Shown here: piece by piece, positions 1-64,000 of the stretch
How the letters are laid out: every line of letters begins with the position of its first letter
Position numbering within the stretch: the first letter of the stretch is position 1
The notes under the pieces: model-generated
Told to the model about the DNA's origin: nothing
The model's input: the letters and a program-made list of their open reading frames with translations, nothing else
Database searches by the model: none
Made by a program: the position numbers and the translations under genes
NCBI GenBank assembly: GCA_965248265.1
Contig: CBDFJF010000002.1
Coordinates: forward strand, 3,456,001-3,520,000
DNA from: Candidatus Latescibacterota bacterium
GTDB taxonomy: Bacteria > Latescibacterota > UBA2968 > UBA8231
Reading direction: 5' to 3'
DNA length: 64,000 nucleotides

Positions 1-97
1 TGACCACCCGGAGCCGCAGGAGTTTGAGTTTACGGAGGGGAACGAGAAGGAGCTACACAGCATCGGCTACCGCAATTCCAAGGCGGACGCCAAGGAG

Positions 98-694
98 TTG
101 ATGCCTGACTGGGTGCCCGAAGCCCACAGGCAATCGGCTATTGGGATGATCGTGGCGGGGCAGGATGATTTCGAGGTAGAGGACGAGGACGAGTTGGACC
201 CGGACCCCGCCGCCGCGCAGTCGGCGTTCCTCCTGGATGAGCTTGAAAAGACATGGGACGAAGCGTCGTTCACCGGGCTCGGTAAGAGCGCAGCTGATGC
301 TGTGGGGCTGGACTTCGATGAGGGCGGCTTTACCCGACGACTCGCCCCTGCTTCGGCAGACCTGAATGACCAGCTGGAGACAATGGGGCTGGCGCTGGCC
401 AAGGAGCTACAGGGTGCACGTGCCTCCGACCTCGACCTCAAGACAGCGAAAAAGGCACTGCCGAGACAGACCGACAGCGACGAGCTGGCGAAGCGCAAGT
501 TTAAACGGCTGCGCGAGGCAGCGAGGGTCAAGCGGGAGGAGATGGAACAGGGTATCGACCAGCCTTTAATCATCGGCACTCGGGCGGGCGTTGCTGTTCT
601 GCGCACGGACAAAGACTTGACGGTGGACGATACACGCGAATCCGAAACAGAGGATACGGGCAGTACTAACTTCGATGCGGTTAAGGTTGAGTGA
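98..694 (+). CDS. Phage hypothetical protein, probably 5'-partial
   Basis: 198-aa ORF whose stop overlaps the next start (GTGA); no recognisable motif. Confidence 0.65.
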   Translation: MMPDWVPEAHRQSAIGMIVAGQDDFEVEDEDELDPDPAAAQSAFLLDELEKTWDEASFTGLGKSAADAVGLDFDEGGFTRRLAPASADLNDQLETMGLALAKELQGARASDLDLKTAKKALPRQTDSDELAKRKFKRLREAARVKREEMEQGIDQPLIIGTRAGVAVLRTDKDLTVDDTRESETEDTGSTNFDAVKVE

Positions 695-2763
695 TGGCTA
701 AGATATACCGCTCACTGGAAGAACTTGGACGCGCCGTGATCGCTGCCCGTCCTGACCTGGAAGGCAGAAACCCTGAAGAGGTTGGGCGTCAGGTGGAGCC
801 ACAGCTAACAGGGGGCGACCGTGTGGTGGATGAGTTCGGTGACATCGACATCGGCAATACGGTCGGCAACTTCCCCAGCGATTTTACAGACACCGCAGGG
901 GAAAGCTTCGAGGGGATGAAGGAGGTAGTCGGAAGCCCTATCGAAAAGGGCGTTAAGCCATTCGCCTCACTCGCTCTTGGTGGCGTGTCGGAGTTGGGCA
1001 GGGAGTTTGAAAAGCCGGGGCTGCTTAACACACTCCTGAGCAATCCGAATATGCCGGTGGCACCCCTGATAACCATGCTGGGGAAGGGGCTTGATAAAAT
1101 AGATACCAGTGCCAGTCCGTTCGGTGGCCAACAAACCAGACCCCTGGTGACCGACGAGGACCGCACGCTCGCTCGCACGGCAGCGGCGGATTTCAAAGAG
1201 TCATTCCACCCCGCCAATCTTGAACAGCGTCCAGCCAACGCTCTGGCCAACGCCACGTCGGTGCTGCCGGTCGGGCCAGGGCACATCCAGCGCTTTGGCC
1301 TGTTGAATAAACTGGGTCGCACGGGTAGGGCTGCGTCAAAAGTCGCCAGCGTAGCCTCTCCTGACCTTGCCGTCGAGCAGGCCATCACGCTCTTGCCGCA
1401 GCTGGTGAAAGGCGCAGCCAAGCGAACCCCTGCGGCACTGCGCAAGGTCGCAGGCAACGAGAAGGTGCAGGCCGCACTACGACCGGTCAAGGAGTTCGGC
1501 GATAATCTGAAGGTCGGCGGTCGGAGCTTGAAGGGGGAAGCGGTGCAGTCGGGGCTGGGCATCACGACGGGTCGCTCGCGTGAGTTCATTCACCAGATTT
1601 TCGAGCGGGCCAAGAGCCCTCAGTTCCGTGAGTTCTTTCGCACCGCTCGTAGGATGAGCGAGTCCGACTTGACCCAGAGGTTGCAGGCGCAGGCGTTCAA
1701 GGGGATGGAGAAGCTGCAACAAAAAGCGTCTGACATGTACGAAAAGGGCACTCTCCAATTTTTTGGCAATAAAGGGCGTAATGCGCTCAGGTTACCCGGT
1801 GAGGGGCTACACGACAGCATTATCAACTCGCTGGATAAGGTAGATGTGAAGATCAACCCGAGGACGGGTCGGCTGACCTTTGGCAAATCGGCCATCACAG
1901 CGCTTGGCCCGGCTCGTGGGGTACTACAGCAGGAGCTACGACCCATCCTGCGCCTGCTCAAGGTTAAACAGGGCACGCCAGCGCACATGATTCACCGCCG
2001 CCGTCAGCTGCTTGATGATGCCATCTCAACGCTGTCGCCCGATTCGCAGATCAGCGACACCGCACGCGGGGTGCTCACAGAGATTCGCAAGGGCGTGGCC
2101 GACTACCTTGAAAAGGGACTTGGGGACGAATACGTCACTGCGATGAGGGACTATCGTACGCTGGCCAATCTGCGTACGGAGCTTAACAACAACCTGCGGC
2201 TCGCACCAGGACAGCTGGACAAGCACGGTAACATTGCGGGCAACACACAGGAGCAAGCGCTGCGTGCAATGGAAGGCGCGATTATGCAGTCAGGCACTGG
2301 CTCGAATCGCTTGAAGGCACTGGAACAGCTGGAGCAGGTGAGTGGAGTTAAGGGGATTGTAGACCTGCAGCTGGCTCGATTGGCGCAAAATATCGCAGGT
2401 GGCGGACTCATCGTTCGCAACGAAATTGCGCAAATCGGGCGCTTGGTCTTTGGCGCAGCGTTCACTGGTGGCACGGGGGGCATCAGCGGTGGCCTACTGG
2501 CGTTGCCAGCTGCCACTCTGTTCAGCCCACGATTTGTGTCGGAGTACCTGCTAATTGCGCAGGGTGGAGTGCGGGAGAGTGTCGCGAGGATGTCAGCCGC
2601 GACGAAGGCCAGCCTGCAGCGCAAGGCCAAGCGGGTGTCACGTGCCATGGCGGCGATGGATAAGGCCACTGGCGGCGAGCTGCGCCAGCGTGCTCTACGG
2701 GAGAACTGGAACGTGTCGCAGATGCTGGAACGGTTTGAGATACAGGAGGAGGACGGGGAGTAG
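691..2763 (+). CDS. Large phage protein, possibly internal virion/ejection protein
   Basis: 690-aa Ala/Gly/Leu-rich ORF with a Gly-rich hydrophobic stretch near the C-terminus, directly upstream of the tail fibre; function inferred from position only. Confidence 0.6.
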   Translation: MMAKIYRSLEELGRAVIAARPDLEGRNPEEVGRQVEPQLTGGDRVVDEFGDIDIGNTVGNFPSDFTDTAGESFEGMKEVVGSPIEKGVKPFASLALGGVSELGREFEKPGLLNTLLSNPNMPVAPLITMLGKGLDKIDTSASPFGGQQTRPLVTDEDRTLARTAAADFKESFHPANLEQRPANALANATSVLPVGPGHIQRFGLLNKLGRTGRAASKVASVASPDLAVEQAITLLPQLVKGAAKRTPAALRKVAGNEKVQAALRPVKEFGDNLKVGGRSLKGEAVQSGLGITTGRSREFIHQIFERAKSPQFREFFRTARRMSESDLTQRLQAQAFKGMEKLQQKASDMYEKGTLQFFGNKGRNALRLPGEGLHDSIINSLDKVDVKINPRTGRLTFGKSAITALGPARGVLQQELRPILRLLKVKQGTPAHMIHRRRQLLDDAISTLSPDSQISDTARGVLTEIRKGVADYLEKGLGDEYVTAMRDYRTLANLRTELNNNLRLAPGQLDKHGNIAGNTQEQALRAMEGAIMQSGTGSNRLKALEQLEQVSGVKGIVDLQLARLAQNIAGGGLIVRNEIAQIGRLVFGAAFTGGTGGISGGLLALPAATLFSPRFVSEYLLIAQGGVRESVARMSAATKASLQRKAKRVSRAMAAMDKATGGELRQRALRENWNVSQMLERFEIQEEDGE

Positions 2764-2775
2764 GACTACTATGGA

Positions 2776-4779
2776 GTGCCAAATATAAGTAGGACCAAAA
2801 CGTGGTCGAGTGAGGAAACGCTAACGGCGTCTGATTTAAACGCCGAGTTCGATGGCATCCTCGCCGGGACCAACGACAACAGTCTCGATCAGGACAACCT
2901 CAGCAAGACCGACGACTACACGATGGCCACGATCATCGTGGGGTCGGGTATATCCTCAGCCGATGGGCAGCTCCATGTCCATCTGGCCAGCGCTGGCACT
3001 GTTGCTGCCAATGCTTCCTACAATGATGTCGTCATCGAGAACGACGCCGCCGCTGGGCTCACCTTCCTGACGCCTAACACGGCAGCGGCTGGCATCGTAT
3101 GGGGCGACCCCGAAGACAACGACATCGGCTCCATCCTCTACGATCACGCACAGAACGACTTCGCCTTTACTATCGCCGCGACCGGTGATGTGCTGGTGAT
3201 TTCATCCACGCTGGCCACGCTCAAGGCGCAACTGACGGTCGGCGTCGATGACACCGGCCATGACGTGCAATTCTTCGGGGCTACGGCTGGAGCACATCTG
3301 CTATGGGATGAATCTGCCGACACGCTCAAGCTGGTAGGCGCTGCGAAGACGGACATGCAGGGCACGCTGACGGTGGGGGTTGATGATACAGGTTACGATG
3401 TGCTGTTCTACGGAGCTACATCTGGGCAATTACTACAATGGGACGAGTCTGCCAACAGGTTGGGGGTAGGGTTGGCCCCCACTGATGGGAAGCTACATGT
3501 ACATACAGCGAGTGCAGGTTCTATTACCGCAAATGCTAACGCTGATGAGATAGTAGCAGAAAATAGCGGCCATGCCGGGATCAGCATCTTGTCAGGCAAT
3601 ACATCTGTTGGAAGTCTCTACTTCGGAGACGATGGGGATAATTTGGCCGGGGTGGTGAACTACGACCACAACACGAACATAATGAATGTAGGGACGGTGC
3701 AGGCGTCGGCTGTTACGCGGTTTTATAGTGCTGATGCCAATATAACGATGACACTTGACGCAGATGGTAAAGTCTTGAGTGGGGACGCCTTATCTGCTGG
3801 GGCAAAGACGGGTCTCGGAGGCCGAAATGCCGATTTTCAGATACTGAGCCAAACGGGTGGGTCTGCGGGCATTCAGTTGATGTCTGACAACAGTGGGCCA
3901 TTCATAGATTTTGTAAGCTCTAAGGCGAATGATGTCTTTGCAACATTCAGTAAGGCGAATGATGGAGACCAAGTTGGTAGTCTTAACTTTGGCATAGATG
4001 ATGGCACAGATTATAACAGTCGATGTGCTGAAATTCGCTGCTTAGTTGATGGAACCACAGGCACCAATGATACGCCCGGTAGGCTGTCCTTCCATACTAC
4101 TCCCGATGGGACGCAGGCCGTTGTTGAGCGCATGCGGATTGATAATGCTGGATTTGTAGGCATTGGAGATACTTCGCCAAGCTATCGACTTGAGGTAGCG
4201 ACCAGCACAACAGGAACGCAGGCTTTCAAGGTGGACCATTCCCATGCTACGGGACCGCATGGGATATATCTGCTTTTCTCGGGAGGTAGCCCTGATGACA
4301 ACTCGCAGCAGGCGTTCCAGTTCGCGGACTCAACCACAGCCCGTTGCTATATCTGGTCGGATGGAGACCTTGCCAATCACGACGGGACGTATGGGACAAT
4401 TTCGGATGTAAAATTCAAGCAAGATATTGTTCCCGCCAGATCATATTGGGATGATTTTAAGACGCTCAAATATTCCAAATGGAGGGACATTGATGATGTA
4501 GCTAAAGACCCAGACGCTCCGTATAGGCTTGGTCTTATTGCGCAGGACGTTGAATCAGTTTTCCCCGCGTGCGTTCCAGAGTCTCCAGATTCTGAGTGGT
4601 TTGATAGGGAGGTTACCGAGACGGACGAGGATGGAAACGAATCTACAAGGATAAAAAAGGAGCGCAGAGAAACCTCCACTACCCATAAATGGGTCAAATC
4701 TTCAATCATCGAAGGGCCAATAATGGCAAGAGTTGTGCAAGAGCTACAGGCCCGCGTTGAGGCATTGGAGTCAGCGTGA
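2776..4779 (+). CDS. Phage tail fibre/spike with C-terminal intramolecular chaperone (peptidase S74 type)
   Basis: Gly/Thr/Asp-rich beta repeats, ERMRIDNAGFVGIG motif, C-terminal ISDVKFKQDI...LGLIAQDVESVFP...QELQARVEALE. Confidence 0.9.
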   Translation: MPNISRTKTWSSEETLTASDLNAEFDGILAGTNDNSLDQDNLSKTDDYTMATIIVGSGISSADGQLHVHLASAGTVAANASYNDVVIENDAAAGLTFLTPNTAAAGIVWGDPEDNDIGSILYDHAQNDFAFTIAATGDVLVISSTLATLKAQLTVGVDDTGHDVQFFGATAGAHLLWDESADTLKLVGAAKTDMQGTLTVGVDDTGYDVLFYGATSGQLLQWDESANRLGVGLAPTDGKLHVHTASAGSITANANADEIVAENSGHAGISILSGNTSVGSLYFGDDGDNLAGVVNYDHNTNIMNVGTVQASAVTRFYSADANITMTLDADGKVLSGDALSAGAKTGLGGRNADFQILSQTGGSAGIQLMSDNSGPFIDFVSSKANDVFATFSKANDGDQVGSLNFGIDDGTDYNSRCAEIRCLVDGTTGTNDTPGRLSFHTTPDGTQAVVERMRIDNAGFVGIGDTSPSYRLEVATSTTGTQAFKVDHSHATGPHGIYLLFSGGSPDDNSQQAFQFADSTTARCYIWSDGDLANHDGTYGTISDVKFKQDIVPARSYWDDFKTLKYSKWRDIDDVAKDPDAPYRLGLIAQDVESVFPACVPESPDSEWFDREVTETDEDGNESTRIKKERRETSTTHKWVKSSIIEGPIMARVVQELQARVEALESA

Positions 4780-4982
4780 ACGGCAAGCTGGCCAACGGCA
4801 ACCTGCTTTCGCACTGGGTGCCCATCGGTGCCGTGCTGCTGGCGCTGGGCGCTGCCTTCAGCGTCGGTGCGGTGTACTCGCAGCTGAGCGCAAAGGTAGA
4901 GCTGCACGCCCATCCCGCCATGATGAAAGAGCTGGGCGAGATCAAGGAAATGGTCGCCCGCATAGATGAGAGGACGAAGTAG
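4776..4982 (+). CDS. Small phage membrane protein (one TM plus coiled coil)
   Basis: 68 aa, hydrophobic WVPIGAVLLALGAAFSVGAVY; overlaps the tail fibre stop. Confidence 0.7.
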   Translation: MNGKLANGNLLSHWVPIGAVLLALGAAFSVGAVYSQLSAKVELHAHPAMMKELGEIKEMVARIDERTK

Positions 4983-5273
4983 ATGGCAACCAACGCCAAC
5001 ATCAAGGACGCGCTGACCTTCCCTACGCCAGCGGAGGGCGGCAACCATCCCACCTCTGCGGTCGGGCGCACGATAGACAACACTCAGCTGACCCGCTTCT
5101 CGACCGCCCTGGCCAACACCTACACGTTCGTGGATGACTTGGGGGCACCCCGCGCTGTCACCGCTGACGATGCCGCCGCGTGGTTGTGGAAGGAGGCGGC
5201 AGCCTTTACCAAGACCGACGAGCGCAAGCAGGCTGAGCTGGCCGCTGCGCAACCTGCAGAGCTGGACGCATAA
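4983..5273 (+). CDS. Phage hypothetical protein
   Basis: 96-aa ORF abutting the previous gene, GAGGA upstream. Confidence 0.7.
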   Translation: MATNANIKDALTFPTPAEGGNHPTSAVGRTIDNTQLTRFSTALANTYTFVDDLGAPRAVTADDAAAWLWKEAAAFTKTDERKQAELAAAQPAELDA

Positions 5274-5303
5274 AGGAGGGCATGGGAGTAGAGAGTACCG
5301 TAC

Positions 5304-5522
5304 GTGAGCGAGCAAATTGCTGGATTAGAAAAGGAACTCAACGAGCGCATCAGTGCGCTCGTCAACGCGGATGCCCGCTGTAGCTATCTGCGTGGTAAGC
5401 TGGAGGTGCTGCAGCAACTCAACGGAGAGGATGGAGGGCCAACCTTGTCGGTCACGAGCACCAACCAGGAGGGGGGTGTGACGGCAGCGGTGGTGGATGG
5501 GAGTGAGGAAGCCGATGCGTGA
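5304..5522 (+). CDS. Phage hypothetical coiled-coil protein
   Basis: 72-aa ORF, stop overlaps the next start. Confidence 0.6.
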   Translation: MSEQIAGLEKELNERISALVNADARCSYLRGKLEVLQQLNGEDGGPTLSVTSTNQEGGVTAAVVDGSEEADA

Positions 5523-5701
5523 TAAACTTTTTGATCGAACGTACCAAGTCTCTGGTCAGCAAGAAGCTGGGTGCCGCCGTGGCAGGCGAGGTTATCGTGG
5601 CCACAGCCAACCCCGAGCTGACGGGCTGGCCGCTGATCGCCTACATCATCGTCCAGGGGTTGGTTGACCTAGGTAAGTGCTATATCGAGAAGGGCGAGTG
5701 A
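5519..5701 (+). CDS. Small phage membrane protein, holin-like
   Basis: 60 aa, SKKL followed by two hydrophobic segments. Confidence 0.55.
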   Translation: MINFLIERTKSLVSKKLGAAVAGEVIVATANPELTGWPLIAYIIVQGLVDLGKCYIEKGE

Positions 5702-5711
5702 ACCCTTCGTC

Positions 5712-5894
5712 ATGGAGGCTCGCAAGAAGGTCCGTGAGGGCCAGCGGGATGTTACCACGCTGGTGGTGGGTGCCGTGGTGACCCTGGTGTCCAAGATATT
5801 CGATATCGAGGACCCCGAAGTTACCGGTGCCCTCACCACCCTGCTCATCATCACCTGTCACCGCTCGGTGCCCGACGTAGCCAAGCGCCGCTGA
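5712..5894 (+). CDS. Small phage membrane protein, holin-like
   Basis: 60 aa, two hydrophobic segments and a basic C-terminus. Confidence 0.55.
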   Translation: MEARKKVREGQRDVTTLVVGAVVTLVSKIFDIEDPEVTGALTTLLIITCHRSVPDVAKRR

Positions 5895-5990
5895 TGCGTT
5901 CGTGGTGGGCTTCGTGCTGTTGGGGTGTGGGTGGGGGGTGGTCTATGGGCTGCTTGGGTTGATCGTCCATCAACAGTGGAAGGAACTCAA

Positions 5991-6026
5991 CCGCCCCGTG
6001 AACGCGAGCCCACGGGGCGGCTTGTT
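5991..6026. terminator. Probable bidirectional terminator between phage late genes and integrase
   Basis: CCGCCCCGTG-N10-CACGGGGCGG perfect 10-bp stem between convergent genes. Confidence 0.7.
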
Positions 6027-7135
6027 TACACGCTGGTTATTTGTTCGTCGAAGACCTTGAACTTCTTGGCAATGATGTCGTCTCGGGTGGTCATGTAGCG
6101 GCGGGTCATTTCAATCTTGGCGTGACCCAACAGCCGCTGCACCTCTTCCAGCTTCAGTCCCGACTCACACCAGCGGGTGGCCGCCGTGTGGCGCAGCATG
6201 TGAAAGTGCACGTGGCCGATGCCCGCCGCCTTGCCCGCCGTTTTGAGCGAGCGCTGGATGTTGATGTGGGGCAACGGCGGTAAGTCGCGCTGGTTGGAGA
6301 GGGCCAGCGCCGCCCGTTCGCGCAGCGCTTCGCGCACCCGGCTGGTCATGGGCACGTGGCGCTCGCGCCCGGTCTTGGTCCCCTTGCCATCCCAGGAGTC
6401 GTTGACCAGGATGCGGTTGCCCTCAAAATCTACCTTCTCCCAGGTCAAACTCATCAGCTCGCCGCGCCGCAAGCCGGTATCGACGGCCACCATGGCGATC
6501 AGGTGGGCATGGGGGCTGTCCTCGTTGCCTGCAAGCTGGGCCAACAGCTGGGCTGTTTGCTGTTCGGTCAGCGCCCGCGCCTCCACGTCCATGTAGTCGG
6601 GCTCGCGCTGCCGCTGCAGGCAGCGGGGGCCTGCCGGGTTGGTGCGGATGAGCTTTTTCTTATAACACCAGCCAAACAGGGCCGCCAAGCATGTTACCAT
6701 GGTATTGTAGGCCGAGGCGGACAGCTCCTGGTCTGGGTCTTTGAGGGGTTCCTGCTCATCCAACCAGTCCTGCAGGCGGGGGGTCGTCAACGAGCGCAGC
6801 TGCGTGGTGCCCAGCTGCGGCAGCAAGCGAGCGCTGAAGAAGTAGCGGTACGAACTCCAGGTGATGGGCCGCCACTGGTCGTACTCCTTCTCGAAGCGCA
6901 CCAGGGCTTGGGCCACGGTGATGGAGGATTCGCTGACAAACTCGCCCTTGTGCTCCAGCTCGTCGTTGATCTGGCGGGCCACGCGGGTGGCCCCGGTGAC
7001 ACTCATGCACTCGGTGTTGTGCTGGCGCTTGCGCCCGCCGTCGCGCCAGTGGGCCTGCCACACCCCCGTGCCCTTCGACTGCTTGAGGCGGACCCGGCCC
7101 ACACGGTGGGCTTCGGGTTGCTTATCCTGCCCCAT
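6026..7135 (-). CDS. int: Phage tyrosine integrase
   Basis: TGLRRGEL, TKTG, HMLRH, LGH, TRRY catalytic motifs and an N-terminal arm-binding-like segment; start moved to ATG 7135, which follows AGGAGG. Confidence 0.95.
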   Translation of the reverse strand: MGQDKQPEAHRVGRVRLKQSKGTGVWQAHWRDGGRKRQHNTECMSVTGATRVARQINDELEHKGEFVSESSITVAQALVRFEKEYDQWRPITWSSYRYFFSARLLPQLGTTQLRSLTTPRLQDWLDEQEPLKDPDQELSASAYNTMVTCLAALFGWCYKKKLIRTNPAGPRCLQRQREPDYMDVEARALTEQQTAQLLAQLAGNEDSPHAHLIAMVAVDTGLRRGELMSLTWEKVDFEGNRILVNDSWDGKGTKTGRERHVPMTSRVREALRERAALALSNQRDLPPLPHINIQRSLKTAGKAAGIGHVHFHMLRHTAATRWCESGLKLEEVQRLLGHAKIEMTRRYMTTRDDIIAKKFKVFDEQITSV

Positions 7136-7363
7136 GATGTATGTTCCTCCTGTTGTGAAAAGCGACCCCGTTGGGGGCTCGCCGTTGACGCTAACACGAA
7201 TCAATATACGATGAAAAAAGCCCGAGCGCATCAAAAAAACTGCCGAATTGCTCCCGTTTCCACCGTGCGTCTCTCTCTGAGGGCCATTGCGCCAGGGCAT
7301 GAAGTGGCTATGGGGCAGGCAGGTGATAAGTGACTGTGTTTCATCTGGTTTACAGAGGTTGGA

Positions 7364-7438
7364 GCGGGAGTAGCTCAGGGGCAGAGCACGAGCTTCCCAA
7401 GCTTGATGTCGCGGGTTCGACTCCCGTCTCCCGCTCCA
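7364..7438 (+). tRNA. tRNA-Gly(CCC)
   Basis: Acceptor stem GCGGGAG/CTCCCGC, anticodon arm CGAGC-TTCCCAA-GCTTG, T-loop GGTTCGACTCC, encoded CCA. Confidence 0.95.
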
Positions 7439-7499
7439 GTAATTCTCCTTCGATGTATTTCATCCCAGTGCCCTACCTCCCTCTCGTTGAGAGCCTGTC

Positions 7500-8657
7500 G
7501 TGAACACGATTCGATCGCTAATGCGCACCGTGATGGTGTTGTCGGCTGTGGTTACAGGATGTGGACCGAAGCAGCTGCCTCCCGAGTCGCCGCTGGATAC
7601 GCCAGAAGCGCACTACCGGACCGGTCTTGACCGCTTTGAGCGTGGTGACTTGTGGATTGCCGAAGCCGAGTTTGAGCGTGCACGGGGTCTGGACCCGGAC
7701 TTTCCCGGCGTCTTTGTGGGCAGTGCATTGATCGCCATGAGCCGGGAGGATTACTGGCAAGCGTACCAGGAATTGGAGCAGGCGATCCACAAGGACAAGT
7801 CCTTCACCGACGCCTACATCGTCCGCGGGAGAGTCGCGGCAGCAGAGGGCGTTGGCAAGGGAATCTCGGTAGACGCCTGGCTGCCGATTGCGCTAAAGGC
7901 ATACCAACAGGCGGCCAAGCTCAACCCAGAGCGCCCCGATATCTATTTCCATCGCGGCAGGACGCTGTTGAAGGCCAACGAGCTCGAATCCGCCCGGATG
8001 TCGTTCACCGAGGTGATAAAGCTCAACAAGGGTCCGTTGGTGAAGGAGGCCATGGTCGAGGTGGAACGCATTCAGGCGATAGAGCGTGCCAGCCCGGGCT
8101 CGAAGTTGGGGATCAAAATCGCCCTCGTTGACGAGATTACAAGGGCAGAACTGGCGGTACTGTTACTGGAGGAATTGCAGCTCGCCGAGCTCATAGAGCA
8201 GAGAGGTCGGGGTGCTCCAGCAAGACCTCCCTTCGCGCCTCCGGGTCCGGAATCACAGGCCAACGTCCACCCGGTGGATGCCGTCACTTCGTGGGCGCGA
8301 CCATGGATAGAAGAAGTACTGGCGCTGGGTGTTCCCGGGTTCGAGCTGATGCCTGACCAGACCTTCCGGCCCGATGAGCCCGTTACCCGAGCTAACTACG
8401 CCCGAGTGACCGCAGGGATTCTTACGTTGATAACCGGGGATCCCGAGTTGGCAACCATGTACGTCGGAAATACGTCGACGTTCCCGGACGTGCGGAGTGA
8501 TTCATACGCCTTCAATGCGATCGCCCTCAACGTCGATCGGGGCATCATCTCCGTGGACAAAGTCAGCGGCCGCTTTCGGCCAAATGATACCGTCACGGGT
8601 GCAGAGGCATTGCTTATTGTCCGGGAGCTACAAAACGCGGTGCGCATGGAGTTTTGA
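7500..8657 (+). CDS. TPR-repeat lipoprotein with C-terminal SLH domains
   Basis: Lipobox VTGC, TPR helices, SLH-type motifs FRPDEPVTRA and FRPNDTVTGAE. Confidence 0.85.
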   Translation: MNTIRSLMRTVMVLSAVVTGCGPKQLPPESPLDTPEAHYRTGLDRFERGDLWIAEAEFERARGLDPDFPGVFVGSALIAMSREDYWQAYQELEQAIHKDKSFTDAYIVRGRVAAAEGVGKGISVDAWLPIALKAYQQAAKLNPERPDIYFHRGRTLLKANELESARMSFTEVIKLNKGPLVKEAMVEVERIQAIERASPGSKLGIKIALVDEITRAELAVLLLEELQLAELIEQRGRGAPARPPFAPPGPESQANVHPVDAVTSWARPWIEEVLALGVPGFELMPDQTFRPDEPVTRANYARVTAGILTLITGDPELATMYVGNTSTFPDVRSDSYAFNAIALNVDRGIISVDKVSGRFRPNDTVTGAEALLIVRELQNAVRMEF

Positions 8658-8689
8658 ACCAGGTACTACCCGTTCCCTCTAACCTCAAC

Positions 8690-9889
8690 ATGCTACGAGT
8701 TTCCATTCGATGGGCGTGTATGGCCGCTCTCGGCATCGGCTTGCTGTCGCCCATCATCAGTTCCTCACCGGCGCATGCGGGCACCGCAAAGACGGTGAGG
8801 GTGACCGGTATGTCCGCCGTGTACGACGGCGACATGGCCGCCGCCTTCGAAGCGGCCAAGAAGTCCGCCCTGCGGCTGGCGGTGGAGGAGGCGATTGGTG
8901 TGTTGGTTTCGGCTCGAACACGTGTGGCCAATTTCGCCGTCATCGACGACGACATTCTGTCGGCAACCACGGGCTACGTGCGGTCCTTCGAGGTGGTGAG
9001 CCAGGGAAGTAACACCAAAGGCGTGTATGAGGTCGTAATCGAAGCGGCGGTCGATCTCGGGGAGCTGCACAGTCAACTCGACGCGCTGGATCTGCTGTTG
9101 GAAGAAGCCGGAAGGCCACGCCTCATATGCGTCGGCGGCGAGTACGTGTTGTCCAATGCGGGTTCCTCGAGAGTGAAGTGGGGCCGCCTGTGCGGGGAGT
9201 TGGGGGCGAGGCTCGCATCGCTGGGCACAGATCTCTTCCAGATTGATGATTTTCATGATGGCGGAGCATCGGAAGACGCAAGTTCGATAGCGGCAACGCC
9301 CTCTGCCAAAGCCGGCGGGATGGCTGAGATTCTAATCGTCGCAACGGCGAGCCTGCAGGCCAATCAAGGCCTATCCTTGCCATTCAGCGATCGTGGCTTG
9401 TCGGATGTTGGGATTCAGTCGGTTGTCGCCGAGATCTCCGCGCGAGCACAGTGGTCGGACACCGGTGAAACACTGGCTTCGGCCACGGCGACCGGTCGAG
9501 GGGCCGACACCTCTTTTCGGACGGCGGCGACGTCAGCGATCGCCGATGCTGCCCCGAAGGTTGCCGAGCAGCTCGGTAGCGCCTTGGTGGAGAAGCTGCG
9601 TTCGAAGTTGTATGATGGGCGTTTGATCGACCTGGAAGTCACTTCTGAGAATGCTCGACAATTACAAACCTTCGAAGCCGAGGTGAATGAGGGCATCGGT
9701 GCGGTCGAGAGACTCTACCCCAAGACACGGTCGCGGACGGATGCGAGTTATCACGCGAGTTATCAGGCACGCTCCAAGGGAACAGCGTTCGATCTCGCGC
9801 GCGAGTTCGCGGCCAAGGGTGTGCCCGAGATGGAAGTTGACATCGTCCGCGTCACCTTGAATTCAATGACCTTGCATCTTTCCGAATGA
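8690..9889 (+). CDS. Exported protein with FlgT N-terminal-like domain
   Basis: Signal peptide ending AHA; AKKSALRLAVEEAIGVLV...TGYVRSFEVV pattern; start uncertain (8654 or 8690). Confidence 0.65.
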   Translation: MLRVSIRWACMAALGIGLLSPIISSSPAHAGTAKTVRVTGMSAVYDGDMAAAFEAAKKSALRLAVEEAIGVLVSARTRVANFAVIDDDILSATTGYVRSFEVVSQGSNTKGVYEVVIEAAVDLGELHSQLDALDLLLEEAGRPRLICVGGEYVLSNAGSSRVKWGRLCGELGARLASLGTDLFQIDDFHDGGASEDASSIAATPSAKAGGMAEILIVATASLQANQGLSLPFSDRGLSDVGIQSVVAEISARAQWSDTGETLASATATGRGADTSFRTAATSAIADAAPKVAEQLGSALVEKLRSKLYDGRLIDLEVTSENARQLQTFEAEVNEGIGAVERLYPKTRSRTDASYHASYQARSKGTAFDLAREFAAKGVPEMEVDIVRVTLNSMTLHLSE

Positions 9890-11253
9890 TTGCGATCAAA
9901 GACATCGAACCAGGCACACTGGGGGAGCGCGCGGGCTTCGTGCGCGGTGATCGCATTTTGAGGATCAACGGGGCGGCCATTGACGATCTGATCGATTTTC
10001 AAGTGAACAGCTCGGAGGACGTGCTGACCATCGAAGTAGAGCGCGCTGAGGAGGTGTACGAGCTCGAAGTAGAGCGCGCCGCGGGAGAGTCCTTCGGCCT
10101 TTCGTTCGAAGAGATGCGCCTGCGGCGGTGCAACAACAAGTGTGTGTTCTGTTTCCTGCACCAAATGCCGGGCGGCATGCGCCGCAGCCTGTATTTCGAG
10201 GACGACGACTACCGACTTTCCTTCTTGCATGGTTCCTACGTGACGCTCACCAACATCGCTGACAAGGACCTCGAGCGCATCGCCGAACAGAGGTTGTCAC
10301 CGCAGTACATTTCCGTACATGCCACGGACCCTGAGCTCCGGCAGCAGATGCTGGGGCGTCGCAAGGTGACTCCGTCGATACTGTCGCGTATCGATTGGTT
10401 GGCAGCGCATGACATCGAGATGCACGTCCAGGTGGTTCTGTGTCCGGGATGGAACGATGGAGAGGCGTTGGAGCACACTCTAAACGATCTCAAAGGCTAC
10501 TATCCAGCCGTCAGGTCCGTCGCCCTCGTCCCGGTGGGCCTTACTCGGTTCCGCTCGCATCTTCCCGAGCTGCAGGCGGTGGACGATCACAAGGCTGCGG
10601 AGTACCTGGAGCAGGCCGAGGGGTGGGGTGATCGATGCCGTGATGAGCTCGGCGAACGCATGGTGTTTGCAGCGGACGAGCTCTTCCTGCGATGCCGCGG
10701 TACTGTTCCGGACGCCGGTTACTACAGCGATTTCCCACAGATAGAGAACGGGATCGGCATCGTACGGGATTTTCTCGACTCGTGGGAAGCGGGCCGGACG
10801 ACCCTGCCTGAGTCTATTCTTCCGGAGCGCTTGCACCTGGCTGTGGTCACGGGACAACTGGCGCGCCTGTTTCTGGCGCCGGCGATCGCCCAGGCCCAGC
10901 AGATTGCTGGTCTACGGATCGAGTTGATTGCTTTGGAGAACGATTACTTCGGCCATGGCATCACGGTCTCCGGTTTGCTCACCGGAGCTGACATTGAGAC
11001 GCGCATCAGGGGCGGCGCGTGGGATTTGGTATTATTGCCACCCAATTGTATAAACGGTGACGGCTTGACCCTCGACGATGTGACCATACCTGAGTTGGAG
11101 CGGCGATGTGGGGTACCCATCACTGTTGGGGACTACGATCTCGCCGCGACGCTCAAGCGTTGCGTGGTGGGTGGGGAAGCCAAGTTGCACGGTCGGGGCA
11201 GACAGCTCTCGGAGTTGGGATTTACGATCAAAAGCGAGGGGGGAGCCTCGTAG
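9886..11253 (+). CDS. PDZ-like plus radical-SAM-like DUF512 Fe-S protein
   Basis: CNNKCVFC, DDDYRLSFLHGSYVTLTN, QIENGIG, TVSGLLTG; typically found upstream of der. Confidence 0.9.
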   Translation: MIAIKDIEPGTLGERAGFVRGDRILRINGAAIDDLIDFQVNSSEDVLTIEVERAEEVYELEVERAAGESFGLSFEEMRLRRCNNKCVFCFLHQMPGGMRRSLYFEDDDYRLSFLHGSYVTLTNIADKDLERIAEQRLSPQYISVHATDPELRQQMLGRRKVTPSILSRIDWLAAHDIEMHVQVVLCPGWNDGEALEHTLNDLKGYYPAVRSVALVPVGLTRFRSHLPELQAVDDHKAAEYLEQAEGWGDRCRDELGERMVFAADELFLRCRGTVPDAGYYSDFPQIENGIGIVRDFLDSWEAGRTTLPESILPERLHLAVVTGQLARLFLAPAIAQAQQIAGLRIELIALENDYFGHGITVSGLLTGADIETRIRGGAWDLVLLPPNCINGDGLTLDDVTIPELERRCGVPITVGDYDLAATLKRCVVGGEAKLHGRGRQLSELGFTIKSEGGAS

Positions 11254-11260
11254 GCCGCCG

Positions 11261-12637
11261 ATGGATGTCGGCGACAGCCTGTCAGGGCGAACAGCACCTT
11301 CAGCCCCCTGGAAACGCCCGCTCGTCGTCATTGTCGGGAGGCCCAATGTTGGCAAGTCAACACTGTTCAACCGTCTTGCCGGAGGGCGCAGGGCGATCAC
11401 GGACGACCAGCCGGGAGTCACCCGTGATTGTGTATTCGCCCAAGTTGAGTGGGGAGGCCGCGAATTCACCCTGGTGGATACCGGAGGCTTCCTGCCGCGC
11501 TCCAAGGATGCTATAGAGCAGGCAGTCCGGCACCAGGCGGAGCGCGTCTTGGAGGAGGCTGACCTCGCTGTGTTGGTATGTGACGGTACCAGCGGAGTGA
11601 CCGATATGGACGCGGACGTGGCCGAGGTATTGCGCCGTCGTTCCCGACCCAGTGTCGTCGTCGTCAACAAGCTTGACGCTCCCGAACACGGTCGCTTCGG
11701 TGGGGACGAGTTCTACGCCTTGGGGTTGGGCGATCCTGTCGGGGTTTCGGCGGCAACGGGCAGACGCTCCGGGGACCTTCTGGATGCCATCGTCGAACAG
11801 TGTGCTGACCCGTTGGTCGAGCAAACCGAGCCCTCGAGCTGCATTCGGGTCGTGATCAGCGGCCGGCCCAACGTGGGCAAATCGACCCTAGTCAATCATC
11901 TCGTCGGGGACCAGGTTCGAATCGTTCACGACAGCCCGGGAACCACGAGGGATTCTGCCGATGTTCGCTTCGAGTGGTCGGGCCAGGATATCGTACTCAT
12001 CGACACTGCTGGCCTACGCCGGCGTGCCAAGATCGACAACCAGATCGAATACTACAGCACCCTGCGAGCCAGCAGAAGCATTGCCAGTGCCGATGTGGCC
12101 ATCATCCTTCTTGATGCCTTGGAGGGCCCGACGCTGCAGGATGGTCGTATCATGGCGCAGGTGATGGAGGCCGGCAGGGCGATGGTGGTTGCTCTCAACA
12201 AATGGGACGAAGTAGATCCTGAACGTCGTGATGTTGAGGTGGTTACCGAAGATCTACGGGCGCGATTTCCCTTTCTTCTAGACTTTCCGGTTATTACTAT
12301 TTCGGCTCTTACAGGAAGGCGCGTGCGAAGGCTCCTGGACAGCGCACTGCAGGTGCATGGGAGTTACACGACTCGAATTCCAACGGCGACCTTGAATGCA
12401 TGTATCAGTGCCGCGACCACTCAGTTGGCGCCGACCGGACAGGGTCGGGAAATCAAGATACTGTATGCTACCCAACACGGAGTCGCCCCTCCGACGTTTA
12501 TCATTTTCGCGAACCGTCCAGATCTGATCACTGATGCCTACAAGCGATATCTCGAGAAAAGCCTGCGCCGGGAGTTCGGTTTTGACGGAACCCCTCTGCG
12601 TCTATTCCTGCGACGGCGCAAAGGGCGTAGTAACTGA
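11261..12637 (+). CDS. der: Ribosome biogenesis GTPase Der (EngA)
   Basis: Two GRPNVGKS G-domains, DTGG/DTAG, C-terminal KH-like FGFDGTPL. Confidence 0.97.
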   Translation: MDVGDSLSGRTAPSAPWKRPLVVIVGRPNVGKSTLFNRLAGGRRAITDDQPGVTRDCVFAQVEWGGREFTLVDTGGFLPRSKDAIEQAVRHQAERVLEEADLAVLVCDGTSGVTDMDADVAEVLRRRSRPSVVVVNKLDAPEHGRFGGDEFYALGLGDPVGVSAATGRRSGDLLDAIVEQCADPLVEQTEPSSCIRVVISGRPNVGKSTLVNHLVGDQVRIVHDSPGTTRDSADVRFEWSGQDIVLIDTAGLRRRAKIDNQIEYYSTLRASRSIASADVAIILLDALEGPTLQDGRIMAQVMEAGRAMVVALNKWDEVDPERRDVEVVTEDLRARFPFLLDFPVITISALTGRRVRRLLDSALQVHGSYTTRIPTATLNACISAATTQLAPTGQGREIKILYATQHGVAPPTFIIFANRPDLITDAYKRYLEKSLRREFGFDGTPLRLFLRRRKGRSN

Positions 12638-12682
12638 GACCCGGGTGGAGGATGCACGGATGGAAGCGACTGGAGCCACATC

Positions 12683-13198
12683 GTGAGACGCCCCTTGGGC
12701 CGAAAGCTGTACTACAGCATCGGGGAAGTGTCTGAGCTCACGCAGCTGCAGCCCTACACCCTCAGGGCCTGGGAGAAGGAATTCTCCTGTTTGCGCCCGC
12801 GGCGCGTTCGAGGCAAGAACCGGGCATACCGCGAGCGTGATATCGGCATCATCCTGCTGATTAAACGCCTGTTGTATGAAGAGCGCTACTCCACCCGAGG
12901 AGTCCGCCAGAAGCTCAAGAAGGATCCTGAGCTGATCCAGCGCGCCGTCGATGCGGCGGCAAGACTGACGACAGCGCCACGAGGGAGTGCTCCGGACTTT
13001 GCTCTCGATGCAGTCAAGGACGACAACGATGCCGGACAAGCGCCCGTGGATGAAGAGACATCTGTTCAAAATCCACCTTCCGGTGCCGTTGACCCGGGTC
13101 GCCAAGCAGATCCCTCTTCTGCTTCCAGTGAAGAGCTCAAGGACTGGATCGAAGAAATAAAGCAGGATCTTCACGCGGCCATCAAACTTCTCGCGTAA
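12683..13198 (+). CDS. MerR-family HTH transcriptional regulator
   Basis: YYSIGEVSELT...TLRAWEKEF...RAYRERDI. Confidence 0.9.
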   Translation: MRRPLGRKLYYSIGEVSELTQLQPYTLRAWEKEFSCLRPRRVRGKNRAYRERDIGIILLIKRLLYEERYSTRGVRQKLKKDPELIQRAVDAAARLTTAPRGSAPDFALDAVKDDNDAGQAPVDEETSVQNPPSGAVDPGRQADPSSASSEELKDWIEEIKQDLHAAIKLLA

Positions 13199-13301
13199 CC
13201 CACTGCCGCAAAATGGGTTGCAGGGATTACTTAGCATCCCCTGTCACATTCCCTTGATTAAATCCATATATGGACCTATGTTTCAAGGATCCGTTCTATT
13301 C

Positions 13302-13351
13302 AGGACCCTCCGAAAGGAGGGTCCTCCAGGACCGGGCTTGTAGCCCGTTTT
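13302..13351 (+). promoter_or_regulatory. Structured rimP leader (two hairpins)
   Basis: AGGACCCTCC-GAAA-GGAGGGTCCT then CGGGCT-TGT-AGCCCG-TTTT, resembling the hairpin usually found before rimP. Confidence 0.6.
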
Positions 13352-13375
13352 GTGTAGTAGGGAGCCCGAGGCTGA

Positions 13376-13849
13376 TTGCCTGACACCGTCCCAAAACTCG
13401 ACGACCGAGCCAGGCTGAAATCGGCGCTTGCCGCCCTGGTTTCACCGGTCGTGGAAGACCACGATCTAGAACTCGTCGATGTGGAGTTGCGTGGAAGTTC
13501 GAACAACCAGACGGTCAGGATTCTCGTACACAGAGATTCCGGGGTCATGCTGAATGACTGCGAGGCCATTAGCCGCGAACTCGGCGACCTCTTCGACATC
13601 GAGGATCCGGTACCCGGGCGCTATCGCCTCGAAGTCACTTCGCCCGGTTTGGATCGTCCCTTGACGACGGATCGAGATTTCCAGCGTGCCTCTTCAAAAC
13701 GCCTCAAGGTCGTGCTCGTATCAGGTGGTACGCGATTTGGCCGTTTGAACGGCTGGGACAGTGAAAACATAACGCTTGAGACGGACGCCGGGCCGGAGGA
13801 GATTTCGCGCGGCCACATCGCCAGAGCGACTGTGGAAGTCGAGTTGTGA
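13376..13849 (+). CDS. rimP: Ribosome maturation factor RimP
   Basis: YRLEVTSPGLDRPL; upstream of nusA. Confidence 0.95.
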   Translation: MPDTVPKLDDRARLKSALAALVSPVVEDHDLELVDVELRGSSNNQTVRILVHRDSGVMLNDCEAISRELGDLFDIEDPVPGRYRLEVTSPGLDRPLTTDRDFQRASSKRLKVVLVSGGTRFGRLNGWDSENITLETDAGPEEISRGHIARATVEVEL

Positions 13850-13871
13850 GCGACAACAAAATCGGTGGGTA

Positions 13872-15494
13872 ATGAATAACCTCAATATCGTAGAAGCACT
13901 GAGCCAGGTAGCACGCGAGAAGAACGTGGATCGCGAGATGGTTATCGAGACGCTCACGGACGCGCTGGTTTCGGCTGCCAAGAAGCGCTATGGCAATACC
14001 GAGAATTTTGAAGTACAACTGGACGCCGACACAGGCAGCATGGCCGTTCTCGCTCGCAAGACGGTAGTCGAAGAGGTCAACGAACCCGAACTCGAAATCG
14101 AGCTGGAAGAGGCCAGAACGTTAGACGAAGAAGCTCAACTGGGGTCGGTTGTGTTCGAGGAACTCAACCTGGCCGACTTCGGGCGAAACGCCATCCAAGC
14201 CGCCAAGCAGATACTCGTCCAACGTGTACGGGAGGCGGAGAGGGAGCGCATCTACCACGAGTTTAGTGGCCGGGTTGCCCAGATAGAATCGGGCACCGTG
14301 CAACAGATCAGCCACGGTGATATCGTCATGAATCTCGGACGCGCCGAAGCCGCGATCCCACTGAAGGAACAGATTCGACGTGAACGTTACCGCCAGGGCG
14401 ATACCATCCGTGGGTACATCTATGAAGTATTGCAATCGACGCGAGGGCCGCAGGTCTTGCTGTCGCGCACCCATCCTGAGTTTTTGCGGCGGCTGTTCGT
14501 TCTGGAGGTGCCTGAGATATCCGAAGGCATCGTCGAGATCCATGCGGTTGCACGGGAGCCGGGCGAGCGTGCCAAGATTGCCGTGAGTTCGAACGATGAG
14601 CGGGTCGATCCCGTGGGAGCTTGCGTCGGAGTCAAGGGGTCTCGAGTACAGGCGATCGTGCGTGAGTTGAGTGGCGAGCGCATCGACATCGTGCCATGGA
14701 TCGACGAGCCTGAGGTGTTCATAGGCAGGGCGTTGAGTCCGGCCACGGTCTCTCGCGTGATTCTCGATCACCGACGCCACCATGCCAGCGTCATCGTCGA
14801 CCAGGACCAGCTTTCGCTATCGATCGGCCGCTCCGGACAGAATTCTCGGCTGGCCGTCCAGCTTACCGGCTGGGGGTTGGATATTATCACCGACGAGGAG
14901 TATCAGAGTCGACGCGTGATTCTCGAAGAGAGCCAGGAAGAGCTGAGGCGATTACCCGGAGTGAGCGAATTGATAGCACTCAGTCTGGCGACGTCCGGTT
15001 TCTTCTCGATTCGTGCCGTGGCAGAATCTGATGTGCCGATGCTGACCACAGTACCAGGTGTCGAGGGAGAAGCCGAACAGCTGAAGCAGTCCGCAGAGGA
15101 ATACGTGAGCGCTGCCCAGGCACGAGGCGAAACGCTGCGTGGCGTGACCCTGGAGGAGGTACAGCCAGCGCCGGTTGAAGAGGAGATCGCTGAGGAGGAA
15201 GTTGAGGAGGCATCGGGATCCGAGTCCGATGACGCGGTCACCGTCGATGAGGCTCCAGATTCTGATTCCGTTTCCAGTGACAGTGAGACGGTTGTTGCAG
15301 TTGACGACGCTCCGGATTCGTCGGAAGTCTCGGACGAGGTAGTGATCTCGGACGAGGTAACGGCAACTGCAGAAGCCGCCGATGAAACAGCGGCAAGCAG
15401 TGACAAAGACGCCTCCGCTGAGGAGGCGGGCGCGGTGACAATTCCCCCTGTTGTGGGGGAAGGAAACGACGATGAGGCCGAGGAAGCGGGCTGA
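13872..15494 (+). CDS. nusA: Transcription factor NusA with long acidic tail
   Basis: FGRNAIQAAKQ, AREPGERAKIAV, DPVGACVGVKGSR; start set to ATG 13872. Confidence 0.97.
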   Translation: MNNLNIVEALSQVAREKNVDREMVIETLTDALVSAAKKRYGNTENFEVQLDADTGSMAVLARKTVVEEVNEPELEIELEEARTLDEEAQLGSVVFEELNLADFGRNAIQAAKQILVQRVREAERERIYHEFSGRVAQIESGTVQQISHGDIVMNLGRAEAAIPLKEQIRRERYRQGDTIRGYIYEVLQSTRGPQVLLSRTHPEFLRRLFVLEVPEISEGIVEIHAVAREPGERAKIAVSSNDERVDPVGACVGVKGSRVQAIVRELSGERIDIVPWIDEPEVFIGRALSPATVSRVILDHRRHHASVIVDQDQLSLSIGRSGQNSRLAVQLTGWGLDIITDEEYQSRRVILEESQEELRRLPGVSELIALSLATSGFFSIRAVAESDVPMLTTVPGVEGEAEQLKQSAEEYVSAAQARGETLRGVTLEEVQPAPVEEEIAEEEVEEASGSESDDAVTVDEAPDSDSVSSDSETVVAVDDAPDSSEVSDEVVISDEVTATAEAADETAASSDKDASAEEAGAVTIPPVVGEGNDDEAEEAG

Positions 15495-15588
15495 ACAGAC
15501 AGGTGTTTTTCCTGGCCGCGGCATCCAGCCCGCGACGCCAGGCGCAAACTGACGCTGGTGAGTTAAGAAAGCAAGGCGGTTATCCCGA

Positions 15589-17988
15589 GTGGACAAACGC
15601 AGGGTATATCAGGTAGCCAAGGACAAGAAACTCTCGAGTGACGCGCTCATCTCGATGCTCCGGACCATGGGGCATGAGGTGAAGAGCCATATGAGCGTGG
15701 TCACTGAGGACATGCTGACCGCGATCACGAGCAAGATCGAGGAAGAGAAAAAGTCTTCGATCGAAGAGGTTCAGCGGCAGCGTGAAAAAGAGGAGTCGCG
15801 CAAGAAGGAGGCGGCCAAGGCCCGTCGCGAGCGTGAGACTCCGCAGCCAGCGGCAGGACCGTCCGGAGGGGGAACGGCTTCTAGGTCCAAGTCGATTGAG
15901 CGAATCGCGGCAGATGGGCCGGCACGGGGGGTGACAGACGGGCGACGCAGGCGACGGGGAAAGCGCGACGATGCTGCCGGGCCAGTAGCACGCGAAGATG
16001 GGGCAGGGGGAGGAGCAAGTAGGTCGGCGCGGAGGACGGGGACCAGCGGACCGCCACCACCTGGAGTGGGCGGCCGAGGTCGTGGCGGGGGAGGTCAGCG
16101 TCGTCGCCAAAAGGTGGACGCGCAATCGGTACAGGATACGGTTAGGAAGACACTGTCGCAGATAGCCGAAGGACGCACTCGGCGGCGGTACGACCGTGGC
16201 GCAAAGGAGGACGGTGAAGAGGGTTCCGGTGAGAACGAACTGCTGCTCGTGCGCGAGTTTTCCACGGTTGGCGAAATAGCCGAGCAGATGGGATGCAAAC
16301 CTGCCGAGGTGATCGCCGCCTGCCTGGAGCTTGGCGTCGTCGTCAACATCAATCAACGCCTCGATATGGACACGATCGTCACGGTTGCCGATGAATTCGG
16401 CTTCGAGGCCAAACCGCTCGAGGAGGAGCAAGAGCTCCTGCTGGAAGAGCCCGATGACGATGAAGACGTCGGCACCCCGGAGTCGCGGTCGCCGGTAGTG
16501 ACCGTTATGGGGCACGTCGACCATGGCAAAACCTCGCTGCTGGATTATCTGCGAAAAAGTGACGTGGCGGCCGGTGAATCTGGAGGGATTACGCAACACA
16601 TTGGTGCCTATGTCGTGCACTCGAACGATCGCGCCATAACCTTCCTCGATACCCCGGGACACGCGGCCTTCACGGCGATGCGTGCCCGCGGCGCACGGGT
16701 CACCGATCTGGTAATCCTCGTTGTCGCAGCAGACGATAGCGTAATGCCTCAAACGATTGAGGCCATCGACCATGCCAAGGCCGCAGGTGTACCCATCGTC
16801 GTGGCCATCAACAAGATTGATCTGCCGACAGCTGACGTCGACCGCATCAAGCGTGAGTTGGGCGAGCGCGGCGTGCTATTGGAGGACTGGGGCGGCAAGG
16901 TGCCCTGCGCCGAGATTTCGGCGATCAACGGCACCGGCATCGATAAATTGCTCGAACTGGTCATACTGGAGGCGGAACTGCAGGAACTGAAGGCCACACC
17001 GGATCGACGGGCGCGCGGGACCATCATCGAGGCCCAGCTGGACAAGGGCAGGGGGCCGGTGGCGACCGTCCTGGTTCAGGAAGGGACCCTCCAGGTCGGA
17101 GATCCGTTCGTTACCGGCGTTCACGGAGGGCGAGTGAGAGCTCTCCTTGACGAGCACCTGACCAAGTCCAAAGTGGCAGGGCCGTCGATGCCGGTTCAAG
17201 TGCTGGGCCTGTCGGGGGTTCCTCAGGCGGGTGATACCTTTTCCGTGACAGCTACCGAACGCGAGGCGCGCGACATCGTCTTGAAGCGCCAGCAGATGAA
17301 GAGGGAACAGGACTCTCGTCGTACCAAGGCTGTCACGCTCGGTGACCTGCACTACCAGATTCAGGAAGGCAAGATCAAGGAACTCAACGTCGTCGTTAAG
17401 GGTGATGTCGATGGTTCCGTCGAAGCGATCAATCAGGAATTGGGCGGCATAACGCACGAGGAAGTTCGTATCTCCATCATTCACAGCGCGGTCGGTCCGA
17501 TTTCTGAATCGGATGTGTTGCTGGCTTCCGCCTCCAACGCCATCATCATCGGCTTCGGGGTCACGACAGAAGCGAATGCCCGAGACACGGCGGTGCGGAG
17601 TGGCGTTGATATTCGCAACTACAACATCATTTACGAGGTCGTGGAGGAACTGCGAGCGGCGCTGTCCGGACTGTTGTCACCCAAACTGGAAGTGCGCGTG
17701 ATCGGCGAGGTTCAGGTAAGACAGGTGTTTGCATCATCCCGGACTGGGAACATCGCCGGCTGCGTGGTGCGTTCGGGCAAGATAACCCGCAACAATCGTG
17801 TCCGCGTGATGCGGGCTGGTGAGAACGTGTTCGAAGGGGATATCGCGTCGCTGAGGCGTTTCAAGGATGACGTGCGCGAGGTTCTCGAAGGGTACGAGTG
17901 TGGTGTGGCTCTCGAAGGCTGGGATGATGTTGCCGAAGAGGATGTTGTCGAAGTCCTGGAAGTCGTCGAGTCGGCGAGGACACTGTAG
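15589..17988 (+). CDS. infB: Translation initiation factor IF-2
   Basis: [28 protein letters not shown]. Confidence 0.98.
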
Positions 17989-18012
17989 GAATTCGAGTGG
18001 CGAGAGCGTGAC

Positions 18013-18294
18013 GTGGTTGTATTGGTGGGCGAGGTCCAGCTCCATTTGCCCGAGAGTCAGTCGCTCAAAGACAAGCGACAGGTGGTCAAGAGCCTCAAAG
18101 AACGGGTGCGCAACCGCTTCAATGTTTCGATCGCAGAGGTCGATTACCTCGACCTCTGGCAACGCTGCGCCATCGGCATTGCCGTGGTGAGCACGACAAG
18201 GGCACACGCCGACGAGATCCTGTCGAAGGTGGCGGATTTCATCGAAAGCGATGGCAGGGCTCAATTGCTAGAGTTTACCCGCGAAGTCGTGTAG
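18013..18294 (+). CDS. DUF503 (YlxP) family protein
   Basis: SLKDKRQVVKSL...FNVSIAEVD; lies between infB and rbfA. Confidence 0.9.
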   Translation: MVVLVGEVQLHLPESQSLKDKRQVVKSLKERVRNRFNVSIAEVDYLDLWQRCAIGIAVVSTTRAHADEILSKVADFIESDGRAQLLEFTREVV

Positions 18295-18343
18295 CGAGTC
18301 AACGAGAGCATGCTGTTCGAGGGAAGGTGCTCGAGGACAGAGT

Positions 18344-18715
18344 ATGGCGACGACACATCGAGTTCACCGCGTGCGCGAGCAACTTCACCGCGTGCTCAGC
18401 GACATCGTCCGCGCCCTGAAGGATCCGCGGGTACAGTTCGTGACGGTCGTGGATGTAGAGGTGACGCCGGACCTGCGCCACGTGAAAATGTTCTTCAGTG
18501 TACTGGGATCGGAAGACGAGAAGAAGCAGGCACTCCAGGCTCTGGAAAAGGCGAGTGGCCATATTCGACGTGAGGTCTCTGGCAGAGTGAGACTACGCCA
18601 CACGCCGGAAATAACGGTGGCCTACGATGCCACAGCCGAACGGGCGGCCCGCTTGACTGAGTTGATCGATCAGGCGGCCGTGGTCACTGATTTCGCAGAG
18701 GGGGACGGCACGTGA
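18344..18715 (+). CDS. rbfA: Ribosome-binding factor A
   Basis: KDPRV, VTPDLRH, LRHTPEI. Confidence 0.95.
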   Translation: MATTHRVHRVREQLHRVLSDIVRALKDPRVQFVTVVDVEVTPDLRHVKMFFSVLGSEDEKKQALQALEKASGHIRREVSGRVRLRHTPEITVAYDATAERAARLTELIDQAAVVTDFAEGDGT

Positions 18716-19665
18716 GCATGAGTGTCGTTGGGCGGCGTCGAAGTGAAGGAGCGTTGGATGGAATTCTTGCGATTGATAAGGCGATTGGACCCACGTCACA
18801 CGATGTCGTCGCATCGCTGCGCAGGATCCTGGGAATGCGGCGCATCGGTCACTGTGGAACACTGGATCCACTGGCGTCCGGCGTCCTGGTGACTTGTCTT
18901 GGCCGCTATACCCGCTTGAGCCAATGGATCAGCGCGGCTGAGAAGGAGTATGAATCGACCTTTCGCCTGGGTGCGGTGAGTGATACCGGTGACAGCCAGG
19001 GTACGGTCGTTGAGAGGGATGTTTTCGATCCTCCCACGCTGAATCAGATCGATTCAGCGATGATGGCGTTCCGTGGACGCATCCAGCAGGTTCCCCCTGT
19101 CTATTCGGCGGTCAAGATTGGGGGCGTCCGCAGCTATAAACTGGCTCGACGCCAGGAGCAGGCGGCGGCGGCGGCGCGCGAAGTGCACGTTTCCACCTTC
19201 GAGATCATGTCATTCCGCTTTCCCGATCTGAAGGTGCGAGTAGTGTGCTCCAAGGGCACCTATGTCCGGGCCCTGGCCAGCGATCTGGGCGAGAAGCTTG
19301 GATGTGGAGCCTATGTGGAGCAACTCCGCCGTATAAGGGCAGGCACCGTCGACGAACGGGATGCGATCAGCCTGGATGAAGTCGAAAGACGCATGGGCGA
19401 TGGGGAAGAAATCCAGCGGTCGTTCACTTCGCCCAAGGACGCCCTGCGTCCACTACCGGTTGTGACTTTACCAGTTGCTCCGTTGTCCGCTTTCATGCAC
19501 GGCAATGCTGTTTCCATCCACGGCGAAGGCACACATGGGGTATCCGAGCTCGCTGCCGGGTCTCAGTGTGCGGTCTTCGATGAGGGCGAACGTTTGTGTG
19601 GCGTCGGCGAGTGGCGGGGAAGGGAAGGCGGTCTTCGACCGTTGAAGGTGCTGGCTGAACCATGA
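18712..19665 (+). CDS. truB: tRNA pseudouridine(55) synthase
   Basis: GHCGTLDPLASG, QVPPVYSAVK, CSKGTYVR. Confidence 0.96.
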   Translation: MSMSVVGRRRSEGALDGILAIDKAIGPTSHDVVASLRRILGMRRIGHCGTLDPLASGVLVTCLGRYTRLSQWISAAEKEYESTFRLGAVSDTGDSQGTVVERDVFDPPTLNQIDSAMMAFRGRIQQVPPVYSAVKIGGVRSYKLARRQEQAAAAAREVHVSTFEIMSFRFPDLKVRVVCSKGTYVRALASDLGEKLGCGAYVEQLRRIRAGTVDERDAISLDEVERRMGDGEEIQRSFTSPKDALRPLPVVTLPVAPLSAFMHGNAVSIHGEGTHGVSELAAGSQCAVFDEGERLCGVGEWRGREGGLRPLKVLAEP

Positions 19666-19698
19666 GTGATTTCGGCGTACTCGGAAAGAGTTGGTGGG

Positions 19699-20139
19699 AT
19701 GGATCATATTGCAGGCACGGTGGAGCGCGGAGACGGTCGTGGGCGGGGCCTTGGCTTTCCCACCGCCAATCTCAGGATCGACGAGTTGAAGCAGAGCTCT
19801 CCGAGCAGCGGTGTGTACGCCTGTCGTGTCCAGGTTGGTAACGGGACGCCTCTTGATGCAGTGGCCAATATTGGAGTGCGTCCAACCTTCGATTCAGCCA
19901 CCGACAGGATGTCGACCGACACGGGGTCGAACGGCCGCATGCGGCAATCGGACCTACGCGTCGAGGTCCATATCCTGGATTTTTCTTCCCGGGATCTTTA
20001 CGGAGAGACTTTGAAGGTGGAACTGATAGAAAAGCTTCGAGACGAGGAGCGTTTTGCAGAAATCAGCCAGCTAACAGAGCAAATCGAACGCGATGTCGAA
20101 AAGGCGCGCTCGATCCTCAAGGCCGGCAAGCAGAGATGA
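19699..20139 (+). CDS. Monofunctional riboflavin kinase (RibF C-terminal domain only)
   Basis: GDGRGRGLGFPTANL, NIGVRPTF, EVHILDF, LRDEERF; no room for an FAD synthetase domain after truB. Confidence 0.9.
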   Translation: MDHIAGTVERGDGRGRGLGFPTANLRIDELKQSSPSSGVYACRVQVGNGTPLDAVANIGVRPTFDSATDRMSTDTGSNGRMRQSDLRVEVHILDFSSRDLYGETLKVELIEKLRDEERFAEISQLTEQIERDVEKARSILKAGKQR

Positions 20140-20173
20140 TTAACACACGAACGCGATAGAGGGAGCAAAAGCT

Positions 20174-20443
20174 TTGTCGATAACTGGAGAGAGAAAAAAG
20201 GAGCTCGCGGTCAAATTCGGCGGCGGAGAGCAGAATTCAGGATCCTCAGCGGTTCAGATTGCCATAATGTCTGAACGCATCCGCAACCTTACCGAGCATT
20301 TGAAGGTTCACAAGAAGGACTTCGCCACGCGCCGGGGACTGTTACAGCTGATCGGGCAACGCCGAAGGCTCCTCAACTACGTGCACAAAGTGCGTCCAGA
20401 GGATTACACCTCGCTGATCAAGGAATTGGAACTCAGACGGTAG
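20174..20443 (+). CDS. rpsO: 30S ribosomal protein S15
   Basis: GSSAVQIA, HKKDFATRRGLL. Confidence 0.97.
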   Translation: MSITGERKKELAVKFGGGEQNSGSSAVQIAIMSERIRNLTEHLKVHKKDFATRRGLLQLIGQRRRLLNYVHKVRPEDYTSLIKELELRR

Positions 20444-20542
20444 TTGATCACGAGTGCACCGAATTCTAAGGTGCACAGTGGCGGTGCGTCAGGGTCTTTC
20501 AAAATCACCATACACAATGATGGATTTCGGGATTAGGAGAAC

Positions 20543-22627
20543 ATGACAACAAGAGTCGAGATGGAATTAGGCGGTCGCACCCTGTCGATAGAAACAGGCA
20601 AGATCGCCAAGCAGGCACACGGTGCCGCTTGGATTCAATACGGAGATACGGTGGTGCTGGTCACGGCATGCCGTTCAAAATCAGCCATCGACCGAGATTT
20701 TCTGCCGCTGACGGTGGAGTACCGGGAGAAGGTATACGCTGCCGGTCGTATCCCGGGCAATTTCTTCAAGCGCGAGGGCCGCATGGGCGAAAAGGAAACC
20801 CTCAGCGCTCGTCTCACCGACCACCTGATCAGGCCGATGTTTCCCAAAGGCCTCCGGCATGAGGTACAGGTCGTTATAACTGTGCTGTCGTCAGATGGCG
20901 AGAATGACGCTGACGTGTTGGGGATGGTTGGTGCGTCTGCCGCCTTGTGCATGTCCGACATTCCCTTCGCGAGCACCGTAGCCGCCGTGCGGGTGGGCCG
21001 GATCGAAGAGCAGCTGATCGTCAACCCGACGATGAGTCAGCTGGACGCCAGTGATATCGACATGATCGTCGCCGGTACCCGCGATTCGATCGGTACCGTG
21101 GAAGGCGGGGCGCACGAGGTTTCAGAAGAGGATCTGCTGGAAGCGCTGCGATTTGCACACGAGGAGATTCGCTCCATCCTGGACATACAGGATGAGCTGT
21201 TGAGTCAATGCGCCAAGGAGAAGATGCCATACGAGGAAACCAAGGCCAGTGAAGAGCTGCAAGCTGCCGTGGAGGAGTTATTGGCCACCCGTATTACCGA
21301 AGCCAATCACACCACCGATCGCGAGGAACGTCAAGCGCTCTCTGACGCCCTCAATCGCGATGCGCATGAGGCTCTGGACGAGCGGTTTCCAGACGATGTC
21401 CGCCAGATCGACGAGGTGATCTACCAGCTGGTCAAAGCCGATATGCGTAGAATGGTCCTCGAGGAGAAGCGCCGCATCGACGGTCGCGCCCTGGACGAGG
21501 TCCGGCACGTCAGTTGTGAGGCGCCGGTGTTGCCGCGGACGCACGGTTCAGCCCTGTTCGCGCGCGGCCAGACACAAGCCCTGTGCGTGGCTACACTGGG
21601 CAACAAGTTTGACGAGAAGATGATCGACGACCTGCGCGGAAAATCGTTCAAGTCGTACTACCTGGACTACAACTTTCCCGCTTACAGCACCGGGGAAGTA
21701 TCATTTCCGCGTGGGCCCGGACGGCGTGAAATCGGACATGGCCATCTCGCAGAGCGAGCCATTGAACCCGTCATGCCCGCAGTCGATTCGTTTCCCTACA
21801 CGGTCAGACTGGTCTCCGACATACAGGAGTCCAATGGATCGACGTCTATGGCAACGGTGTGTGGTTGTTCGCTGGCCTTGCTGGATGCTGGCGTTCCGAT
21901 TCGCACTCCGGTCACGGCTTCAGGTGTCGGCCTGATATCCGAGGGCGACCAGTATGAGCTGCTCACCGACATTCAGGGCTCGGAGGACTTTCTCGGCGAC
22001 ATGGACCTGAAGGTTGCGGGCACAGTGGATGGCATCACTGCCATTCAGATGGAGAACAAAATCCAGGGCATCAAGATGGAGATTTTGGAGGAAGCCTTCG
22101 TCCGTGCCAAACAGGGACGGACCAAGATCCTGGAGATCATGAACCAGACACTCTCCGCGCCGCGGCCGGAACTCTCGCAGCATGCTCCACGAATCGAGTC
22201 TATCAAGATCGATCCATCCAAGATCGGCGCCGTGATCGGCCCGGGTGGCAAAATGATCAGGGAGATCGAAAAGACGGGTGCCAGCGTCGCCGTCGATGAT
22301 GACGGCACGATAACGCTGTCCTCCGTTGAAGCGACCGCCACTGCAGAGGCCAAGAGTATGATCGAAGCGCTGACTGCCAATGCGGAGATCGGCAAGGAGT
22401 ACAGCGGTACGGTCAAGCGGATCATGCCTTTCGGCGCTTTCGTGGAGATCCTGCCAGGTAAGGAAGGGCTCCTACACATCTCCGAACTCGCCAAGGGGCG
22501 GGTCGAGAAGGTCGAGGATGTCGTGGAGGAGGGCCAGACGATCGCCGTGAAGGTCCTCGAGATCGATAACTCCGGGAAGATGCGCTTGAGTCATAAGGCC
22601 ACGCTCGGAAAGAACGGGGACAGCTGA
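20543..22627 (+). CDS. pnp: Polyribonucleotide nucleotidyltransferase
   Basis: RREIGHG, SNGSTSMA, DFLGDMD, KH and S1 domains. Confidence 0.98.
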   Translation: MTTRVEMELGGRTLSIETGKIAKQAHGAAWIQYGDTVVLVTACRSKSAIDRDFLPLTVEYREKVYAAGRIPGNFFKREGRMGEKETLSARLTDHLIRPMFPKGLRHEVQVVITVLSSDGENDADVLGMVGASAALCMSDIPFASTVAAVRVGRIEEQLIVNPTMSQLDASDIDMIVAGTRDSIGTVEGGAHEVSEEDLLEALRFAHEEIRSILDIQDELLSQCAKEKMPYEETKASEELQAAVEELLATRITEANHTTDREERQALSDALNRDAHEALDERFPDDVRQIDEVIYQLVKADMRRMVLEEKRRIDGRALDEVRHVSCEAPVLPRTHGSALFARGQTQALCVATLGNKFDEKMIDDLRGKSFKSYYLDYNFPAYSTGEVSFPRGPGRREIGHGHLAERAIEPVMPAVDSFPYTVRLVSDIQESNGSTSMATVCGCSLALLDAGVPIRTPVTASGVGLISEGDQYELLTDIQGSEDFLGDMDLKVAGTVDGITAIQMENKIQGIKMEILEEAFVRAKQGRTKILEIMNQTLSAPRPELSQHAPRIESIKIDPSKIGAVIGPGGKMIREIEKTGASVAVDDDGTITLSSVEATATAEAKSMIEALTANAEIGKEYSGTVKRIMPFGAFVEILPGKEGLLHISELAKGRVEKVEDVVEEGQTIAVKVLEIDNSGKMRLSHKATLGKNGDS

Positions 22628-22680
22628 GCCAGCGGTTCGTTTCGACAGCCCGACTATCGGGCAAACGAGTTTGATTGAGG

Positions 22681-22720
22681 AGACTACCGAGGCTTTGTGT
22701 TGAGACTCGGTAGTCTTTTT
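22681..22720 (+). terminator. Rho-independent terminator after pnp
   Basis: AGACTACCGAG/CTCGGTAGTCT stem followed by a T tract. Confidence 0.8.
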
Positions 22721-22792
22721 AGTTTCTGTGAGGGTACGAGAGGTAGCTGGGATAGCTCGAAAATCACAAAGCACAAAAAGGGGTAACAGGCG

Positions 22793-24088
22793 TTGTTCGA
22801 GAAGGCGACAGTAGCAGGGATTGCCAAGTTCGATAGCCAACAAGTCGAGCTCAAAGGCTGGTTGTATAACATGCGCTCCAGCGGCAAATTGCACTTCCTG
22901 CAGCTCAGGGATGGCACAGGCACCATTCAGTGCGTCGTGTTCAAGGGAGATGTTTCTGCGGAGACCTTCCAGCAGTGTGGGGAGTTGACCCAGGAATCTG
23001 CCGTGATCGTTCGCGGTACCGTGAAGGAAGACGAACGCTCCGCCCTCGGGTTCGAAATTGGTGTGAGTGAGGTTGAAAGTGTTGCCCAGGCCGCCGAGTA
23101 CCCGATCGGTCCCAAGAGCCACGGCGTCGCCTTCCTGATGGAGAATCGACACCTGTGGTTGCGCTCAACCCGTCCTCATGCCATCCTCCGCATCCGTGCT
23201 CAAATCCTGGAGGCCTGCAGGGCTTTCATGGCTGAAGGGGACTTCACCCCGATCGATGCCCCCATACTCACACCCGCCGCCTGTGAGGGCACGTCGACCC
23301 TGTTTGAGACGGACTACTTCGGCGACAACGCCTACCTGACCCAAAGCGGCCAGCTCTACATGGAGGCGGCTGCCATGGCCTTCGGCAAGGTCTATTGCCT
23401 GGGACCGACCTTCCGGGCGGAGAAGTCGAAGACCCGTCGCCACCTGACCGAGTTCTGGATGCTCGAGCCCGAGATCGCCTATTGTGATCTCGACGAAGAC
23501 ATGGCGGTCGCCGAAGGACTGATCGCCTACATCGTTGAACGGGTGCTGGATCGGTGTCGGGAGGAACTGAAGGTCATCGAACGGGACCCGGGGCCTCTCG
23601 AGCTGATATCCAAACCCTTTCCACGGATACCCTACGACGAGGCCGTCGAGTCGTTGACGAAGGCCGGTAGTGACATAGAGTGGGGACAGGATCTGGGAGG
23701 GGACGATGAATCGGTTCTATCGAAGCAGTTCGATTCACCCGTACTCATCCATCGCTACCCACAGCAGGTGAAGGCGTTCTACATGAAACGCGATCCGGAG
23801 GATGCAAGGTTAGCCCTCTGCGTTGACGTATTGGCCCCGGAGGGGTACGGAGAGATCATAGGTGGCGGCCAGCGTGAGGACGATCTGGAGACACTGAAGC
23901 GAGGGATCGAAGAGCATGGTTTGCCACGTGAGTCTTTCGAATGGTACCTGGATCTGCGCCGCTACGGATCCGTACCCCACGCTGGTTTCGGTATGGGAAT
24001 CGAGCGTGTGGTAGCCTGGATATGTGGTCTTCAACACGTGCGGGAGACGATTCCGTTCCCGCGGACTTTGCAGCGGATTTATCCGTGA
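22793..24088 (+). CDS. asnS: Asparagine--tRNA ligase
   Basis: [43 protein letters not shown]. Confidence 0.96.
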
Positions 24089-24139
24089 GTGTGTTCGTTA
24101 AGGGGGGCATTCGATGCAGGCAAGGAAGAAAGAGCTGAG

Positions 24140-27100
24140 ATGAGCCAGGTACAAGAAACCAGTCGAGGGGGGGGATATACCTATCGTGAACTCGAGGCCA
24201 GGTGGCGCGAGCACTGGCTAAGTCACAAGACCTTCAAGACCCTGGTGCCTGGCGATGAGGGTTACGATCCAGAAAAGCCGAAATACTACGTCCTCGACAT
24301 GTTTCCCTACGCCAGCGGCACGGGGCTGCACATGGGCCATCCCAAGGGCTACATCGCCAGCGACATTTACTGTCGCTACAAGCAAATGCAGGGATTCAAC
24401 GTGCTGCATCCGATGGGCTTCGACAGCTTCGGATTGCCGGCAGAGCAGTTTGCTCGAGAGAACAACGTCCATCCGGCGCAGGCTACGGAAAAGATCATCG
24501 GGGTCGTTCGCGAGCAGCTCCAGATACTGGGCATGGCGTATGACTGGGACCGCGAGATCGCCACTTCACGGCAGGATTATTACCGCTGGACGCAGTGGAT
24601 CTTCCAACAGCTGTTCCACAGCTGGTTTGATCCTCACCATGAGTGGCAAGATGAGGCAGGCCGTGCCGTCACAGGCAAGGCGCGGCCGGTGTCTGAGTTG
24701 TGCGACGAGTTCTCCACCGGTAGCCGATCTCTGACTGACGATGATCTGCTCAGCGTCAGCTCAGACGCTGACGCGTCAACGCCTCCTGCCTGGAGCTCAT
24801 TGGACGAGGCCCAACGAGCTGCCGTGCTCAACAACTACCGAATCGCCTATCAGAAGGAAGTGACCGTCAATTGGTGCCCGGGACTCGGAACGGTCCTGGC
24901 CAACGAGGAAGTCACGAACGAGGGCAGGAGTGAGCGCGGAGATCTCCCGGTCTACACACGTCCGCTCAAGCAATGGGTGATGCGAATTACCGCGTATGCT
25001 GACCGTCTTCTGGAGGATCTGGTCGCCGTCGGCATGCCAGACGGCAGCGGAGGTACCTACCAGCTCGACTGGCCCGAAGCGATCAAGCTCATGCAGCGCA
25101 ATTGGATCGGACGCAGCACGGGTGCCGAGGTGCTGTTCGACGTGCCGGAGCCGGGGTCAGAAAATGATGAAGTGTTGACCCGCCTGAATGTGTTCACCAC
25201 GCGACCTGATACTCTCTTTGGTGCGACGTTCATGGTCGTGGCTCCCGAGCATCCATTGCTGGACGAAAATGAGCCAGAGTTCGCGGTGCCGACGTCGTGG
25301 CCTGATGGCACCAATTCCGCCTGGAAGGGGGACGATCCCTCGCTCGAGATCCGCGATGCGATCTCTACCTACGTCGAGACCGCCGCCGCTCGCACTGCCC
25401 ATCAGCAGCGTACGGAGCGTGAGAAAAGCGGCGTCTTCACGGGAATCCTCGCGCAGAACCCGGTTAGCGGGGCGATGATACCGATCTTCGTAGCCGACTA
25501 TGTCTCCATGGACTACGGCACCGGAGCTATCATGGCGGTGCCGGCTCACGACGAGCGCGATCACGAGTTCGCACAAAAGTACGAGCTCGACATTGCGCAG
25601 GTCGTGAGTCCGAGGGACGGCGCTGAAGAGAGTGACGCATGTTTCACGGGGGAGGGGATCGCGTGCAATTCCCCCCAGGGTAGTGACAACTCTCCGTACG
25701 AGATCAACGGTCGCCCCACGGCGGATGCAATCGCCCACATCACGGAAGCGCTCGAACGCGAAGAGGTCGGAAGCGCAGCGGTAAGTTACAAACTGCGTGA
25801 CTGGATCTTTTCTCGACAGTGGTACTGGGGTGAGCCGTTTCCGCTGGCAACGCACCCGGATGGCTACTCCGTGTCGACGGAAGTCCCCGTCATCTTGCCC
25901 GAGATGGAGGACTTTCAACCCAAGATATCGGACGATCCAAACCACCCTATCTCACCCCCCTTGAGCAGGGCAGGGAATGAATGGCTGGACGTAGAAGTCG
26001 ATGGCATAGTATGCCGAAGGGAGCTCGACGTTATGCCTCAGTGGGCCGGCTCCTGCTGGTATTATTTGCGTTTTATCGATCCCCACAACAGTGAGACCTT
26101 CTGCGCCGAAGATGCCGAGCGCAGTTTCATGCCGGTCGACCTTTACATAGGGGGAGCTGAGCATGCAGTCCTGCACCTGCTGTACGCGCGTTTCTGGCAC
26201 AAAGCACTGTTCGATCTTGGCCACGTATCGACACCCGAGCCGTTCAGGAAGTATTTCAACCAGGGCATGATCACGGCCGATGCCTTCGCTGACAGCCGGG
26301 GGACGTACGTCGATATCCGCGAAGTTGATATTCGTGACGGCGAGCCGTTCCACTCCGAGACGGATGAGAAGCTCACGCGATTTGCCGGCAAGATGGGCAA
26401 GCGCTACAAGAACGGCCTGCCACCGGAAGAGGTCGGAGCCGAGTACGGGATCGATACCTTACGGCTGTACGAAATGTACATGGGACCACTGGAGGCGAGT
26501 GCACCCTGGAGCATGGAAGGGATTCGTGGCATGCAGCGCTTCCTCCACAGAGTCTGGCGCAACTTTGTCGATCGCGATGGCTCGCCGAAGGTGACGGAGG
26601 AGGGCGCAGAAAACGGTAGTGGCAGCGACTCTGAGGATCTCCCAAAGCTCCTGCACAAAACCATCGACAAGGTCACCGCTGACATCGAGGAGCTGCGCTT
26701 CAACACTGCTATCGCCGCCCTCATCGAGTTCAACAACGCCCTGGTCAGCCGCCAATCGGTGCCCAGAGTGATCGCTCAGGATTTCATTCGACTGCTGGCG
26801 CCCCTGGCACCACACCTGGCCGAGGAACTGTGGGAGCGATGGGGATTCGGATCCGGCGACATCTCGCGTCAAGACTGGCCCGAGGTTGACCGGAACGTTC
26901 TGGTGGAGGAGACCTGTGTATTGCCTGTGCAGGTAAATGGCAAAGTCAGAGCCAGTATCCAGGTCCCAGTCGAAATTTCAGATGGCGAGTTGCGTCCGAT
27001 CGTCCTGGATCTGGAAAACGTGCGCCGGCATCTACCCGACTCAGGCGAAATCAAGCGCTTCATACTGGTGCCAGGAAAAATCGTCAACATCGTGGCCTGA
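24140..27100 (+). CDS. leuS: Leucine--tRNA ligase
   Basis: MFPYASG, HMGH, FTTRPDT, GGAEHAVLHLLYARFW, KMGKR; start set to ATG 24140. Confidence 0.97.
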   Translation: MSQVQETSRGGGYTYRELEARWREHWLSHKTFKTLVPGDEGYDPEKPKYYVLDMFPYASGTGLHMGHPKGYIASDIYCRYKQMQGFNVLHPMGFDSFGLPAEQFARENNVHPAQATEKIIGVVREQLQILGMAYDWDREIATSRQDYYRWTQWIFQQLFHSWFDPHHEWQDEAGRAVTGKARPVSELCDEFSTGSRSLTDDDLLSVSSDADASTPPAWSSLDEAQRAAVLNNYRIAYQKEVTVNWCPGLGTVLANEEVTNEGRSERGDLPVYTRPLKQWVMRITAYADRLLEDLVAVGMPDGSGGTYQLDWPEAIKLMQRNWIGRSTGAEVLFDVPEPGSENDEVLTRLNVFTTRPDTLFGATFMVVAPEHPLLDENEPEFAVPTSWPDGTNSAWKGDDPSLEIRDAISTYVETAAARTAHQQRTEREKSGVFTGILAQNPVSGAMIPIFVADYVSMDYGTGAIMAVPAHDERDHEFAQKYELDIAQVVSPRDGAEESDACFTGEGIACNSPQGSDNSPYEINGRPTADAIAHITEALEREEVGSAAVSYKLRDWIFSRQWYWGEPFPLATHPDGYSVSTEVPVILPEMEDFQPKISDDPNHPISPPLSRAGNEWLDVEVDGIVCRRELDVMPQWAGSCWYYLRFIDPHNSETFCAEDAERSFMPVDLYIGGAEHAVLHLLYARFWHKALFDLGHVSTPEPFRKYFNQGMITADAFADSRGTYVDIREVDIRDGEPFHSETDEKLTRFAGKMGKRYKNGLPPEEVGAEYGIDTLRLYEMYMGPLEASAPWSMEGIRGMQRFLHRVWRNFVDRDGSPKVTEEGAENGSGSDSEDLPKLLHKTIDKVTADIEELRFNTAIAALIEFNNALVSRQSVPRVIAQDFIRLLAPLAPHLAEELWERWGFGSGDISRQDWPEVDRNVLVEETCVLPVQVNGKVRASIQVPVEISDGELRPIVLDLENVRRHLPDSGEIKRFILVPGKIVNIVA

Positions 27101-27148
27101 ACATCAGCAACGGCCGCGCTTTGCCTGGTTATTTTCACAACAAACAGT

Positions 27149-27176
27149 ATGCCTTATAAGTTATTTTATGTCATTT
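27149..27176. other. dif-like 11-6-11 site
   Basis: ATGCCTTATAA-GTTATT-TTATGTCATTT, with inner ATAA-N6-TTATGT as in dif sites. Confidence 0.5.
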
Positions 27177-27352
27177 ACGGTGAAAACGTATGGTCTTTCA
27201 TGCTGAATAAGTTCGGCCTTTCGTTGGCAACGATCGCTGGGTCCTATTCAATGCACAATGTCGCATAAAGTACAACATTATGTAGCGTTTCAGATTGCGA
27301 TCAGGCCTCATCGTTCCGCACGTGACTCTAGCTGCTCGCCTCCGGAATGCGG

Positions 27353-28390
27353 CTACGGGACCCGGATGTAGTCGGAGGCGTTGTCGGTAAGACGCTCACG
27401 GTTCTCGTAATACCGCATCGTCGTTTTCAAGTCCTTGTGTCGCAGGTGCGCCTGGACTTGCTGCGGCTTGGCTCCGCCCTCAATGGATAGCGTGCAACAG
27501 GTGTGCCTGAACATATGAGCAGTTACTTTATGGTCGAGTCCCGCGCGTAGTGCATACTTCCTGGCAATGTGGTTGACCGACTGATCCGAGAGGGGTTTTC
27601 CGTGTGACTGATTGCGGGACAAGCTGATAAAGGCTTTTCCTCCGTTGGCGTCGTATCCGTGAGCCAGCAGGACATCCCGGTATTGTTGTAGGAAATGGAC
27701 GACGACCGATTGGAGTTTGATATCCTGCGGAACACCGGATTTCGTCGTCGGTAGCGACAGTATGTAGAAGGCGCCGTCTTGAGAGAGGTCTGCCCAGGAG
27801 ATATTGGCGACTTCGGAGCGCCGCAGTCCGCCGTAAGTGAGCAGGTACAGGATGGCTTGATCCCGTGCCCGATGCAGTTCATCTTCCTCCTCTTCCACGG
27901 CCTTGAAGATCTGCTGGAGGCGCCTCTGGTCGATGGATTTGCCGGCCAGGGTTTCGTCCACCCGAAAGCCTCTGACAAGCGTTGAATCAGCAGGATTCTG
28001 TTCGATTACCTGGGCAGCGATCATCATCCGGAAAAACGCCTTCAGGCTCGAGAGTTTGCGATTTATGGTCGTGCGTTTGCGGCCGAGAGCCGCAAGGCCG
28101 TTGCGATAGTCTATGATGTCGGTGAAGGTGATGGCACGCACATCTGCCGGGGTTATCCGGTCAGTGTCGAAAAACTCGCAAATATCTGCGTAGTAAGCTT
28201 TTCTCGTTCTCTCAGTGAGCTGACCAGCGAGAAATTGGCCGAGGGGATCTTCCTCGATTTTCCTCAGCGCACGATTCTTCGGTACGCCGTCTTTGGCGTC
28301 CTTTACAACGGCAATTTCCACAGGATCGTGTCCTACTGTCGTAATCGCGGACGGAATGAATCCACTGGGAAGGCTGCACGGGGACGCCAA
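27353..28390 (-). CDS. Xer-type tyrosine recombinase
   Basis: N-terminal core-binding domain (TRKAYYAD, TINRKLSSLKAFF); catalytic GLRRSE, TKSG, HMFRH, LRH, TMRYY; start uncertain. Confidence 0.93.
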   Translation of the reverse strand: MASPCSLPSGFIPSAITTVGHDPVEIAVVKDAKDGVPKNRALRKIEEDPLGQFLAGQLTERTRKAYYADICEFFDTDRITPADVRAITFTDIIDYRNGLAALGRKRTTINRKLSSLKAFFRMMIAAQVIEQNPADSTLVRGFRVDETLAGKSIDQRRLQQIFKAVEEEEDELHRARDQAILYLLTYGGLRRSEVANISWADLSQDGAFYILSLPTTKSGVPQDIKLQSVVVHFLQQYRDVLLAHGYDANGGKAFISLSRNQSHGKPLSDQSVNHIARKYALRAGLDHKVTAHMFRHTCCTLSIEGGAKPQQVQAHLRHKDLKTTMRYYENRERLTDNASDYIRVP

Positions 28391-28646
28391 ATATACAGAG
28401 GTCCTGAAGATTCGTCACTTAAAAACATATCTAAGGACATGAGGAGAATTGCAGAAAGCGGCCGATAAGTGTGGGAAAAGCGTCTATAAGTGAGAAAATC
28501 AGGCTGGCTTTCTTTGGCATCCTTTGGGCGATAACGATCGAGTTGACATTTTCGTTAGTATACTAGATTTAAATTTGCCCTATATAAAGCCACTGAACCT
28601 GTTGCTATTAAATGACATGTGACATTAGGTCTTATCTATACCCTTA

Positions 28647-28674
28647 ACTAACGATAACAAGAATTATCGTTAGT
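28647..28674. other. Perfect 11-6-11 palindrome, candidate recombination site of the adjacent recombinase
   Basis: ACTAACGATAA-CAAGAA-TTATCGTTAGT in an AT-rich intergenic region. Confidence 0.75.
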
Positions 28675-28826
28675 ATAATATTAGTATGGTTTGAGCACTA
28701 ACGGGAGGATTAGAGTCTCTTTCTGACTGCAGGACTCGCCAGCTCGCTTGTGTACATAAATTGAGTTATGCGACACAATGTTCACTCGGACGACCTAGAG
28801 TATGCTTCGGATGCGCTTTGAACTCT

Positions 28827-30617
28827 TCAAGTACGTCCAAACAGTTTGTCGAACTCGCGCAACGGGATCTTGACGAAAATGGGTCGTCCATGTGGACACA
28901 CAAACGGTTCTTTAGCCTGAAGCAGTCGCCCAATCAGCGTTTTCATCTGCTCTGCGGAGAGCCGCTCTCCGGCTCTGATCGAGGTGTGACAGGCCATCGA
29001 GGCCGCAACGGCCTCCCGCAGATGGGCCCGCACCTCGATTTCCTCCAACAATTCACCAATAATGCTGTGAAAGATCTCGCCGTCATGCCAATTCTTGAGT
29101 TCCGCCGGAACGGATTCGACGCGAAGCTCATTTGGCTTGGTGGTCTCGATCTCGAAGCCAATTTTCTCGAAATAATCCTTGGCCTCGGAGAATGCGTCCA
29201 TTTCGACGGGACTTAATTCCACGACAATCGGAAACAGGAGCCGTTGTGAGGAGGCTCCCTCGGCCTCCATTCGGTCCAGAACCTCCTCGAAACGCACCCG
29301 TTCGTGAGCAACATGCTGGTCGATGACGAGGAGGCCATCCGGAATCAGCGACAGGATGTACTTGCTGTGAACCTGCCATAACACTGCCTCAGAGCCGTGG
29401 GGGAAAAGGGCGCTGTCAGGATCCCCCTCCCCTTCTGCCGTGTTGGCGGTACGTGGAGTCAGCGGTATTCCCTTCAGTTGGGACGGCGCCAGCAAGGACA
29501 GGGACATCTGGGGTTCCTGTCCCGGCGAATCGGAGTTTTCTGGTTGATACGGAAGGAACGCAGGCCTCGGCTCTCCAGCTATCGATGCACCATCCGAAAT
29601 CGATGCAGGAAGGAACACGGTGCCCCTGTTGGGGGCGGTCTCTAGAGCACGCTGCACGGCCAGACACACAGCATCACGAACCTCGCGGATGGCGCTGAGC
29701 TTCACCTCGCGCTTGGTGGGGTGAACGTTGACGTCCACCTGACGCGGATCCAGGTCCAGCCACAGCACGAAGAGCGGATGTCGACCGTGAGGCAGCAAGC
29801 CGCCAAAGGCTGTGTAGATGGACTGATTGATCTCGCGCGAGTACACGGGACGTCGGCGCACCACGCAGAACTGCTTGGCGCGCGATTTCCTGCATTCTGC
29901 CGGTGTCGACATCCACAGCTCAGCGGTGATTCCATCCTGGTGTGTGGTGGCATGGAGCAAGTCTGTCCCCGGCAGGCCAAGTATGTCAGCAGCTCGGTCC
30001 TCCTTGCTTCCTGAACGCAGGTCCAGGGTTGTCCTGTCCTCGTGCTTGAGCTGGAAAGCAACCTCAGGGTACGCGGACGCGAGTTGAATGACGGTCTGCG
30101 TCACGTACCTCGCCTCAGTTTCCGCATGACGCAGAAACTTTCGGCGCGCCGGCGTGTTAAAGAAAAGACTGCGTACTCCAATGGAAGTCCCCACGTTTCG
30201 AGCAGTGGCGCCCAATTGGCGACGGATACCCCCTTCGATGACGAGGCGGGTGCCCTCCTGTTCCTCTCGCCAGCGCGTGTCGATGGTCATGCGCGATGCC
30301 GCTGCGATGCTGGCCAGGGCTTCGCCGCGAAAGCCAAGGGTGTCGATGTCGAACAGATCGGTGGGACCCCTCAATTTGCTGGTCGCATGACGTTCGACGC
30401 ACAGTTCCGTGTCCTCTCGTGACATCCCGGAGCCGTCGTCGGAGATGACGATACTCTGCCGACCTCCAGCACCGATTTCGACCGTTACTTTCCCGGCCCC
30501 TGCATCCAGAGAGTTTTCGACGAGTTCCTTCACCACGGAGGCCGGCCGGTCCACGACTTCGCCCGCGGCGATCTTGCTGATCACGTTCTCAGAGAGGATG
30601 TGGATTCTTGTGGTCAT
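28827..30617 (-). CDS. mutL: DNA mismatch repair protein MutL
   Basis: [33 protein letters not shown], endonuclease motif DQHVAHER, ACH, CPHGRP. Confidence 0.98.
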   Translation of the reverse strand: MTTRIHILSENVISKIAAGEVVDRPASVVKELVENSLDAGAGKVTVEIGAGGRQSIVISDDGSGMSREDTELCVERHATSKLRGPTDLFDIDTLGFRGEALASIAAASRMTIDTRWREEQEGTRLVIEGGIRRQLGATARNVGTSIGVRSLFFNTPARRKFLRHAETEARYVTQTVIQLASAYPEVAFQLKHEDRTTLDLRSGSKEDRAADILGLPGTDLLHATTHQDGITAELWMSTPAECRKSRAKQFCVVRRRPVYSREINQSIYTAFGGLLPHGRHPLFVLWLDLDPRQVDVNVHPTKREVKLSAIREVRDAVCLAVQRALETAPNRGTVFLPASISDGASIAGEPRPAFLPYQPENSDSPGQEPQMSLSLLAPSQLKGIPLTPRTANTAEGEGDPDSALFPHGSEAVLWQVHSKYILSLIPDGLLVIDQHVAHERVRFEEVLDRMEAEGASSQRLLFPIVVELSPVEMDAFSEAKDYFEKIGFEIETTKPNELRVESVPAELKNWHDGEIFHSIIGELLEEIEVRAHLREAVAASMACHTSIRAGERLSAEQMKTLIGRLLQAKEPFVCPHGRPIFVKIPLREFDKLFGRT

Positions 30618-31033
30618 TGGCGGTACATGACGCGGAAAGGAGTGTCTACAGCTCGGCGGAAATCGCTTCGGCTTTCCTGCGGTAGTCCTCTTGGGAGATC
30701 TCGCCGCTTTTCAGGGCCTTGTCGAGTTTCATAAGCCTGCCGCGAGGGCTGTCCAACTGTTTCCCGGCCCCTGCATCCAGAGAGTTTTCGACGAGTTCCT
30801 TCACCACGGAGGCCGGCCGGTCCACGACTTCGCCCGCGGCGATCTTGCTGATCACGTTCTCAGAGAGGATGTGGATTCTTGTGGTCATTGGCGGTACATG
30901 ACGCGGAAAGGAGTGTCTACAGCTCGGCGGAAATCGCTTCGGCTTTCCTGCGGTAGTCCTCTTGGGAGATCTCGCCGCTTTTCAGGGCCTTGTCGAGTTT
31001 CATAAGCCTGCCGCGAGGGCTGTCCAACTGTTT
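30489..31033. repeat. Exact 271-bp tandem duplication
   Basis: 30489-30759 repeated at 30760-31030, with TTT microhomology at the junction. Confidence 0.95.
30646..30888 (-). pseudogene. Chimeric ORF: MutL N-terminus fused to the C-terminus of the upstream membrane protein
   Basis: MTTRIH...LDAGAGK joined in frame to QLDSPRG...ISAEL; created by the duplication. Confidence 0.8.
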
Positions 31034-31519
31034 GCTTCGTTTGGCCTGGGCGACGATGTAGTAGAGCCCAACGCCCAACAGGATCGCCATCAGTACCCAG
31101 CCCGTCTGTTGTCCTCGGGCCCTCTTTGCTGACGCTGCGTCATCCGCGGGTCGCACCTCGATTCCCCCATCTCGCCATTGATTCATTTGCTCCCGCGTCG
31201 GTTGTGAGCTGAGATCGACTGACACCAGCTGCCCCCTGCGTGGCCTAGCTCCGACGCCGGTTTGCTCCTCTACCGTGACTTCGGTTGCCAGAACACAGAT
31301 GAGCCAACGATCACCCACGGTTATGGCCTTTACCTGCTGATCGTCGAGGAGCCCCTGGAAGGTACCTTCAGATACTGAGATTTCATCTGGGCTCAACACG
31401 TTCATCAACACCACGATGATGGTCAAGGCTCCCGCCAGCAGCAAACTCAACTTCCGGTACGAAACGGAACCTTCGAGTCCTTCGTCATCGGGGGCAGTAT
31501 CAACCGAGTCTGGCTTCAC
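30917..31519 (-). CDS. Two-TM membrane protein, FtsH-extracellular-like domain and SHOCT-like tail
   Basis: [38 protein letters not shown]; GTG start inferred. Confidence 0.65.
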
Positions 31520-32384
31520 GTCGTGGCACCTCTGTGTTGTGACGAGCGGATTGATGGATCCAGTCTGCGACAAACAAGCCCTCGACGAAGGCTGTCTCCA
31601 CGGAGGTTTGCTCCACGGCCTGACTGGGTGTCTCAGTAGTCGCTTGGCCAAACTCTTCGTACGTCTCGCGCAAGCCGATGGCATCACTCGGGTGCAGGTC
31701 CACCTCGAAAGCAGCACTGCCTTTGCTCCCATACACAGCGATGCAAACGCGGGCACGGGACCCCAGTGCATTGATCTGAAGCGTCCCCTCTGTCGCGTCC
31801 TTGAAGCGCAATTGGACTACCGCTATGTCCTCCTGTGGCCGGTTGGCGACGAGACTTCTTGTGCGTGCGTAGATCGTGTCTATCGGCCCGAAGCAATGTT
31901 GAAGAAGCACCGCAAACGGGGCTGCGAATTCGGCTACCACCCCCTGCTGAGGGGGAGTGCATCTCGTCCAATCCCGAGGGATGAATACATCAAGGGCAAT
32001 AAACACGATCGTTCCCAGGGCTCCATCGGCCAGAGCCTCCCGCAGCACGCGCTCTGGTTCCGACGAAAACCTATCTGCGACACATAGTACCACGCCACTC
32101 TGGCGGCAGTGGTTGCTCAACTTGAGGGCTCGATGGGCGCTGAAAACCGGCTGCTCACAGAGGACGTGTCTGCCGCAGTCGGCAGCCTTTCGAACCCAGT
32201 ACTCTCGATCCGCCGCCCGGGTCAACACGGCCAGAGCCCCCACTCGAGGATCTTCCAGCATGACTTCTGCCGCCAAGGTACTCTCATTCGTTTCCTCGCG
32301 AACGGTCCCGATCAGGTGTACCGAGGATACGGAGTCGATCGCGCCGATGTGTGCGGCCAATCTGTCAGCACCGACTATGGCCAC
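31500..32384 (-). CDS. Divergent Gfo/Idh/MocA-family oxidoreductase-like protein
   Basis: GRHVLCEQP (EKP variant), GALGTI, EDIAVVQLRF, VYGSKGS. Confidence 0.7.
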   Translation of the reverse strand: MAIVGADRLAAHIGAIDSVSSVHLIGTVREETNESTLAAEVMLEDPRVGALAVLTRAADREYWVRKAADCGRHVLCEQPVFSAHRALKLSNHCRQSGVVLCVADRFSSEPERVLREALADGALGTIVFIALDVFIPRDWTRCTPPQQGVVAEFAAPFAVLLQHCFGPIDTIYARTRSLVANRPQEDIAVVQLRFKDATEGTLQINALGSRARVCIAVYGSKGSAAFEVDLHPSDAIGLRETYEEFGQATTETPSQAVEQTSVETAFVEGLFVADWIHQSARHNTEVPRREARLG

Positions 32385-32576
32385 GCCGATCTGTGCTGGA
32401 GGAGGTCGAATGAGATCTCGTCAGGGATTCAAGTAGGGCCACGCGCCTCGGGTCGCTAACATAACTCTCGGAGTAATTTCGCGGCAACCTAGGTTGACCG
32501 TCGTGCGCCCGCTCGGTACCCTATAGGCAGAAGCACAAAGAGCATTGAAGATCAAATTCGCATGGGGTGATGCAAG

Positions 32577-32885
32577 ATGTTGACGGGATACTTCTGGGTC
32601 GTGGTGGGATTCGTGATCGTCGCCATTACCAAGTACTTGACATCGATCAGATTGCGAAGCTTGGCTGAAAAGATGCAACGAGAGAGGCATGATGCCTCAG
32701 AATTGCGTTCGCTCCTGATCCAAGCGGAGGAGAAGGAGAACGCCCTGCAAGGCGATGCCGAGAAGCTTCAGAGCAAGCTGACCGCGCTGAAGAATGTCGT
32801 CAGTAACATCGAGCGCTCGGTGCAGCGTTACCAAAGGGGTGGTGGAGAAGAGACGCCCAAGGACGAAGCCGTTCAAGCCCGCTGA
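32577..32885 (+). CDS. Membrane-anchored coiled-coil protein
   Basis: N-terminal TM followed by a heptad-rich helix. Confidence 0.75.
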   Translation: MLTGYFWVVVGFVIVAITKYLTSIRLRSLAEKMQRERHDASELRSLLIQAEEKENALQGDAEKLQSKLTALKNVVSNIERSVQRYQRGGGEETPKDEAVQAR

Positions 32886-32902
32886 CGCCCCGTCATCTCG
32901 AC

Positions 32903-33940
32903 TCAGTTCTTCCACCGCTCCAGAATATCTTCTCTGATTTCCTTCCTCAACAGCGGCTTCAAGCGGGTTTGGGCCTGCAACCGCACCGGTCCGGATCTGG
33001 CGTCGTATGCCAGGTAGGTCAGCAGGCTGCGGTCGGCCTGAGGATGCGAGGCGATTGCCAGCAGAACAGACTCCTCCTTTTCCGTCTTGCTCTTGGCCAT
33101 GCGGTCGAGTGTCTCGAGCCGGGTTTTCTCATGGCTGGCCACCGATGCCCTTATGACGGGGATCTTGTTGACAGACAGGCTGTCCAGTACCGAGCCTGGC
33201 GTGTTGATGTTGCGGCACACGGCCATAACGACTGCCGTTTTGGAGTGGGCTGCTTGGCGCCGCAACCAGGAGGCAGGGGCATTGGGATTGGCCAACGCTG
33301 TGGTTTGGACAGCGAGCACGCTGTCTTGCGCCAGAGTGGCAAGGGCAGTTTTGCTGGCGTAGGCACTCGCGGCCACCTTCCGACGCACAACCTGATCCTC
33401 GTCCAGCGCCAGCGAGTCCAGTACGGCGACCGGTATTCTTCCGTTCTTAACCAACGCGAGGCGCACCAGTACCTGAGGATCTTGCGAGAGTCGTGTAGCG
33501 ATGGACTCTTTGATCGTCCGGACCTCGCGTGGTGCCAGCGCATCGTACTCGAGCGTCAGCGCCACGCCGCTTCGAACCATTGGTTCCGGATCATCAGCCA
33601 ATGCGAGAATCGTGCCCAGGGAGCTGTGGCGATTGGCGGCAACCTGGAAGCGCACCCCGGCGTCTTCATCATCCGCCAAAAGCGCCAGTTCCTGGGGGTT
33701 CGAGGTGGTATTCGCCCTTCTCTTCTGCTCGCGATCGACTTCCTGCTGCGTGCGCATGAGTTGGCTTATACCCATGGGAACCAGTTTCCTCAAATGATTA
33801 CGCAGGGTCTCTTCCTCTACTGGGCGCACCCCTTCCGTTTCGCGCTCCTGCGTACCGGCCTCCTCGGCATGTCCCGCATTGCCCGACGCCGCGAGTACCG
33901 ACGCCATCACACCAACTATCACTTTGGCCCTCATGCGCAT
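32903..33940 (-). CDS. Exported HEAT/LRV-repeat protein
   Basis: Signal peptide; repeats of LAxDxxxxVRxxVAxN; GGAGAGG before ATG 33940. Confidence 0.8.
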   Translation of the reverse strand: MRMRAKVIVGVMASVLAASGNAGHAEEAGTQERETEGVRPVEEETLRNHLRKLVPMGISQLMRTQQEVDREQKRRANTTSNPQELALLADDEDAGVRFQVAANRHSSLGTILALADDPEPMVRSGVALTLEYDALAPREVRTIKESIATRLSQDPQVLVRLALVKNGRIPVAVLDSLALDEDQVVRRKVAASAYASKTALATLAQDSVLAVQTTALANPNAPASWLRRQAAHSKTAVVMAVCRNINTPGSVLDSLSVNKIPVIRASVASHEKTRLETLDRMAKSKTEKEESVLLAIASHPQADRSLLTYLAYDARSGPVRLQAQTRLKPLLRKEIREDILERWKN

Positions 33941-34202
33941 CAACAGACCTCTCCCTTTACACGGCGTGTGTCCACACGGCAAGTGAATATGTGACCACTT
34001 AGTCATACGTATCATATCGGCCGAGCAGTCAGATCCGGTGACGGGAAAATTCAGGTGTGGTTAGAGTGCTCGTGGCAAAAGTGGTATATCGATTGTCCTG
34101 CAACGACTTAGTGGATATTATCAAGCAGTGAGTGAGGCCTAGGCGATCACCAGAATTCCCCCGGCGCTGTCCGAATGAGCTGTCGGTTACTGTGCTCCCT
34201 CC

Positions 34203-35156
34203 CTACTCGCCGTCTTCCGGCGGCGTCTGCATCCGACGAATCAATCGCTTGTCAAACTCCTTGGCCGAGTGATGACCACCCAGACGGAGCAGGTAGTTGA
34301 AGGCGATCGTTTCCGCGATTACCGTGATGTTTTTTCCGGGGAAAATCGGGATCGTGATTTCGGGGATTTCAACACCAAGAAACGTCCGGGCTCTCTCATC
34401 AATCCCGACGCGCTCGAACTCTTCCACCTTGCTCTCGTCCCAATCAGCCAGTGTGACCACAAGCTCGACACGCTTGCGCAGGCGCGTGGCTCTGATCCCG
34501 AACAGGCGCTTGATGTCGATGATCCCGACTCCTCGAATTTCCATATGATCCTCCAGCGCTTCCGGACTGTGTGCTACCAGAATGCCCTGGGACTGACGCT
34601 GGATGATGACGGTGTCATCTGCGACCAGTCGGTGTCCGCGCTCGACCAGGTCGAGCCCGATTTCGCTCTTCCCTATCGCACTGCGTCCCATGAAGAGGAG
34701 CCCTACGCCGTGCACATCTATCAGGGTGCCGTGCACGATGACCTGAGGAGCAAAGACGTCAGCCAGGTAGAAGTGCAGCAGGTGTATGAATTGGGTGGTG
34801 TCGAATTCTGTGCGTAAGAGCGGGATTCCCCGGTCGTTCGCGAGCATTCGCAGCTCAGGGAACAACCGCACGCGCCCGGTCAGCACAACACACGGCATGT
34901 CGAACTGGTAGAGGATCTCGAGTGCCTGTAACCGGCGCGCCGGTGGCAGGCTCCGGAGGTACTCCAGTTCATGGTTGCCGAGAATCTGAACCTGATTAAA
35001 AGTGAACACTTCTATAAAGCCAGTCAGGGTCAACCCCGGTCGGTTGGCATCGCTGCTGTTGATCGTGCGAGACAACCCCTCTTCACCCGCCAGGAGCCTT
35101 AAGCCGAGACGCCTGCCGAATTGTTCGATCAGTGATTTGATTGAAAGGTCGGTCAC
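34203..35156 (-). CDS. hprK: HPr kinase/phosphorylase
   Basis: NRPGL, GRSAIGKSE, HRLVADD, EIRGVGII, PGKN. Confidence 0.96.
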   Translation of the reverse strand: MTDLSIKSLIEQFGRRLGLRLLAGEEGLSRTINSSDANRPGLTLTGFIEVFTFNQVQILGNHELEYLRSLPPARRLQALEILYQFDMPCVVLTGRVRLFPELRMLANDRGIPLLRTEFDTTQFIHLLHFYLADVFAPQVIVHGTLIDVHGVGLLFMGRSAIGKSEIGLDLVERGHRLVADDTVIIQRQSQGILVAHSPEALEDHMEIRGVGIIDIKRLFGIRATRLRKRVELVVTLADWDESKVEEFERVGIDERARTFLGVEIPEITIPIFPGKNITVIAETIAFNYLLRLGGHHSAKEFDKRLIRRMQTPPEDGE

Positions 35157-36049
35157 AGATCCTCCATGAATCGTCGATAACTCTCATACCTGAGCGAGTC
35201 GATCTGGTTCATCTCGCACGCGGCGCGCACAGCGCATCCCGGTTCCGTCAGGTGCTGACAGTCTCGATACTGACAATCATCCGTCAACGGTGCCATTTCG
35301 ACAAAATAGTCGACGACTTCGGACGGCTCGAGGCCGTAGGGCTGGAGCCGCTTGATGCCTGGCGTGTCAGCGACATAGATCCCTCCGTCAAGCCGATGTA
35401 GTTGCGTTGTCGTTGTCGTGTGTCTGCCTCGGTCGTGTTTGGCCATCAGCGCGTTGGTGCGAATGCCGAGACCGGGCTCGATGCAGTTGAGGATCGATGA
35501 CTTGCCAACCCCCGATTGTCCCATGAAGGCCGAGGTCTTGTTCATCAGCAATTCCTTCAGCGCATCAGTTCCCGCTGCCGTCGACGCGCTCGTCATCACG
35601 ACGTGGTAACCGAGTCCGCGGTACAGCTCGGCGATGATCCCGGAGCGATCGCCCTGCGCCAGGTCGATCTTGTTTATGCAGATGACGGGTTCTGCGTTTC
35701 CCAGGAGCGTAGCGACGATGGCGCGGTCGATGAAGCCGGGGCGCAGTGCTGGTTGGCGTGCAGATACCACGACGACACACTGATCGACGTTCGCCGCGAA
35801 TATCTGCTCATAGGACTTGGCCCCCGCTGATGCTCTGGAGATCTTGGAACGACGCTCATGCACCTGCTCGACGACCCCGTCGCTGCCATCCAGATCTGAA
35901 CTGAACTCAACCCAGTCACCGGCGACCACGGGAGAACTCGTTTGCCGATGGCCCCGCTTGAGTTTGCCTCTCAGCTGGCAGGTCCAGTCACGCCCGTCAG
36001 CCTCGATCTGACATTGCAGTCCGGTGACGCACAGGACGCGGCCCTTCAT
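35153..36049 (-). CDS. rsgA: Ribosome small subunit-dependent GTPase A
   Basis: NKID, GQSGVGKSS, GRHTT, DTPG, CxxxxCxHxxEPGC. Confidence 0.96.
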   Translation of the reverse strand: MKGRVLCVTGLQCQIEADGRDWTCQLRGKLKRGHRQTSSPVVAGDWVEFSSDLDGSDGVVEQVHERRSKISRASAGAKSYEQIFAANVDQCVVVVSARQPALRPGFIDRAIVATLLGNAEPVICINKIDLAQGDRSGIIAELYRGLGYHVVMTSASTAAGTDALKELLMNKTSAFMGQSGVGKSSILNCIEPGLGIRTNALMAKHDRGRHTTTTTQLHRLDGGIYVADTPGIKRLQPYGLEPSEVVDYFVEMAPLTDDCQYRDCQHLTEPGCAVRAACEMNQIDSLRYESYRRFMEDL

Positions 36050-36070
36050 CAGGCGCGGTCCGCTCCCATC

Positions 36071-36796
36071 CTATTCGCCTCGGCTGAGGCGCTCAGCATT
36101 GTAGGCGGGTAGATCGGCCTGCAGGATCTTTTCCTGCGCCGCCTCGAGACGGTATTCAACTCGATGCAGCGACACATGCTCGGCGTCTACATCCCATATG
36201 GCGTAGCATGCTCTCCAATCACCATCACGGGGTTGTCCGACACTGCCGACGTTGATCAAATAGCGGTGCTTGCCGATGGCGACCGTCGCCGAAGTCAGGG
36301 CCACGATCCCATTCTTGCCTGGTTTGCAGAAGATGCCAGACTGGTGAGTGTGGCCGACGAATGCCAATCTCCAATCCAACCGGTCAAGACACCAGACCAC
36401 GTCACGATGGAGGTAGAGGTGCTGCCATTCTTCCGGCCGGATCGGGTTGGCGTGGGCGAAAGCGCCTTCGTGTTCCACATGCCTCAAGGGGAGTCTTCTG
36501 AGGTGCTCTATGTGCTCAGTCGAAACCATGTCCCGAGACATCAGGATACTGCGGCGTGCCAACGGATTCAGAGATTTGGCGTAGTGGCCATCAACCAGCG
36601 CCTGGTCATGATTACCCAGCACGCATGTTGCGTCGATGTCCTGCAGTCGATACAGGCACGCGGCGGGATCGGCACCGTACCCGACCATGTCACCGAGCAC
36701 GACGAAGTGCTCAGCGCCATGCTTCTCCGCCTGGATGAGGACTGACTCTAGGGCTTCGAGGTTTGCGTGAATGTCAGCCAGTACGGCGATCTTCAC
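36071..36796 (-). CDS. Calcineurin-like metallophosphoesterase
   Basis: DIHAN, GDMVGYG, GNHD, GHTH, GSVGQPRD. Confidence 0.93.
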   Translation of the reverse strand: MKIAVLADIHANLEALESVLIQAEKHGAEHFVVLGDMVGYGADPAACLYRLQDIDATCVLGNHDQALVDGHYAKSLNPLARRSILMSRDMVSTEHIEHLRRLPLRHVEHEGAFAHANPIRPEEWQHLYLHRDVVWCLDRLDWRLAFVGHTHQSGIFCKPGKNGIVALTSATVAIGKHRYLINVGSVGQPRDGDWRACYAIWDVDAEHVSLHRVEYRLEAAQEKILQADLPAYNAERLSRGE

Positions 36797-36805
36797 GGGC
36801 CGGTT

Positions 36806-37774
36806 TCAACTCGCCTGGGGAGGCGGCTCGGAGGCATCGGAAACAGGAGCTGCATCCTCGGATGTGGAAGTGTCCGCCGGCACCGGCGGCTTCTTCTTTG
36901 GTTTTTTCTTCGGGGCGTCGCTGACGTCGTCGCCGGCGCTGGTAGGGCTGCTCTGCGTTGTCGCGTACACGGTTGTGATGATCTGCTTGCGCTGCTCCTG
37001 TTCGATTGGCAGGAATCCCAGGTGGAGGGTCAGCTGTCCCTGATCCTTATCGGAGTCGATGACCTTGCCAATCACGCCTTCGATCTGAAATGGGACCGGA
37101 TCAGCGTCAGGAGACAGCGTAACGTAGTCTCCTATACTGACGGCATTCTTGTCCTGTGTGAGCAACGCCAGGCCGCCCGCGCTCAAATCGAGGACTCGCG
37201 CCCCGACCGAGGGTGTTTGGGTCGTCAGTCCGTCGAGGGCTTGCTTGAATTTGGTATCGGTTTCGTCGTAGGCACTCTTCAATTCTTCGTCGATGTCGCT
37301 CTTGGGCACCATCACCGCCTGGACGTCAAAGGCGATTTTGGCTCGCTCGAACTGACGCCGCTCGGAGTGGCCGTCCCACTTGACTGTCGTTCGTATCAGT
37401 TTATTACGGGCTGTTTCCATCAAGGCCTGCTCGACATCGGAAATGACGTCTCTGTCGACGGCCTGATCAACGCAGCGGTCGAACAGGGTGATGGAAGCCA
37501 GGACCTGCGACGGACGCTTGGGGTTTGCTTTGCGAACGACGATCTCGAGGGTCTTCCGTTCCAGGTTGGTCAATCCCTTGACCTTCGCGATTTTGGAGAA
37601 GGTACGCCATGAGGATGCCTTCACCTTGCGGTTTTCATTCCATTTGCCCAAGCCACGGAATATCACCACGGACACGAGTGCAACCACGAAGACGCCCGCC
37701 AAGATGTACAGAATCTGCATGTCGGGCTCGGGGATTCCGAGATATGGGTTGGATTTGGCGAGCGTAGCCAGCAT
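36806..37774 (-). CDS. Membrane-anchored PilZ-domain protein
   Basis: N-terminal TM; ERRQFER (RxxxR) and DLSAGG (DxSxxG). Confidence 0.8.
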   Translation of the reverse strand: MLATLAKSNPYLGIPEPDMQILYILAGVFVVALVSVVIFRGLGKWNENRKVKASSWRTFSKIAKVKGLTNLERKTLEIVVRKANPKRPSQVLASITLFDRCVDQAVDRDVISDVEQALMETARNKLIRTTVKWDGHSERRQFERAKIAFDVQAVMVPKSDIDEELKSAYDETDTKFKQALDGLTTQTPSVGARVLDLSAGGLALLTQDKNAVSIGDYVTLSPDADPVPFQIEGVIGKVIDSDKDQGQLTLHLGFLPIEQEQRKQIITTVYATTQSSPTSAGDDVSDAPKKKPKKKPPVPADTSTSEDAAPVSDASEPPPQAS

Positions 37775-37783
37775 GTCAATCAG

Positions 37784-38734
37784 TTAGTTGAAAAGCGTGC
37801 TTATCGACGTCTCTTCGTGAATCGCCTTGATGGCGCCGGCGAATTGCGTGGCGACCGAACAGATCGCGAGCTTCGAGCCCTTTGACTCCTGTTGATTATG
37901 CGGGATGGTGTCCGTCACTGCCAATCCGTCCAGTTCTGACCCCTGGTTGACCCGCGTACGAGCATCGTCGACGAGGGTCCCGTGTACGCAACCGGCATAG
38001 ACGGCCCCTGCCCCTCGCTCGCGCAACGCCACAGCGCCCGAGAGGATTGATTCACCGGTTACGATCTCGTCGTCGAAAAGGATCACATCCTTGGACTCCA
38101 CATCCCCGATGACTCCATGGACGCGTGCCTCGCCCGTGGTCGTATGGCGGCGGTCAATGACGACGAGTGGGATACCCAGTCTTCTCGCGTACCCCTCTGT
38201 TACCTTGGCTCGGCTGATATCCGGTGCGGCGGCGACGCAATCGCTGAGGTTGAGATCCGAATAGTGTTCGCAGATTGCCGGTACCCCACTCAGTTGATCG
38301 ACTGGCACGCGGCAGAACCCGACAATCTGCGGGCTATGCAGCGTCATGGTTAGAATCCTGTCGGCCCCTGCCTCCGTCAAGAGGTCAGCTACCAGCCTGC
38401 TGGCGACGGAGATCCTCGGTTCGTCCTTGCTGTCGGACAGGGCGTAGGGGAAATACGGAAGGACGGCGGTGATACGTCCGGCCGAAGCGTACTTGAGCGC
38501 GTCCAGGGTTATGAGGAGTTCCATCAGGTACTCATTTACCGGAGGACAGGATGTCTGGATTATGAATACGTCGCATCCACGTACGTTCTCGCAGATCTTG
38601 ACCTTGATATTCTCGTTGCTGAACCGCACGAACTCGACAGCCCCCAGCTCAGTACCGAGGGCATCGGCAATGCCACCCGAGAGCGCCGGATTGCTGTTTC
38701 CAGCGAAGATCTTGAGGTCGCTGGCCATGGTCAT
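37784..38734 (-). CDS. prs: Ribose-phosphate pyrophosphokinase paralogue (degenerate)
   Basis: Full Prs fold with altered motifs YALSD, APDIS, IDRRH, DDEIVTGES. Confidence 0.85.
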   Translation of the reverse strand: MTMASDLKIFAGNSNPALSGGIADALGTELGAVEFVRFSNENIKVKICENVRGCDVFIIQTSCPPVNEYLMELLITLDALKYASAGRITAVLPYFPYALSDSKDEPRISVASRLVADLLTEAGADRILTMTLHSPQIVGFCRVPVDQLSGVPAICEHYSDLNLSDCVAAAPDISRAKVTEGYARRLGIPLVVIDRRHTTTGEARVHGVIGDVESKDVILFDDEIVTGESILSGAVALRERGAGAVYAGCVHGTLVDDARTRVNQGSELDGLAVTDTIPHNQQESKGSKLAICSVATQFAGAIKAIHEETSISTLFN

Positions 38735-39402
38735 TAAAGCAGTTCGAGCTCCTGCCTGGCGCGAACGCTGGCCGGCGAGCTGGCGAAATCACGGGTTACC
38801 CGCTTGAGCAGATCGCGTTGCCGCTGGGTATCGCCCATCGCACCGTAGCAGCGGGCAGCATCCATGAGCGCCAGTGAGGCCGCCATGTTGCCAGCATGGA
38901 CATTGGCGTATTCCGCGTACTTGGCGGCCGCCTTGTCGTACTGCTCCTGAGCCTCATAGCAGGCGGCTACTCCCCGCCAGGCAGCAAAAACCAGAACGTC
39001 GAGGTCTCCGTAGTCCGTCAGATAGGCCTGGTAGAGTGTTTCCGCCTCAGCATAACGCCCCTGGTTGAAGTAGCGATTGCCCAGCATGACCGTGCCATGT
39101 GCGGACGCGGAGGTTCCGGCGTACTCATTCAGCAGTTGCTCCCCCAGGCGGATGGCCTGATCCTGCTGCCCCCCCTGTTCAGCCATGAGTATTTCACCCA
39201 GCAGCGTGGCGGCTTCAGTGCGGGCGCTCTCTCTGGAGGCCTGCACGTAGTTCACGGCCAGAATGATGACGACGACGGCGGCGGCTCCGGCTGCGAAGGT
39301 GCGGCCCCGCTCCTTCACGTAGTCGCTGGCCTGCACCATCCATTCGACAAACTGATCTTCTTCAAGTTCTCGCTTCGTTGGTCTATTTCGTTTCGCCGCC
39401 AT
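38734..39402 (-). CDS. YfgM-like membrane-anchored TPR protein
   Basis: KRELEEDQF, one TM, then TPR helices. Confidence 0.8.
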   Translation of the reverse strand: MAAKRNRPTKRELEEDQFVEWMVQASDYVKERGRTFAAGAAAVVVIILAVNYVQASRESARTEAATLLGEILMAEQGGQQDQAIRLGEQLLNEYAGTSASAHGTVMLGNRYFNQGRYAEAETLYQAYLTDYGDLDVLVFAAWRGVAACYEAQEQYDKAAAKYAEYANVHAGNMAASLALMDAARCYGAMGDTQRQRDLLKRVTRDFASSPASVRARQELELL

Positions 39403-39434
39403 GTCCTCGATTCCGTTTTTCTAGTTTGAAGGTC

Positions 39435-39953
39435 TCAATACTGGAGTGCTGCCTCGATTCGGTAGCCCTGCAGCAGCTCCCGTCCGTTGAGAGCTACCAG
39501 CTCGATCAGGAATCCGATCCCGATGACCTGGGCGCCTAGTTCCTCCATGAGCCGGCACGAGCAGGCCATGGTACCTCCAGTCGCCAACACGTCGTCGATG
39601 AGCAAAATGCGCTGCCCCGCTGTGACCGCATCCTCATGGATTTCAATTTCCGCGGTTCCGTACTCCAGCTCATAGGTCGCTTTCACTGTTCCAAAAGGCA
39701 GTTTTCCGGCCTTGCGAATCGGGACGAACCCCTTGCCCAGATGCAGGGCCATGGCCGCCCCGAAAATGAAACCGCGGGCCTCGACCCCTACCACCAGGTC
39801 GAACTCGTCCCCATCTGCAAACATCCCGGCCATCCCCTTCGTCGCCTGCGCGAACCCGTCGGGATCACGCAAGAGAGGCGTGATGTCGCGAAACAGGATG
39901 CCAGGTTTGGGAAAATCCGGAATGTCACGGATCAGCTGTTTCAGATCAGACAA
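39435..39953 (-). CDS. apt: Adenine phosphoribosyltransferase
   Basis: PDFPKPGILFRDITPL, EARGF, IRKAGKLP, YELEYG, IDDVLATGGT. Confidence 0.97.
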   Translation of the reverse strand: MSDLKQLIRDIPDFPKPGILFRDITPLLRDPDGFAQATKGMAGMFADGDEFDLVVGVEARGFIFGAAMALHLGKGFVPIRKAGKLPFGTVKATYELEYGTAEIEIHEDAVTAGQRILLIDDVLATGGTMACSCRLMEELGAQVIGIGFLIELVALNGRELLQGYRIEAALQY

Positions 39954-40062
39954 GAGCTCGTTCCCAATAGACGGAAAAATCCTCGTAACCTACTGTGTTA
40001 AATTAAGATGGCTCATTGTTCAGAGTCAAACGGTCCAGTCACCGGGGCTGTCTTCAGTGCGG

Positions 40063-40224
40063 CTAAAAGAGGGTGTATATGAAGGGCGCGACGGCTGAGC
40101 CCTCTGTGAGGACGATCAGGGTTCCGAGAAGAAACAAGGTCATGAATATGGGCCCGAGCCACCACTTCTTTCGCACCTTCATGAAGGCCCAGAACTCACG
40201 CAGCAGGTCTAATCTACTCGCCAT
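40063..40224 (-). CDS. DUF5989-family small membrane protein
   Basis: RKKWWLGPI...SAVAPFIYTLF; AGAGGA before ATG 40224. Confidence 0.85.
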   Translation of the reverse strand: MASRLDLLREFWAFMKVRKKWWLGPIFMTLFLLGTLIVLTEGSAVAPFIYTLF

Positions 40225-40243
40225 GGTTTTTTTCCTCTTGTCC

Positions 40244-41188
40244 TTAATCCAGGAGCCGGCTAACGGACTCGCCGTGATGGATCGCTTTGATGGCATCGCC
40301 GAAGAGCCGCCCCACTGATATGACCTCGATCTTGGAGGAAGTCTTGTCGTCGGGAAGCGGAATGGTGTTGGTTTTCAGGAACACTTCCACCGGCGACTTC
40401 TCGATATTCTCGATAGCCGATCCGGAAAAAACGCCGTGAGTGCAGCCTGCCATGATGCGGCGAGCGCCTCTCTTCTTCAGCAAGCGGATCGCCTCCATCA
40501 TCGACCCCCCTGTCAGTACCTCATCGTCGAAAAGCAATGCGTCCTTGCCCTCGATGTCACCGATCACATTGAGAACTTCCGCCTTCTCGTCGTCCGCCTT
40601 TCGCCTCTTGTCCATGATGGCCAGCGGCAGATCCAGCACGCGGGCGTAGTAATTTGCTTCATCCGCGCTGCCAACGTCCGGTGAGACGACGACGGCATTC
40701 CCCAGATCCTGGGTCTGCAACAGATGGTCGCACAGAAGGTTCGTGGCCCATAGTTGATCCACTGGGATTCGTGAAAAGGCGACGATCTGTGGCGAGTGCA
40801 AGGTCATCGTCAGGATGCGGTCCGCGCCTGCGGTCTCCAGCAGGTCGGCGACCAGGCGAGCACTGATAGAAATCCGAGGCTCGTCTTTCTTGTCAGAGCG
40901 CACGTAGGGATAGTACGGCAGGACGGCGGTCACTCGGCGCGCAGAGGCGTACTTCAAGGCATCGATGATCAGCAGGAGCTCGAGAAAGTTGTCGTTTACC
41001 GGTGGGCACGAAGTCTGGATGACGAAGACATCATCCTCTCGCACGTTTTCACAGATGCGAACCTTGAGATTGTCGTTGGCCCCTTGCTCGATGTCGAGAC
41101 GCCCTGGGGCGCAGTCCAGGTACGTGCAGATCTCCTCTGCGAGTTCGGGATTGCTGCTGCCGGACATGATCTTCAGGTAGTTCTTCAC
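40244..41188 (-). CDS. prs: Ribose-phosphate pyrophosphokinase
   Basis: YVRSDKK, VSPDVG, MDKRR, DDEVLTGGS, THGVFS. Confidence 0.9.
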   Translation of the reverse strand: MKNYLKIMSGSSNPELAEEICTYLDCAPGRLDIEQGANDNLKVRICENVREDDVFVIQTSCPPVNDNFLELLLIIDALKYASARRVTAVLPYYPYVRSDKKDEPRISISARLVADLLETAGADRILTMTLHSPQIVAFSRIPVDQLWATNLLCDHLLQTQDLGNAVVVSPDVGSADEANYYARVLDLPLAIMDKRRKADDEKAEVLNVIGDIEGKDALLFDDEVLTGGSMMEAIRLLKKRGARRIMAGCTHGVFSGSAIENIEKSPVEVFLKTNTIPLPDDKTSSKIEVISVGRLFGDAIKAIHHGESVSRLLD

Positions 41189-41225
41189 TGGCTCTGGTTC
41201 CCTGCAATGAGATTAACTGATGGTA

Positions 41226-42227
41226 TCACGGCAGTGATGGGGCTACTTCCTTGGCAAAATAGGTCAGTATCATGTCGGCCCCCGCTCTCTTGATTGACAA
41301 CAGCACCTCATCCCGGATCCTCACCTCATCTACCCACCCGCGCTGTGCGGCCGCTTTGATCATGGAAAACTCACCACTGACATTGTAGGCGGCCAGAGGG
41401 GCGTCAAAGCGGTCCCGAGCTTCTCGCAGGACGTCCAGATATGCCAGCGCTGGCTTGACGATAGCCATGTCTGCTCCCTCCTCCAGATCCAGCTCGATCT
41501 CCCGCATGGCCTCCCGCACATTGGCGGGATCCATCTGGTATCCACGACGATCACCAAACTGAGGTGTCGATCCGGCAGCCTCCCTGAAAGGGCCGTAAAA
41601 GGCTGAAGCGTACTTGGCCGCGTAGGCCATGATCGGAACCGCCTGATGGTCGTGGCGATCGAGTTCCTGACGAATGACCCCGACGCGGCCGTCCATCATA
41701 TCAGAGGGAGCGATTACGTCGGCTCCGGCGTCGGCGTACACCACCGACTCGCGCGCCAGCAACTCGACGGTACGGTCATTGTCGACTTCGTCTCCGTCAA
41801 GGAGTCCACAGTGGCCGTGGTCCGTGTACTCGCACAGGCAAACATCGGCTATCAAGAGCAGTTCAAGTTTGCTCCCCTTTAACGCCCGCAGAGCCATGGG
41901 CACGATGCCAGCGGGATCATAGCCCCCGCTCCCTACGGGGTCCTTCTCAGGGGGAATGCCAAACAGGATGACCGCCGGAATACCGAGGTCGGCAACCGTC
42001 CTGCATTCTTTCACTAGTTCGTCGACGGACAACTGGAAATGACCGGGCATGGCCTCGATCGGACGGCGCACGCCTTCACCGGGACAGACGAACAGAGGCA
42101 GTATCAGGTCGTCCCGTCGCAGGTGGGTCTCCCGCGCCATGGAGCGAATCAGGGCATTCTGTCGCAAGCGGCGCGGACGTTCCGGTCCGATGCCGGTGTC
42201 AGATCTAATGTTGTCTTGTTTTTCCAT
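41226..42227 (-). CDS. hemB: Porphobilinogen synthase (Zn-type)
   Basis: RPRRLR, CLCEYTDHGHC, PSDMMDGR, FYGPFREA, VKP. Confidence 0.97.
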   Translation of the reverse strand: MEKQDNIRSDTGIGPERPRRLRQNALIRSMARETHLRRDDLILPLFVCPGEGVRRPIEAMPGHFQLSVDELVKECRTVADLGIPAVILFGIPPEKDPVGSGGYDPAGIVPMALRALKGSKLELLLIADVCLCEYTDHGHCGLLDGDEVDNDRTVELLARESVVYADAGADVIAPSDMMDGRVGVIRQELDRHDHQAVPIMAYAAKYASAFYGPFREAAGSTPQFGDRRGYQMDPANVREAMREIELDLEEGADMAIVKPALAYLDVLREARDRFDAPLAAYNVSGEFSMIKAAAQRGWVDEVRIRDEVLLSIKRAGADMILTYFAKEVAPSLP

Positions 42228-43180
42228 CAGCTTTCCGTCTCATCCCCGCCGGCAGAGGCGGCTGGGCGCAATGCCTGTTGCGGCATGGCTTGGAGTTCAC
42301 TGTACTCCCGCACCTCCTCTGCGACCCGTACCGTCCAGCTCCAGAATGGATCATCCAGTCGCAACTTCAACGTAGCGGGCTGTCCGTTCAACACCGCCAT
42401 CGGGTTTCCCGACGGGAACAGGACATTCTCCCAACTCGAACCGGCAATCGGTGGCTGAGTCGACAGGAAGGAGCGGTCCTCGTACCCGGCCTTGAACCAT
42501 CCCATCCATCCGCTAAGCTGGCCGGAGCGGGTCATTTCGATGGTGGCAACTCCTTCAAGTACTTTCGCGGCGGAACCGGTGCGGAAGTCGCAGCGAAAAA
42601 CATGCACACCTTCGGCCAAGAGTTGAGATGGATCAGCCCACATGTGGATCGGACGGTGCTGGGACAGATTCGACAAAGGCGTAAAGTCCAAACCATGCTC
42701 TACCGCCAATACTCGCTGCCAGCGCCCCTGAGTTTCCCCTTCTTCCGTTGGCGCAACATACAGGTCCAGCCAGGACGGAAGCAGGCGGCCTCCTGGTTTG
42801 AGGAAGCGTTCACGCGCATCGCTCAGCACAGGAATGATACTTTCCTCGAGGCCGAACGAACCGATCAACTCTGCAACCACCAGATCGACTCGTTCCGGAA
42901 GTTCGACCTGCGTGGAGTGCCCCTTCAGGAAGCGAATCTGCTCGGTCGAGATACCGTTCACAGCAACCACTTCCTCCGCCACATTGACGATATCCCCCTG
43001 CTCGATCGCATACACCCTGGAGGCTCCCAGTTGTATCGCAAAAAGAGCCAGAAGCCCGGTTCCCGTGCCAATATCCAGTACCACATCTCCCGGATGCACC
43101 GCCTCCGAGAGCGCTGTGCGAAAGGCATTGACGCGATCCAGGTCGGCGAGCATTTCGCGGTGCCAATCGATCTCCGACAA
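42227..43180 (-). CDS. Protein arginine methyltransferase (PRMT)-like SAM-dependent methyltransferase
   Basis: HREMLADLDR, VLDIGTGTG, VYAIE, ELIGSFGLEE, FLKPGG; TTG start inferred. Confidence 0.8.
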   Translation of the reverse strand: MSEIDWHREMLADLDRVNAFRTALSEAVHPGDVVLDIGTGTGLLALFAIQLGASRVYAIEQGDIVNVAEEVVAVNGISTEQIRFLKGHSTQVELPERVDLVVAELIGSFGLEESIIPVLSDARERFLKPGGRLLPSWLDLYVAPTEEGETQGRWQRVLAVEHGLDFTPLSNLSQHRPIHMWADPSQLLAEGVHVFRCDFRTGSAAKVLEGVATIEMTRSGQLSGWMGWFKAGYEDRSFLSTQPPIAGSSWENVLFPSGNPMAVLNGQPATLKLRLDDPFWSWTVRVAEEVREYSELQAMPQQALRPAASAGGDETES

Positions 43181-43199
43181 GGTAGCTATTTTTCTCGTG

Positions 43200-44390
43200 T
43201 CAAATACTGTCCAGAGCTGCCACAATATCCGCGATGAGATCGTCGAAATCCTCAATCCCCACAGCATAGCGTACAAGCTGGTCCGTAATGCCGATTTCCT
43301 GTCGCGCTTCCCAACTCAGATCGGAGTAGGAAACGGTAGCTGGATGCGAGACCAGGGTCTCCGCTCCCCCGAGACTGGGGGCCAGGTAGGGAATCTTTAG
43401 AGCGTGGATGAATGCCCGTGTGCGGTCGAGATCGCCGTCTATGTCGAAGCTGACGACACCACCGTAGCCATTCATCTGCTGTCGAGCCACCTCGTGATCC
43501 GGATGAGACTCATGGCCCGGGTAGTAGACGCGCTTGATTTTCTTATGCGGTGCGAGGAAGTCGGCGATGCGGCTGGCGGTTTCATTCTGTCTAGCCACGC
43601 GGAGTGCCAGCGTCTTGAGGCCCCGGATCAGAAGATAGGCGCTGTTCGGATCGCCGATCGTTCCGATGATATCCCTGAATTCCTTGATCGCGCCAATGAT
43701 CGCCGATTTTCCAGCCACCGATCCGGCCATCAGGTCGTTGTGTCCTCCGAGGTACTTGGTAGCGCTGTGGAAAACCAAATCGACACCGAAATCGAGGGGG
43801 CGTTGATTGATCGGTGTGGCGAAGGTGCTGTCGATGAGGACCTTGAGGCGTTTGCTCTTGGCGAAGGGGACGAGTTTCTCCAGGTCGACTACATGCAAGT
43901 GGGGATTGGTCGGCGATTCGGTGAAGATCAGTCTGGTCTCCGGGCGGATCGCAGCCTCCAGCGCCTGGAAATCACCCGGACTCACACCAGTGCACTCGAT
44001 ATTGAACTTACCCAGCACATCGCACAGCTGGACTGTCCGCCGATAACAGTCTTCCATGATGACGAGATGTTGCCCGCTGCGCAGCATTCCGAACAGCACG
44101 GTCGTGATCGCGCTCATGCCGGAAGAAAACAGCAATGCGCTTTCGGCGCCCTCGAGATCGGCGAGCTTGCTCTCCGCCACTTTTACCGTCGGGTTTCCGT
44201 AGCGCCCGTATTCATGACTGGAGGCCTTGCCAGCTTTGAAGTCAATGAACTCGTCCAGGTCGTCGAAAACGTAGGTTGCCGTCTGCGCGATCGCATTGGT
44301 GACCGACTTGGCTGGTTTGACCCGGTCCTCTCCTCCATGCACGGACCGTGTCGAGCTCCCGCCAGGTAGATGATTATTCGTATCGCTCAT
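43200..44390 (-). CDS. metB: Cystathionine gamma-synthase (plant-like)
   Basis: EYGRYGNPT, FSSGMSA, ESPTNP, DSTFATP, SATKYLGGHND. Confidence 0.85.
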   Translation of the reverse strand: MSDTNNHLPGGSSTRSVHGGEDRVKPAKSVTNAIAQTATYVFDDLDEFIDFKAGKASSHEYGRYGNPTVKVAESKLADLEGAESALLFSSGMSAITTVLFGMLRSGQHLVIMEDCYRRTVQLCDVLGKFNIECTGVSPGDFQALEAAIRPETRLIFTESPTNPHLHVVDLEKLVPFAKSKRLKVLIDSTFATPINQRPLDFGVDLVFHSATKYLGGHNDLMAGSVAGKSAIIGAIKEFRDIIGTIGDPNSAYLLIRGLKTLALRVARQNETASRIADFLAPHKKIKRVYYPGHESHPDHEVARQQMNGYGGVVSFDIDGDLDRTRAFIHALKIPYLAPSLGGAETLVSHPATVSYSDLSWEARQEIGITDQLVRYAVGIEDFDDLIADIVAALDSI

Positions 44391-44395
44391 ACGCT

Positions 44396-45757
44396 TCAGC
44401 GTGTTTGTGTGAGTGAGATGCTCTCGATCGATTGCATTACCTTGTCACGAACGTGGTCGTAGTCGGCATCTACCTCGACCGGCTGGTTGGCGTGTTTGGA
44501 AGTCACGTCGAACTTCTCTGTCAGGGCGCCGGCGTGATAGTCGGTCTTGAATTTCGGGAACTTCAATCCATGGGCCGTGGACACGACAACGACCTTGCTG
44601 CCACGAGCTATGACCTTACGATCCACGAGCTTGAGCAACGCAGCCAACGCTACTCCAGTGTGGGGACAGGTAAACAAGCCAGTCCGATCAGCCTGTGCAC
44701 AGGCGTTGGCGAGTTCGTCTTCCGTGGCGTGTTCGACAATGCCCTCGAACTGTTTGAGGGTTAGGATGGCTCGCTCGGCGCTTACCGGGTTGCCAATTTG
44801 AATGGCGCTGGCCAGCGTATCCTTTGCCTGCTGCGCCTCGAATACTTCGAAACCCTTCAGGTAGCTCTGGTAAAGTGGATCCGCGTTGGCCGCCTGAGCC
44901 ACGACGAGCCCGGGAAGACGGTCGATGATGCCCATCGCCTTCATCTCGAGGAATCCCTTACCCAGCGCACTGACGTTTCCAAGATTGCCCCCTGGGATGA
45001 CGATCCAATCAGGTACGTTCCAATCATCCTGCTGAGTCAACTCGACGGCGACAGTCTTCTGCCCCTCGATCCGAAGAGAGTTCATCGAGTTGGCAAGATA
45101 GATGTTCTCCTCGCGGCAAACTCGTTGAACCAATTGCATGCAACCATCGAAGTCGGTGCGCAGAGAAAGTGTTGTGGCGCCGTTGGCAATCGGTTGAATG
45201 AGTTGAGACAGCGACACGAGATCCTTGGGGAGAAAGACAATCACCGGTATGCCCGCAGCAGCTCCGTAGGCCGCCAACGCAGCGGAGGTGTCGCCGGTTG
45301 ATGCGCAGGCGATGGCGGGAACCTCCTGCCCGTCCGAGCGCATCTGCTTGACCATCGAAACAAGGACCGTCATGCCCAGATCCTTGAACGAACCTGTGTG
45401 GCTGTTGCCGCACTGCTTCACCCACAGTTCATCGATGCCAATTTCGTTGCCAAGACGCTCGGCCCACAGCAGGTTACTGCCCCCTTCGTACATCGAAACG
45501 ATGTTGTCATCGTCCACGACCGGACAGACCATCTCTTTCTTGCCCCACACCGAACTGCCGTACGGGAAGGTCGTACGCATATAGCGGCGGTCGAAGAGCT
45601 GTCGCCACTGCGAACCGGTTCTCACTGTCCGCAGGATGTCGAGCCCCTGTTGCACCTGCAACAGACTGCCGCAGCGCTGACACTCATACACGATTTCGCC
45701 AAGGGGATAGCGTTCTTCCGGGCACCTAATGCACTGGAACCAGGCGTCGTAGTCCAT
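44396..45757 (-). CDS. thrC: Threonine synthase (plant-like)
   Basis: HTGSFKDLGM, CASTGDTSAAL, NSMNSLRIEGQKT, PGGNLGN. Confidence 0.95.
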   Translation of the reverse strand: MDYDAWFQCIRCPEERYPLGEIVYECQRCGSLLQVQQGLDILRTVRTGSQWRQLFDRRYMRTTFPYGSSVWGKKEMVCPVVDDDNIVSMYEGGSNLLWAERLGNEIGIDELWVKQCGNSHTGSFKDLGMTVLVSMVKQMRSDGQEVPAIACASTGDTSAALAAYGAAAGIPVIVFLPKDLVSLSQLIQPIANGATTLSLRTDFDGCMQLVQRVCREENIYLANSMNSLRIEGQKTVAVELTQQDDWNVPDWIVIPGGNLGNVSALGKGFLEMKAMGIIDRLPGLVVAQAANADPLYQSYLKGFEVFEAQQAKDTLASAIQIGNPVSAERAILTLKQFEGIVEHATEDELANACAQADRTGLFTCPHTGVALAALLKLVDRKVIARGSKVVVVSTAHGLKFPKFKTDYHAGALTEKFDVTSKHANQPVEVDADYDHVRDKVMQSIESISLTQTR

Positions 45758-45772
45758 GGTCGATGGCCCTGT

Positions 45773-45797
45773 TTACTCTGGTGGCTTACTCTGGTGG
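45773..45797. repeat. 12-bp direct repeat upstream of thrC
   Basis: TTACTCTGGTGG-C-TTACTCTGGTGG. Confidence 0.7.
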
Positions 45798-45891
45798 TTT
45801 GACTTGGGCGGGTCGTCAGTTCCTGTCTGCGCAATGTCAAATCTATCCCCACGATTGGACAGCGGCAAGTTCCTGCGGTCTGGCCGTATCG

Positions 45892-45930
45892 AAAAAAAAC
45901 AGCGCACCACCATTCAAGGTGATGCGCTGT
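45892..45930 (-). terminator. Rho-independent terminator after the acidic protein gene
   Basis: ACAGCGCA...TGCGCTGT stem followed by T8 on the minus strand. Confidence 0.8.
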
Positions 45931-45988
45931 ATAACGGGTACGCTGGGACCGTCAACTCATGGGACGTCCATTGCCCATGCCTGCGATC

Positions 45989-47206
45989 CTAGCCGAAAAG
46001 CGCGTCGATTTCGTCCTGGCTGATCGACTCTTCGTCGTCTTCGGAGTCTGCGTCTCCCGTATCATCATCTTCTTCAGCGGCGATCTCTTCTCCATCGCCA
46101 TCTTCACCGCCGCCATCTTCATCGAGCAGAGCACTCATCTCGTCCTCTGAGATGCCAGCTCCGTCCGTGTCCTCTTCCTCCTCTGACTCTTGGATCAATT
46201 CTGCCAGGTCTTCCTCGCCGTCGTCTTCTTCTTCCTCCTCCTCGAACAAGCCATCCAGCTCGACGTCTTCCTCTTCGTCCTCCGAGGAAGCGTCATCTGA
46301 TTCTGGTGCCTCTTCTTCGAGGAGATCTCCCAGATCCACATCCTCGTCGGCCATGTCGTCGTCGTCAACGCCTTCCATGAGCTCGGCCAACTCCTCGTCA
46401 GAGGAGTCGTCCTCATCTGAATCTCCGTCTCCTGTATCGGCGGCGTCCTCGTCGACTTCGACCTCTTCAATCTCCTCTTCTTCAATCTCTTCTTCACCGT
46501 CGGCGGTCTCAGCCTCGCTCACGGCTGCTTCGCCTACATCTGCCTGTTCCAGCGCTTCCGCCGCTTCCATCGCGGCCGCGGCTTCAAGCGCGTCGTCCTC
46601 GTCCAAATCCTCCGACTCATCGATCATCTCTGCACCGATGGAGTCCACGTTTTCCTCCTCCTCGACTCCTTCCTCCTCTATCTCGATCTCCTCCTCAAGT
46701 TCAAATTCCTCGTCGTCCTCTTCATCCTCCTCGAAGAGTTCGTCGATATCCTGAACCGTTTCAGTGGATCCGGAGCCGGCTTCGAAAAGAGCATCGATAT
46801 CGCCTTCCTCGGAAGGCTCTGTATCGTCGAACAAGGTATCAAGGTCACTCTGGTCAACGGATTCGAGGGCCTCTTGCTCTTGAGGCAGCATCGAGGGAGT
46901 TTCGGCTATGGAAAGAGCACCCTCTGTGCCCCCCAGCAGACCACGCAGTGATTCGAACTCGCTGTGAAGCTTGTCCCACTGATCCGCCGTCGAAGACTCG
47001 GACAGGACACCAGCGCTACGCCGCACAAATTCGATGACGTGATTCATGTGTGGAAACGCGTCTTCGAAGACAAGAAGGTAAGCCTGGACCTTTTCGTCGT
47101 GAATATTCTTCTTGATTTGATCAAACCAGAGGTTGTTAAACAGTTTCGCCAGGGCCTCGAGAGCCTCCAGGCGGCTGACCACCTCTTGTAGTTCTTCTTT
47201 GTTCAT
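45989..47206 (-). CDS. Highly acidic low-complexity protein with repeated D-I-D-x-L-F-type motifs
   Basis: Helical N-terminus of about 100 aa, D/E-rich tail ending ISQDEIDALFG. Confidence 0.85.
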   Translation of the reverse strand: MNKEELQEVVSRLEALEALAKLFNNLWFDQIKKNIHDEKVQAYLLVFEDAFPHMNHVIEFVRRSAGVLSESSTADQWDKLHSEFESLRGLLGGTEGALSIAETPSMLPQEQEALESVDQSDLDTLFDDTEPSEEGDIDALFEAGSGSTETVQDIDELFEEDEEDDEEFELEEEIEIEEEGVEEEENVDSIGAEMIDESEDLDEDDALEAAAAMEAAEALEQADVGEAAVSEAETADGEEEIEEEEIEEVEVDEDAADTGDGDSDEDDSSDEELAELMEGVDDDDMADEDVDLGDLLEEEAPESDDASSEDEEEDVELDGLFEEEEEEDDGEEDLAELIQESEEEEDTDGAGISEDEMSALLDEDGGGEDGDGEEIAAEEDDDTGDADSEDDEESISQDEIDALFG

Positions 47207-47639
47207 GATTTCTGCCCCTGAGTAGTCGGCATCTCAGTGTCACTTTGGACGGTTGCCAAAGCATTCCAACCCGCCGTAGACTTCCCCGCGCTTGCTTCAG
47301 CAAGATCTGTACCGCGACTTCCAGGGTTCGCTATCGACTCCCACGGTGACTGGTGTGGAACACGATGATGTCGTTGTGACATCGCCGCACTCCATATCTT
47401 GGGGTGTGGGCATCATGACCGGCCAAGATCATCAACCTGAGACGGCCGGTACATATTTCCCGAGTGCCCCAACCAACGGACAAGCTTCCTCCTCCCCTTC
47501 CCCACCATTGCGACAACTCCAACGGCCACAGGTCCTTGTCTGACCTAATATAATAACACCGAAGGCCTCGCCGACCCACTTTTTCCCTGACCTGCCCGAA
47601 TCGGGTCGCGATGGGGATTGAATCAAGGCTTTTCCCTCC

Positions 47640-48221
47640 TCAGCTGGGTGAATGCGTAGGTGGTGGGTGGGGACTCAATAGCGGCCTGATCAGCGGTATT
47701 CGAAGAGCGACGACGGATATAATGGTCTCTGGAAAGACATAGCTGGCGTTGTAGAGCAGAGAGAACTGCCACACTGGAGTCCCTTCGGGCGCCAAATGAG
47801 CGAAATAGAGCATTCCCGATACGAAATGCATCCCAAACCGGACAACACTCGCCAGCACAACAGAGATGGCCACCATCAGGCTCGATGGAGCCAGGGATGT
47901 GCTGGTTCGAGAGATTGATGTCGCCACACCCGCTATCCCCAGAGCACCGAAGGCGAGCGGGTAATCGAGCAGAACTTGGAGAGGATGCAGAAAGAAAGGC
48001 CCGAGCGCGAAATTTACGGCGCTGTAGGCTGCTCCGACCATGATTCCCCGTCTGGTGCCGTGACGGATGGCGACAACGAGGATGGGGAGGGCGTGCAGGC
48101 TGATCGATCCTCCATACAGCAGGTGGGGTAGTTTCAGCTTGAAGAGTCCCAGAACAGCGGCCAGAGCAGTCGCCACGGCTATTTCTGCCAACATCCTGGT
48201 GTCTACGGAGCTTGATTTCAT
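47640..48221 (-). CDS. thiT: ThiT (YuaJ)-family ECF S-component, putative thiamine transporter
   Basis: LAEIAV, GGSISL, HPLQVLLDYPLAF, HFVSG, SLLYNASY. Confidence 0.85.
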   Translation of the reverse strand: MKSSSVDTRMLAEIAVATALAAVLGLFKLKLPHLLYGGSISLHALPILVVAIRHGTRRGIMVGAAYSAVNFALGPFFLHPLQVLLDYPLAFGALGIAGVATSISRTSTSLAPSSLMVAISVVLASVVRFGMHFVSGMLYFAHLAPEGTPVWQFSLLYNASYVFPETIISVVALRIPLIRPLLSPHPPPTHSPS

Positions 48222-48377
48222 GCCATCCCGCAAACGCAATCGATTGTGTAAGAATGAATTAACGAAAATAGGGGGACGAGTTGCAAGAGCCACTACCGTG
48301 AGAGCCGGACCCCGAATGTAAATGGCCGAAGAAATCACCAATCTCGCGAAACCCTGACTGCGTTCAGACGTCCTTAT

Positions 48378-48460
48378 GGACGCGAGCCTTACCGGTCTAG
48401 GCTCGCGCCCTCCCTTGCGGCCAGAAGCGGCACAGTCACACCTTTTCCGTTTCTGGCCGC
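48378..48460. promoter_or_regulatory. Two adjacent stem-loops upstream of thiT
   Basis: GGACGCGAGCCT/AGGCTCGCGCCC and GCGGCCAGAAGCGG/CCGTTTCTGGCCGC. Confidence 0.5.
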
Positions 48461-48468
48461 ATCTTTTT

Positions 48469-50592
48469 CTAATTGAGTCGCTGCAGAATCATCACGCCCT
48501 GTTGTAAACTGATCAGATTGCTCAATTCCCCGGGTTCCAGCTGGAGCACGGCCTCCTCGACTTCTGCTACCATGTCGCCCGGACCGAAGTATCCCAGGTC
48601 ACCTCCCAGGTGGGCGTTGGGCGCCTTGGAAAATTGGGCAGCAAGATTCGCGAACTCTTCGCCATTGTGGAGGCGTTTCAAGATGTCGCGGGCCTCGGCC
48701 TCCGTGTGGAGGAGTATGTAGCGTGCTCGCAGCTTCCCATTCATGATCGCCCGGACGGCCTCCATATTGACGTTAATGGAGTGCAGGATATTGGGATCAG
48801 CGGTCAAGCTCTTCGTGCGCTTGTAGTAGTCGAGGGTTTCCCCGTATCGCTGCAGGCGCGAGTGGAGGAAAGCGATGTTGTTGTGGGCCTCAACGTCTCT
48901 CGGCTGGAGCTCGATGACCTTCTCGTAAGAGCTTATGGCGCGATCCAATGAATCGAGCTGGGTGTAGTAGATGCCCAGAAAACGATAGGCTTCCGAGTTT
49001 GTGGAATCGAAGCTGATGGCGGTGTCCAACTGGGCCTTGGCCTGCTGCGGGCGGCCACTCTGCAGGTACAGTAGTCCGAGATAACTGCGAATCGAGCTGA
49101 CATCAGGAGCCAGCTCACGGGCCTCGTTCACGCAGGCGAGGGCCGAGTCGATCTGGCCGGTCGCGAGGAAGGACTCGCCGAGCATGGAATACACCGGTAA
49201 CTGCCCTGGGCTCTCGCCCAGGGACTTTCGCAAGAGGCCGATCGCCTCGAGCGGGCGTGAAGACATCATGTAAAGGTGGGCCAGCCTGTTGAGGACGTAA
49301 GCGCTACCGGCACCGATGGACCGTGCCTGTTCGTATTTCTCGATCGCCGCCTGGATCTGGCCGCGCTCGGCCAGTAAATCTCCCTCTCCTATGAGCCTGA
49401 CCATCGGCGGCGTACCGTCGATTTGTGTGGTGCTGCTATTATAGTTCGAGGCGGCATCCGTGCTGGAGTTTGACTGCGCGCTCAGTTCACTCCCCGTGGT
49501 CGTCATCGACCAGGCCAGCAACAACAACGTCAGGGCCTGGCCCGGTACGCGGGCGATCTTTCGAGTCCACCGCTTACCATTCTTGCGTTGTTCATTAAGA
49601 TCCGTCGGCAACACTGTCTGCCCGCCTGCCGTATAGTCGGCACGGTTGCGCGTCGCCGACAGCGCCCACACTGCGGCACCGGCAAGCGCCGGAATAACGA
49701 CGTTGATGGCGTACAGAAGCAGGGCGCAATTGAAGCCGACGGCAGGATCGAAGTTGAGCTTGGCGAAAACGAACACTGATGCCGCCTCACGCACACCCAG
49801 ATCCAGAAAGGCAATCGGCAGGAGTGCTTTGGCCGCAAAGATGATGGGAATCGCCAGCCATAGTTCGGTTGAGGAGTCCATCCAGTCTGTCGCCAACATG
49901 AGGAATTGAAAACAGAGAAGGATCTGGAACGTCAACGACAAACCAAGAGACCGGAGCCAGAGATCTCGAGGTACCCGCATCATGGTCCCTACCGCTTCGA
50001 CCATGAAGGAACTCAGGGCTGTAGGTGCGTAGGGGAAGGAATCTCGGATTCCCCCTTCCCCTTTTCCGCGTGTCACCAGTCGGAACCCGACCACGGCGGT
50101 CGCGGAAAACGCAACCGCCACGAATGCTCCTGGTATCGGAGCCAGCCACACCAGAGCCGTCAGGCCAAGGACGACAGTGGCGGCTGCCGAACAGAGACGG
50201 TCAGCGGTGGCAGCACCAGTGGAGGCTGGGCGTGAGTCAGGTGAAAGGACAAGGCCTCGCCCGACCTCGCCAATCCTTCCAGGCGACGCCAATCCCAGGG
50301 CGAAGCCGACCAGGAGCGAGACCAGGCTCTCTTGCCCGGCCGTGTGCGGCCTGACCGATGTCAGCAGTAGGTGCCATTTCTTCCACTGAATGGCCAGTCC
50401 AATGAGGGACAGGCTAATGACCGCAACGATGGACTGTGACTGCAGTTCCCCGAGGATGATCCATACCCGCTCGGGCTCCAGAAAGATGCCGATCAAGGCG
50501 AACAGGACGACCGTTGCCAGGACCTTTAACACCAACGTTGTCAATCGGAGTCGAGGGCCTGTGCTGTCAGTCGTATTGGAGGAGGAAGTCAC
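48469..50592 (-). CDS. LPG-synthase-TM (flippase-like) domain fused to TPR repeats and a parvulin PPIase
   Basis: PGRIGEVGR and LGVREA in the TM region; TPR repeats; FANLAAQFS...GGDLGYF. Confidence 0.8.
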   Translation of the reverse strand: MTSSSNTTDSTGPRLRLTTLVLKVLATVVLFALIGIFLEPERVWIILGELQSQSIVAVISLSLIGLAIQWKKWHLLLTSVRPHTAGQESLVSLLVGFALGLASPGRIGEVGRGLVLSPDSRPASTGAATADRLCSAAATVVLGLTALVWLAPIPGAFVAVAFSATAVVGFRLVTRGKGEGGIRDSFPYAPTALSSFMVEAVGTMMRVPRDLWLRSLGLSLTFQILLCFQFLMLATDWMDSSTELWLAIPIIFAAKALLPIAFLDLGVREAASVFVFAKLNFDPAVGFNCALLLYAINVVIPALAGAAVWALSATRNRADYTAGGQTVLPTDLNEQRKNGKRWTRKIARVPGQALTLLLLAWSMTTTGSELSAQSNSSTDAASNYNSSTTQIDGTPPMVRLIGEGDLLAERGQIQAAIEKYEQARSIGAGSAYVLNRLAHLYMMSSRPLEAIGLLRKSLGESPGQLPVYSMLGESFLATGQIDSALACVNEARELAPDVSSIRSYLGLLYLQSGRPQQAKAQLDTAISFDSTNSEAYRFLGIYYTQLDSLDRAISSYEKVIELQPRDVEAHNNIAFLHSRLQRYGETLDYYKRTKSLTADPNILHSINVNMEAVRAIMNGKLRARYILLHTEAEARDILKRLHNGEEFANLAAQFSKAPNAHLGGDLGYFGPGDMVAEVEEAVLQLEPGELSNLISLQQGVMILQRLN

Positions 50593-50812
50593 CTGTTACC
50601 GTAAGCGGAGAGCTTTGAATGGCTAAGCGCGGAATGAGAGGGAGAGATCGGAGACTGTGGCCTGAGACTGTGGAAGGTGAAAAAGATGAAAATCAGGTGG
50701 GCTCGAGATGGGGTCAAGCATTCTTGACAGTCGCCTTCGCACCCCCCTAACTTTGGCGCCTCCCAAGAGTCTCTTTCCAACGAAAGAAAAAACGCGAGCG
50801 AGGTCCGACAAC

Positions 50813-51958
50813 GTGAATGATCAATACGGCAAACGATTGAACCTCCTGCCATTGGTGGCAGTAGTGGTGGCCTGGTGTCTGCTGGGCGAGATCGCAGCAG
50901 AACCTTACATCGCCTACCGAGAGGGTTACAAGTGCAGCGTGTGCCACGTCAACAAGACCGGGGGCGGAAAACGCAATGCCTACGGCGCGCTCTACACCCA
51001 GACGGAACTGACTCCCCTGCTCGAGTCCCTGGCGGACGGATCGATGGACTTTGAGACCGATCTGAATCCGGCAATTTCGATTGGGGTGGATTTCATGGTC
51101 ACCCATCAGACGCAGTTCTCCGCCGAAGAGGCGCTGGCGCAATTGGACACCGTCTACAAGCAAGACTCAGCCAACAGTTTTGACGTGGAAAGCGGCAATC
51201 TATACCTCGAAGCTATGCTCGTGCCAGGTCGGATGTCGTTCTACCTGGACGAAACAGTGGCGCCTTCGGGCGCCAGTAATCGCGAGGCATTCGTCCTGTT
51301 CGAGGGATTGCCGGCCACCGGTTACCTCAAGGCGGGGCGCATGCTCCTTCCATACGGCATTCGGTTGTGGGACGACGAGAGTTTTATCAGGCAGGTGACT
51401 GGATTCAATTACGACAATCAAGACATGGGCTTCGAGGTTGGTTTCGAACCTGGTCAGGTTGCGCTGAGCGTCGCGATCTCCAACGGAACGCAGGGCGGCA
51501 AAGACAACAATGAAGGCAAGCAGATCTCCACCGTGGGATCGGTCTTTCTGCCGGCAAATGTCATGCTGGGAGGTTCGTTCGCACGCAACAAGTCGAGGGG
51601 TGTTGAACGCCTGGTGATGGGACCCTACGCCAGTGCCCGGCTGGGACCCGTGACGGTGATGGGCGAGGCTGATTGGCTGAAGGATGACTCTAATGGCGAC
51701 GACAACGACCAGTTTGTCGGATTCGCCAGCCTGGAATACTGGCATCGTGAGGCGATCAATTTCAGGTTGGCCTACGACTATCTGGATCCCTACGACGAAG
51801 TCGAGGAAGACGAGCGTAGCCGGTTGACGATCGGCGTCGAGGCTTTCCTCACGCCTCAATTGACTGCCAGTGCGACTTACAAGCTGAAGGAGAGCGTTCC
51901 TCAGGACCTTCAGGGCAATGCGGACGCCTTCCGGTTGGCCGCTCATGCCTTCTTTTAA
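50813..51958 (+). CDS. Outer-membrane beta-barrel with N-terminal CxxCH heme motif
   Basis: Signal peptide, CSVCH, alternating beta strands, terminal Phe; GTG start inferred. Confidence 0.8.
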   Translation: MNDQYGKRLNLLPLVAVVVAWCLLGEIAAEPYIAYREGYKCSVCHVNKTGGGKRNAYGALYTQTELTPLLESLADGSMDFETDLNPAISIGVDFMVTHQTQFSAEEALAQLDTVYKQDSANSFDVESGNLYLEAMLVPGRMSFYLDETVAPSGASNREAFVLFEGLPATGYLKAGRMLLPYGIRLWDDESFIRQVTGFNYDNQDMGFEVGFEPGQVALSVAISNGTQGGKDNNEGKQISTVGSVFLPANVMLGGSFARNKSRGVERLVMGPYASARLGPVTVMGEADWLKDDSNGDDNDQFVGFASLEYWHREAINFRLAYDYLDPYDEVEEDERSRLTIGVEAFLTPQLTASATYKLKESVPQDLQGNADAFRLAAHAFF

Positions 51959-51977
51959 GGTGCCTGGTTGCCTGAAC

Positions 51978-53075
51978 TCAGGTCTTGAACAGCACCTGTA
52001 TCACGTCGCCATCCTCAGGGGTGTAGGTCCGGCCTTCGGTCCGCAGTTGACCTTGGGACCTGAGGGTCGCCCAACTACCGGCATCCACCAGGTCTCGCGC
52101 TGACACCACCTCGGCACGGAGGAAGCCTTTTTCCATGTCGGTGTGAATGCGTCCCGCTGCTCGCGCTGCAGTGGTAGAGTGTGGCAGCTGCCAGGCTTGT
52201 AGCTTCTGATGTGCGAAGGTGTAGAACGTGATCAGTCCAAGCAGATTATATGCCGAGCGAATCAAGCGGTCTATGCCGCGCTCCTGCAAGCCCATCGCCG
52301 ACAGGAATTCTCCTTGCTCTTCAGCCGTAGCCAGAGCGGCTATTTCGGCTTCGATCCCCGCCGCGATCACGAGAATGTTGTTCCTGCCCAGACTCTCGAG
52401 TTCCTCAGGACATTGAAGGAGCTGTCCGTCACCGCTTCGCGATTCATCAACGTTTGCCACGTACAGCACCGGCATGGCGGATATCAGTCCGTAGCCATTG
52501 ACTGAGGTCTCCTGCTCTGGAGACAAAGTACATTCTCGAACCGGGCAGCCGTCAGACAGTTGGGCTGACAACGCCTGAAGGGTTTCGAATTCCGTTCGAC
52601 GAGGTGAACGCGGATCGGTCCGCACAAGCTTGTCGAGTCCGGGCAGAACACTATCGATTATTTCGAGATCGGCGAGGATGAGCTCATCTTCGATGACACG
52701 AATATCTCGTTGCGGATCGAGGCTTCCATCGACGTGGGCGACGCTGGGGTTATCGAAGCAGCGGACCACATGGATCAGGGCGTCTGCACCGCGGATGTCG
52801 GCCAGGAATTGGTTGCCCCTGCCCTCTCCCCTGCTGGCTCCCCGCACCAGACCGGCGACGTCCGTGAACTGGATTGCCGTCGGAGTGCAGCTGTCCGGAG
52901 TGAGTACGGTTTGGAGTTGAGCCAGGCGCTCGTCCGGCACCGCGACGATGCCGACATTCGGATCGATGGTGCAGAACGGGTAGGCGGACGCTTCAGCCCG
53001 GCCCTGGGTAAGGGCATTGAACAGCGTGCTCTTGCCCACATTGGGTAACCCCACAAGGCCAACCGTCAACGCCAT
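51978..53075 (-). CDS. ychF: Ribosome-binding ATPase YchF
   Basis: GLPNVGKSTLFNALT, YPFCTIDPN, DVAGLVRGAS, IHTDMEKGF. Confidence 0.96.
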   Translation of the reverse strand: MALTVGLVGLPNVGKSTLFNALTQGRAEASAYPFCTIDPNVGIVAVPDERLAQLQTVLTPDSCTPTAIQFTDVAGLVRGASRGEGRGNQFLADIRGADALIHVVRCFDNPSVAHVDGSLDPQRDIRVIEDELILADLEIIDSVLPGLDKLVRTDPRSPRRTEFETLQALSAQLSDGCPVRECTLSPEQETSVNGYGLISAMPVLYVANVDESRSGDGQLLQCPEELESLGRNNILVIAAGIEAEIAALATAEEQGEFLSAMGLQERGIDRLIRSAYNLLGLITFYTFAHQKLQAWQLPHSTTAARAAGRIHTDMEKGFLRAEVVSARDLVDAGSWATLRSQGQLRTEGRTYTPEDGDVIQVLFKT

Positions 53076-53080
53076 CGTCG

Positions 53081-54907
53081 TTATTGATCCTGCGCGGATT
53101 CATCCTCCTCGGGCAACAGCATCGGTCGCACGAGGATGGTCTTTTCCCTGCTCAACACGGCCAATCCCGGCGCCGCGCCGCGGGGTTTGCGCACATGCTT
53201 TGCCGCGGTGTAGGAGACGGAGACCTTGTTGGCTGTTCTGCCCTTGCTCCAGTAGGCGGCGACCGCTGCGGCCTCTTCCACGGTGCGGGCACTCGGCTGC
53301 TCCTTGCGGCCGTCTCGTCGCAGCACCACGTGCGATCCGGCATACCCGTGGGCGTGAAACCAGATATCTTCAGGGGCAGCCAATCGGTGGGTAAGGACAT
53401 CGTTTTCACGATTGTTGCGCCCCGCCCACACGATCCACCCAGCGCTGGTTCGATAACGACGGGGACGAGCCTGGGGCTCCTTATCACGACGGTTCTTGTG
53501 ATCCAACGGTGGTAGCTCCCGCATCAAGTGGTCGATTTGATCTTGCGGCAAGCCACCGCGCTCACAGTCACTGGCCAATTGCCGCAAACGCCCGATTTCA
53601 TCCTCAAGCCGGGAGAGATGGGGCGGCAGGACCTCGGCGCGCTTTCTCAGCTTGGCTGCCCTCTTCAGATAGCTGCCGCCCATGTCCGCGATGCTGCGCC
53701 GGGGATCGAGTTCGATCAGGATCCTGGCATTTGTGTCGGCATTGAAGGGGTCTTCCAACTCCAGCCGGTCGGAACCGGGATCGATGTTCTTCGCATGTGC
53801 GAGCAGGACAGCACCTTTCCGGGCACAGTCTTCGGCATCCTTCGTCTCGTCCAGGTCCGCTTGCAACGCAATCCGTTTGCGTTCCAGAGCGCGCAGGCGC
53901 GTGCGCAGAGCCTTGCGTGCACGACGGTGCCGGGTGGATCTGGTGGGAACTGCACTGGTTTCAAGAACCCGAAACCAGTGCTCGATCCCCTCGCTGACGG
54001 TGGCGTGGCTGCTCAGATCCTCCACCTGTCGATCCGGTGCGAGTGCGGAGAACTGTACCGCACCTGCTTCTACCCATGTCGATAAACCAGCGCCTGATCC
54101 GGAGGTGAACAGCGAACTGGCCTCCGACCAGAACCTGTGCAGGTCGTCGTCGCTGCATTCAGCGATCGTGTGCACGGAACTGATGTGGGCGCGGTTCAAG
54201 AGCTCGGTGCAGACGTGCCGGTCGACGCCACACAGATGACGGGTAGCTACGCGCATGAGTGGTTCAGCCCAGTCTTCGCTCCTCATCCGGTCGATGAAAG
54301 CAGCCCCATCATCTTCCCCAGGTAGCAGGCGGGCATTGGGTGCACGAACGTAGGGTTGACGGATGCGGACCCGCTGATCGCCGGCCGGCCCCCGGTTGTT
54401 GCGGAGTCGAGACAGCGACCAGATCCAGATAACCCGCTCGCTGCGCTCAGCCATCAGGATCGTTTGAAAGCGCCGGTGGACGAGTTCGAAGATCAGTCGT
54501 CCGAAACTCTCCGTGCCATCCGGGCCGAGCCGGCTCAGGAGAACATTGATCTGGCGCTCTCGACGATCGGCTTCCACCGCAACTATCCTGGCACCCCGCA
54601 AGTAGCGCTCGCCATCGCTCTCACCTTTGGGGCCAGATGAGCGTTTCGAACCAGCCTGGTCACTGGCAGCATCGAAGGCGGCCGCAGCATCCAAATGAAG
54701 CGCTTCAACCCCAAATCGATTCGTCAGTGTTGCGGCGATCGGCCGGCTCTTCGACGGACGCACGGCGATGAGGAGGGCAGCTGCTTGAGCCGGATCAACG
54801 TCAGCGCCGGGTCGGGGGTACTCCTCGATGGCACAGATTTCATTGCCGACGAGGGTTGCCTCCATCTCGATCGCCAGGGCGCCTATGGTGAAATAGTCGT
54901 ACGCCAC
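53081..54907 (-). CDS. NFACT family protein (RqcH/FbpA-like)
   Basis: C-terminal GRNNRENDVLT, DIWFHA, GSHVVLR, AAYWSK, KPRGAAPG. Confidence 0.9.
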   Translation of the reverse strand: MAYDYFTIGALAIEMEATLVGNEICAIEEYPRPGADVDPAQAAALLIAVRPSKSRPIAATLTNRFGVEALHLDAAAAFDAASDQAGSKRSSGPKGESDGERYLRGARIVAVEADRRERQINVLLSRLGPDGTESFGRLIFELVHRRFQTILMAERSERVIWIWSLSRLRNNRGPAGDQRVRIRQPYVRAPNARLLPGEDDGAAFIDRMRSEDWAEPLMRVATRHLCGVDRHVCTELLNRAHISSVHTIAECSDDDLHRFWSEASSLFTSGSGAGLSTWVEAGAVQFSALAPDRQVEDLSSHATVSEGIEHWFRVLETSAVPTRSTRHRRARKALRTRLRALERKRIALQADLDETKDAEDCARKGAVLLAHAKNIDPGSDRLELEDPFNADTNARILIELDPRRSIADMGGSYLKRAAKLRKRAEVLPPHLSRLEDEIGRLRQLASDCERGGLPQDQIDHLMRELPPLDHKNRRDKEPQARPRRYRTSAGWIVWAGRNNRENDVLTHRLAAPEDIWFHAHGYAGSHVVLRRDGRKEQPSARTVEEAAAVAAYWSKGRTANKVSVSYTAAKHVRKPRGAAPGLAVLSREKTILVRPMLLPEEDESAQDQ

Positions 54908-54938
54908 TTCTCATTCACCCCCCAGACAGCTTTGGGGA

Positions 54939-57722
54939 TCAGGAACTCAACACCCCGAAACTGGCCTCGAGTTTTTTCAGGTTTTCTGCGTATTCCTCCT
55001 GACGCTGACGCTCGCGCTCGACGACCTCGGGGGGGGCTTTTTCCAAGAAGGATGCCTGCTCGAGCTTCTTCTCCAGTCCCGTGAGCAGGCCCTGGAACTT
55101 GGCAATTTCCTTCTTCAACCGGCCTTTCTCCGCCTCCAGATCGATGAGTCCGGCAAGCGGCACGAACACATTGAGGTCTCCGACCACGGCACTGCCCGAA
55201 GAGGGTGGCTGAGGCAACCCGACACCGATCTCGATGTCCTCGGCGTTCGTCAAAACAGCGATGTACTCACGGAGTTCGAGAAGGTTGACCTGATGGGCCT
55301 CCGCCGCGGCCGACAACACGATCTGCACCTTCTTGCCGGGCGGAACATTGAGCTCGCTGCGGATGGTCCGCACGGAAGAAACCACGTCCTTGAGCATGCC
55401 CATCTCCGTCTCGGCCACTTCATCACGATCGGTTGGTCGTGATGAAGGCCACGCCGTAACCATGATGCTGGCTTCGGCTGAGTGGGGGGTGATGGGTAAC
55501 GCTTGCCACAGGGATTCTGTGATGTAGGGCATCACCGGATGCATCAGACGCAACGCCTGTTCAAAGGCCTCGACGAGCACCTGTTGCGTCAGGGATCGGT
55601 CTGCGGTGTCAGTGCCCTGCAGTCGAACCTTGGCCAGCTCGAGGTACCAATCGCAATAGTCATTCCACAGAAACTCGTACAACGTCCGCGTCACATCATT
55701 GAAGCGGTAGGCATCCAGCAGGACGCTGACCTGATCGATGGTGAAGGCCAGCCGGCTGCGGATCCAGCGATCCGCCAGCACCTCAGACGTGGCGGTTTGG
55801 TCCGGAGCTCGATACCCCTCGAGGTTCATGAGCACGAAACGGGCCGCGTTCCAGAGCTTGTTGCAGAAGTTCTGCCCCGCCCTGGCGCTCAACGAGGATG
55901 TGACCTTGTTGTCGGCGATCTCCGCATCGAAGCGGATGTCCTGCCCGGCGCCGGCCTGATGCAGGAGGCTGTAACGGGTCGCATCCGCACCGTAGAGCTC
56001 CACCAAGTCCAGTGGATTCAACCCCGTCCCCAGACTCTTGCTCATGCGGCGTCCGTCCTTCGTCTGCACCGTGGGATGAACCAGGACGGTTTTGAACGGA
56101 ATCTTGCCGGTGAACTCCAGCGACGTCATGGCCATGCGCAGCACCCATAGATAGAGTATGTCCCTGGCCGTGATCATCAGATCGGTGGGAAAGAAGAACC
56201 CGAGGTCTTTTTCGGTTTGCGGCCAGCCAAGCGTCGCGAACGGCCACAGCGCCGACGAGAACCAGGTGTCGAGCACGTCGGGATCACGCACCCACTCACC
56301 GTCCGAGCACTTCGAGCACGGCTCCGGACGGGTGCTGCTGACCACCGGGACCGCGCCACCCTGTATCGAGACGCGGAAGCTGCCCTGCGGGAGCGCCTGT
56401 TCCCGAGGTATCCCGCCCAGGGGGATCAGGCCATCCTCGCCACTGCAGCGGGTGCAGTACCATGCGGGTATTCGATGTCCCCACCAGATCTGCCGCGACA
56501 GGGCCCAATCGCGAATGTCATCGAGCCACTCAAGCGCATAGCCGCCAAAGCGCTCGGGCACGTACTCGATCTGCGAAGATTCGATGTAGGGTCGCGTTTT
56601 CTTTGCGAGAGGCTTCATGTCCATGAACCACTGTTCCATAGGCAAGGGCTCGATCACGGTCCCGCACTTGTCGTGATGTGGCACGGCATGTTCGTGGTCT
56701 TCGACCTTCACCAGCATTCCCTGGGCCTCCAGCGCCTCAACCACTCGATCGCGGCAGGCATAGCGGTCCATGCCAGCGTAGGGGCCGCCGGCCGCCGCTG
56801 TCATGGTACCGTCGAAGTCGATAACCTGAATCTGCTCCAGCTCGTGGCGCTGCCCGATCTCGTAGTCGTTCGGATCGTGAGCCGGCGTGACCTTCACCGC
56901 CCCACTGCCCATCTCGGGGTCGGCGTACTCATCTGACACAATCGGAATTTCACGGTCGGTCAGAGGCAGTCGAAGCCTGCCCCCGATGGCTTCGTGCCAG
57001 CGTTGATCCGTCGGGTGAACGGCCACGGCCGTGTCTCCGAGCATGGTCTCGGGTCGGGTAGTGGCGACGACGACACCGAGATCCCCATCGACGCTGGGGT
57101 AACGGATATGCCACAGATGCCCCTGCTGCTCGATCTCTTCCGTCTCCAGATCAGAAATCACAGTTCCACAATATGGGCACCAGTTGATCATGCGCGTGCC
57201 CCGGTAGATCCAACCGCTCGTGTGGAAGTGTTCGAAGGCCTTCAGAACCGCCTCGGCGTACTCCTCATCCAGGGTGAAACGGGATCGTTCCCAGTCGTAG
57301 CTGCACCCCAGTTTTCGCAGTTGATCGTAGATGGTGTTGCCGTAGCGCTCCTTCCATGCCCAGATGCGCTCCATCATCGCATCGCGACCGATGTCGTAGC
57401 GGGTCTTGCCTTCCTCCTGCTGCAGCTGCTCCTCCACCTTCATCTGCGTGGCGATGCCGGCGTGGTCGGTACCGGGAAGACAGAGGGTCTCGAATCCCTG
57501 CATGCGCTTGAAGCGTGTCACGGCATCGTGGATGGCGTGCTGAATGGCGTGACCCATGTGAAGCTCGCCGGTCACATTCGGTGGAGGAATGGTGATACAG
57601 TAGGCTTGGGCGTCCGCCGGCCTGGCCGCAGCATTGAAAAATCCGCTGCTTTCCCAGTGAGCGTACCATTTTTCCTCGACGACCTTTGGGTCGTATGTTT
57701 TTTCCAGCGTGCTTTCGGGCAT
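54939..57722 (-). CDS. valS: Valine--tRNA ligase
   Basis: PPPNVTGELHMGH, TTRPET, VLDTWFSS, RMSKS, C-terminal coiled coil; start 57722 or 57749. Confidence 0.97.
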   Translation of the reverse strand: MPESTLEKTYDPKVVEEKWYAHWESSGFFNAAARPADAQAYCITIPPPNVTGELHMGHAIQHAIHDAVTRFKRMQGFETLCLPGTDHAGIATQMKVEEQLQQEEGKTRYDIGRDAMMERIWAWKERYGNTIYDQLRKLGCSYDWERSRFTLDEEYAEAVLKAFEHFHTSGWIYRGTRMINWCPYCGTVISDLETEEIEQQGHLWHIRYPSVDGDLGVVVATTRPETMLGDTAVAVHPTDQRWHEAIGGRLRLPLTDREIPIVSDEYADPEMGSGAVKVTPAHDPNDYEIGQRHELEQIQVIDFDGTMTAAAGGPYAGMDRYACRDRVVEALEAQGMLVKVEDHEHAVPHHDKCGTVIEPLPMEQWFMDMKPLAKKTRPYIESSQIEYVPERFGGYALEWLDDIRDWALSRQIWWGHRIPAWYCTRCSGEDGLIPLGGIPREQALPQGSFRVSIQGGAVPVVSSTRPEPCSKCSDGEWVRDPDVLDTWFSSALWPFATLGWPQTEKDLGFFFPTDLMITARDILYLWVLRMAMTSLEFTGKIPFKTVLVHPTVQTKDGRRMSKSLGTGLNPLDLVELYGADATRYSLLHQAGAGQDIRFDAEIADNKVTSSLSARAGQNFCNKLWNAARFVLMNLEGYRAPDQTATSEVLADRWIRSRLAFTIDQVSVLLDAYRFNDVTRTLYEFLWNDYCDWYLELAKVRLQGTDTADRSLTQQVLVEAFEQALRLMHPVMPYITESLWQALPITPHSAEASIMVTAWPSSRPTDRDEVAETEMGMLKDVVSSVRTIRSELNVPPGKKVQIVLSAAAEAHQVNLLELREYIAVLTNAEDIEIGVGLPQPPSSGSAVVGDLNVFVPLAGLIDLEAEKGRLKKEIAKFQGLLTGLEKKLEQASFLEKAPPEVVERERQRQEEYAENLKKLEASFGVLSS

Positions 57723-57959
57723 GGGTGGACTCAGTGGTGTGGCCGGCAATGGACGTACTCACGAACCCATGTCGGGCTCGTGAGCCAATATAGTGTTCGC
57801 CCTCGCACATTGACAATTTTACAGCCAACCTGAATCTGGTTTCTCGGAGGTTTCCGTTCTTCCCAGTTTACTTCCAATCGTTATCATTGATATAATTGTC
57901 ACGACCCTCAATCAGATATCATAGATACGTCGTCGTCGTCTCATCCTCAGGGGCAAGCC

Positions 57960-58883
57960 GTGGTCGACTGGGCCAATCTTGAAACCGAACAGCGCAATCC
58001 CAACAGCGACCATATCGATGAGGTGTCCGCTCTGGAGATCTGCCGGATCATCAACCGCGAGGATAGTGGCGTGGCGACGGCAGTTGAAGGAGCCCTGCAG
58101 GAGATAGCCGCGGCCGTGAATCTGGTTGCTGATTCCCTGAGAGCTGGCGGCCGGCTGTTCTACCTGGGGGCTGGGACCAGCGGTCGCCTGGGAGTGCTGG
58201 ACGCTTCGGAATGTCCTCCGACCTACAACACCGACCCATCCATGGTTCAGGGCCTGATCGCCGGGGGCGAGGCCGCCGTTTTTGGGGCGGTGGAGGGGGC
58301 GGAGGATGATGCGGGTGGGGCCGTCGAGCCGCTCTCAGCGCGCGGAGTTGACCCACCGGATGTCGTCGTCGGCATCGCGGCCAGCGGAGTTACCCCGTTT
58401 GTTATCGGGGGCTTGCGATATGCCCGTGAACGGGGTTGCCGCACGGCGCTGCTGTGCTGCAGCCCGATCCTGGAGCGCGGCGTCGATGTCGATGTCAGCA
58501 TCGTCGTTCCCGTCGGCCCGGAGGTCGTCACCGGCTCGACGCGAATGAAGGCCGGGACAGCAACCAAGATGGTTTTGAACATGGTGTCCACGGGGGCCAT
58601 GGTGCTGTTGGGGAAAACCTTCGGCAATCTGATGGTCGATCTGCAACCCAAGAGCGCCAAGTTGCGAGACCGATCGGGACGGATACTGGGCGCCCTGACT
58701 GGTTTGGCTCCGTCCGAGTCGAACGGCCGCCTGATGGAATCCGGTTGGGATCTCAAGCTTGCCCTGGTTATGGAATTGTGCGATCTCGACCGCGACGCGG
58801 CGGCCGAGCGGTTGGAGCGATACAGCGGCCACCTCAAGCAAGCGGTCGGCTGCCACCCCAAACATCCATCACAGAACCCGTAA
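57960..58883 (+). CDS. murQ: N-acetylmuramic acid 6-phosphate etherase
   Basis: TEQRNP, GAGTSGRLGVLDASECPPT, GPEVVTGSTRMKAGTA. Confidence 0.96.
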   Translation: MVDWANLETEQRNPNSDHIDEVSALEICRIINREDSGVATAVEGALQEIAAAVNLVADSLRAGGRLFYLGAGTSGRLGVLDASECPPTYNTDPSMVQGLIAGGEAAVFGAVEGAEDDAGGAVEPLSARGVDPPDVVVGIAASGVTPFVIGGLRYARERGCRTALLCCSPILERGVDVDVSIVVPVGPEVVTGSTRMKAGTATKMVLNMVSTGAMVLLGKTFGNLMVDLQPKSAKLRDRSGRILGALTGLAPSESNGRLMESGWDLKLALVMELCDLDRDAAAERLERYSGHLKQAVGCHPKHPSQNP

Positions 58884-58902
58884 TACTATTTGGAGACTCG
58901 GT

Positions 58903-59304
58903 ATGCAAGAAGTCGGTTACAGATCATGGGGACTGGTTCCCGTTGACTCAGATCCCACCTCCGGAATGCCTTCGTCAACACATCCACCGATGATTTCCAC
59001 CCTCGCACTCGATCGCGGAGCGAGCCTGGTTATAGAATTCGCCGAGCCGCTGTCAGAGGTGCATCTGCGAATGCGCCTGACCGCGCTGTCAACGGAAGGC
59101 GAAACAGGTTCCAACATGAAGCTGCTGTCGGCGCGCACGGAGGGAGCATTCGAAGCGCTTTCGACGCAGGAGTGGGAGAAGAGTTTCGAGAGCATGGAGG
59201 CCGTGTTTGCGGTCCCTCTGGTGAATGTCGGCGCGTACCTGAAGATCCATTCGCAGGCGAGCACGACGCTCATCATCAGCACGCTCACCCTCAACGTGCC
59301 CTGA
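58903..59304 (+). CDS. Hypothetical protein
   Basis: GGAG before the ATG; fills the gap and overlaps the next start (TGATG). Confidence 0.6.
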   Translation: MQEVGYRSWGLVPVDSDPTSGMPSSTHPPMISTLALDRGASLVIEFAEPLSEVHLRMRLTALSTEGETGSNMKLLSARTEGAFEALSTQEWEKSFESMEAVFAVPLVNVGAYLKIHSQASTTLIISTLTLNVP

Positions 59305-60407
59305 TGGGTCAGACCAGCAGTCTCATCGGCAAGAACAAGGTGGACCTCGACACGCCGGTCCTTTTGATCGATCTGGACGCGTTCGAGCGCAACATCGCCA
59401 CCTTCGTCGATTACTGCAGTGAGGTTGGCACGAACTGGCGCCCCCACAGCAAGGCGCACAAGTGCCCGGAGATCGCCCGCCGGCAGGTGGAGGCCGGGGG
59501 CCTTGGCATAACCTGCGCCAAGCTGTCGGAGGCCGAGGTCATGGTTGCGGGTGGGGTCAACGATATCCTGATCGCGAACCAGATCGTCACTGCCGCCAAG
59601 CAGCAGCGGCTTGCCCAGATGCAGCGTCAAGCCCGGGTGATTTCAACCGTCGACGACGCGGATGTGGCTCGGCGGATGGGCGCGGCGGCGGTCGAAGTCG
59701 GTGAAACCATCCCTCTCCTCATTGACGTCAATATTGGTATGGATCGCACAGGGGTATTGCCTGGGGAGCCCGTGTTGGAACTGGCAGACGTCGTGGCCTC
59801 GACTGATGGTCTTCAACTCGAGGGCATCATGGGGTACGAGGGCCACCTGCTGGATGTGCATCCGCCACTGAAAAAAATCGAGGCCGTGCACACCTGCCTT
59901 GAGGGGTTGGTCCAGAGCAAGAGCCTGCTGCTGGATCGAGGACTGCCCTGTCCGATCGTCAGCGCGGGCGGAACGGGCACCTACCTGATCACGGCGGCCT
60001 ACGATGGCGTCACCGAAATACAGGCCGGTGGCGGCATCTTCACGGACCGGATGTACCGCAAAACCTGCCATGTCGAGACCTTCGACTACGCTCTGACCGT
60101 GTTGGCAACCGTCACCAGCGCGCAGGACGGTCACATCGTCATAGACTCCGGTTTCAAGACCCTCTCGTCCCATCACCAGGAACCCGCCCTCCTGGATTGG
60201 GATGCTCTCAAATTGCGATACCTGTCTGCCGAACACGGCGTCTTCGACCTCGAGCCAGGGAGTGCGGGACCGCGGATTGGCCAGCAGGTCGAACTCATCG
60301 TCGGCTACTCCGACTCGACTACCGTGCTGCACGATCACTTTGTCGGCCTGCGCGATGGCGTTGTTGAAGTCGTGTGGGAGATCCGTGGCAGAGGAAAACT
60401 GACATGA
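59304..60407 (+). CDS. DSD1/D-threonine aldolase family PLP enzyme
   Basis: LDTPVLLID, RPHSKAHK, RTGV, MGYEGH, GGTGT, SAEHG. Confidence 0.9.
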   Translation: MGQTSSLIGKNKVDLDTPVLLIDLDAFERNIATFVDYCSEVGTNWRPHSKAHKCPEIARRQVEAGGLGITCAKLSEAEVMVAGGVNDILIANQIVTAAKQQRLAQMQRQARVISTVDDADVARRMGAAAVEVGETIPLLIDVNIGMDRTGVLPGEPVLELADVVASTDGLQLEGIMGYEGHLLDVHPPLKKIEAVHTCLEGLVQSKSLLLDRGLPCPIVSAGGTGTYLITAAYDGVTEIQAGGGIFTDRMYRKTCHVETFDYALTVLATVTSAQDGHIVIDSGFKTLSSHHQEPALLDWDALKLRYLSAEHGVFDLEPGSAGPRIGQQVELIVGYSDSTTVLHDHFVGLRDGVVEVVWEIRGRGKLT

Positions 60408-60429
60408 ACGGGGGGAGGACTCCCCTGCC

Positions 60430-61614
60430 GTGAACCTCCTCATCGTCACCATCGACAGTTTGCGATTTGACTACGTATCGCGGACGAACCCGCAGATCCA
60501 CACCCCCGATTTCGATCGTGTCGCCGAGGGAATTCTCCACTTCATCCCCACCTGTTTTTCGGTGTCATCGGCAACACGCCCCGTACATACCAGCCTGTTT
60601 TCCGGGTTGTACCCATTCGAACACGGCATCGAGAGCCAGCGCGATGGAACGATCCGCACGGGCACTCCTCGCCTGCTGCGTCTGATGGAACAGCAGTATG
60701 CTACGGTTGCCTTCTCCGAGGCCCCTGAGATCTTCGCCGGCTTGGATCTGGGCCTGCCGGTACAGAGGCTGGACACTGTTCCTGAGCGCGGCCTAGGCCA
60801 GCTGTTCGAGTGGCTGAATGATCGCCGCGGGCACTCCTGCAGTCTGTTCGTCCACTACTGGAGCACCCATGCTCCCTACGGCGCGGCCGACGGTTTGGCT
60901 ATGGGCGAAACCGCACAACTCCTCCACCGCGGCGAGTTGGAGACGGTTCAGCAACGATACCGGGCGGCGATTGTTGAGCTGTTCGAGAAAAAACTCGCCC
61001 CGCTGCTGCGACGATTGGCCCCGGCCGAATGGATGATGGTGATATTGGGGGATCACGGGGAGGCTTGGACAGCGGACGAACTCTACCACGGCCAGAGCCT
61101 GCGCAACGCGGTTCTGAGGGTGCCCTTGTTCATGCACGTGCCCGGTACTGCGCTGATTCCTTCTCCGCCGATCGTTTCGGTCGTCGACTTCTTTCCCACA
61201 CTAGCCAACCTGTTTGGTCTGCCCGTAGACTATCGCGGTTTCGCTAATGATTTGAACGCGGCCGTTGCGCGGGAACACTACTGCCTCGCCGAAATCAAAC
61301 CACTCGATCCGGGTGCCGCGGACGAAGAAGCGCCATCCCACATGGAAGCGGGTTGGTCGCCCCCGCAACGCCGGATATGGGCTCTGTTCGATGAGAAGCG
61401 GAAGTTCACGTTCCAGGAGCACTCGGAATCAGGGGTGTTGCAGGAGACCTTTTCCGAACTGCCGCTCAGTGACAATGCCTCGACGAACTTCACAGTCGCC
61501 TACCAGGAGATGCGGGCCAGCTCTGAGTATGCCCATCGCCCTTTCGAGGCCGCCGCATCCGGGGCCAGATCGCTGATCGACGATCGTCTCAGAGCCCTGG
61601 GTTATCTGTCCTGA
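60430..61614 (+). CDS. Sulfatase-like alkaline-phosphatase-superfamily hydrolase
   Basis: TIDSLRFD, TRPVHTSLFSG (no Cys/Ser FGly motif), HAPY, GDHGE, RLRALGYL. Confidence 0.85.
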   Translation: MNLLIVTIDSLRFDYVSRTNPQIHTPDFDRVAEGILHFIPTCFSVSSATRPVHTSLFSGLYPFEHGIESQRDGTIRTGTPRLLRLMEQQYATVAFSEAPEIFAGLDLGLPVQRLDTVPERGLGQLFEWLNDRRGHSCSLFVHYWSTHAPYGAADGLAMGETAQLLHRGELETVQQRYRAAIVELFEKKLAPLLRRLAPAEWMMVILGDHGEAWTADELYHGQSLRNAVLRVPLFMHVPGTALIPSPPIVSVVDFFPTLANLFGLPVDYRGFANDLNAAVAREHYCLAEIKPLDPGAADEEAPSHMEAGWSPPQRRIWALFDEKRKFTFQEHSESGVLQETFSELPLSDNASTNFTVAYQEMRASSEYAHRPFEAAASGARSLIDDRLRALGYLS

Positions 61615-61641
61615 GCGGTCGGGTCGTCACACAAGCGCTTA

Positions 61642-62061
61642 TCACGAATTTGCGTTGTGGCGAAACAGGGAGGATTTGTATTTCTCAGGATGATGGGGTT
61701 CGAGGATAACGATGTCGCAGTCGGGAAAGGCTTCGCGCAAACCGGGTGGAGATTTCTGATCGTAGCCCAGGGCGATCATGTCGGGGGCTATCTCTTCAAC
61801 GACTCGAAGCAGATTCTTCCCCGGATAGCCCAGGCGAACGTCGGTGACATAGGGCAGGTCACTCACGGCGGACATTCGTTGTTCTTCATTATGGTCCGGG
61901 CGTCTCCCTTTCAAGCGCTCTACGTTTTCATCTCGCGCAACGACCACGTAGAGTTCGGCGCCCAGCGCTGCCGCCTGCTGCAGGAAGGACTCATGTCCGG
62001 GGTGGAAGTGGTCGAAGGTACCACAAGAGAGAACGCGTTTACACATCACCACCCCCGTCAC
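61642..62061 (-). CDS. Cytidylyltransferase-family protein, archaeal-type FAD synthase RibL-like
   Basis: GTFDHFHPGH, VVARD, PDMIALGYDQ, YKSS. Confidence 0.75.
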   Translation of the reverse strand: MTGVVMCKRVLSCGTFDHFHPGHESFLQQAAALGAELYVVVARDENVERLKGRRPDHNEEQRMSAVSDLPYVTDVRLGYPGKNLLRVVEEIAPDMIALGYDQKSPPGLREAFPDCDIVILEPHHPEKYKSSLFRHNANS

Positions 62062-62600
62062 GGCGCCTCGTTGGATCGGCGATCGACCCAGTAGTCGGAC
62101 CCTGTGTCTTCCTTGAAGATCTCGCCAAATCGTTCAGCATCTTCCCTCACCGTGAAGTAACCGATCCGAACGCGCACTCTGCTTTCCCCGCGAATCCCCA
62201 GTGCGTACGCCGGATAGCCGAGCTTGCTCAGCTCCAGGACCCGTTCTCGCGCCGCTCCGGCGTCTTTGTAGATCCCTATCTGCACGGTGAAATCGCCCTC
62301 GCGATCGAAAACGACAGCGCCGGGAAGATGGATGCCCGCGGGCTCAACGTCATCGCGGTCGTCGTCCCCTGCGGCCTCGGTGGAAGCTCCCTCGGAGACC
62401 GCTGATTCGTCGACGATGACGAGTTCGTAACCACCCGTGTCGTCAGCTGTATCACGCTGGTCGTTTGCGGGTGGACCCTCCTCTTCTGAGGTGCATGCCT
62501 GTGTCATCCACACGCAGGCGACCAGGAGGATGGCCGACGGTCTCTTTCTGAGGCCACGCGGGCCGCAGGCAAGCTGGCTGAAGCAGGGCTTCGTCGACAT
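62058..62600 (-). CDS. SPOR-domain lipoprotein
   Basis: Lipobox-like TQAC; FTVQIG...RVRIGYF...AERF. Confidence 0.8.
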   Translation of the reverse strand: MSTKPCFSQLACGPRGLRKRPSAILLVACVWMTQACTSEEEGPPANDQRDTADDTGGYELVIVDESAVSEGASTEAAGDDDRDDVEPAGIHLPGAVVFDREGDFTVQIGIYKDAGAARERVLELSKLGYPAYALGIRGESRVRVRIGYFTVREDAERFGEIFKEDTGSDYWVDRRSNEAP

Positions 62601-62743
62601 AATCGGGGACAGGTGAGTTAGAGGTGCTTGCGTGTTTGGCATGCGCAAGCCGTTATTAGTTTCGAGTAAACGAACCAGTCCGGCAACAGGTGGCAGACAA
62701 CAGTGATCATCTTCAGTGATCATTATTCCAAATTGGGGACACG

Positions 62744-63166
62744 ATGGCCTACCTGTTAATGATCGACGACAACCCTCAGAATCAACGCTACATTGAGAGA
62801 ATCATCAGGCACCGCAGTTCGCACGAGATTGGCTTTGCCGCCACTTCGGTCGAGGCGGTGGAGAAACTCGTTGAACGCCGTCCGGACGTTATCATGCTGG
62901 ACTTGTTCATCCCCGGCGCGGACGGGCTGGAGTTTTTCCAGTCATTGCGCGAGCACCCGGCCACCGCCGACATCCCTATCATCATCCACACCGCAATTCC
63001 ACTTGATCAGCTGACGGAGATGCGCCTGAAACGCGTCACGAGGACGGTGCGGTACGAGGGGTTCATTCAGTTTCCGGTGGAGGCAAGCGAACTCAACCGC
63101 ATTATCGCTATCGCGCTCAAGCGCAACGCTTCCGGGGCTCGAAAATGGGTGCCGCCCAGTGTGTGA
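62744..63166 (+). CDS. Single-domain response regulator (CheY-like, atypical)
   Basis: IDDN, PDVIMLDLFIPGADG, IIHTA; conserved KP replaced by FP. Confidence 0.85.
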   Translation: MAYLLMIDDNPQNQRYIERIIRHRSSHEIGFAATSVEAVEKLVERRPDVIMLDLFIPGADGLEFFQSLREHPATADIPIIIHTAIPLDQLTEMRLKRVTRTVRYEGFIQFPVEASELNRIIAIALKRNASGARKWVPPSV

Positions 63167-63227
63167 GCAGCATGTGTGGGTTGGTGGGGTGGTAGTGAGC
63201 TATAGACGAAGGCGTCAGGGGGCGAGT

Positions 63228-63770
63228 TTACTCTTCCTCTTCCTCACTCCCCTTGGGCTCCAGAAGGCGGGTAATGCGCACGGCCATGAGATCGGTTACC
63301 ACGACGATTTCGCCTTCAGCGAACTGGCGTTCGTTGATCAGAATATCGAATGCTTCTCCAGCCAGCTTGTCCAGGTCGACGACGTCCTGCTCCTTCAGGT
63401 TGGTCAACTCACGGACCGACATTTCCTTGCGACCCAGTTCCACTGTGATGTCCACGTAAACATTGTTGAGTCGACTGGGCTTGGACTTGGGTTTGCCCTG
63501 AGCCGGTATGTCGAGCTGGGCGAAGTGAACGGGCCTGGCTTCATCCTCTTCTTCTTCGTCAATCGAATGACCTCCGGCCTCCCACGCCTGCAGTGCCTCC
63601 TCTATCCCTGAGGGCGGCTCCATACCGGAGCCGTCGGGCTCCATACCGGTGCCGTCGGGCATTGAGGGCTCGCCCCCAAAATCATCGCCCTCATCTACGA
63701 TGCCGTCTTCGAACTGTTCGTCCAGTCCGGCCTCAGCTATCTGTTCTGTTCCTGTGCCGTCTTCTGCCAC
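63228..63770 (-). CDS. fliN: FliN/SpoA-family flagellar switch protein with acidic N-terminus
   Basis: ITVELGR, LDKLAGEAFDILIN, FAEGEIVVV, VRITRL. Confidence 0.85.
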   Translation of the reverse strand: MAEDGTGTEQIAEAGLDEQFEDGIVDEGDDFGGEPSMPDGTGMEPDGSGMEPPSGIEEALQAWEAGGHSIDEEEEDEARPVHFAQLDIPAQGKPKSKPSRLNNVYVDITVELGRKEMSVRELTNLKEQDVVDLDKLAGEAFDILINERQFAEGEIVVVTDLMAVRITRLLEPKGSEEEEE

Positions 63771-64000
63771 GAATTCAACCTGTCTTATCTGCTGTCGAGT
63801 CTTCGCTGCCGGTATGCGGAAATATTTTGCCGCCGCCTACCCTCTTTCAGCTGTGATTGCGGTGCCAGTACGATACCACAAAACCTCAATATAATCAACC
63901 TATTGCACACTCTTCCACTGCTCCCAACACGGTCAGAGTGCATCTGTTGGCATGATCTTTCGCAACATCCGTGCCTGAGCCCTTCCCTCCAGTCGGTCCT

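Follow-up and report, generated by a model that had tools for sequence, protein, structure and literature searches.

The textbook bacterial chromosome carries one dif site, which is served by XerC and XerD (XerCD) or by one substitute enzyme. Xer core sites display an 11-6-11 geometry with ATAA/TTAT inner arms. In the Cre/loxP system of phage P1, one recombinase and one palindromic site resolve dimers without FtsK. The location of a site beside the gene of its own recombinase is a hallmark of XerS and XerH, according to the available text of a review (PMC5357621). The dif site of XerL in Legionellales, as described in the available part of PMC9765430, has long uninterrupted inverted arms, is used by one recombinase and lies at the GC-skew maximum. 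For dif modules, the available text of PMC13141974 reports inversion between inverted pdif sites and gives the definitions of C and D modules. In the literature that we searched, such modules are described only in Acinetobacter, and nothing was found on Xer or dif in Latescibacterota. Tyrosine recombinases of candidate phyla appear as a 'Cand' subgroup in the accessible portion of 10.1101/542381.

We analyzed a window of 64,000 nucleotides from the genome of a Candidatus Latescibacterota bacterium (contig CBDFJF010000002.1, here C2), in which a tyrosine recombinase gene (rec) and a palindrome (PAL) are located between leuS and mutL. The features of the locus are as follows.

24089..27100, plus strand: leuS, leucyl-tRNA synthetase (Pfam tRNA-synt_1_2, tRNA-synt_1, Anticodon_1)
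27149..27176, plus strand: dif-like site A, ATGCCTTATAA-GTTATT-TTATGTCATTT, TTATGT arm toward rec
27353..28321, minus strand: rec, Xer-family tyrosine recombinase, 322 aa as called (Pfam Phage_integrase, SAM_1)
28549..28559, plus strand: isolated copy of the PAL arm, TTTTCGTTAGT, with 1 mismatch, between PAL and rec
28647..28674, no strand: PAL, ACTAACGATAA-CAAGAA-TTATCGTTAGT, perfect 11-6-11 palindrome, proposed core site of rec
28749..28776, minus strand: dif-like site B, minus-strand reading GTGTCGCATAA-CTCAAT-TTATGTACACA, TTATGT arm toward rec
28827..30617, minus strand: mutL (Pfam MutL_C, DNA_mis_repair, HATPase_c_3)

The original prediction had placed a perfect palindrome and a tyrosine recombinase between leuS and mutL, at a switch of gene orientation, as a candidate dif system. 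Both elements are real, the palindrome having no arm mismatches and the gene matching Pfam. The switch is real as well: in the window, long open reading frames lie on the plus strand as far as 27097 and, starting at 27356, on the minus strand until about 57758, apart from a few. A position at the terminus is shown by the cumulative GC skew of the whole genome, which reaches its maximum at approximately 3.486-3.49 Mb of C2, with PAL at C2:3484647 and dnaA at the skew minimum, opposite the locus. In 10 of 10 complete relatives, where the terminus was judged by antipody to dnaA, the orthologous locus lies 0.47-0.50 of the chromosome away from dnaA. Sites A and B are mutually inverted and flank rec, with their conserved TTATGT arms pointing inward; the XerD-binding arm of each site is presumed by analogy with known dif sites. 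The housekeeping gene leuS flanks the module from outside, its synteny being kept in related loci, and mutL is outside the dif pair in this genome and inside it in 24 related loci. The window scan found no tRNA near rec and PAL, the sole tRNA of the window being tRNA-Gly at 7364-7438, and Rfam yielded zero matches across 26800-29200 at E up to 1.

The open frame of rec spans 27353-28390 on the minus strand and encodes 345 aa from a TTG at 28390, whereas the public protein set has a product of 322 aa starting at 28321. The protein matches Pfam Phage_integrase (7.6e-28) as well as Phage_int_SAM_1, and the R-K-H-R-H/W-Y set (R190/R191, K217, H292, R295, H318, Y327/Y328) is invariant in 19 orthologues. 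Its scores of 119.5 bits with the NCBIfam XerC model (TIGR02224, cut-off 335.15) and 114.6 bits with the XerD model (TIGR02225, cut-off 329.6) are far below these cut-offs, which only 4 and 3 of 14 control genomes pass, respectively. The XerS model gives 69.5 bits against a cut-off of 267. The better XerC and XerD candidates of the genome, at 267.6 and 193.8 bits, also fall under the NCBIfam cut-offs. Among solved structures, the nearest to rec is a 401-residue chain of 9i5v (E = 2.3e-13), deposited under the name 'Ribosome-associated translation inhibitor RaiA', followed by XerD (1a0p, E = 2.4e-11), the Int of a transposon, and XerA. No function can be singled out from these structure matches.

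A single copy of rec is present in 18 of the 24 genomes of the same family and in 0 of 16 genomes outside it, and the gene is always at this locus. No orthologue was found in the other 6 same-family genomes, two of which are complete chromosomes with a different recombinase in the slot. Pairwise distances of rec and leuS are tightly correlated (r = 0.96; 561 pairs, 34 loci), and the mean pairwise distance over these loci is 0.305 for rec, 0.316 for leuS and 0.46 for mutL. Because the divergence of rec tracks that of leuS and is equally slow, sequence comparison indicates that the gene is vertically inherited and under constraint for the depth of a bacterial family.

The joint conservation of gene and palindrome, proposed originally as a check, is apparent in the relatives: the two are kept together at the leuS-mutL locus within one family of Candidatus Latescibacterota, and at 52 of the 57 species loci PAL is located on the upstream side of rec. 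Conservation is limited to the two arms, which carry 1.4-2.0 bits per position except at arm position 5, against 0.1-0.5 bits in most of the flanks (52 species). PAL mostly precedes the aligned start of rec by 92-233 nt, within a full range of 92 to 2532 nt, and in the largest subgroup it is directly adjacent to the rec start codon; in this genome 326 nt separate it from the called start. At 5 of the 57 loci no PAL was found: two are without upstream flank, the copy at L033 is degenerate, and there is none at L070 or L072. Perfect 11-6-11 palindromes are not rare as such, with 18 in the 7.32 Mb genome, and PAL is the only one among them with ATAA/TTAT inner arms. The 11-nt PAL arm, allowing up to one mismatch, occurs at 78 places in the genome, including many IS91-family element ends, so a reader other than rec is possible. 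Two other identities of PAL were considered and rejected. A mutL terminator does not fit a sequence that is AT-rich, has no T-run and is missing from the output of the terminator scan. An oriIS end of an IS91-family element does not fit either: the window contains no Y2 transposase, all 16 Y2_Tnp matches of the genome lying outside it, and PAL keeps its syntenic place, with mutL on one side and rec on the other, in 52 of 57 species.

The recombinase is not alone, contrary to the original proposal of a single-recombinase system. Of 41 related genomes, 39 have one orthologue of an XerD-like gene and 33 have an orthologue of an XerC-like gene, the latter in a topA-xerC-hslU context, and canonical-looking dif sites flank rec itself. 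A canonical XerCD/dif system elsewhere in the genome had been named as evidence against the proposal; the system is indeed present, but its dif is found here and not elsewhere. A third Xer-like candidate (C1:1754216-1755118) resembles integron integrases and has a patchy distribution (11 of 41 genomes, some orthologues at 80-86% identity), and was therefore rejected as a housekeeping Xer. Of the 41 genomes, 33 have the dif motif, among them 16 of 16 sister-family genomes without rec. With a weight matrix built from the sites of other species only, site A ranks first genome-wide (31.4 bits) and site B third (20.9 bits). A site of the type and orientation of A is present at most 900 nt past the rec stop in 46 of 57 species loci, and a site in the orientation of B is present upstream of rec in 34 of 57, at positions that differ between lineages. 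The terminus of the family has two, sometimes three, dif sites of alternating orientation. From the resemblance of the sites and the retention of the motif in the 16 sister-family genomes, we infer that recombination at A and B is carried out by the host's conserved XerC-like and XerD-like proteins.

The dif pair also appears to recombine. Both members of the inverted pair were found in 31 of 57 species loci, although such counts overstate the number of events because related genomes are not independent. On the tree of 20 labelled genomes the leuS side shows at least five changes, and comparison of sister pairs (3 of 3) reveals swapped and inverted flanks around a collinear inner segment, with breakpoints within the dif sites. 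By this comparison, the segment between the dif pair has inverted at least five times in close relatives. In the present genome inversion between A and B may no longer occur, since B is weaker than A and differs from it in the spacer (CTCAAT versus GTTATT). Some relatives, for example those with loci L041, L046, L047, L052 and L064, have the same spacer in A and B. Four sequencing runs of one sample, as contigs only, contain the locus in one form. A single unitig extends across 26387-30518 without a variant or a strand-switch joint, which is uninformative on rare inversions; in five seawater runs, less than 10% of the sampled words were present. The locus accordingly combines two inverse 11-6-11 sites of XerC/XerD type with inversion on comparative evidence, as in a dif module. 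With regard to mobility, rec is always found here, no close relative of it was found among 72,556 plasmid records, and in G015 and G017, which belong to two genera, its slot is occupied by a different recombinase with a catalytic motif that we take to be Cre-like. The recombinase of G017 has its own ATAA-N6-TTAT palindrome upstream. This Cre-like family is patchy and multicopy, with 7 matches in G015, and is also found in another family of bacteria.

We suggest that rec and PAL constitute a self-contained third Xer-type cassette in a D-type dif module, probably a second crossover site for dimer resolution, a reading to which we assign roughly even chances. The cassette would consist of an Xer-family tyrosine recombinase and its cognate core site, situated within the chromosomal dif locus at the terminus, between inverted canonical dif sites. 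Each of the identical 11-bp arms of PAL would bind one rec monomer around a 6-bp crossover region, and two PAL sites would synapse as a homotetramer. In Acinetobacter terminology, the arrangement would be a 'D-type dif module', that is, with the XerD arms internal. Recombination between inverted dif sites is expected to flip the module but cannot excise it, so it would stay in place. In this reading rec would act at PAL, and a role in chromosome dimer resolution at the terminus is suggested by analogy: the most likely service would be a second self-contained dimer crossover site, as in Cre/loxP, XerS/difSL and XerH/difH. Vertical descent and constraint equal to that of leuS lead us to infer that rec serves its host. 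Against such a service, it is not evident why a cell with an intact XerCD/dif would require a further site for resolution, and rec can be lost or replaced, as in the 6 of 24 same-family genomes without an orthologue.

A passenger without host benefit is one alternative: plasmid-type multimer-resolution or mobile dif-module cargo could have entered dif via XerCD exchange and persisted only because inverted flanking sites cannot excise it. The architecture is as described for dif modules in the available text of PMC13141974, an unrelated Cre-like cassette, patchy and multicopy, occupies the same slot in two genera, and the position of site B varies by lineage. However, neutrality would be expected to let a trapped gene degenerate, and exchange to uncouple a gene from leuS, while rec is a single-copy gene that follows leuS and is conserved like it, more than mutL. 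A search of 72,556 plasmid records likewise revealed no close relative, the best identity being 30%. We regard the passenger as an unlikely alternative. The original proposal, in which rec and PAL are the single-recombinase dif system of the lineage and replace XerCD, has the terminus position, the site beside the gene and the identical arms in its favor, and across the same genomes the identity of rec (57-74%) exceeds that of the XerC-like and XerD-like proteins (41-50%). It is already contradicted by the retention of XerC-like and XerD-like orthologues in nearly all relatives, by the canonical dif at the same locus with its recent site-specific inversions, and by the sister families, in which the dif motif is kept and rec was not found; we give it hardly any credence.

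PAL might also be an operator that controls rec transcription, bound by rec or by another dimeric regulator, with the substrates of rec elsewhere, for example at A/B or at IS91-like ends. In the largest subgroup, with PAL directly next to the rec start codon, a protein bound at PAL would necessarily influence expression, and the PAL arm recurs beside TTGACT-like boxes in repeated elements. However, PAL has the geometry of an Xer core site (11-6-11, ATAA/TTAT inner arms), and the distance between PAL and the gene is highly variable. Promoter-like matches across 27000-29000 are at chance level (2 found, 2.0 expected), none of them over PAL, and the only one near the rec start (28418-28390) is about 230 nt away from PAL. 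We consider an operator quite improbable. A link to IS91 seems equally doubtful, whether as a domesticated IS-associated rec/PAL or as rolling-circle elements mimicking PAL at oriIS to exploit rec. Imperfect 11-6-11 sites, ACTNNCGATAA-N6-TTAT, are found at the tips of Y2 elements, downstream of the transposase gene, where they abut truncated host genes. This tip pattern is present in 15 of 41 genomes, only in the family of rec (0 of 16 outside; reversed control approximately 0), and in G017, which has no rec, neither of the two full-length Y2 elements has a tip site. Some IS91 members carry tyrosine recombinases, according to the accessible portion of 10.1101/542381. By contrast, the available text of PMC13181058 presents subterminal palindromes as normal at IS91 ends, where they are used by the element's own HUH transposase, so they can be accounted for without a recombinase. 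In this genome, no tyrosine recombinase adjoins any of the 16 Y2 matches, the co-variation of PAL arms and IS arms across genomes, judged by eye, has no clear pattern, and the co-occurrence may be mere shared ancestry.

A broader reading treats the terminus as a slot for cassettes, with dif split into inverted copies and either rec/PAL or a Cre-like recombinase in residence. The XerCD dif copies would resolve dimers and flip or swap the resident cassette, rec/PAL would work independently of XerCD, and IS91-like PAL mimics would borrow rec. We consider this combination rather unlikely. If true, it would amount to an IMEX-like hijack by IS91-like rolling-circle elements via oriIS; this transposon class is not known to use Xer-type enzymes.

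Under the preferred reading of rec and PAL as a cassette within dif, a family from an uncultured phylum keeps XerCD and in addition has, between dif sites, a third recombinase that is strongly conserved and accompanied by a site of its own. This would extend the dif-module idea beyond Acinetobacter and points to a main chromosomal dif that, in this family, is modular and can invert. The locus would also offer a natural case for asking why two systems of dimer-resolution type are kept side by side. A recombinase and a palindrome at the terminus need not mean a single-enzyme dif system.

The locus has the catalytic set, the conserved inverted-arm site and the terminus position of single-recombinase Xer/dif systems, but it is not the sole Xer system of its genome. 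It resembles XerS/difSL of streptococci and lactococci and XerH/difH of Helicobacter and Campylobacter in having an inverted-arm site beside the gene at the terminus. XerS and XerH, as presented in the available review text, replace XerCD, whereas here the XerC-like and XerD-like genes and a canonical dif are retained, and the arm sequence and 6-bp spacer of PAL are unlike difSL and difH as described in that part of PMC5357621. With XerL/dif, rec/PAL shares inverted arms, one recombinase and the GC-skew maximum; however, in the available part of PMC9765430 xerL lies >400 kb from dif in an order without XerCD homologues, whereas rec abuts PAL and XerCD-like genes are present. The imperfect oriIS palindromes of IS91, placed at the tip downstream of the transposase in the available text of PMC13181058, have in this genome one arm and the 6-bp spacing in common with PAL, which differs in its identical arms, fixed syntenic position, family-wide conservation and lack of a nearby transposase. 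Cre/loxP is similar as a self-contained module, and a Cre-like protein sits in the same slot in G015 and G017; the difference is in the structure match of rec, which leans toward XerD (1a0p, E = 2.4e-11), the 9i5v chain aside. The Acinetobacter dif modules, as far as the available texts of PMC13141974 and PMC12907356 describe them, are alike in their two inverse XerC/XerD-type 28-bp sites, documented inversion and D configuration, but they occupy plasmids or secondary sites and carry resistance or toxin-antitoxin cargo. The rec/PAL module belongs to another phylum, is located at the main chromosomal dif, has descended vertically for the depth of a family and carries as cargo a recombinase with its own site. 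The locus is best read as a variant of these known kinds, and not as the stand-alone system first proposed.

The window (C2:3456001-3520000) comes from a genome of 7.32 Mb, with a G+C content of 59.6%, that is assembled as two contigs, C1 and C2. The tyrosine recombinase gene between leuS and mutL (rec) is accompanied by one palindrome (PAL) and flanked by two dif-like sites (A and B):

27149-27176: site A, ATGCCTTATAA-GTTATT-TTATGTCATTT, canonical dif appearance
27353-28390, minus strand: rec ORF from TTG; the publicly called product has 322 aa
28647-28674: PAL, ACTAACGATAA-CAAGAA-TTATCGTTAGT, perfect 11-6-11 palindrome
28749-28776, minus strand: site B, GTGTCGCATAA-CTCAAT-TTATGTACACA, canonical dif appearance

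The rec product is a two-domain tyrosine recombinase (Pfam Phage_integrase, 7.6e-28; SAM_1), and its top NCBIfam scores, 119.5 bits for XerC and 114.6 bits for XerD, are both far under the cut-offs. Plus-strand leuS lies on one side and minus-strand mutL on the other, and the long ORFs run, with few exceptions, on the plus strand up to 27097 and then on the minus strand from 27356 to about 57758. The sequence and the Pfam matches confirm the original observation of a perfect 11-6-11 palindrome beside a tyrosine recombinase in this interval. The genome contains 18 perfect palindromes of this kind, hence the geometry alone is not rare, and the case for PAL is a comparative one. A single copy of the PAL arm, TTTTCGTTAGT, occurs at 28549-28559, 88 nt from PAL on the gene side and directly after TTGACA, and may serve as an accessory site for binding.

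Other features of the window include a sharp composition anomaly at 46001-47000 (GC skew -0.266, AT skew -0.289), which overlies a minus-strand ORF (45992-47233). A phage-type integrase with a 477-aa frame (6029-7459, minus strand; Pfam Phage_integrase, 119 bits) adjoins the only tRNA of the window, tRNA-Gly (anticodon CCC; 7364-7438, plus strand), in a region where G+C falls to 0.53 (at 3-5 kb), which suggests that the first 7 kb hold an integrated element.

Of 24 same-family genomes, 18 carry exactly one match to rec, at 57-73% identity; 16 genomes representing three further families in the class carry none at E <= 1e-20. When a single genome was scanned for each species, with two peptide patterns that bias the result to close relatives, 57 loci emerged at 57-74% identity; all further matches were at most 32% identical, with the sole exception of a short 62-residue match at 45%. 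These loci come from MAGs labelled Candidatus Latescibacterota and, in some cases, Gemmatimonadetes. Across 19 orthologues, neither the catalytic residues nor a tail at the C-terminus vary. With loci oriented on rec and at most 6 of 22 arm mismatches allowed relative to the window's palindrome, a PAL-like palindrome lies upstream of rec in 52 of the 57 species loci, as expected from the predicted conservation of gene and palindrome in related genomes; of the remaining five, two offer less than 200 nt of flanking sequence, one (L033) carries a degenerate copy and two (L070 and L072) lack the palindrome altogether. The palindrome stands 92-233 nt ahead of the aligned protein start in 44 of the 52 loci, and in the largest subgroup its right arm directly abuts the ATG. 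Conservation is limited to the arms: the consensus ACTAaCGATAA / TTATcg.TAGT carries 1.4-2.0 bits per position except at arm position 5, the spacer 0.5-0.9 bits and the flanks 0.1-0.5 bits. Relative to rec, the spacer occurs both ways round: 22 loci have CAGGCA and 8 have its complement TGCCTG, while 5 have TACCTG. It differs even between the sister genomes of L063 and L064, as does the mutL-side flank. This two-way spacer, seen across loci L026-L082, is left unaccounted for by every explanation so far.

Distances of rec and leuS are correlated across the 34 loci with both genes (Pearson 0.96, Spearman 0.77; 561 non-independent pairs), the biggest negative residual being -0.12, and their means are similar (0.305 for rec, 0.316 for leuS; 0.46 for mutL). 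The correlation and the similar means indicate that rec is vertically inherited rather than swapped about, under a constraint as strong as that on an aminoacyl-tRNA synthetase. No close relative of rec was found among plasmid records.

The proposal that rec forms a lone system did not survive a search of the genome for xerC, xerD and canonical dif: genes resembling both were found, and canonical-looking dif sites turned up at the rec locus itself. Pfam Phage_integrase has 15 matches above cut-off, three of which outscore rec on the XerC and XerD models. The genome encodes:

Adjoining uvrC: XerD-like gene, 267.6 bits; one orthologue in 39 of 41 related genomes, in all four families
Between topA and hslU: XerC-like gene, 193.8 bits; one orthologue in 33 of 41 related genomes
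C1:1754216-1755118 (L006 4214-5119), minus strand: integron-integrase-like recombinase, TIGR02249, 239.6 bits (cut-off 265)

The last is patchy, being present in 11 of 41 relatives, yet reaches 80-86% identity in other genera; it is therefore probably carried by a mobile element or integron. Sites A and B are mutually inverted, with their TTATGT arms pointing inward, and rank first and third genome-wide by a weight matrix of 46 sites from other species, a ranking unchanged when the matrix included the genome's own site. The strict motif ATAA-N6-WTATGTMAA, which sites A and B of the source genome fail, occurs in 33 of 41 related genomes (reversed control, 0-1 matches per strand). Its presence in 16 of 16 genomes outside the family, all without rec, indicates that the dif motif is independent of rec; it presumably belongs to XerCD. 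By analogy with characterised dif sites, the conserved TTATGTAAA-type arm is presumably the XerD arm.

Site A, scored at 17 bits or more in the same orientation and at most 900 nt after rec, is present in 46 of 57 species loci; four more have an opposite-orientation site there, and three have less than 100 nt of flank. Site B, upstream and in opposite orientation, is found in 34 of 57 loci (upstream flank of at least 2900 nt in 49), and both sites in 31. The pair encloses mutL in 24 loci; in 9 it leaves mutL outside, which is the window's arrangement. The neighbour of leuS is A in 42 loci; in 8 loci, each of which has mutL enclosed, it is B. On a rec+mutL tree, which covers 22 of the 24 mutL-inside loci (L048 and L054, with no scored site A, are excluded) and has two rows unlabelled for leuS side, this side changes at least five times. 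Branches with good support require four of these changes, and the side differs between sister genomes. In three of three sister pairs compared by blastn, the inner segment is collinear at 96-97% identity while the flanks are swapped and reverse-complemented, and the alignments overlap only over ~40 nt at the dif sites. The members of each pair thus differ by site-specific inversion at the dif sites. A and B share one and the same spacer sequence in 5 of the 31 loci with both sites; in the window the two spacers are unlike, so the module may be frozen in the source genome. A third dif-like site is seen beyond leuS, ~2900-2970 nt past the rec stop, in nine loci (L042, L044, L045, L046, L048, L056, L062, L065 and L074); it is oriented as A, with another spacer (e.g. 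GGATAA) and a TTATGTCAA-type arm, and leuS is there enclosed by two directly repeated dif-like sites.

The predicted location at the replication terminus is upheld by whole-genome GC skew. The cumulative curve reaches its maximum on C2 by PAL (C2:3484647), at 3.49 Mb with a 10-kb step and at 3.486 Mb with a 1-kb step; its minimum, at C1 2.96 Mb, coincides with dnaA (C1:2962995-2964449). With the contigs joined in the assumed order C1 then C2, the distance from the origin to the locus is 0.494 of the chromosome, and in the complete chromosomes of relatives (10 of 10) the orthologous site lies 0.470-0.496 away from dnaA. The same sequence is found near the C1 end (C1:3173914), the C2 start (C2:4818) and the C2 end (C2:4137002), so C1 and C2 probably make up a single circular chromosome whose assembly is interrupted at a repeat several kb long.

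Two complete same-family chromosomes, G015 and G017, have no rec orthologue. Their leuS and mutL are still adjacent, 1.25 kb apart, and the gap is occupied by dif-like sites and by a tyrosine recombinase (309-319 aa) distinct from rec, whose catalytic motif we read as Cre-like. In G017 this gene has its own ATAA-N6-TTAT palindrome just upstream. The family is patchy and multicopy, with seven matches in G015. The slot between leuS and mutL can hold another recombinase.

The PAL arm has 78 copies in the genome at up to one mismatch. Many are imperfect 11-6-11 sites at the tips of ~2-kb Y2 HUH transposase elements (Pfam Y2_Tnp), downstream of the transposase gene and against truncated host genes (ApbA_C only; UxuA C-terminal half). 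IS91-family oriIS ends are reported to bear subterminal palindromes (PMC13181058). The half-pattern ACTNNCGATAA-N6-TTAT is found in 15 of 41 genomes, only in the rec-bearing family (0 of 16 outside), and Y2 transposases in 13 of 41, G015 and G017 among them; two Y2 elements inspected in G017 lack such sites. The link may reflect shared ancestry, mimicry or chance within one lineage. At C2:1134276-1156234 (L001 spans 1132000-1151000), seven same-orientation copies of a ~300-nt IS91-like end stand 1.3-5.7 kb apart with metabolic genes between them, several cut exactly at the repeat, and at one junction the other IS end directly meets the next copy; the array looks like repeated one-ended rolling-circle capture. 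Another cluster, 25 kb ahead of the window (C2:3430611-3431505; L002 5612-6506), has four arm copies in 900 nt in one orientation, three after ATAA-N6, amid small family-less ORFs and near a weak Mu Gam-like ORF, and may be another mobile element using the arm. G008 has two further near-perfect PAL-type palindromes at positions remote from the terminus (C1:191343 and C1:4492316; L110 5344, L111 5317): one precedes an IS110-family transposase by 460 nt on its upstream side, and the other lies amid Mutator-family transposase and helicase fragments.

As read from sequence, the anatomy of rec and PAL fits an Xer-type cassette that is self-contained and occupies the chromosomal dif as a D-type module. 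Homomeric rec would act on the symmetric core site PAL, and the inverted flanking dif sites permit flipping, not excision, of the cassette. That rec descends vertically and is strongly constrained speaks for a role in the host; from position, geometry and the parallel Cre-like occupant, we infer that rec and PAL probably give a second crossover site for dimer resolution. The constraint and the rec/leuS distance correlation argue against a trapped hitchhiker; the varying distance from PAL to the gene and its Xer-type geometry argue against PAL being a pure operator. A partnership with the IS91-like elements is possible, but is unneeded to explain those elements. Replacement of XerCD, as first envisaged, is contradicted by the retained XerC- and XerD-like orthologues, by the inversions at dif sites and by the dif motif in genomes without rec.

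In the portions of the literature available, we found no account of Xer or dif in Latescibacterota, nor of chromosomal dif sites in inverted orientation that enclose a recombinase cassette. For Acinetobacter plasmids, modules of C and D types bounded by inverted pdif sites are described, with inversions seen experimentally (PMC13141974), and such features are likewise reported for an Acinetobacter chromosome (PMC12907356). Under that nomenclature, in which D modules have their XerD arms internal, the rec cassette would be a D module.
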